A program made the translations under genes and the position numbers. Positions 1-64,000 of a stretch of DNA of 64,000 bases are shown piece after piece. Each line of letters starts with the position of its first letter. Within the stretch, counting starts at the first letter, position 1. The notes below the pieces were generated by a model. It was not told the origin of the DNA. It saw nothing but the letters and a program-made list of their open reading frames with translations, and searched no databases. This stretch comes from Octopus vulgaris (taxonomy: Eukaryota). The DNA lies in the NCBI GenBank assembly GCA_951406725.2, contig OX597839.1, forward strand, positions 1,302,001 to 1,366,000, given 5' to 3'.

Positions 1-161
1 TCTTTACCCACCTATTTTCAGTTTCATTCGTTTTTAATTTCTTGTATAGTGCTTTATCTTTGCAATCTTCCATCCTACACAAGCCTAACCTTCTTATAAT
101 AGCAGTTCTATGGCATTTTTTACATATGTAAAAAAAAAAAAAATTATTATTATTATTATTC

Positions 162-232
162 AGGCCATTGCTTGGAATCGAACTCGGAATCTTGGGGTTA
201 GTAGCCTGCACTCTTAACCACTATGCCATATA
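162..232 (-). mobile_element. tRNA-like SINE head
   Basis: Minus strand tggcatagtggttaagagtg..gagttcgattccaag; no clean acceptor stem, so not called a tRNA. Confidence 0.55.
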
Positions 233-580
233 CCCATGGGTACAAGCGTAAATAATGTAAATGTAAATAATATACATAATTCCTCATCTCTTAAATATAG
301 AACTGTATTGTTCTGATCTGTTGCAGTCTCCCTATTGCAGGTGCTCTTTCATGAATTGAAAATCCTAAAATGGATGCAACTACTTCAGATGGTCCAGTAC
401 ACCTACCCATTAGATATTGACTAACTTCATTATCATTGTTTATTTGAATGGTAGCTTAGTCATTTCCTTTCAGTGTGTACTTTGTGATGTGCTTAACTGA
501 CCTCATTGAGGCAACGATTTCAATGTTGCAGTGGCATTTGACTACTTTTAAAAGTGTTTCATTATCACGTACAATCTATT

Positions 581-985
581 AGGCGGCGAGCTGGCAGAAG
601 CATTAGCATGCCAGGCAAAATGCGTAGCTCTATTTCGTCTGCCGTTACGTTCTGAGTTCAAATTCCGCCGAGGTCGACTTTGCCTTTCATCCTTTCGGGG
701 TCGATAAATTAAGTACCAGTTACGCACTGGGGTCGATGTAATCGGCTTAATCCGTTTGTCTGTCCTTGTTTAACCCCTTGTGGGTAGTAAAGAAATAGGT
801 ATTTCGTCTGCCGTTACGTTCTGAGTTCAAATTCTGCCAAGGTCGACTTTGCCTTTCATCCTTTCGGGCTTGATAAATTAAGTACCAGTTACGCACTGGG
901 GTCGATGTAATCGGCTTCATCCGTTTGTCTGTCCTTGTTTGTCCCCTCTGTGTTTAACCACTTGTGGGTAGTAAAGAAATACATA
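581..985 (+). mobile_element. tRNA-derived SINE family 1 with an internally duplicated body; other copies at 9069-9287(-), 22200-22752(-), 39110-39420, 51665-51775, 55128-55548, 63927-64000
   Basis: ggcggcgagctggcagaa head, B-box-like gagttcaaattcc, shared core gtcgactttgcctttcatcctttcggggtcgataaattaagtaccag. Confidence 0.88.
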
Positions 986-1128
986 ACGCACAATCTATTT
1001 GTTGTTGTTTGTTTTCCCCATTCTTATGAGATTCAACTCCTCCAATTGCAACTGAACTTCGTCTATAAAGAGATAGTCCCTCTCTGTCTGTTCTTCTACC
1101 GTTTAATTAAGATGATAATGATATTCCA

Positions 1129-1921
1129 TCTTTATATATAAAAGTGAAGTTGTGTGTCTGTCTCCTACGATTTAGATTCCTAACTTCTCCCACATTTTGC
1201 GGTGCAGTTTAACCAAAAGCGGGTATCTTATAGTCGTGATTCATATCGAGCCCTTCTGGGTATTAGCGCGCGTCTACGATGAGTCTACGATTTAAAAAAA
1301 AATTTACCATCATTTTTTTCCATTTTAATGCGTTTTTTCGCTATTATATAAGGGAAGTAACTCTCTAAAAATGTCTATGATGAGTCAACGATTTAAAAAA
1401 AAAAATTACCATAATTTTTTTTCCGTTTTTAATGCATTTTTTGCTTTTTTTGGCTATAACTCTCTAAAAATGCTTATATAGTTATTTCCCTTACAAACCC
1501 GAGCAATGCCGGGCGATACTGCTAGTCTTTATATATAAAAGTGAACTTGTGCGTCTGTCTCCTACGATTTAGATTCCTAACTACTCCCACATTTTGCGGT
1601 GCAGTGTAACCAAAAGCGGGTATCTTATAGTCGTGATTTATATCGAGCCCTTCTGGGTATTAGCGCGCGTCTACGATGAATTTACGATTTCAAACAAAAT
1701 TTACCATAATTTTTTCCCATTTTTAATGCAATTTTTTTGCTATTATATAAGGGAAGTAACTCTCTAAAAATGTATTATTAAATCTCAGAACGTAAAAAGC
1801 TACAGTAACACGCCCCTTTGTGGTTAGCCATATTGAGATGGCTATTATACTTTACATCTCTAAAAATGCTTATATAGTTATTTCCCTTACAAATCCGAGC
1901 AACGCCGGGCGATACTGCTAG
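1129..1921 (+). mobile_element. Two head-to-tail non-autonomous Helitrons (1129-1525, 1526-1921)
   Basis: Each unit starts TCTTTATATATAAAAG and ends with the hairpin cc(c)gagcaa(t/c)gccggg then CTAG; the pair lies between A and T with no TSD. Confidence 0.85.
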
Positions 1922-2834
1922 TTTTAAATAAAATAGTAATTTTCCCCTTTAAGAAAAAAAAAATCAAGTACCCATAATTCAAAAATATCTCATTAAAATA
2001 CAGGGAGAATTTCTATCTTTCAAGTTTATGGGACTCTGAAAGTTGTATAAATGATTAAGGGAAGGAAAAAAAAAGTAAGAAAAAGGATGGCTGGTGGTAG
2101 CTGACACAAACCTTTGAAGTGTTGACATTTTCAACTTGATTTTTTTTCTTAATGGGGGCAAATGACTATTTTATTTGTAATCTTCATCATCTTAATCAAA
2201 TAATAAGAAAACAAACTTTGAATTTTAGTATAAAATAGATGGATTATAGTTTATTATTTATCTTCTTCATCATCATTCAATGTCCATCTTTTAATGCTTG
2301 CATGGTCAAGATGGAATTTGTCAGGGCAGATTTTCTATAGTTGGATGCCCTTCCTGTCACTAACTTTTATCTGTTCCTAAGTAAGGTAATATTTCCCTTT
2401 AGCCAGGCATTGAAAAGGAATGACACTGCTTGTATGACAATGATACTCGTTTACAACTATTAGATGATGTTACAATAAAGAGACTCAAATACACACTCGT
2501 ACACACACATATACACTACCACACTCACACATCATCATCATCATTCCTCATCCTCATCATCATCATTGTTTAATGTCCATTTTTCCATGCTGGCATGAGA
2601 TGGACAGTTTGACAGAAAATTGGTAAGCCAAAGGGCTGCACCAGGTTCCGATCCGATTTGGCAAGGTTTCTACAGCTTGATGCCCTTCCAAATGCCAACC
2701 ACGGGTACCATGGACCTGATACCAGGATTGGCCATGACTACGGTCTCACTTGGTTTGACAGGTCAACACAAGCACAGTATATCGCGAAGGGTCTTGGTCA
2801 CCTGTGACAACTCAGATTCATCAGATCGATTATG

Positions 2835-3170
2835 AGGTTAAACAACAACAACAACAAAGATATAAGGATACATTAAATTATGTATTCCTAGACACACTGT
2901 GCCTGATAAACAGTCGTGATAGTCACAAGTGGAAATGTTTTATTGATAACTCAGCTTGATCAGGTCGAATCTGGGTCTAAACAACAACAATAAAAGGTAA
3001 GGATACATTAAATAATGTATTCCTGGATACACCATGCCTGATAAACAGTCGTGAGGTCACGGGTGGAAAAGAGCTAATGATAATTCAACTTGATAAGGTT
3101 GATTCTTGGGCTAAAAAACATCAATAAAATGTAAAAGACACATTAGATAATATATTCCTAGATACACTAT
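2835..3170 (+). repeat. Three diverged ~135-bp tandem units
   Basis: Repeated taaacaacaac..ggatacatta..tattccta/tggacac..cctgataaacagtcgtga. Confidence 0.8.
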
Positions 3171-3543
3171 GACGGGTAAAATAAGGAAAAGGTGAAGAAT
3201 GTTGATGATGGATAATTAGGGTTTCTTGGTTGACCCTAGTTAACTGTCCCTTTGCAGGATTACTCTGCCTTTCATTCACTTTTTCTGTACTGCCGCTTTA
3301 AATTTTCCTTTCCTAGACGATAATTCTGCTGAGTTACTTCCCTGGGATTTAATAAGAGTGGCCTCCCTTGTCATAGCTATTATACACTTTTAAGACGCAT
3401 TTTCATACGTTTCACACACTCAGTATATTTCTTAAATTTCTTCGCATCAATCATTTTTTTTTCATTCCATATCTTTTGTCTGTTTCAGTCATTAGACTGC
3501 GGCCATGCTGGAGCACTTCAGTAAAGGGATTCGTAGAATATGC

Positions 3544-3573
<30 letters not shown>

Positions 3574-3574
<1 letters not shown>

Positions 3575-3745
3575 GGCGCAGGAGTGGCTGTGTGGTAAGT
3601 AGCTTGCTAACCAACCACATGGTTCCGGGTTCAGTCCCACTGCGTGGCATCTTGGGCAAGTGTCTTCTGCTATAGTCCCGGGCCGACCAATGCCTTGCGA
3701 GTGGATTTGGTAGACGGAAACTGAAAGAAGCCTGTCGTATATATG

Positions 3746-3778
<33 letters not shown>

Positions 3779-3945
3779 TTGTGTTTGTCCCCCTAGCATT
3801 GCTTGACAACCGATGCTGGTGTGCTTATGTCCCCGTTACTTAGCGGTTCGGCAAAAGAGACCGATAGAATGAGTACTAAAGGCGGTGCTCCAGCATGGCC
3901 GCAGTCAAATGACTGAAACAAGTAAAAGAGTAAAAGAGTAAGAGT
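3574..3945 (+). mobile_element. tRNA-derived SINE family 2; copies at 9732-10160, 24945-25357(-), 42045-42440, 45930-46088(-)
   Basis: ggcgcaggagtggctgtgtggtaag..gggttcagtccc head, internal (TA)/(TG) tract, (gtaaaaga)n tail. Confidence 0.9.
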
Positions 3946-3993
<48 letters not shown>

Positions 3994-4911
3994 GAAGGAG
4001 CTTCTACAGGACTAGAACTGTTTCATTCAAGAGAAATCTTCAGGAAGCTAGTTAACAAGAATTGTATTGGCATTTATACATTTAGGCAGGTTTAAAGGGG
4101 TGTTGGTGGGGGACTTTTGGGGGGTAGGCATAGCGCAAAATATCATACTTGGGGGAGTGGTCAAGGAGTCGGTGTTAAATTAGATAGAAGAATAAATAAA
4201 AAAATAAAAAAATATATATATATAAAAAAAAGGGAATAGAGTTTTAGGTAAATAAGGAGATTATCACTTATACCTATGCACATATGTATACATATATACA
4301 CACACATACAAACATATATACATATACATACACACATACATACACACACACATATATACATATATATACACTTACACATACATATACATATCTACACATA
4401 CACACACATACTCACATACACGCATACACACACATATCCACACACACACATGCACATACAGCACACTAGTCCCTATATACACATATATACACATACACAC
4501 ATACATACACACACATACATATACATACATATATATATACATATGTGTACCTATGCATACCTACATATACACACATATATATACACATACAAATACAGAC
4601 CCATTCCCTAATTTTAATTTTATTATCTTCATTTATTACTTTTGTTATCTTTGACCGCTGGTCACAAACATCTTGGCTAAATGGACTGGCTGTCATAGCC
4701 AAGATGTTTGTGACCAGCGGTCAAAGATAACAAAAGTAATAAATGAAGATAATAAAATTAAAATTAGGGAATGGGTCTGTATTTGTATGTGTATATATAT
4801 GTGTGTATGTGTAGGTATGTATAGGTACACATATGTATATATATATATATATATATGTATGTATATGTATGTGTGTGTATGTATGTATATTTTAATACAA
4901 TTAAAATATAG

Positions 4912-5019
<108 letters not shown>

Positions 5020-5314
5020 CGGGAAGCTTTATGAAAATAAACAAAAGACGAAGGCAGGTGGAGTACAAAGAATTGCATTAGTATGGCGCTCAGGAATATA
5101 TATAAAACATATCTATATTTAAATTGTGTCTCAGTAGGAACGTAGAAGAGTACAAAACAGAGCTCGTTCGTCCTCAAAATTATGTACTGGGAGCGCAATG
5201 TAATCAGGGCAGTAGACTCGTGGTTGTAGGATCGAGGTCGTAGGATCGCGGATCCGATTTCAAAACCGGTTCAACTGGAACCCTCGTCGTCGTAAATGAC
5301 ATACTGACACGTTG

Positions 5315-7145
5315 TATTTACATACATACATAGATACACACATACATAAATACATACATACATACATACATGCATGCATGCATACATACATACATACATA
5401 TATACATATATACATCCATACATGCATATATACATATATACATACATACATGCATACATACATACATACACACACATGTACATACATACATACATAAATA
5501 CATAGATACATTCATGGATACATGCATACATACTTGCATGCATGCATACATACATACATCCACACACACATACGTACATACATGCATGCATACATATATA
5601 CATACATTCATGCATGCATACATACATACTTATATACACACATGTATGCATGTATGCATGCATACATACATACATACATACATACATGCATACATAGATA
5701 CATAAATACATACATGAATGCATACACATACATACATACATGCATGCATGCATACATACATACATATATACATACATGCATACATGCATACATAAATACA
5801 TGCATGTATGCAAACATACATACATTCATGCATGCATATATACATACATACACACATACATACGTACATACATGCATGCATACATACATACATGCATGCA
5901 TACATGCATAGATACATACATGCATGCATACACACATACATAAATACATACATACATACATACATGCTTGCATGCATACATACGTACATACATACATACA
6001 TACATACATGCATGCATACATACATGCAAGCATACGTACATACATATATACCTGCATGCATGCATACATACATACATGCATGCATACATAGATACATACT
6101 TACATACATGCATGCATTCATACACACATACATACATACATACATGCATACACGCATGCATGGATACATACATACATACATGCATGCATGGATACATGCA
6201 TATATGCATGCATGCATACATACATACATACACACATGCACATACATACACACATACATACAAACATACATACATACATGCATGCACACAACACATACAT
6301 GCATACATATATACATACATGCATGCATGCATACATACATGCATACATACATACATGCATGCATACATACATACACACATACATACATACATGCATACAT
6401 GCATGCATGGATACATACATACATGCATGCATGCAAACATACATACATGCATGCATGCATACATACATACATACATACATACAAACACACATACATACGT
6501 ACATACATGCATACATGACATGCATGCATACATACATACATACATGCATGCATGCAAACATACATACATGCATGCATGCATACATACATACATACATACA
6601 TACAAACACACATACATACGTACATACATGCATGTATGCATGCATACATACTAACATTCATGCATGCAAACACACATACATACATACATACATACAAACA
6701 TACATACACATACATACATACATACATACATGCATGCATACATACATACATGCATACATACATGCATGCATACATACATACATGCATTCATACTTACATA
6801 CACACATACATACGTACATACTTGCTTGCAAACATACATACATGCATGCATGCATACACACATACATACATACCTACATACAAACATACATACAATCATA
6901 CACACATGCATGCATACATACATACATGCATACATACATACATACATACATACATACATACGTACATACATGCATGCATGCATGCATACATACATGCAGG
7001 CATACATACATACATACATACAACATACATACATGCATGCATACATACATACATGCATGCATACATACATACATACATACATACATACATACATACAACG
7101 TACATACATATGCATGCATACATACATGCAGGCATACATACACAT
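5315..7145. repeat. 1.8-kb compound (TACA)/(TGCA) tetranucleotide satellite
   Basis: Directly visible; source of the MYVC/HTYI pseudo-ORFs. Confidence 0.97.
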
Positions 7146-7985
7146 CACATAAATGTATGTATATGTGTTTGTTATCCCCCCCATCACTTCATCACAATGC
7201 TGGTTTGTTTGCATCCCAATATGAGAGCCATTCAAGAAAAGACACCAGCGGAATACGTTCTAGAATGAAAAAACAGAAATTATTTCGATTTTTTTTTTAC
7301 TAATCCCTTTAATGTAGTGCTCCAGAATGGTCGTAGTCTAATGACAAAGACAAGTAAAAGATATGGAATAAAAAAAACTGATTAATGCGAAGAACTTTAA
7401 GAAACATACTGAGTGAAACGTGCGAACCCTTGCGTATTGAATGAATCTAGTAACTTTGACAAGGGAGACCACTCTTGTTAAATCCCAGGGAAGTAACTCT
7501 TAGCTGTATTACTGTCTATCAAAAGAAAATTTTAAACGGCCGTACAATAAAAGTGAATGAAAAGCAGGGGAATCCTGCAAAGGGACAGTTAACTAGGGTC
7601 AATCAAGAAACCCTAATTATCCATCATCAACTCTTCTTCACCCTTTTCTTTATTTTACCCGTCATAGTGTATCTAGGAATATATTATTTAATGTGTCTTT
7701 TTTTACTTTACCCGCCATAGTTTTAGTCGAACATATCGACCCCAGGACTTATTTCCTCGACATAGTACTTATTTTATGGGGCACTTTTACATAAGCGTTA
7801 AATTTACGGGTACGTAAACGCATGAACACCGGTTATCAAACGATAGTGGGGTACAAGACACACTCACATAGATATATACATGTATACACACACATATATT
7901 GGGTTGGTAAAAAATTTCGTAGCGGTTTTTCAACTGGTCATGCTTCATCACGGGACCTGTTTTTTTACGTGACAGAAACATATGA

Positions 7986-8055
<70 letters not shown>

Positions 8056-8167
8056 TCATATGTTTCTGTCACGTAAAAAAACAGGTCCCGTGATGAAGCA
8101 TGACCAGTTGAAAAACCGCTACGAAATTTTTACCAACCCAATATATGTGTGTGTATACATGTATATA

Positions 8168-8259
<92 letters not shown>

Positions 8260-8304
8260 GATAGATAGATAGATAGATATTTTTAGATATAGATATATAT
8301 ATAG

Positions 8305-8336
<32 letters not shown>

Positions 8337-8338
<2 letters not shown>

Positions 8339-8645
8339 AGGCGCAATGGCCCAGTGGTTAGAGTAGCGGACTCATGGTCGTAGAATCGCGGTTTCGATTC
8401 CCGGACCGGGCGATGTGAGTGTTTATTGAGCGGAAACACCTAAAGCTCCACGAGGCTCCGGCAGAGGGTGCTGGCGATTCCTGCTGTACTCTTTCACCAC
8501 AACTTTCTCTCACTCTTTCTTCTGTTGGCCTGCTCGCTTAGCCAGCAGGGTGGCGTCATTTGAAGGCTAAAACAATGCGAAGCGCATTGTGACCAGCGAT
8601 GTGTAGCAACATCAGATAGCCTGGTCGGTCACGGTGATCACGGTG

Positions 8646-8648
<3 letters not shown>
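8337..8648 (+). mobile_element. tRNA-derived SINE family 3
   Basis: A box tggcccagtggttaga, B box gtttcgattccc, (tcacggtga)n tail. Confidence 0.8.
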
Positions 8649-8689
<41 letters not shown>

Positions 8690-8693
<4 letters not shown>

Positions 8694-9630
8694 GGTCATC
8701 TCATAAACAATGCATTTTTTTATACTTCTTTTATTTTTCAAAATTAAGATAAACAAAGTTGTTTTTTTTAATCTAAAATATACTGTCCTTCATTTTTGTA
8801 CAGTGGTCTTCCATATATCAGCTAAACTTGCAAAGTCCCGCTTCCAAAATTCAATTGCCCGTGATGTAAAATACTCCTCCAGTACTATTCTGACCTCGTC
8901 TACAGAATTCATATTATTTCCGTCCAAATGATTTTGAAGACTGCGGAATAAATAATAATCAGATGGGTGTCAGTATCCGACGAATATGGAGGCTGGGCAT
9001 CGTTTCCCATTCAAACTTCTCCACCCTTTGGAATGTCATCCTCGCTGTATGTGGCCGAGCATTATTCTATTTCTTTACTACCCACAAAGGGCTAAACGCA
9101 GAGGGGACAAACGAATTAAGTAGCTTATTTAGACCCCAGTGTGTAACTGGTACTTATTTAATCGACCCCGAAAGGTTGAAAGGCAAAGTCGACCTCGGCG
9201 GAATTTGAACTCAGAACGTAGCGGCAGACGAAATACCGCAAAGCATTTCGCCCGGCGTGCTAACGTTTCTGCCAGCTCACCGCCTTAGTGGCCGAGCATT
9301 ATTCTGATGGGAAAAAAAACCAAAGATGGTCGTTTTTCTTCCAGTGCATGTGTCAATGAATGGTTGACTGACCAAATTCAAGCTTCTCTGCTAGTTCCTC
9401 AAGAGAAACGATGGAATTTTCTTCCACTTTTTTTTTTTACAGGACGTCCTCATCAAGCCCTACAGATCTTCTAGGACGAGGCTCGTTTTCTAGGTGTAGT
9501 TTCCGGTTCGAAATTTCTGGAACTGCCGTTTAAAACAGATCCTCATATGCTGCATTAATTTTCCTCGCACTTTTCGATGCGTTTTTGCCTTCATTGAACT
9601 CATAAAGCAAAATATGTGGAAATGCTCCGC
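8690..9630 (-). mobile_element. Internally deleted mariner remnant interrupted by a SINE
   Basis: Minus-strand PSDYYLFRSLQNHLDG..VDEV..EEYF; SINE at 9069-9287 with an 18-bp TSD. Confidence 0.8.
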
Positions 9631-9733
<103 letters not shown>

Positions 9734-10504
9734 CGCAGGAGTGGCTGTGTGGTAAGTAGCTTGCTTACCAACCACATGGTTCCGGGTTCAGTCCCACTGC
9801 GTGGCACCTTGGGCGAGTGTCTTCTGCTATAGCCTCGGGCCGACCAATGCCTTGTGAGTGGATTTGGTAGACGGAAACTGAAAGAAGCCTGTCGTATATA
9901 TGTATATATATATATATATGTGTGTGTCTGTGTGTGTCTGTGTGTGTCTGTGTGTGTCCCCTAGTATTGCTTGACAACCGATGCTGGTGTGTTTACGTCC
10001 CCATCACTTAGCAGTGCGGCAAAAGAGACCGATAAAATAAGTACTAGGCTTACAAAAAGAATAAGTCCCGGGGTCGATTTGCTCGACTAAAGGCGGTGCT
10101 CCAGCATGGCCGCAGTCAAATGACTGAAACAAGTAAAAGAGTAAAAGAGTAAAAGAGTAAGAGGGTTCAGGGGAAGGTTGCTTTGAAACTGAAATCTAGT
10201 CTGTTTGTATGTTTATGCAGTTGACCCATTTCAAACCCGTTGCTGTCCAGAGTCAGGGTTCTATCCAACTAGGTCAAGGTTGATGTTACTGTTTTGACAT
10301 GCTTGTTTGCGTATTGTAGTAGCTGGGTACTTGACCACCTCATATTCCCTTATATCCCTCCAAACTCACACATTATACACTCATATATATATATATATAT
10401 ATATATATACCGGAGTAAACAAAAACTGTCCGACGAACGGGAATGTGAAACTCAGAGTAACACGTTTTGTTGAATTTCTGCTGCTTTGAAATAAAGTATA
10501 TTTA

Positions 10505-10578
<74 letters not shown>

Positions 10579-10761
10579 GTGACGTATATGTGCCATTTGA
10601 ATATGGCTAACCCCTAAGGGTGGATGCTACTGTAGTTTGTAGCCCCAGGAAGATGAAGACGGAAAGGTTGACTACCCTTCACAAATACTGATAGGGCACA
10701 GAAAGTGTATACGTGATGGTGCTGAAATATTGCTGGTTATGGTGGTGGTGGCGGTGGTAGT

Positions 10762-10796
<35 letters not shown>

Positions 10797-10899
10797 TGGC
10801 AGTGGCTGTTGTGGTGATGGCGGAGGTGGTGGTGGTGGTGGTGGCGGTGGATCAGTTATGAATATATTCAACATATTCCCCTCTCTGTCTGCATTGGTT

Positions 10900-11520
10900 G
10901 TTACATTTTACTGCTTTTCCTGCATGTGTATCCCTTTTTTGCATCAGGTACATCGTTGGTATTTCCTCTTCCTCGATTGAAAACGCTTGCCCTTCAAAGT
11001 GGGAGGTAGTAATCCAGCTATTGGTCGATGATAAACTGCTTTAATGACCGATGTTCCTATCACCACGGTGCTTCTTACTGATATATCCATGCATAGTATT
11101 CTGCTCATATAGGCTCATCCTTTCATCTGATATGTTGCGTTAGAGTCGTGTGACTTCTTTGGGCATGTATTATAGGTTATCAGACAAAGTGTGTTGCTCA
11201 AGGAGCTGCCTTCCATGACTTATGATATTATCAGCCTCATGTATGCAAACTTGGTCAAGAGATGCACTTCTACACTTTCTGGCTAAAAGATGTTGCTGAA
11301 GGGATATGGTGCGCCATTCAAAGGCATTTTGGAACGATGTTAAGCCTCTGCCGCTTTGTTTTCGTTTTTGGTAGAGGCGGTATATATCACTATTTATGTT
11401 GAAATTATATGTACTTCTTAGTACCTTTCGAATTTTCACAGCAAGAGTCCAATCAAGCAACCCAAATGTTGGTATAAGTGCTGGAACAGCAAACAAATTG
11501 TGAGCCACTGTTTCATTGAA
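10900..11520 (-). mobile_element. R4/Dong-type LINE fragment (post-RT region)
   Basis: NLFAVPAL..TFGLLDWT..SDIYRLYQKRKQSGRGL. Confidence 0.75.
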
Positions 11521-11619
11521 TGCAGAGAGTATGTACGTACGTACGTACTTACGTGTGTTTGTATGTATGTACGGAGGTACGTATGTAAGTATGCGGTTGT
11601 GTGTGCGTGCATATATATA

Positions 11620-12928
11620 TACCGTCATCACCGTCACCACCACCACAGCCACCACCACCAGCGCCAACAACGCCACCGCCACCACCACGTCCATCACCAC
11701 CACCAAAGCCACCGCCCCCACCTCCACCACCACCATAGCCACCGTCACCACCGCTACCAACACCACAGCCACCACCGCCACCACCAACAGCGCCACCGCC
11801 ACCACCACATCCAACACCACCACCATAGACACTGCCCCCACCTCCACCACCACCATAGCCACCGTCACCACCGCCACTATCACCACAGCCACCACCGCCG
11901 CCACCAACAACGCCACCGCCAACACCACATCCACCACCACCACCATCATTGCCACCGCCCCCAACTCCACCACCACCATAGCCACCGTCAAAAACCGCCA
12001 CCATCACCACAGCCACCACCGCCACCGCCAACAACGCCAAAACCACCATCACCAGAGCCACCGCCCCCACCTCCATCACCAACATAGCCACCGTCACCAC
12101 CACCGCCATCACCACAGCCACCACCGCCCCCGCCAACAACGCCACTGCCACCTCCGCATCCACCACCACCATATCCACCGTCACCACCGCCACCATCACC
12201 ACAGCCACCACCGCCACCGCCAAAAACGCCACCGCTACCACCACATCCACCACCACCACTATAGCCACCGCTCCTACCTCCACTACCACTATAGCCACCG
12301 TCACCACCGCCGCCATCACCACAGCCACCACCGCCACCGCCAACAACGCCACCGCCAACACCACATCCACCACCACCACCATCATTGCCACCGCCCCCAA
12401 CTCCACCACCACCATAGCCACCGTCAAAAACCTCCACCATCACCACAGCCACCACCGCCACCGCCAACAACGCCACAACCACCACCACCAGAGATACCGC
12501 CCCCACCTCCACCACCGCCACCTTCACCACAGCCACCGTCACCACCACCACCATCACCACAGCCACCACCGCCCCCGCCAACAACGCCACCGCCACCTCC
12601 GCATCCACCACCACCATAGCCGCCGTCACCACCGCCACCATCATCACAGCCACAACCGCCACCGCCAAAAACGCCACCGCCACCACCACATCCACCACCA
12701 TAACCACCGCCACCATCACCACAGGCACTACCGCAACGCCAACAACGTCACTGCCACCACCACATCCACCACCACCTCCATAGCCACCGCCCCCACATCC
12801 ACCACCACCATAGCATCATCACCACCGCCACCATCATCGCAGCCACCACCACCACCGCCAACAACGCCACCGCCACCACCACAACCACCACCACCACCAT
12901 AGCCACCGCCTCCACCTCCACCACCTCC
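11620..12928. repeat. (CAC)-based minisatellite with ~120-bp and ~436-bp higher-order periodicity
   Basis: Recurrent caccatagccaccgtca; block cattgccaccgcccccaactcc..gtcaaaaa at about 11947 and 12383. Confidence 0.9.
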
Positions 12929-13412
12929 GTTTTTAATTATCTTTCGCTAGACAGTAACACTGCTAAGAGTTACTTCCCTGGGATTTAACAAGAGTGGTCT
13001 CCCTTGTCAAAATTACTAGATTCTTTCAAGATACACATTTTCTTACGTTTCACTCACTCAGTATGTTTCTTAAAGTTCTTCGCATTAATCAGTTTTTTTT
13101 TCGATATCTTTTACCTGTCTTTGTCATTAGACTACGACCATGCTGGAGCACTACATTAAAGGGTTTAATAAAAAAAAATCGAACTCATATTTGTTTTTTC
13201 ATTCTAGAACGTATTCCGCTGGTGTCTTTTCTTGAATGGCTCTCATATTGGGATGCAAACAAACCAGCATTGTGATGAAGTGATGGTGGGGGGGGGGGGC
13301 AAAGAAAGACTCGTGTACATACGTTTATGTGGATGTGTATATATCTGTATGTATGTATATATCTGAATTAAAATACAAGCCATTAACCACTCCTTTGAAT
13401 CCCATGTACATT

Positions 13413-13418
13413 TTTATT
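13413..13418 (-). terminator. Candidate polyadenylation signal AATAAA of the MIB2-like gene
   Basis: tttatt on the plus strand about 340 nt after the stop codon. Confidence 0.4.
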
Positions 13419-13755
13419 AATCAAAAGAGAAATTTGCGAAGAGAGTACACATTATACTTCAAGACTCCATTTGAGTACATACAGAAATATTAAACAAAAG
13501 CAACAAAAGAATTTTAAAATGATATAGTTACGACATGTACGCGTTTCAGTAATAATATACGTTTCATTAGGAAAAAAAAAACAGATTACAATACTAAATC
13601 TTCAGAAAGTTCTTTTATGATATATATTAGAAATCTATTTATCTAAAAATGAATATTCAGGTAATATTAGTAACTTGCTAATTTTATATAAATGGACAAG
13701 CAAATTAGATTTAAAACTTCACTGTCTTCCCCTCGTGAAAGTTAAGCATGTCAAA

Positions 13756-42754
<28,999 letters not shown>

Positions 42755-43696
42755 TGTTTATACAAATACAAATTCACCTGAAACAAGCATATATATATAT
42801 AAGGGGCGTGCACTCTCAGGTATGCAAGGTATGCGTTGCAAGCCCTGTGATTTTTTATCCATATGATCGGAAAATTAGATAAAATAGTTACTTTGTTTCA
42901 AAGAAAATCCGTCCAGTTGTTTTGGAAATATTTTGTCTCCCCTTCTCCTCTCTCAGTGACTCGTACTTCTGCTTTGAGAAGTTATGCTATGAGAAGACCC
43001 GCATGAGAAGACAGATACTCCCTCTCTGTCTCAGTTTGTCCTTCCTTCCTCTCTCTCTCTCTCTCTCACTCACTTAGTGATTTGTTTAAAAGACATGCTA
43101 AGAGCATAGGGCATTTGAAATATTTTTACCCCCTTCCTCTCTCTCTTAGTGGCTCGTCATGCTTTGAGAAGACCCGCATGACATCCCTCTCTGTCTCTTT
43201 GTTAGTTTGTCCCTCCTTCCTCTCTCTCTCTCTCTTAGTGACTTGATAAAACAGATGCTAGGAGGAAAGGTCGTTCATAATATTTTGTACCCCTGTCCTC
43301 TCTCTCTTTCAGTGGCATGTCATGCTTTGAGATGACCGCATGATACCCACTCTCTGTCTCTTTGCTAGTGTAGAATTGTTGCTAACCTTGTTCCATTTCT
43401 GACCGGAACAAAAGCAGTCCCATAATTCTTAAGCTAGCCAGCTGAAATTTTGGAATAACTTAGCGGTAAGTTTGAATTTTTTAACCAAAACGTCTGTTTG
43501 CACTATTATACTTTTGGAGTGTTCGGAAAACAAAAAATATAATCTATATTATAATTCTTATTTCAGAAGTAGCTAATTAATCTTAAATTAATTTAACTAA
43601 GGTAATTTTTCCGTTTTGTTGAAATTGACTTACAATTTACGCCGGCGCTTCCACGTGTGTTCGTATATAAGAACAACCTTTTACGAAATAAGTGAA

Positions 43697-45340
43697 ATGT
43701 GTGTTATAAACGATATTTTGAGAAATAGTTTTTCGAAAAGAGACTTCGATGGAAAACAATTAATTATAAATGGTGGGAGACCAGCACCGAATTTACCTAA
43801 TCTGCGAAGCTACAAGAAATTCACGAGACAATTCCAGGTTAATTTGTATGAAAAGAAAAAATGGTTAACTGGGAGTGCTATCCTTATTAAATTATTCTGT
43901 TGGCCTTGTTTACTTTTTTGCTTAGAAAAGAATGTTTGGAATGATAAAGGCTATGATGATTTAAATAATTTACATATGGCTATGTTAAAGCACAAACGTT
44001 CTCAAAAGCATATAAAATCTTTGATAGATCTTAAAATATTCGAGAATGTTCGCATAGACTTACAATTAGATGCATGTAAAAATCAAAGCATACAACACCA
44101 TAATGAGAAAGTCAGACGAAACAGATCCATTCTGCAACGATTGATCGATGTTGTTATTTTTTTAGGTTTCCAGGAATTATCGTTTTGAGGTCATTTTGAA
44201 TCTGAAGGCTCTAATAATAGTGGAAATTATAAAGAACTCGTATATGTAATCAGTAAATATGACAAAAAATGGAAAGTCATCTAGATACAGCTTCTATCTT
44301 CACCGGTCTGTCAAACAGAATTCAAAATAACTTGATCGATGCAATTCATAAAGTTATGTTGAATAAGATGCAAAAGTAAATCGAGCAAGCTAAGTTTGTT
44401 TCTATTTTTGTTGATGAGACATCTGTTGCCTCAGCATATTCACAACTGTCAACAGTTTTACGTTATGTTACAGAAGACTGTGTGACGAAAGAACGATTTA
44501 TCGGTTTTAGTGATGTTAGTGCAGATCGATCTGCAAATGCTTTATCTGAACATGTTTTTAAATGCATTGAATTGTGGAAATGTGAAAACAAATTGATTGC
44601 ACAAACCTATAACGGTGCCACTACAATGGCAGGACAATTAAATGGGTTTCAGGCAAAAGTAAGGAAGAAATATGAATGTGCGATCTTTATTCATTGTTGT
44701 GGCCATATTCTAAATTTAGTTCTTTCACAATCATGCTCTGCTATGAAAGAATGCAAGATATTTTTTTGTACAATAAACGGACTGAGTATATTTTTTACGA
44801 AATCACCGAAAACGGCTAGTGCGTTAGATAACATTGTTAAAAAAAAGATTTCCGAAGGCAACAGCAATGGAATTACTCCTCACGGCTTATTATTACCACA
44901 AAGGAAAATTATAATTTCATAATCAGCCTTTTTGAGCACATCATTGAAAATCCTGAAGCATAGGATGATACCACCATAAATTCAGCAATTGGATTCTTAC
45001 ACACTTTAAAAGCTCCTGATTTCTGATTTTTGTTAGAAGTATTCAGTGAGATTTTTTCTTTTACTGACGTCTTATTTAACATCCTCCAGAGTAAAAGTCA
45101 TGACATAGTGCATTGTAAAGAGCAAATAGATAAAACTAGAACTGTACTCGAAAACAAACTTGATAATCGGAATTCAGAGATCCAAGAATTGAGCGCCAAC
45201 GACATTATAAAATGCTTTATAACAAAATTATCAGTACAATAGTTGACCAAATAAAAGCACGATATTCATCCTTAGAAGAGTTTAAATTCATGGAACTTTC
45301 GAATTTCAACAAATTTGATGAGTATTGCAAACAATTTAAA
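43697..45340 (+). pseudogene. hAT transposase pseudogene with several stops and frameshifts and no visible C-terminal dimerisation domain
   Basis: ORF fragments 43616-44188, 44482-44922, 45030-45242, 45212-; TGA at 44186, TAA near 44377. Confidence 0.85.
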
Positions 45341-45421
45341 AATCATGGGTACTATTTAAGAAGAGTGGTCCCGGTGCGCGCACCAGAGCATCCACGCCAG
45401 CTAGTTGTGGCTAGTCGATCC

Positions 45422-45560
45422 TTACTTTGTGTTTTTGTGTTTTATTTACTTTGTTTAAAACATTATTTACTTTGTGTTTTTGTGTTTTATTTACTTTGTT
45501 TAAAACATTATTTACTTTGTGTTTTTGTGTTTTATATATTTTGTTTAAAAAAATTATTTA
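45422..45560 (+). repeat. Three copies of a 45-bp tandem repeat inside the hAT 3' region
   Basis: ttactttgtgtttttgtgttttatttactttgtttaaaacattat. Confidence 0.9.
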
Positions 45561-45761
45561 CTTTGCTTGATAGTCGTAGGATCGACTAGTCACGACTAGC
45601 CAGCGCGACGTTTTTTTTTCTAGGTCATACTGGGGTGATTGCATATTCAGAATCTCCCATATGTAAATCGCAGGAATTCGAAAATTTTTTGCTGAAAAAT
45701 TGCCGGGGGCGGGGGCAAAGAAATTCATTGCATGCCCAACCCCGGAAGTCACCGCACGCCA

Positions 45762-45850
<89 letters not shown>

Positions 45851-46418
45851 TACATACATGTTTATATATATATATATACACAAATATCTCTGTATATATA
45901 TGTATATATGTATGCATGTATTTTCGATTGATTTCTTTCAGTTTCTATCTACAAAATCCACTGACAAGGCTTTCGTTGTTCTGAGGCTATAGCAGAAGAA
46001 GCATTCCAAGTCACCACACAGCGGGACTGAACCCAGGACCATGTATTTTGGAACCAAGTTTGTTAGCACACAGCCACACCTGCACCTATGTATGTGTGTG
46101 TGGGGGGTTTGTGTGTATGGGTGTATATATGTATACGTGTATATATGTGTATATATATGTGTACATATTACATGTACATCTATATATATATATATATGTA
46201 TAATTCAAAATGTGACCGCGTGTGTACCGTTGGCGATTTTTTCCCTCTGTCTTCCCTTTTCTGGATCTTTCCTTCTCCTATGTTTCCGACGAAGAGCTCC
46301 GCTCGAAACGTTAATCCCTCCTTCTTTCCTTCTTTCCTGAGCGTCCAATAATACTATATTTTTTCCACGTCCTCGCGTTGTTGTGTTTTCTCTTTGTGTT
46401 TTCATGTTTGGATTAACG

Positions 46419-46507
<89 letters not shown>

Positions 46508-47397
46508 ACGGGAAGCTTTACGAAAATAAACAAAAGACGAAGGCAGGTGGAGTACAAACAAACAATGTATTAGTATGGCGCTCAGGAATAGAAATAAAAC
46601 AAGTATTTTACGTTTCGAGGCTACGCTCTTCGACAGAAAGATACACAGAAAAGAAACAAGGAGAGAAAAAAAAAATATATATACATTCACACCTACATAC
46701 ATATATATATATATACAGCAATAGAAACGGATAGAATAAGTACTATGCTTACAAAGAATAAGTCCTGGAGTCGATTTGCTCGATTAAAGGCGGTGCTTCA
46801 GCATGGCCACAGTCAAATAACTGAAGCCAATAAAAGAATAAAAGAACAAAGTCCAAATAAAGTGTACTGCACAAAGCAGAGACACAAACACTGAATGTAG
46901 TAGCAATTGACAAAATATGAGGAGGCAGATAAAAGTGAAACTAAATTGTTCCATGAAATATTAAACGTTCTAAAAACATGACCTACGTCAGAAAAATGTT
47001 GATATAATATCAAAAATGGAGTAGGAAGAGTAATCAAGATAATATCAACCAAATAAGGTAATGACAAACATTTGAAAAAGAAGACGGTTATAACAGAAAA
47101 CTCAAATCGAAGTAGCGATAAAAGAAATTATAAATGAGAAAATTTATATAAAATTGGCAAATTACGTATATGTTAACAAGGATATGTTAGCATTACTCAC
47201 AGTGATTTGTGTCAGTACAACAATTTAATGAGGAATGTATCTATACATTTTAACCAGCACTTGTGTGTGTGTGTGTGTGTGTGTGTTTATATATTTGAGT
47301 AATAAAGTTTTCATGATGGATTGTGTCAGATAGAAATGCTTTATAAATATTTTTTGAAAGCCAAAACAGGGATGTTATTTAAAAGTTTTGTCAAGAG

Positions 47398-47470
<73 letters not shown>

Positions 47471-47499
47471 TGTGTGTGTGTGTGTCTGTGCGTGTGTGT

Positions 47500-47544
<45 letters not shown>

Positions 47545-47713
47545 TGTGTCTCTGTGTGTGTGTGTGTTTTGTATATCCAGGTCACGGTTCTCTGCTCAGA
47601 AAATCTCTTGACAAAACTTTTAAATAGCTTCCCTGTTTTGTCTTTCAAAAAATATTTATAAAGCATTTCTATCTGACACAATCCATCATGAAAACTTTAT
47701 TACAAAAATACAT

Positions 47714-47764
<51 letters not shown>

Positions 47765-48465
47765 TGTTGGGTTAAATGTATAGATACATTCCTCATTAAA
47801 TTGCTGTACTGACACAAATCACTGTGAGTAATGCTAACAAATCCTTGTTAACATATACATAATTTGCCAATTTTATATAAATTTTCTCATTTATAATTTC
47901 TTTTATCGCTACTTCAATTTGAGTTTTCTGTTATATCCGTCTTCTTTTTTTAAATGTTTGTCATTATTTTACCTTATTTGGTTGATATTTTCTTGATTAC
48001 TCTTCCTACTCCATTTTTGATATTATATCAACATTGTCACCTCAGTTTTTCTGACGTAGGTCATGTTTTTAGAACGTTTAATATTTCATGGAACAGTTTG
48101 AATTCACAGAAAACAAAAGACGAAGATAAGCGAAGGGATAACAAGTAGGCATATATATACACGTACACTTCTGTGTGTGTGTGTGTGTGTATCCATACAT
48201 ATAAGGACGTATATAGATATACATACACAAATGTATAACATCAACACTTTGTTTCTCTAGTTTAGAATGCGAAAGATGAAGGAGAAGAGGAGGAAGAAGA
48301 AGAAGAAGAAGAAAAAGAAGAAGAAGAAGAAGAAGAAGAAGAAGAAGGAGGAGGAGAAGAAGAAGAAGAAGAAGAAGAAGAAGAAGAAGAAGAAGAAGAA
48401 GAAGAAGAAGAAGAAGAAGAAGAAGAAGAAGAAGAAGAAGAAGAAGAAGAAGAAGATATACTCAC

Positions 48466-48790
48466 ATAAACATTACCTTAGTGGTAGAGGCTGGGAAATG
48501 TCCTACGGTGACCGGAAACTTAGCTTTTTGTCAAGGCGGAACTATTGGTCAGTGGATGTCTCTTCTGGATGTCTCCTCTGAACGTTGCACCAGAATGTCA
48601 TGTGTCCTCTCTTCGCCGATCAACTTATATGTAATTCCTAGTAATGAGGAAAGGGTGTAGGAGTAGGAGAAAGAGGTGGAAAGTAAAGAAAGCTGTTTGT
48701 TTATTGTTGTTGTTGTTCACGTTTTGTTGATGTTGTTGTTGTCTGACATTGCTTTGACATGGAGACACGCCTATCAGTGATGGTGTGGTG
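48466..48790 (-). other. Putative non-coding first exon/promoter of the MIB2-like gene (segment A, copy 1)
   Basis: Ends in donor gtgagtat followed by (CTT)n; homologous to 59076-59435. Confidence 0.5.
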
Positions 48791-49299
48791 GTGGCTCCGA
48801 TGCTGTCGGCGGTGGTGGTGGTGGTGGTCGTCGTCGTGGTAGGACTGTAGTTGTTGTGTGTGCGTGTGTGTTCTGGTATATGCATGAGTTTGTGTGAGTG
48901 TGTGTGTGTGTGTGAGTGTGCGTATGTGCACATGTGAGTTTGTGTGAGTGTGTGTGTGTGCGCGTTTCAGTTTGTGTGAGTGTGTGTGTGCGTTCGTGAG
49001 TGTGCGTGTGTGAGTTTATATGTGTGTGTGAGTGCGTGTGTGTGTGTGTGTGAGTGTGCATGTGTGCGCGTGTGAGTTTGTGTGAGTGTGTGTGAGTGTG
49101 TGTGTGCGCGCGTGAGTGTGCGTGTGTTTGTTTATATGTGTGTGCATGTGTAAGTTTGTGTGTGTGTTTTCATTTTAAGGTTATCTCCCGACATTTAGCA
49201 AAAAGAAAACTAGAAGAAATTTCATAAAGACTACTTTCTTTTAAGCTCTTTGTTTATTTCTCCTTTATACATACAAACATACACTCATTAATTAATCAA

Positions 49300-49914
49300 T
49301 TAATTAAATAATCATAATTAATGCTGAATCCCTTTCCTGAGATGTTTTGTTGTTTTCCTTTCAGTTTCGTTATTCCCAAGGGAAATGTTGCTGCTTTTGG
49401 CTTTGTGTATCGTCCGGCAAACAGTTTTTGTAGAAACTGGGTTCTCGGGGTGATCGTTAAGCTCTGGAGTAATTTTGGGAGTTGTACTTTTGTTATCATT
49501 TCTAAGAATTCTCGTAAGAGTCTGACGGTCCCTATCTGAAAGTTTTGATTTATTTACGGAGTTTTGTTACGACGAGGAGGTTTTTTCCGTCTTTCTCAAA
49601 GGCTGTCATTACTTTCGAGACAGTACTTCTCGATACACAAAACATTTAGGCTATTTTCATTAAGCTAGCGCCTGCCATATGACCACCAACAATTTGACCT
49701 CATTTAAAGTCCGATATATCTGTCATTTTGATGAATTTTAATTACCTTTTTCTTAAGATATCTGAAAAAAAAAACGATCTCAGCAAAACATATTAAGCAA
49801 TACTAACAATAAATCAAAGAACATAAAAATAAACAAGCTTTTGACGGTTTTATAGGTATTTCAAAATTATGATGCTATGATGCTAGGTGTTTCCATTATT
49901 TTGTCCAGCCCCTG
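49300..49914 (-). mobile_element. Tc1-like element, 5' fragment
   Basis: TA-CAGGGGCTGGACAAAATAATGGAAACACC TIR; decayed N-terminus MTDISDFK*GQIVG. Confidence 0.75.
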
Positions 49915-50289
49915 TATATGCACATACAAGGCAGGGCGTTGCCTCACGCTATAGGTGCAGTGACGGTCTTTATGTAAGAATGTACGCTCAGATTTAGATG
50001 AGGTCATTTAACACACATGTAAGTTTACTTGGTATAATTTTCATGCTTAAGTATTATACATAATAGGCTTCATTTATCTAGTTATTCACATTTGAAAGAC
50101 TGCTCTGGTTGATTTTGTTGTTGTTTCTTTTTGTGATGGTAGTTGTAACAAGTAGTAAATCATATCACTTGTTATATGATATACTCGTTTACAAGTGAAT
50201 GCTTAAATAAGAAACAGACTACAATACATTAAAAATACGGCTCCAGTCCCCAAGTATAAACACTACTCTCACCACACTAGCAGAGAAGC

Positions 50290-50760
50290 ACAGTCATCAC
50301 CACGTATTCACCTAGAGCAGTGTTAATCATGTCTATGTGCCTGATGTCCGACACTATGATGGTGACGTCGTCCACATATATTGACACGGTTCTCCAGGCC
50401 GTTTTTCGCGCATGGTACCCGCCCCAACAAAACAAACGCCCCCATTTTCTGCAGTAGTGACTCCAGAATCAGTACACACAGAAGAAATGAGACAGAACGA
50501 TCTGGACGGACCGAACGCATGATACTGAATGGTTCCGAGAATGTTATCGCTCTTGCTCGCCACTAAACCTCGATAGAACGTCAAAGTGGAACTTCCACCG
50601 AATGCGCTGCCTGACTGGAAGAGGGCGTTTAGCGCTTGTCCGGATTTTAGGTGCCAGGCGCGCCGCTTCCGTCTATGCTTGATCCCAGGACTGCAGCTCA
50701 TTCTGAAAGACCAGCTGCAGATAAGCAGCTCTGACAAACAGCATCCACGAGGCTCCGGCA
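50290..50760 (-). mobile_element. Tx1/L1-type RT fragment, partly duplicated at 51160-51273
   Basis: RSVRPDRSVSFLLCVLILESLLQK (degenerate RQGCPLSPLLY..LEPLL) and YVDDVTIIVS. Confidence 0.75.
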
Positions 50761-52762
50761 GGAAGTGGTGGCGACCCCTGTTGTACTCTTTCGCTCCAAC
50801 TTTCTCTCACTCTTTCTTCCTGTTTCTTGTCCCCGACTTCCTATGCAACCACCGCTGAGCCTGGATGTGCATTCATCCATCCGTCGATGCTCTTGGTGTC
50901 GGGGGTTGTCCTGCTTTCTCTTCTACGGGTCTTACGAATAGCAAAGGACCACGTTTCGGACTTCTCCTGAGGCGCGATCTTGCGAGCTCCGGGACGAAGA
51001 CCACTTCGCTTAACAAACAAACAAACAAACAAACAGCAACCTCAACTGTTCACTGTCGAGAAAACACTGGATATATCTCAGGCTAAGCACATGTCTGCAC
51101 TTCATCAGCCACAGCATATCTAATCCTCCACTAAAGAAATTGACCGTCTTACATGTAAGTTCATACAGAAGAAATGAGACAGAACAATCTTGACGGACCG
51201 AATGCATGATACTGAATGGTTTCGAGAATGTTATCGCTCTTGCTCGCCACTAAACCTCGATAGAACGTCAAAGTATGTAATTACATGCCTGGCGTCAATA
51301 TCTTTCTTTTGATTGATCATGGCTATCATGCTCCAGGCAAGGAATAGAATATAGCGAAAGTAGTCAAGCGAATTCGTATGGCATTTCTGTTTTTTTTTTA
51401 TCATTTCATAAAAAAATAGATTATCCTCATGTAGGTCAAGTCTTATACTGGCATTGTAATATGATAGCTACATACATAAATCAATACATACATACATACG
51501 TACCTACCTCCATACATACATACAGACAGACAAACATATGACACTGACGTATGACACAGAGTATGACACAGACGTGGTTGTGTAGTAAGAAGCTTGTTTC
51601 CAAACCACCACATGATTCTGGGTTCAGTTTCCTGACCACATGGGGAAAGTTTAGCGGCATTTTACACGTCTTCACGTTCTGAGTTCAAATTCCGCCGAGG
51701 TCGACTTCGCCTTCCATCTTTCGGAATCGATAAGATAAGTACCAATGAAATACTGAGAATGAAGTGATCGACATATGCCCTTCCTCTATCTCTATATGTA
51801 TGTATTTCTCTCCTCTCTCTCTCTCTCTCTATAGATAGACAGAGAGAGACAGATAGAGACAGAGAGAGAGGGGGGGAGGGAAATACATACATATAGAGAT
51901 AGATAGGCAGACAAACAAATAGATAAGACTAATAGGCAGAGAGAGAGAGAGAGAAATATCTATACCCAGATAAATAGAGATAAAGACATGTTTATGAATT
52001 TATACACTAACACGCACACGCACGCACACACACACACACACACAAACTCACTCACACTCACACACACATATAGTCAGATAAACAGAGAGATAGATAGGCA
52101 GATATGTTGACATACATGTATATTCGTTTACACATATATATTCAACATTCATGTATTGCTTTTGTCACTGAACGGAAAGCATATTGCCAAAGTTTTCGTA
52201 AATACATTTTGACCCACAATGTTTGGTAATAAATTAGACCATTGTAAAAGATTCCTGGTCCAAAAAGAGTGAGGGACACGTTAAAATATCTCATGTCAAA
52301 TAAATCAGCATCGAATAAGTGGCGCCAAACAGGCGGCGCCAATACAGCTGAGTCAAACTGTGTTATACACGACAACATAAATGCGTGTCTATTATGTAGT
52401 TTTGAAGCACAATCAGTGTGCCCGTCTTGGTAAAAAAAAATAAAAAGGCTTGGCTATTTGAATGAATCCAAAATACTGCCAACAGTTGTCAATATATTTT
52501 GTTTGTCTTGACTGCATTTTGGTTTCACAAAAAGTACAACATCGCAAACATATATGCACTCGTCAGACAATGCAGGTAACCTCAAAACATAGCAGTTGTC
52601 TTGACTTAAACAAAAGAGCCTTGCTACTTTGGTAGTGACCCCCGTCTAAAGTCTATTAAGGAAAGAAAGTACTGAAATCTAAAAAGAACGACACACACAC
52701 ACATATATATATATACACACACACACACACATACACATATATATATATATATGTATATATAT

Positions 52763-52882
<120 letters not shown>

Positions 52883-53528
52883 CCAAATTTTTGGCTGCTA
52901 TTTCTGAAAAGTTCGGTGTGTGGTAAAGTGAATTTTTTTACTTTACCATATTTTTATAAATTAATACTTCAAATATACCGTAAATGGTCTTTTTACATAC
53001 CGAATACTGCTTGGTCGAATTGATTAACAATTAATTAATTCTACCCCTTTTTTACTGACAATATAATGCTTTCTCTCCAAGAATTTGAACTACAGTTTTT
53101 GCCTCTGTAGGAATGCACTACTCTATGACTCATGTGGGTGGACAGGGAGAATAATAGACCTCATTTATATTTTTGGATTCGCTAATACTGGTTGTCTGGC
53201 ATGGTTTGTCCGATGTTGCAGATATCGGACGGGTATGTTTGATTATTAGTATTTTCAGATCTAAATCAGAAGAAATCTCTGAGCTGATGAAGGAAAAGTG
53301 GCGTTTAACCCACGAATCCAGAAACAGGCTGTCCTCGGGTATCTTATATGGATGTGATCTTTCATTGTTTTTCCCTTATACCTATGTGAGTTATTTTCTG
53401 AGTATGCATTGTCTGGAGACTTTTATTTGCAGTTGAAGAAATAGCAAAATTTTTGGCTGCTATTTCTGAAAAGTTCGGTGTGTGGTAAAGTGAATTTTTT
53501 TACTTTACCATATTTTTATAAATTAATA

Positions 53529-53590
<62 letters not shown>

Positions 53591-55699
53591 TGTATGTATG
53601 TATGTATGTATGTATGTATGTATGTATGTATGTCACTTCTATTTTTTAATTATTATAAATCTTCTCCTGAGGAGGGAGCTGGTTTCCAACAAAGATACAA
53701 AGCACCATCTTTGGAATGTAGTTAACACGAGACAAATTCACATCTGGAACTTGAGAAAGTCTTGCATATAATTTACTGTTCCACTCTATGTATGTATATA
53801 TGTATGTATATTAATACGCACACGAATACACACACATATATACATGCACATTCATTTATAATATTTTCAAAGTGATATTACTTTTTTAATAATGTGAGTA
53901 AATGAAAAAATATAAACTGGACACAGTCCCGAACTTCTTCAATCATTATATTATAGATAGATATTTATTGTATTAAAGTACAATAATTCAAAACACAAAG
54001 AACGCAAGAACTTATAGTGTAAAAATATTTATTGATGTTGTAACAATCAGTGTTATAATTTACCACATTGGGTAATCTGTCCTGTCACCTACTTGAAATA
54101 GGACAAAAGAGAAGGCACAATGTGAACGAAGGGCAAGAGATACATGAAGTTGGAATTTTTTCATACAGTTATCGTGATTTCAGTAGAGATTCGAAAAGGA
54201 AGAGAGAGGAGAAATTACATCTGTGGTTTGAAGGCTGGAATGATAGCGAGGAAATTTATCCATTAGATGAGCTGCCTATTTTCAAGCATGTCTAAGTTGT
54301 TAACCTGTGTAGCATCAGCATTGGCCTGGTAGTTCACTGTGGCCTTTGCATGAGAGTTGCTGTGAGTTAGCAATTTGTTGTGAGTTAGCAGAGATTTGTC
54401 GTGAGTTAGCATATTTTCTGAACTTGAAGTGGATGAACATTCTTAGTGATGCGGTGTTCTTTATATTAAACAGTGCATGTTTGTCAGCCCAAGTCTGTGA
54501 GAGATAGTTAGGTCTAGTGTATGTGACGTTTATGTTTGTGGATAGTGAATATGTCCTTGTGTTGTAGAAGGGGTACTTATGTGTTGGTCAGAGATTGATG
54601 TGAGAGGTGAAATAAACTGATGCAGGGAGTTGAACATAGCGAAAGGTTCGGTCTCTGTGTCTGCATTGTCAGTAAATAATAAGGGAGGGATCTAAGAAGA
54701 ATTATGAAGTTACCGAGGACGATTACAAATAAGAGGTAATTTTTAAAAAATGTGCGAGAAATACAGAGAGAAAGAGGGAGATAGAGAGAGGGGGTGATAT
54801 GTCTTCTTGACATATTTCAGACACAAGGAAGAAGACACACACACAGACAGGCAGACAGACTGGGAAACAGACAGTCAGGGAGTAAAAAGTGGAGAAATTT
54901 TTTCTATGTTGGAATAGAAATGACGGAAGAGTCATCATTGCTGTGATTTTTTTCAATTATGTTTTTTTTTCCAAATAACCAAGCGAAGAATGAACGTTCT
55001 AAAACAAAAGAAAAAAATATTAAATATAAGGAAAAGAAAAAAAAATAAACACAAAATACAGGAAAACTTTTCATTATAACTGTCCGGTTGAAGTCGGCTG
55101 TCTCTTATGTCTTAGATTGTGTTTGCATGTTATCGTACTTAGCATGAAAGGAGGCGAGCTGGCAGAAACGTTAGCACGCCCGGCGAAATGCTTGGCAGTA
55201 TTTCGCCTGTCTTTACATTCTGAGTTCAAATTCTGCCGAGGTCGACTTTACCTGCCATCCTTCCGGGGTCTATTAAATAAGCACCAGTTACGCACTGGGG
55301 TCGATATAATCGACTTAATCCGTTTGTCTGTCCTTGTTTGTCCCCTCTGTGTTAAGCCCCTTGTGGGTAGTAAACAAATAGGTATTTCGTCTGTCGCTAC
55401 GTTCTGAGTTCAAATTCCGCCAAGCTCGACTTTGCCTTTCATACTTTCGGGGTCGATAAATTAAGTAACACTTGCGTACTGGGGTCTATCAAATCGACAG
55501 GACCCCACCCCAAAAATTTCGGGCCTTGTGTCTAGAGTAGAAAAGAATATTGTACTTAACAGGAAAAATTATCTGTGTTAGTTGGTCGTCAGTGTAAACT
55601 CGTTAAAATATGTCTGTGTGAGTTTGTCAGAGAAATTTATCAAAAGTAAAGACATCCAGAATATTCTTGTAATTTAAGAAATAATAACGCACCTGGATG

Positions 55700-55825
55700 T
55701 TAATTCCTAACGTACGTTGCTACAGAAGAAACAGGAAGGATAACATTTCCTATTTTGTATCCAAAATTCACAACTATACAACCAGATGATGTTTCTTCCA
55801 TTATTTCACCTAGGAGACCAGGAAG
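55700..55825 (-). CDS. Diverged REP second-half exon of the upstream module: LPGLLGEIMEETSSGCIVVNFGYKIGNVILPVSSVATY(VRN*)
   Basis: Pyrimidine tract plus cccag acceptor. The phase-0 donor gttagg gives 114 nt (55712-55825), the same as 41219-41332. Read-through reaches TAA at 55700, followed by a second donor cag/gtgcgt. Confidence 0.7.
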   Translation of the reverse strand, partial: LPGLLGEIMEETSSGCIVVNFGYKIGNVILPVSSVATYVRN

Positions 55826-55873
55826 CTGGGTAAAGAGAAAATAAAAACAATTAGTCATATCTGTGTGCATATG

Positions 55874-55919
<46 letters not shown>

Positions 55920-56504
55920 TTTGAATTTGTGCTTGCTTCTACCTCTTGCATACTGATGTTTGTTTGCTTATGTCCCCGTAATATAGTGGTAACAGAGAGT
56001 TCAATAGAATAATTCCAAAACTGAGGAAGGGCAATCTGCTTGACTAAACAATTCACGGCGGTGCCTCAGCATCGTCACAGACCACGACTGAAACAAGTAT
56101 AAGAGGAAAAAGGCAGATCTAAAACTGAGACCCATTGTAGCAGGCCCGTTTAATGAAACATGCTACTGAAGTAATTTCAAAGGAATTCAACTAAAGTCTT
56201 TGCCCAAACACATACAGAGTTACGTACGAGATAATTTTCTTATATTCAACCATCTACCTATTACAGTAAACGAAAATACCTATCTTATTACATTTGATGC
56301 TGTGAGCTTATATAGCAATATTCCTCTCATCCCCACGGTTAGGCAAAGAGACAGATAGAATAAGTATCTGGCATTGATAAAAAAAAACAAAAGACAAAAG
56401 GACTCACCTTGATTCATTCAACTAAAAATTCTTTAAAGTGGAGCCCCAGCGTAGCCGCAGTCTAGTGACTGAAACAAGTTAAAGAATAAAAGAATAATTT
56501 GCGC

Positions 56505-56597
<93 letters not shown>

Positions 56598-56677
56598 TTT
56601 GTGTGCAAAAGATCACCTTGCGAATATATGCACAATTATATTTACTCTAAATATTTTTACTCTAAGATTAACTCTGA

Positions 56678-57020
56678 AGGCGCATGGCTCAGTGGTTAGA
56701 GCGTCGAGCTTACGATCGTGAAGTTGTGAGCTCGAATCCCGGACCGGGCTGCGTGTTGTGTTCTTGAGCAAGGCACTTTATTTCACGTTGCTCCAGTTCA
56801 CTCAGCTGTAGAAATGAGTTGCGACATCACTGGTGCCAAGCTGTATCGGCCCCTTTGCCCTTCCCTTGGATAACATCAGTGGTGGGGAGAGGGAAGGCTG
56901 GTATGCATGGGCGACTGCTGGACTTCCATAAACAACCTTGCCCGGACTTGTGTCTTGGAGGGTAACTTTCTAGGTGCAATCCCATGGTCATTCATGACCG
57001 AAGGGGGTCTTTACCCTTTA
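56678..57020 (+). mobile_element. tRNA-derived SINE (CORE-type body); truncated copy at 38100-38370
   Basis: A box tggctcagtggttaga, B box gctcgaatccc, ttgagcaaggcactt core. Confidence 0.8.
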
Positions 57021-57103
57021 AGATTAACTCTAAGATTAACGTAATAGTGTGTATAATGATGGGTATACTCAGGTATAGAAAATCAGTAATTAGATCTATT
57101 AGT

Positions 57104-57156
<53 letters not shown>

Positions 57157-57185
57157 CACTACGGCAAAATGTTATCACTACTTAC

Positions 57186-57299
57186 GTATTCCATATTTTC
57201 AGGAAGTGCACCATATCTCTTCTTTTGAAAATCCTGTAACTTTTTCAGGTCTTCTGTCACTCTTACTACTTCCCCAATTCTGGATCCAATTCCTCCCAT
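57186..57299 (-). CDS. Diverged REP first-half exon of the upstream 5' module (exon 57186-57331): MGGIGSRIGEVVRVTEDLKKLQDFQKKRYGALPENMEY
   Basis: ttgcag acceptor, gtaagt donor, 146-nt exon identical in size to 42632-42777; in-frame TGA precedes the ATG; aligns with the REP pattern G.vVr...D...v...Q...G.....M. Confidence 0.75.
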
Positions 57300-57396
57300 T
57301 CTTTCCACAAGTTCAATTCCACGTCAAACAACTGCAAAAGCAATAGTAGTAGCATATGGGAGTGGATAGATGGGTGGATGGACGGATGGATAGACT

Positions 57397-57449
<53 letters not shown>

Positions 57450-57591
57450 ATTTGAAAATGGATGCGTGGAGTTCAATAATATAGTAATATAAATAATTTA
57501 TAAATGCATATGCATATATACATATATATGTGTATATATATGCATATATATATGTGTATAAATATATATATATATATATGATTATATATCG

Positions 57592-57661
<70 letters not shown>

Positions 57662-58329
57662 ATGTATAGGACGTTACAAAACGTAGACGAGATGAAATAC
57701 TAAAACAACAAGAAATAGCAGATAAACATATGTATGCGAACAACGAGAGAAACAAATGAGAAACAAGACAAGTAACATAAAGAACGGTCCTTCATCAGTT
57801 GTCGGTTGTTTATCTACTCCACATTTCGAGCAATTTACGACAACATGATACATAAATACATGCATATATATATATATATATATATATTAACAATTGAGGA
57901 TAAAATCTTTAAAAGAAATTATCAGTAGTCAGCGTGAAAAACCTCGTAAGAGAAAAAATCCGTAAATTCTTCCTCTTTGAAAATATTCATTTATATTATA
58001 TTGAGGGTACTACTATTCGTAGATACCACACGCTAAGAGGGACCAATGCGGTCAAAACTACTAAAATAAACAAAATTTTACCGAATGCAAAACTTCAAAG
58101 CAAATCATTTTAAAAAAGAATTCAGTTACATATCACCTGTGATTTCGCATTTAAATGCAGAATATGCATTTCATGTTCATCAGTGCAACAAACTCAAGAA
58201 ATGTAAGGGAAAACATACCGTTACAAGCTCGATAGCCAACCGTAGAATTTGTCGTAGCATGTACGAATGTTTATCTTTACATATCTATGAAAATGGCGGG
58301 CTTATTCGCCATGCATTTCGGTAACAAAT

Positions 58330-58690
58330 TGCCTACTCGGAATAAAAAGGTACCATCCACTCTTGCCATTTTCGCAACATTCACCCACCTTTCAATAAAC
58401 TCACTCTCCGATCTCAATTTCCTTTTCAAATGAAACTCGAAGAAATCGATGAAAGCTCTACCGAGGAGGAATGATTTTTTCCTCATGCCTTTCAGCCTTG
58501 TTCACCAAACAACCTCTTCCGCTGTAGCCACCCGGCAAAGGAAAACTATCCGACTGAAGGTGGGCGGCGCTGCAATCATCACTACAGACTCGGACGACAA
58601 GGGGGTCATTCCCTCCCCCACCCGTGACAGCAACTGTTCGACATAACGCCACAAGTACGCAATGCCCGGACACTGAACGAGGGTGTGAAG
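58330..58690 (-). mobile_element. Probable Tx1/L1 ORF2 C-terminal fragment
   Basis: FFEFHLKRKLRSE..FIERWVNVAKMARV; GC-richer than the flanks. Confidence 0.5.
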
Positions 58691-58705
58691 AACAGTTTCG
58701 TCAAT

Positions 58706-59058
58706 GGAGGAGGAAGAAGAAGAAGAAGAAGAAGAAGAAGAAGAAGAAGAAGAAGAAGAAGAAGAAGAAGAAGAAGAAGAAGAAGAAGAAGGGGGAGGAG
58801 GAAGAAGAAGAAGAAGAAGGGGAGAGAAGGAAGAAGAAGAAGAAGAAGAAGGGGAGGAGGAGGAGGAGGAGGAGGAAGAAGAAGGGAAGGAGGAGGAGGA
58901 AGAAGAAGAAGGGAAGGAGGAGGAGGAAGAAGAAGAAGGGAAGGAGGAGGAGGAAGAAGAAGGGGAGAGAAGGAAGAAGAAGAAGAAGAAGAAGAAGAGG
59001 AAGAGGAAGAGGAAGAAGAAGAAGAAGGAGAAGAAGAAGGAGAAGAAGAAGAAGAAGA
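58706..59058. repeat. (GAA/GGA)n polypurine tract; similar tracts at 48275-48455, 61130-61700 (opposite strand) and 29400-29480
   Basis: Directly visible. Confidence 0.97.
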
Positions 59059-59075
59059 CATGCTCGTATACTCAC

Positions 59076-59435
59076 ATGAAAATTATCCCTACACTTAGAC
59101 GTAGTATAACGAGGAAACTTTGAGGAAGTTAACTTGATGATAGACAAAGAAATGTACTTTGGTTCTCTCCAAGACACAACTTTTGGTGAGATACAACGAT
59201 GAATGTGTCTGAATGTTGTGTGAAAATGTGTTCACCTCTCTTCGTATACCAACTTATGAGCTATTCTGTGTGTATGTGTGTGTGTGGGAGGAAGAGCTGA
59301 GGTGGAAGACTGAAAATGAGTGGGAGGTGGAAAGGAAAAATAGCTTGTTCGTTTATTGAAGTTGCTGCTATTTTCATTGTCGTTAACTTCCATTGATCTT
59401 GCTTAGAGACATGTCTATTATCAGTGCTGGTGACA
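59076..59435 (-). other. Putative non-coding first exon/promoter of the upstream REP module (segment A, copy 2)
   Basis: Same gtgagtat donor and (CTT)n; shared blocks cctctcttcg..caacttat, aggtggaaag..agct, gagaca..tatcagtg.tggtg. Confidence 0.5.
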
Positions 59436-62169
59436 GTGATCATAGTCGTGAGGATGTATACAATATATACAATACACTTTTCCATAGATAAATAAATAAT
59501 GTCCCATGAGGGAGCAAGGTGTGGATATGAGTAGGGTGAATATATGTTTTCATTTTAAAATGAGTTACAAGACAAGAATTCAATTAATTAAGGATAGGGT
59601 CACGACTCAGTGAAGGCTCACATAGCGGAGATGTAAACGGAACCTTTCCCCACTTTAGAAAAAACAAAATTATGGAATCCCATGTTTTAGGTTATGGTAA
59701 TTCCTATTCTGAATTTTTCTTTTTTTTAAATCGCAACTTCAAAATTTCAATTCCATGTCCCCCTCCACCATTTCTTCATTTTTTCACAGACAGAATATTG
59801 TTTAATAGCTAAAAGAGATTGTACTAATTTCACTAAAACTGGTGTTACTCTTACTGCATTGTGTGTGTGTGTGTGTGTATGATGAAATGAAATGGCTCCT
59901 TCTCGACTGATGCCAGGCTCATAAGGGCCGGTTTCTCACTTTCAGTGGTGTAGAAATTCCCCACCTGGACGGGATGTCGATGTATCACAGGATTGCTTAT
60001 TTTTGCCAGCTGAGTAGACAGGAGCAACGTGAAATGAAGTGTTTTGCTCAAGAACAGAAAGCATACAGAAAAAGAGTACTATTTATAAATTAAGTGCAGA
60101 GGCAGTTACACTAAATATAGTAGTAGCTGACACCAAGCAAGATAAAGTGAAAGTACATTTTTCCGCGAAATCGTGAGTTCTGTCAGTATGACCTACATCA
60201 GACAGAATATTGTTTAATAGCTAAAATTATTAACAAACAACAAGGCGTCGAGCTAGAAGATTCGTTGGCGCATCGAATTGAAATTTTTCAAACGATTTTT
60301 GCTTTTCAGAATCATAATCTCCGTATTTTTGTACGGATTTCGCAAAAAAAAAAAAAAAAAAACAAATCCGGAAAAAGTGAAAAAATGAAGAAATGGTGGA
60401 GGGGGGCATGGAATTGAAATTTTGAAGTTGCGATTTAAAAAAAAAAATTCAGAATAGGAATTACCATAACCTAAAACATGGGATTCCATAATTTTGTTTT
60501 TTTTTTAAAGTGGGGAAAGGTTCCGTTTACATCTCCGCCATGTGAGCCTTCACTGAGTCGTGACCCTATCCTTAATTAATTGAATTCTTGTCTTGAAAAT
60601 CCTTTTAAAATGAAAACATTATATATTCACCCTATTCATATCCACACCTTGCTCCCTCATGGGACATTATTTATTTATCTATGGAAAAGTGTATTATATA
60701 TATCGACATAAATGGATGTATGTATAAGTCTGAGTGTATATATGTCTATATATGTGTGTATGTGTATGTGTGCATGTGCGTGTGTGCTTATGTAGATGGA
60801 TGTATATATATAGCTATATCTCCGTGTATACATTTTATTTATTTATTTATTTATTTAGCTATGTCTGTTATAGCTTACATAGTTTATAATTCTCCTGAAC
60901 ACTCCTTAAATAATTGCTGCTCTGCTTTTACGGCAATACAGCCCACATTAGTTTTTCCCATTCCTTTTCTTTTCCTTTTCTTCTTTGCATCTATTTTTGC
61001 CTTCCCTATAACTCTAAGGTCACCAAACAGGTCTGTTAGCTGGGAGCATACTGTTAGCCACGAGCATACTCATAGATATACTGGTTCCCTATATATGGCC
61101 CCCACTTATTTTGTCTATGTTGTCTAGCTCCCTTCTCCGCCTCCTCCTCCTCCTTCTTCTTCTTCTTCTTCTTCTTCTTCTTCTTCTTCTTCTTCTCCTT
61201 CTTCTTCGCCTTCTTCTCCTTCTTCTTCTCCTCCTCCTCCTCCTTCTTTTTCTTCTTCTTCTTCTTCTTCTTCTTCTTCTCCTTCTCCTCCTACTCCTAC
61301 TCCTCCTCCTCCTTCTTCGTCTTCCTCTTTTTCTTCTTCTTCTTCTTCTTCTTCTTCTCTTCCTTCTTCTTCTTCTTCTTCTCCTCCTCCTCCTCCTCCT
61401 TCTTCTTCTCCTCCTCCTTCTCTTTCTTCTTCTTCTTCTTCTTCTTCTTCTTCTCCTTCTTCTTCTTCTTCTTCTTCTTCTCCCTCTTCTTCTTCTTCTT
61501 CTTCTTCTTCTTCTTCTTCTTCTTCTCCTCCTTCTTCTTCTTCTTCTTCTCCTCCTCCTCCTCCTCCTTCTTCTTCTTCTCCTCCTCCTTCTCTTTCTTC
61601 TTTTTCTTCTTTTTCTTCTTCTTCTCCCTCTTCTTCTTTTTCTTCTTCTTCTCCCTCTTCTTCTTCTTCTTCTTCTTCTTCTTCTTCTTCTTCTTCTCGT
61701 CTTCCAACCTTTCTTCCCACTACATAATCTCTATCCAACTTACTCATCCCATATCCACTAATATTTTTTTGTTTCCTCTCGATATAAGCTTAAAAAGAAA
61801 AAAAAAGTCTGATGAAGTGCCTCTTTAATGTTGGTTCAGAATCAATTGTAAGGAATCATTAAGGATGTGTTAAAGACTTTTCTTTGTCTTCTTATCATTT
61901 GGATTATTTACCCTTCGCTAAAGCTGCTTTACGGCAGTATTGTCGTGAAACTTGGATTCTGTACGCCCGAGAAATTCCTGTTTTGGCCTTAAAGCCGACA
62001 GTCATGAGAGCCCCCAGTATTCGGGTCGATTACTTCTCTGGAAATACCCTCACTTTTCACTCAATTATCTTTATCTTATATTAAACTTTTTAATACTTTT
62101 TGATAGTTATATTTATTAAAAAAAAAAATTAAAATAATAAATAATAATAATAATAATAATAAATATATA

Positions 62170-62226
<57 letters not shown>

Positions 62227-62408
62227 TTATAAGTATAAATTAATAATTTAAATATTTTTTAAAATTCTAACTTTAAATTTTAATAATTTAAATTTTGAAT
62301 TTTATATTTTATATATTTTGTATATTATATTAATTAATTTTATTTCTATGTATTGGTTTATTTTTTTCACTGTTTGATTTGCCTAACAATGGTTTTAGCT
62401 CTAATTTA

Positions 62409-62466
<58 letters not shown>

Positions 62467-62525
62467 GGGTGTGCGTGTTATGTATGTATATATATATATG
62501 TATATGTATATGTATATATGTATAT

Positions 62526-62602
<77 letters not shown>

Positions 62603-62969
62603 AAAATACAAACTGGGACAAGAACGTAAAACATTTAGAAGACGATACAAAAAACACGGACGGGACATTCGAAGCCTTTAATCTTCAGTCAAGAACCGGA
62701 TCATCCTAGCAATTTCGGCTGATTAATATTGAGATCGCTCCGATCCGGCCAGCCCCAAGGAAAAACTAAGCTACGAGCATTAGATATCTTGGAAGATGGA
62801 TCGAATGTATACGAAACAGGGACAGAAAAACGGACGATGCCACACGAATATAAAATGCCTTTATCGGCAGACGAAGACAACGATGTTCTCACGGCAGTGG
62901 TCGGAGGCCAAAAGGCTGATTTTGACCAGCGACCACGTGAGAGAAGAGAGAAAAGAAATGGGGCAAAGG

Positions 62970-63019
<50 letters not shown>

Positions 63020-63252
63020 GTATATGTGTATATATATATATAAGTTCAGTAAAAAACTTAGATTCAGTTGTTCAGTTGAATATGGTACTTAAGTTAAAGG
63101 CACAAGAATTTAGTATGGTATTAACCATATAATTCAAACTGGGGTGATTGTAATCAAAATGAGCAACAAGGATATCCGGGGGTAATGCATTACCTCTGGA
63201 TATCCTTGTTGCTTATTTTGATTATGTATATATCTCTATATCTATCTATCCA

Positions 63253-63289
<37 letters not shown>

Positions 63290-63465
63290 TGTGTGTGTAC
63301 AAATAAGACGAGGAAATAGAAGAAAGAAAGAAAAAAGACAGACAAACAGACAGAAGACAGACAAGCAAATAGACAACCATCATATAAATATATATATATA
63401 TATGTATGTATATAAGTGAACGATATAGAAGTGTATTTTGATTAAATAAGAAGTAGAGACACTTA

Positions 63466-63580
63466 CGTTGAATGTAGTAGTAATTGACACGAAGGCAGAT
63501 AAAGTGAAAGTAAATTTTCCACGAAAAATCCCCACAGTTCTGAAAGTATGACCTACTTCAGAGGGAATGCTGTTTAACTG
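63466..63580 (-). promoter_or_regulatory. Segment B, triplicated (also 60108-60222 and 46888-46998), with IRF-E-like AAAGTGAAA(G/C)T; this copy has a kB-like GGGGATTTTTC and ends in a gtaagt donor
   Basis: Three diverged copies share gataaagtgaaa..aaattttcc..gttct..atgacctac.tcaga; function is inferred. Confidence 0.35.
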
Positions 63581-64000
63581 TGAAAGAGGCAGCAGCAGGC
63601 GAGGTAGAAAAAGTAAGTTTAGAAATTATGCAAGAAAGAGTGTATTTCCTATTTCAATGAGTCAGCCGTGTCACACTTTCTGTCATTCTGAATCTTCCCG
63701 AGAACAATGTTAAGTGTACACGCGTCTCTAGAGTGCTCAGCCACTTGCACGTCAATTTCACGAGCGGGCTATTTTGTTGGTCAGATCAAATGGAACACTC
63801 ATCTTTGTAACCGACGGAGTGCCACGATATATATATACACATAACTGGCATTGGCACAGACACTCCGTCGGTTACGACAACAGTTCATCCGATCAAATGA
63901 GCAGCCTGTTCGTGAAATTACCGTGAGGGCGGTGAGCTGGCAGAAACGTTAGCACGCTGGGCGAAATGCATAGCTGTATTTCGTCTGCCGTTACGGTCTG

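Follow-up and report, generated by a model that had tools for sequence, protein, structure and literature searches.

We report that the minus-strand exons lying upstream of a MIB2-like gene, in a window of 64,000 nucleotides of Octopus vulgaris DNA, are a separate spliced gene of four exons, with its own private last exon and polyadenylation signal. The gene is unannotated. Its 79-codon frame encodes a single diverged Mind bomb repeat (REP) that is predicted to be N-myristoylated, and the reading we favour, with some confidence, is that of a membrane-anchored decoy, devoid of enzymatic parts and directed to a new target. An earlier sequence-only reading had considered two outcomes for this module, a stand-alone 79-aa single-REP protein or an alternative N-terminal cassette of the neighbouring ligase; it is the stand-alone form that is found spliced in all three of the compared runs guessed to be RNA, and an annotated sister gene shares its read-through ending.

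Exon layout and transcripts

The exon layout proposed for the region was re-derived from the sequence and confirmed. Its features, together with the neighbouring gene, are the following:

59076..59330, minus strand: exon 1', promoter-proximal and non-coding, with homology to the first exon of the MZM-less MIB2 paralogues in the cluster; 5' end approximate
57331-57186, minus strand: exon 2', 146 nt, AG/GT flanks; 32-nt leader, TGA, then ATG at 57299
55825-55693, minus strand: exon 3' as transcribed, 133 nt, residues 39-79; from the X1, X5 and X9 contig pieces
54999..55692, minus strand: intron 3, 694 nt, GT-AG, with a high-copy repeat inside at about 55140-55550
54998-54012, minus strand: exon 4', private non-coding last exon (3'UTR), about 984 nt; from spliced contigs
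13759..48690, minus strand: neighbouring gene, an MZM-less MIB2 paralogue; separate gene, ends approximate

As previously described from the letters, exon 2' (57186-57331, with a stop and then an ATG) and exon 3' up to its ancestral donor GT at 55711 (55825-55712, 114 nt) have the same lengths as the paralogous exons of the neighbour (146 nt at 42777-42632 and 114 nt at 41332-41219). The ATG has a strong context, with A at -3 and G at +4, and exon 2' encodes residues 1-38, which start with MGGIGSR and form the first half of the REP domain. Reading through 55711 leads to the TAA at 55702-55700, for a total of 79 aa, followed by 7 nt of 3'UTR and by the used donor GT at 55692; the AATAAA expected near 54030 is at 54033-54028 in exon 4', and the contigs stop at 54015/54012. 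The donor consensus is matched at 3 of 7 positions by 55711 and at 6 of 7 by 55692. The 79-aa frame is the first and the longest ATG frame across exons 2'-4', and its stop codon is 7 nt ahead of the last exon junction. The last exon also contains frames of 78 and 71 aa, which we do not take for the main products, since they are downstream of the strong first ATG; a 1-nt insertion at 54739 in organism D would shift both.

Between exon 1' and its counterparts in other paralogues, identity is about 80% over 83 nt (E 3e-16). The earlier claim of a non-coding exon with its donor at 59075 holds as far as the exon and the candidate GT are concerned, but the position of the family donor, at about 59132 by alignment, has mutated to TT, and on this alignment the donor at 59075 is a replacement for the family's usual one.

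Transcript evidence was taken from assembled contigs. None of the 24 runs surveyed is recorded as RNA, 14 of the matching ones were guessed to be RNA, and four of the 20 containing matching sequence were compared. The splice 55693>54998, which the sequence-only reading had proposed to look for as a junction to a downstream UTR exon, was present in 3 of the 3 runs of guessed RNA type examined (X1, X5 and X9, from three studies and organisms A and B), and the same contigs pass the donor at 55711 and the TAA unbroken before splicing into exon 4'. Their exon 3' pieces (55693-55825) show 0, 0 and 1 differences, respectively. The X1 contig begins with 146 further letters, the length of exon 2' (their sequence is outside the compared stretch), and its 1263 nt are exactly exons 2', 3' and 4' (146+133+984); the X9 contig has 224 nt 5' of exon 3', or 146 + 78, which would be exon 2' and part of exon 1'. 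From these lengths we infer the junctions 59076>57331 and 57186>55825. In the DNA-type run X20 a contig crosses both splice sites unspliced. A retrocopy as the origin of the spliced contigs was rejected, because the last exon (54015-54720) has a single match in the genome and the DNA contigs are unspliced. Four guessed-RNA runs contain almost none of the gene's words, which is not proof of absence; an expression ranking from contig depths was not made.

Repeat ancestry and N-terminal signature of the protein

Judged by profile comparison, the 79-aa frame is a diverged MIB repeat, with homology beyond chance. The spliced frame scores 19.9 bits against a profile of octopus REPs from which it had been left out, a value reached by none of 3000 shuffles (best shuffle 9.2), and exon sizes and phases agree with the REP1 exon boundaries. 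Conserved REP columns are kept in 17 of 32 cases, mostly glycines and strand hydrophobics (including G9, G41, G44 and V12/V14/I55/V57/F59); because the other 15 are lost, including the H and W of GHGGW and the NP motif, we regard an SH3-like fold as putative. The replacement of GHGGW by KRYGAL, already recognized from the sequence, was confirmed: the GHG(G/E)W motif is absent, with one Gly kept, and the REPs of the cluster are all only 17-27% identical to this one. PMC5345843 places GHGGW within the pocket by which the first repeat binds Jag1. Neither ankyrin repeats nor a RING are encoded, as the transcript ends after one REP.

The SH3_15 scan that had been suggested was favourable in part: among 24,736 Pfam families SH3_15 is the best for exon 2' (E 0.05, 14.3 bits), but below the 24-bit cut-off, and exon 3' matched none of these families. 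On the half-profile exon 3' alone was not above shuffles, 511 of 3000 reaching its score. Homologues of the exon 2' frame (46 aa) were searched for among longer and near-length proteins without finding any, nor was any database protein with shared sequence found. Exon 2' was also searched against 1.84 billion proteins, where the two returned, both repeat-inflated and unrelated, were dismissed as chance, and against PDB sequences, with chance helical matches only. The best ESM Atlas score for exon 3' was 0.88, to an unnamed entry.

The protein starts with MGGIGS, corresponding to the N-terminal MGxxxS/T signature that PMC4910163 gives for N-myristoylation, and this modification is accordingly a prediction from the motif. 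The signature is a new observation. It is found in 6 of the 11 exon-A-type starts of the cluster (Gly2 in 7 of 11) and is absent in true MIB2, where the corresponding exon is internal; the neighbouring ligase starts with MDSNAS and has neither Gly2 nor MGxxxS.

The MIB2 cluster, the sister gene and the rate of evolution

MZM-less MIB2 paralogues form a tandem cluster in which the gene sits, and several of the copies are broken. For two recent paralogue pairs pN is 0.083 and 0.094, pS 0.036 and 0.042, and overall DNA divergence 0.031 and 0.039, so that pN is about 2.3 times pS (pooled p 4e-4). True MIB2, with MIB_HERC2 domains, is at C26:2.51-2.57 Mb, and MIB_HERC2 matches on C26 are confined to 2.54-2.57 Mb; first-exon homologues also occur at C26:23.89-23.91 Mb, with no REP exon in the 45 kb examined there. 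The neighbouring ligase has a first exon with a donor at about 48476, REP1-REP2-REP3 (exon 38759 having a phase-0 acceptor), ankyrin repeats and two RINGs. Our region had been described as a duplicate of its first three exons; homology is real and exon sizes and phases match, but the first exons of other paralogues in the cluster resemble exon 1' more (64-67% identity) than the neighbour's does (57%). A stop at intron codon 4 after exon B is present in MIB2 and in several paralogues. The sequence-only reading had missed the last exon 54998-54012, as well as the MGxxxS start, the tandem cluster, the 81-aa sister and the acceleration of the gene's evolution.

The sister gene encodes an 81-aa 'Mind bomb SH3 repeat domain-containing protein' (93 aa in one annotation):

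C26:1664150-1663015, same chromosome arm: sister gene, two coding exons; proteins CAI9741135.1 (P0003), XP_029651428.1 (P0005), A0A0L8HSN5 (P0006) and GAB1602226.1/GAB1602228.1 (P0004/P0007)

It was found in three Octopus species and in Argonauta, with 81-99% identity between species, a full SH3_15 match (75.7 bits) and an intact GHGGW. It has one REP and the MGxxxS start, all five proteins keeping G2 and S6 from a shared Met; its stop is reached by read-through of the exon-B donor, into the same intron as in the 79-aa gene, and no ANK or RING match was found near it. The sister is an automatic annotation, for which literature searches found no published study. AlphaFold2 on a 5-row alignment gave an unusable model (pLDDT 41.5), and its top ESM Atlas matches were unnamed bacterial clusters (0.91-0.92), the nearest SH3_15 cluster, at 0.87, being a lead only. 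The two genes have the same anatomy, but they share 24% identity and the 79-aa gene has lost GHGGW; unlike the sister, it has the 114-nt exon, a longer leader and the first exon of the three-REP paralogues. These features suggest that it is a second truncation, and that the two likely arose independently.

To evaluate retention of the frame we simulated neutral decay (substitutions only, starting from two paralogue sequences, 5000 runs). At d=0.3 no more than 2.5% of the runs kept an open frame with MGxxxS/T, and for d>=0.45 no more than 0.5% did; an open frame alone was kept in 3-13%. The previous argument that an intact frame points to selection agrees with the rarity of frame and signature together under neutral decay, but dN of about 1 and dS of 1-2 against all paralogues are saturated and purifying selection lacks direct support from dN/dS. 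In organism D the exon 3' region has 20 differences and 0 gaps in 199 nt, as compared with 27 differences over 1130 nt of intron and UTR (Fisher p 3e-6); the 20 may include a stop, fall in the flanks or reflect a paralogous copy. The protein-tree branch is 3.97 long versus a median of 0.21, while the exon-1 DNA branch is ordinary, at 0.24. By these comparisons the coding exons change far faster than the gene's own non-coding exons. The long branch falls among REP2/REP3 rows without reliable support, and placement in the exon-1 DNA tree is not resolved (69/71).

Candidate functions and their meaning for the family

For the decoy reading, the following course may be proposed. A three-REP paralogue would have been duplicated in its 5' part only; the exon-B donor of this copy would have weakened, with read-through into the stop already present at intron codon 4, and a donor further downstream would then have been recruited together with a new 3' exon. 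By the 50-nt rule the message should escape nonsense-mediated decay and be translated. NMT would add myristate at Gly2, and the putative SH3-like barrel could occupy a target close to the membrane, be it one of the substrates of the cluster's ligases or a factor that a pathogen directs against these ligases. There being no RING, this target would be shielded from ubiquitylation; the pocket would owe its remodelling to repeated positive selection. A RING-less Mib is described as dominant-negative in flies (bioRxiv 10.1101/2024.03.01.582834).

The decoy or dominant-negative role suggested earlier is thus kept as regards a likely enzyme-less decoy, but its Notch-ligand target is weakened by the replacement of GHGGW. 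A classical dominant-negative, binding the Delta/Serrate C-box and blocking MIB1/MIB2, would agree with the C-box binding of REP reported in PMC11887331 and with a membrane anchor raising local concentration; yet the lost motif belongs to the Jag1-binding pocket (PMC5345843), most ligand binding is attributed to the MZM in PMC11887331, and the conserved 81-aa sister would fit this role better, so that we hold it very improbable here. A more serious competitor, still rather unlikely, is a myristoylated adaptor or effector acting outside the ligase system, for example in gametes or immunity, whose target would not be related to the substrates of the paralogues. The low identity to cluster REPs, the replaced pocket motif and the extreme branch length speak for it; the gene nevertheless has not left the cluster, both its first exon and its N-terminal motif are those of the family, and the sister shows that a stand-alone form can retain an intact pocket. 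Present data do not sharply separate this adaptor from the decoy.

A transcribed 5' duplicate in decay (pseudogene or lncRNA), its frame open by luck or recently released from selection, would account for the missing annotation, dN near dS against paralogues, the lost signature motif and the broken copies in the cluster, and the frame alone does survive some neutral runs. We consider it improbable, since an open frame with ATG, Gly2 and Ser6 is rare under neutrality, splice sites are intact, the message is polyadenylation-ready in two organisms, and relaxation alone cannot give above-neutral divergence in organism D. The cassette, in which 55711 would join exon 38759 and give the neighbour's REP2-REP3-ANK-RING body a variant REP1 bearing myristate, has compatible phases and would alter the localisation of a ligase lacking Gly2; exon 38759 is outside the compared stretch and contigs drop rare forms. 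All three contigs, however, cross the poorly matching donor into the private polyadenylation exon, which leaves the cassette hardly credible. Variable-first-exon loci, such as the clustered protocadherins and UGT1A, splice a variable exon to shared constant exons. Our module resembles them in being a tandem 5' unit that brings its own first exon and precedes a body of compatible phase, but it ends in its own last exon and joins no such body in 3/3 contigs, and the substrate-switching ligase imagined by analogy is not supported.

REP-derived sequence and exon boundaries are common to the gene and the MIB2/MIB1 E3 ligases (Pfam SH3_15 PF18346; PDB 4TSE, 4XI6); the 79-aa protein differs in having no MZM, ankyrin or RING and one repeat instead of two, and the gene has a new ATG and predicted lipid anchor in an exon that is internal to MIB2. 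As in trans-microProteins (Id, LITTLE ZIPPER, miP1a/b), a small single-domain gene derives from duplication and domain loss, following the definition in PMC9638782; the 79-aa protein has its own gene and transcript, a single domain and a size below 20 kDa. Unlike them, its parent is an E3 ligase and not a transcription factor, it has a predicted lipid anchor, its interaction surface is diverging rather than conserved, and the interaction is putative.

The selection signal is the sole basis on which an immune or defence role is possible. Tentatively, lipid-anchored single-REP microproteins may have been made twice from MIB2 in octopods by the same route, a weakened donor followed by an intronic stop, one frozen (Octopus, Argonauta) and one racing under diversifying selection, both within a cluster where MZM-less E3 ligases, themselves membrane-anchored, are under positive selection, as an undescribed cephalopod ligase-plus-decoy defence system.

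This expressed, unannotated small gene displays a stepwise route from a multidomain ligase to a microprotein: a new ATG and lipidation motif in an internal exon, a weakened donor whose read-through meets a stop that the intron already contained, and a newly acquired last exon by which decay should be avoided. Through it an expansion of MIB2 genes without MZM, marked by excess amino-acid change, comes to light in octopods. Since engineered MZM-less Mib1 is described as a REP-dependent dominant-negative in flies (PMC11887331), the natural MZM-less genes and stand-alone repeats offer a handle on REP acting alone, and on a possible host-defence module of cephalopods.

Gene anatomy and transcript

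A sequence-only reading had placed, upstream of the neighbouring MIB2-like ligase gene, minus-strand counterparts of that gene's 146-nt and 114-nt exons, and both coordinates and sizes were confirmed:

57331-57186, minus: exon 2' of the microprotein gene (146 nt), a stop, then ATG at 57299
55825-55712, minus: exon 3' to its ancestral donor (114 nt), GT at 55711
42777-42632 and 41332-41219, minus: the neighbour's corresponding exons (146 and 114 nt)

If the GT at 55711 is read through, the frame continues to a TAA at 55702-55700 and encodes 79 aa. The best Pfam family for exon 2' was SH3_15 (PF18346, the Mind bomb repeat, REP) at E 0.05 and 14.3 bits, below the 24-bit cut-off, and exon 3' alone had no Pfam match. 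Against a profile built from 17 further REP units of the same genome, to which it is 17-27% identical, the spliced 79-aa frame scored 19.9 bits, which none of 3000 shuffles reached (best 9.2); exon 3' alone did not exceed its shuffles (511/3000 equal or better). The frame retains 17 of 32 conserved REP columns, chiefly glycines and strand hydrophobics, and lacks the NP motif as well as the histidine and tryptophan of GHGGW. Directly upstream of exon 1', an inverted repeat (59544-59669 and 60494-60619, 94% over 126 nt, arms 824 nt apart) is possibly a small transposon.

Part of 53950-55855 is contained in 20 of the 24 sequencing runs listed, with RNA nature recorded for none; four of the 20 (X1, X5, X9 and X20) were compared over 53660-55855. 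Three studies supplied X1 and X5 (both organism A) and X9 (organism B); in each of these runs one contig joins 55825-55693 directly to 54998 and extends to 54015 or 54012, with 0, 0 and 4 differences; the skipped 694-nt segment starts with GT and ends with AG. Because the DNA-type run X20 continues unspliced through both splice sites and the last exon has a single genomic match, we regard these contigs as spliced RNA. The X1 contig (1263 nt) equals 146+133+984 exactly, its leading 146 letters lying outside the compared stretch; that of X9 has 78 extra letters upstream, and that of X5 has 22 unaligned letters past 54012, which is 16 nt beyond the AATAAA at 54033-54028. The stop codon lies 7 nt upstream of the last junction, a position that should escape decay.

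All three spliced contigs read past 55711 and then use 55693>54998 into the gene's own last exon, as expected from the stand-alone 79-aa outcome, one of two that had been proposed. The other, a cassette joining exon 3' by 55712>38759 to the neighbour's body, did not hold as the main form: no contig of X1, X5 or X9 used 55711, in a stretch without exon 38759, and the used donor at 55692 matches the consensus at 6/7 positions, the skipped one at 3/7. The main form of the transcript is therefore stand-alone, and as an account of the gene the cassette is very improbable. Contigs lose rare variants and the compared stretch excludes exon 38759; a rare 55712>38759 form is conceivable.

The MIB2 paralogue cluster

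The window corresponds to C26:1302001-1366000. PF18346 matched the genome 28 times, 25 times on contig C26 (0.73-2.54 Mb; about 0.88 Mb of this 1.8-Mb span was examined) and three times on C13, where MIB1 is located. True MIB2, carrying MIB_HERC2 domains, is found at C26 2.51-2.57 Mb, and 0.72-1.35 Mb holds a tandem cluster of five MZM-less REP-ANK-RING paralogues (the window's ligase gene included) with truncated copies. MIB2 has its first REP exon in an internal position; in the paralogues this exon has gained an ATG. Among 11 exon-A-type starts, the microprotein gene counted, Gly2 occurs in seven and MGxxxS in six; the 11 include the neighbour's MDSNAS, two MSCCCS and one broken copy. MGxxxS/T is described as the NMT signature (PMC4910163). 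After exon B, codon 4 of the intron is an in-frame stop in two paralogues as well as in MIB2 and the window's gene, and both the microprotein gene and its single-REP sister gene terminate there.

The neighbour's start (42754-42737, minus), MDSNAS without the family Gly2, suggests that it may be a non-anchored member. Two paralogues carry an extra exon-A-like exon with an MSCCCS start, placed after the first exon and before the main exon A (C26:997090, minus; 1045530, plus); it has a phase-0 donor, for which no partner exon was found. These could be alternative first coding exons replacing a myristoylation-like start with a palmitoylation-like one, the cassette idea realised elsewhere. A likely linker exon of the neighbour, read by eye at about 35260-35154 (minus), is entered in phase 1 and left in phase 0, which makes the REP exons on either side compatible in phase, and introns of that gene hold transposase-like remains (40000-41050 and 43600-45300), by eye presumably mariner-like and hAT-like. 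Some 22 Mb away, two family first-exon copies (C26:23892693 and 23905827, minus) belong to a tandem duplication of 13 kb, and no REP exon occurs within 45 kb; at 23878026 is a candidate coding exon with an Ala/Arg-rich beginning. Broken or rearranged copies (C26:1154414-1154745, 859740, 729329-731714 and 2476370) comprise an inverted exon B, an exon A with a stop, an exon A with exon B not detected, and a lone duplicate of the MIB2 REP2 exon.

Evolution and predicted function

Exon 1' shares 57-67% identity with the first exons of paralogues, a range inside or slightly under the 61-70% of other non-recent pairs; per codon position the coding exons match at only 32-52%, where other non-recent REP1 pairs reach 46-77%. 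Branch lengths are 0.24 for exon 1 and 3.97 for the protein (median 0.21); dN/dS against paralogues is saturated. Organism D shows 20 gapless differences in 199 nt over exon 3', against 27/1130 in UTR and intron (p 3e-6), the 20 being known as counts and not as letters, with a stop or a paralogous copy possible. In two recent paralogue pairs (15 gapless exon pairs; DNA divergence 0.031 and 0.039), pN (0.083 and 0.094) is about 2.3 times pS (0.036 and 0.042; pooled p 4e-4); the amino-acid excess falls in REP and ankyrin exons, with RING1 spared in the single pair compared.

Under substitution-only neutral decay (5000 runs), 3-13% of runs keep an open frame, but at most 2.5% at d 0.3 and 0.5% at d >= 0.45 keep it together with MGxxxS/T; the simulation does not bear on a recent loss of function. 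The rarity of the combination counts against a transcribed relic, which we consider improbable, and with good confidence we regard the gene as a functional stand-alone coding gene. It has a spliced transcript of its own, encodes a single diverged REP with a lipidation signature and without a catalytic part, and changes rapidly. According to the literature, REP binds the ligand C-box, with MZM dominating binding, and Mib1 without MZM is a REP-dependent dominant-negative (PMC11887331); Mib without RING is dominant-negative (10.1101/2024.03.01.582834); the Jag1 pocket includes GHGGW and the MIB repeats are essential in fly Mib2 (PMC5345843); and the repeat is SH3-like (PMC11701565).

The product is rather probably a membrane-anchored decoy. 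The predicted myristoylated barrel would sit at membranes and occupy either a target of the cluster's ligases or an antagonist directed at those ligases; whichever it occupies would be shielded from ubiquitylation, the pocket having been retuned away from Notch ligands. Target identity is the weak step. A decoy for Notch ligands themselves is hardly credible, and an independent adaptor is unlikely. Such a decoy would work like a trans-microProtein (PMC9638782), its inhibitory effect being only predicted; the gene is neither a Mind bomb ligase nor a variable-exon cassette. Searches of non-subscription papers, supplements aside, yielded no account of stand-alone repeats in octopods or of the MZM-less MIB2 cluster, and passages of one cephalopod review mention neither; genome-paper supplements may list the expansion.

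The sister gene

The sister gene's module is as follows:

C26:1664167-1663015 (module also given from 1664150), minus: locus L090, MGxxxS single REP with GHGGW intact

Near it no REP2, ankyrin or RING was matched. The microprotein gene shares only 24% identity with it. It has in common with the three-REP paralogues the 114-nt exon (sister 111), the longer leader and the first exon, none such being found in the 90 kb around the sister (best E 0.32); we infer that it probably arose as a second, independent truncation, a point that trees do not settle.

A search with the sister's first coding exon gave two candidates, both matching and both 81 aa long: P0003, whose label is Octopus vulgaris, and a protein of Argonauta hians. 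Members of their protein cluster bring in O. sinensis (annotated at 93 aa) and O. bimaculoides, together with another Argonauta copy. Of these five proteins (P0003-P0007), three come from as many Octopus species and two are Argonauta copies; the four besides P0003 share 81-99% identity with it. G2, S6 and GHGGW are retained in every one, as is a read-through tail at the end, and Pfam scores are 75.7 and 70.3 bits. Stand-alone MG-headed single repeats thus form a conserved octopod class, and the sister gene is a better candidate than the microprotein gene to be a genuine decoy of a ligand or substrate.
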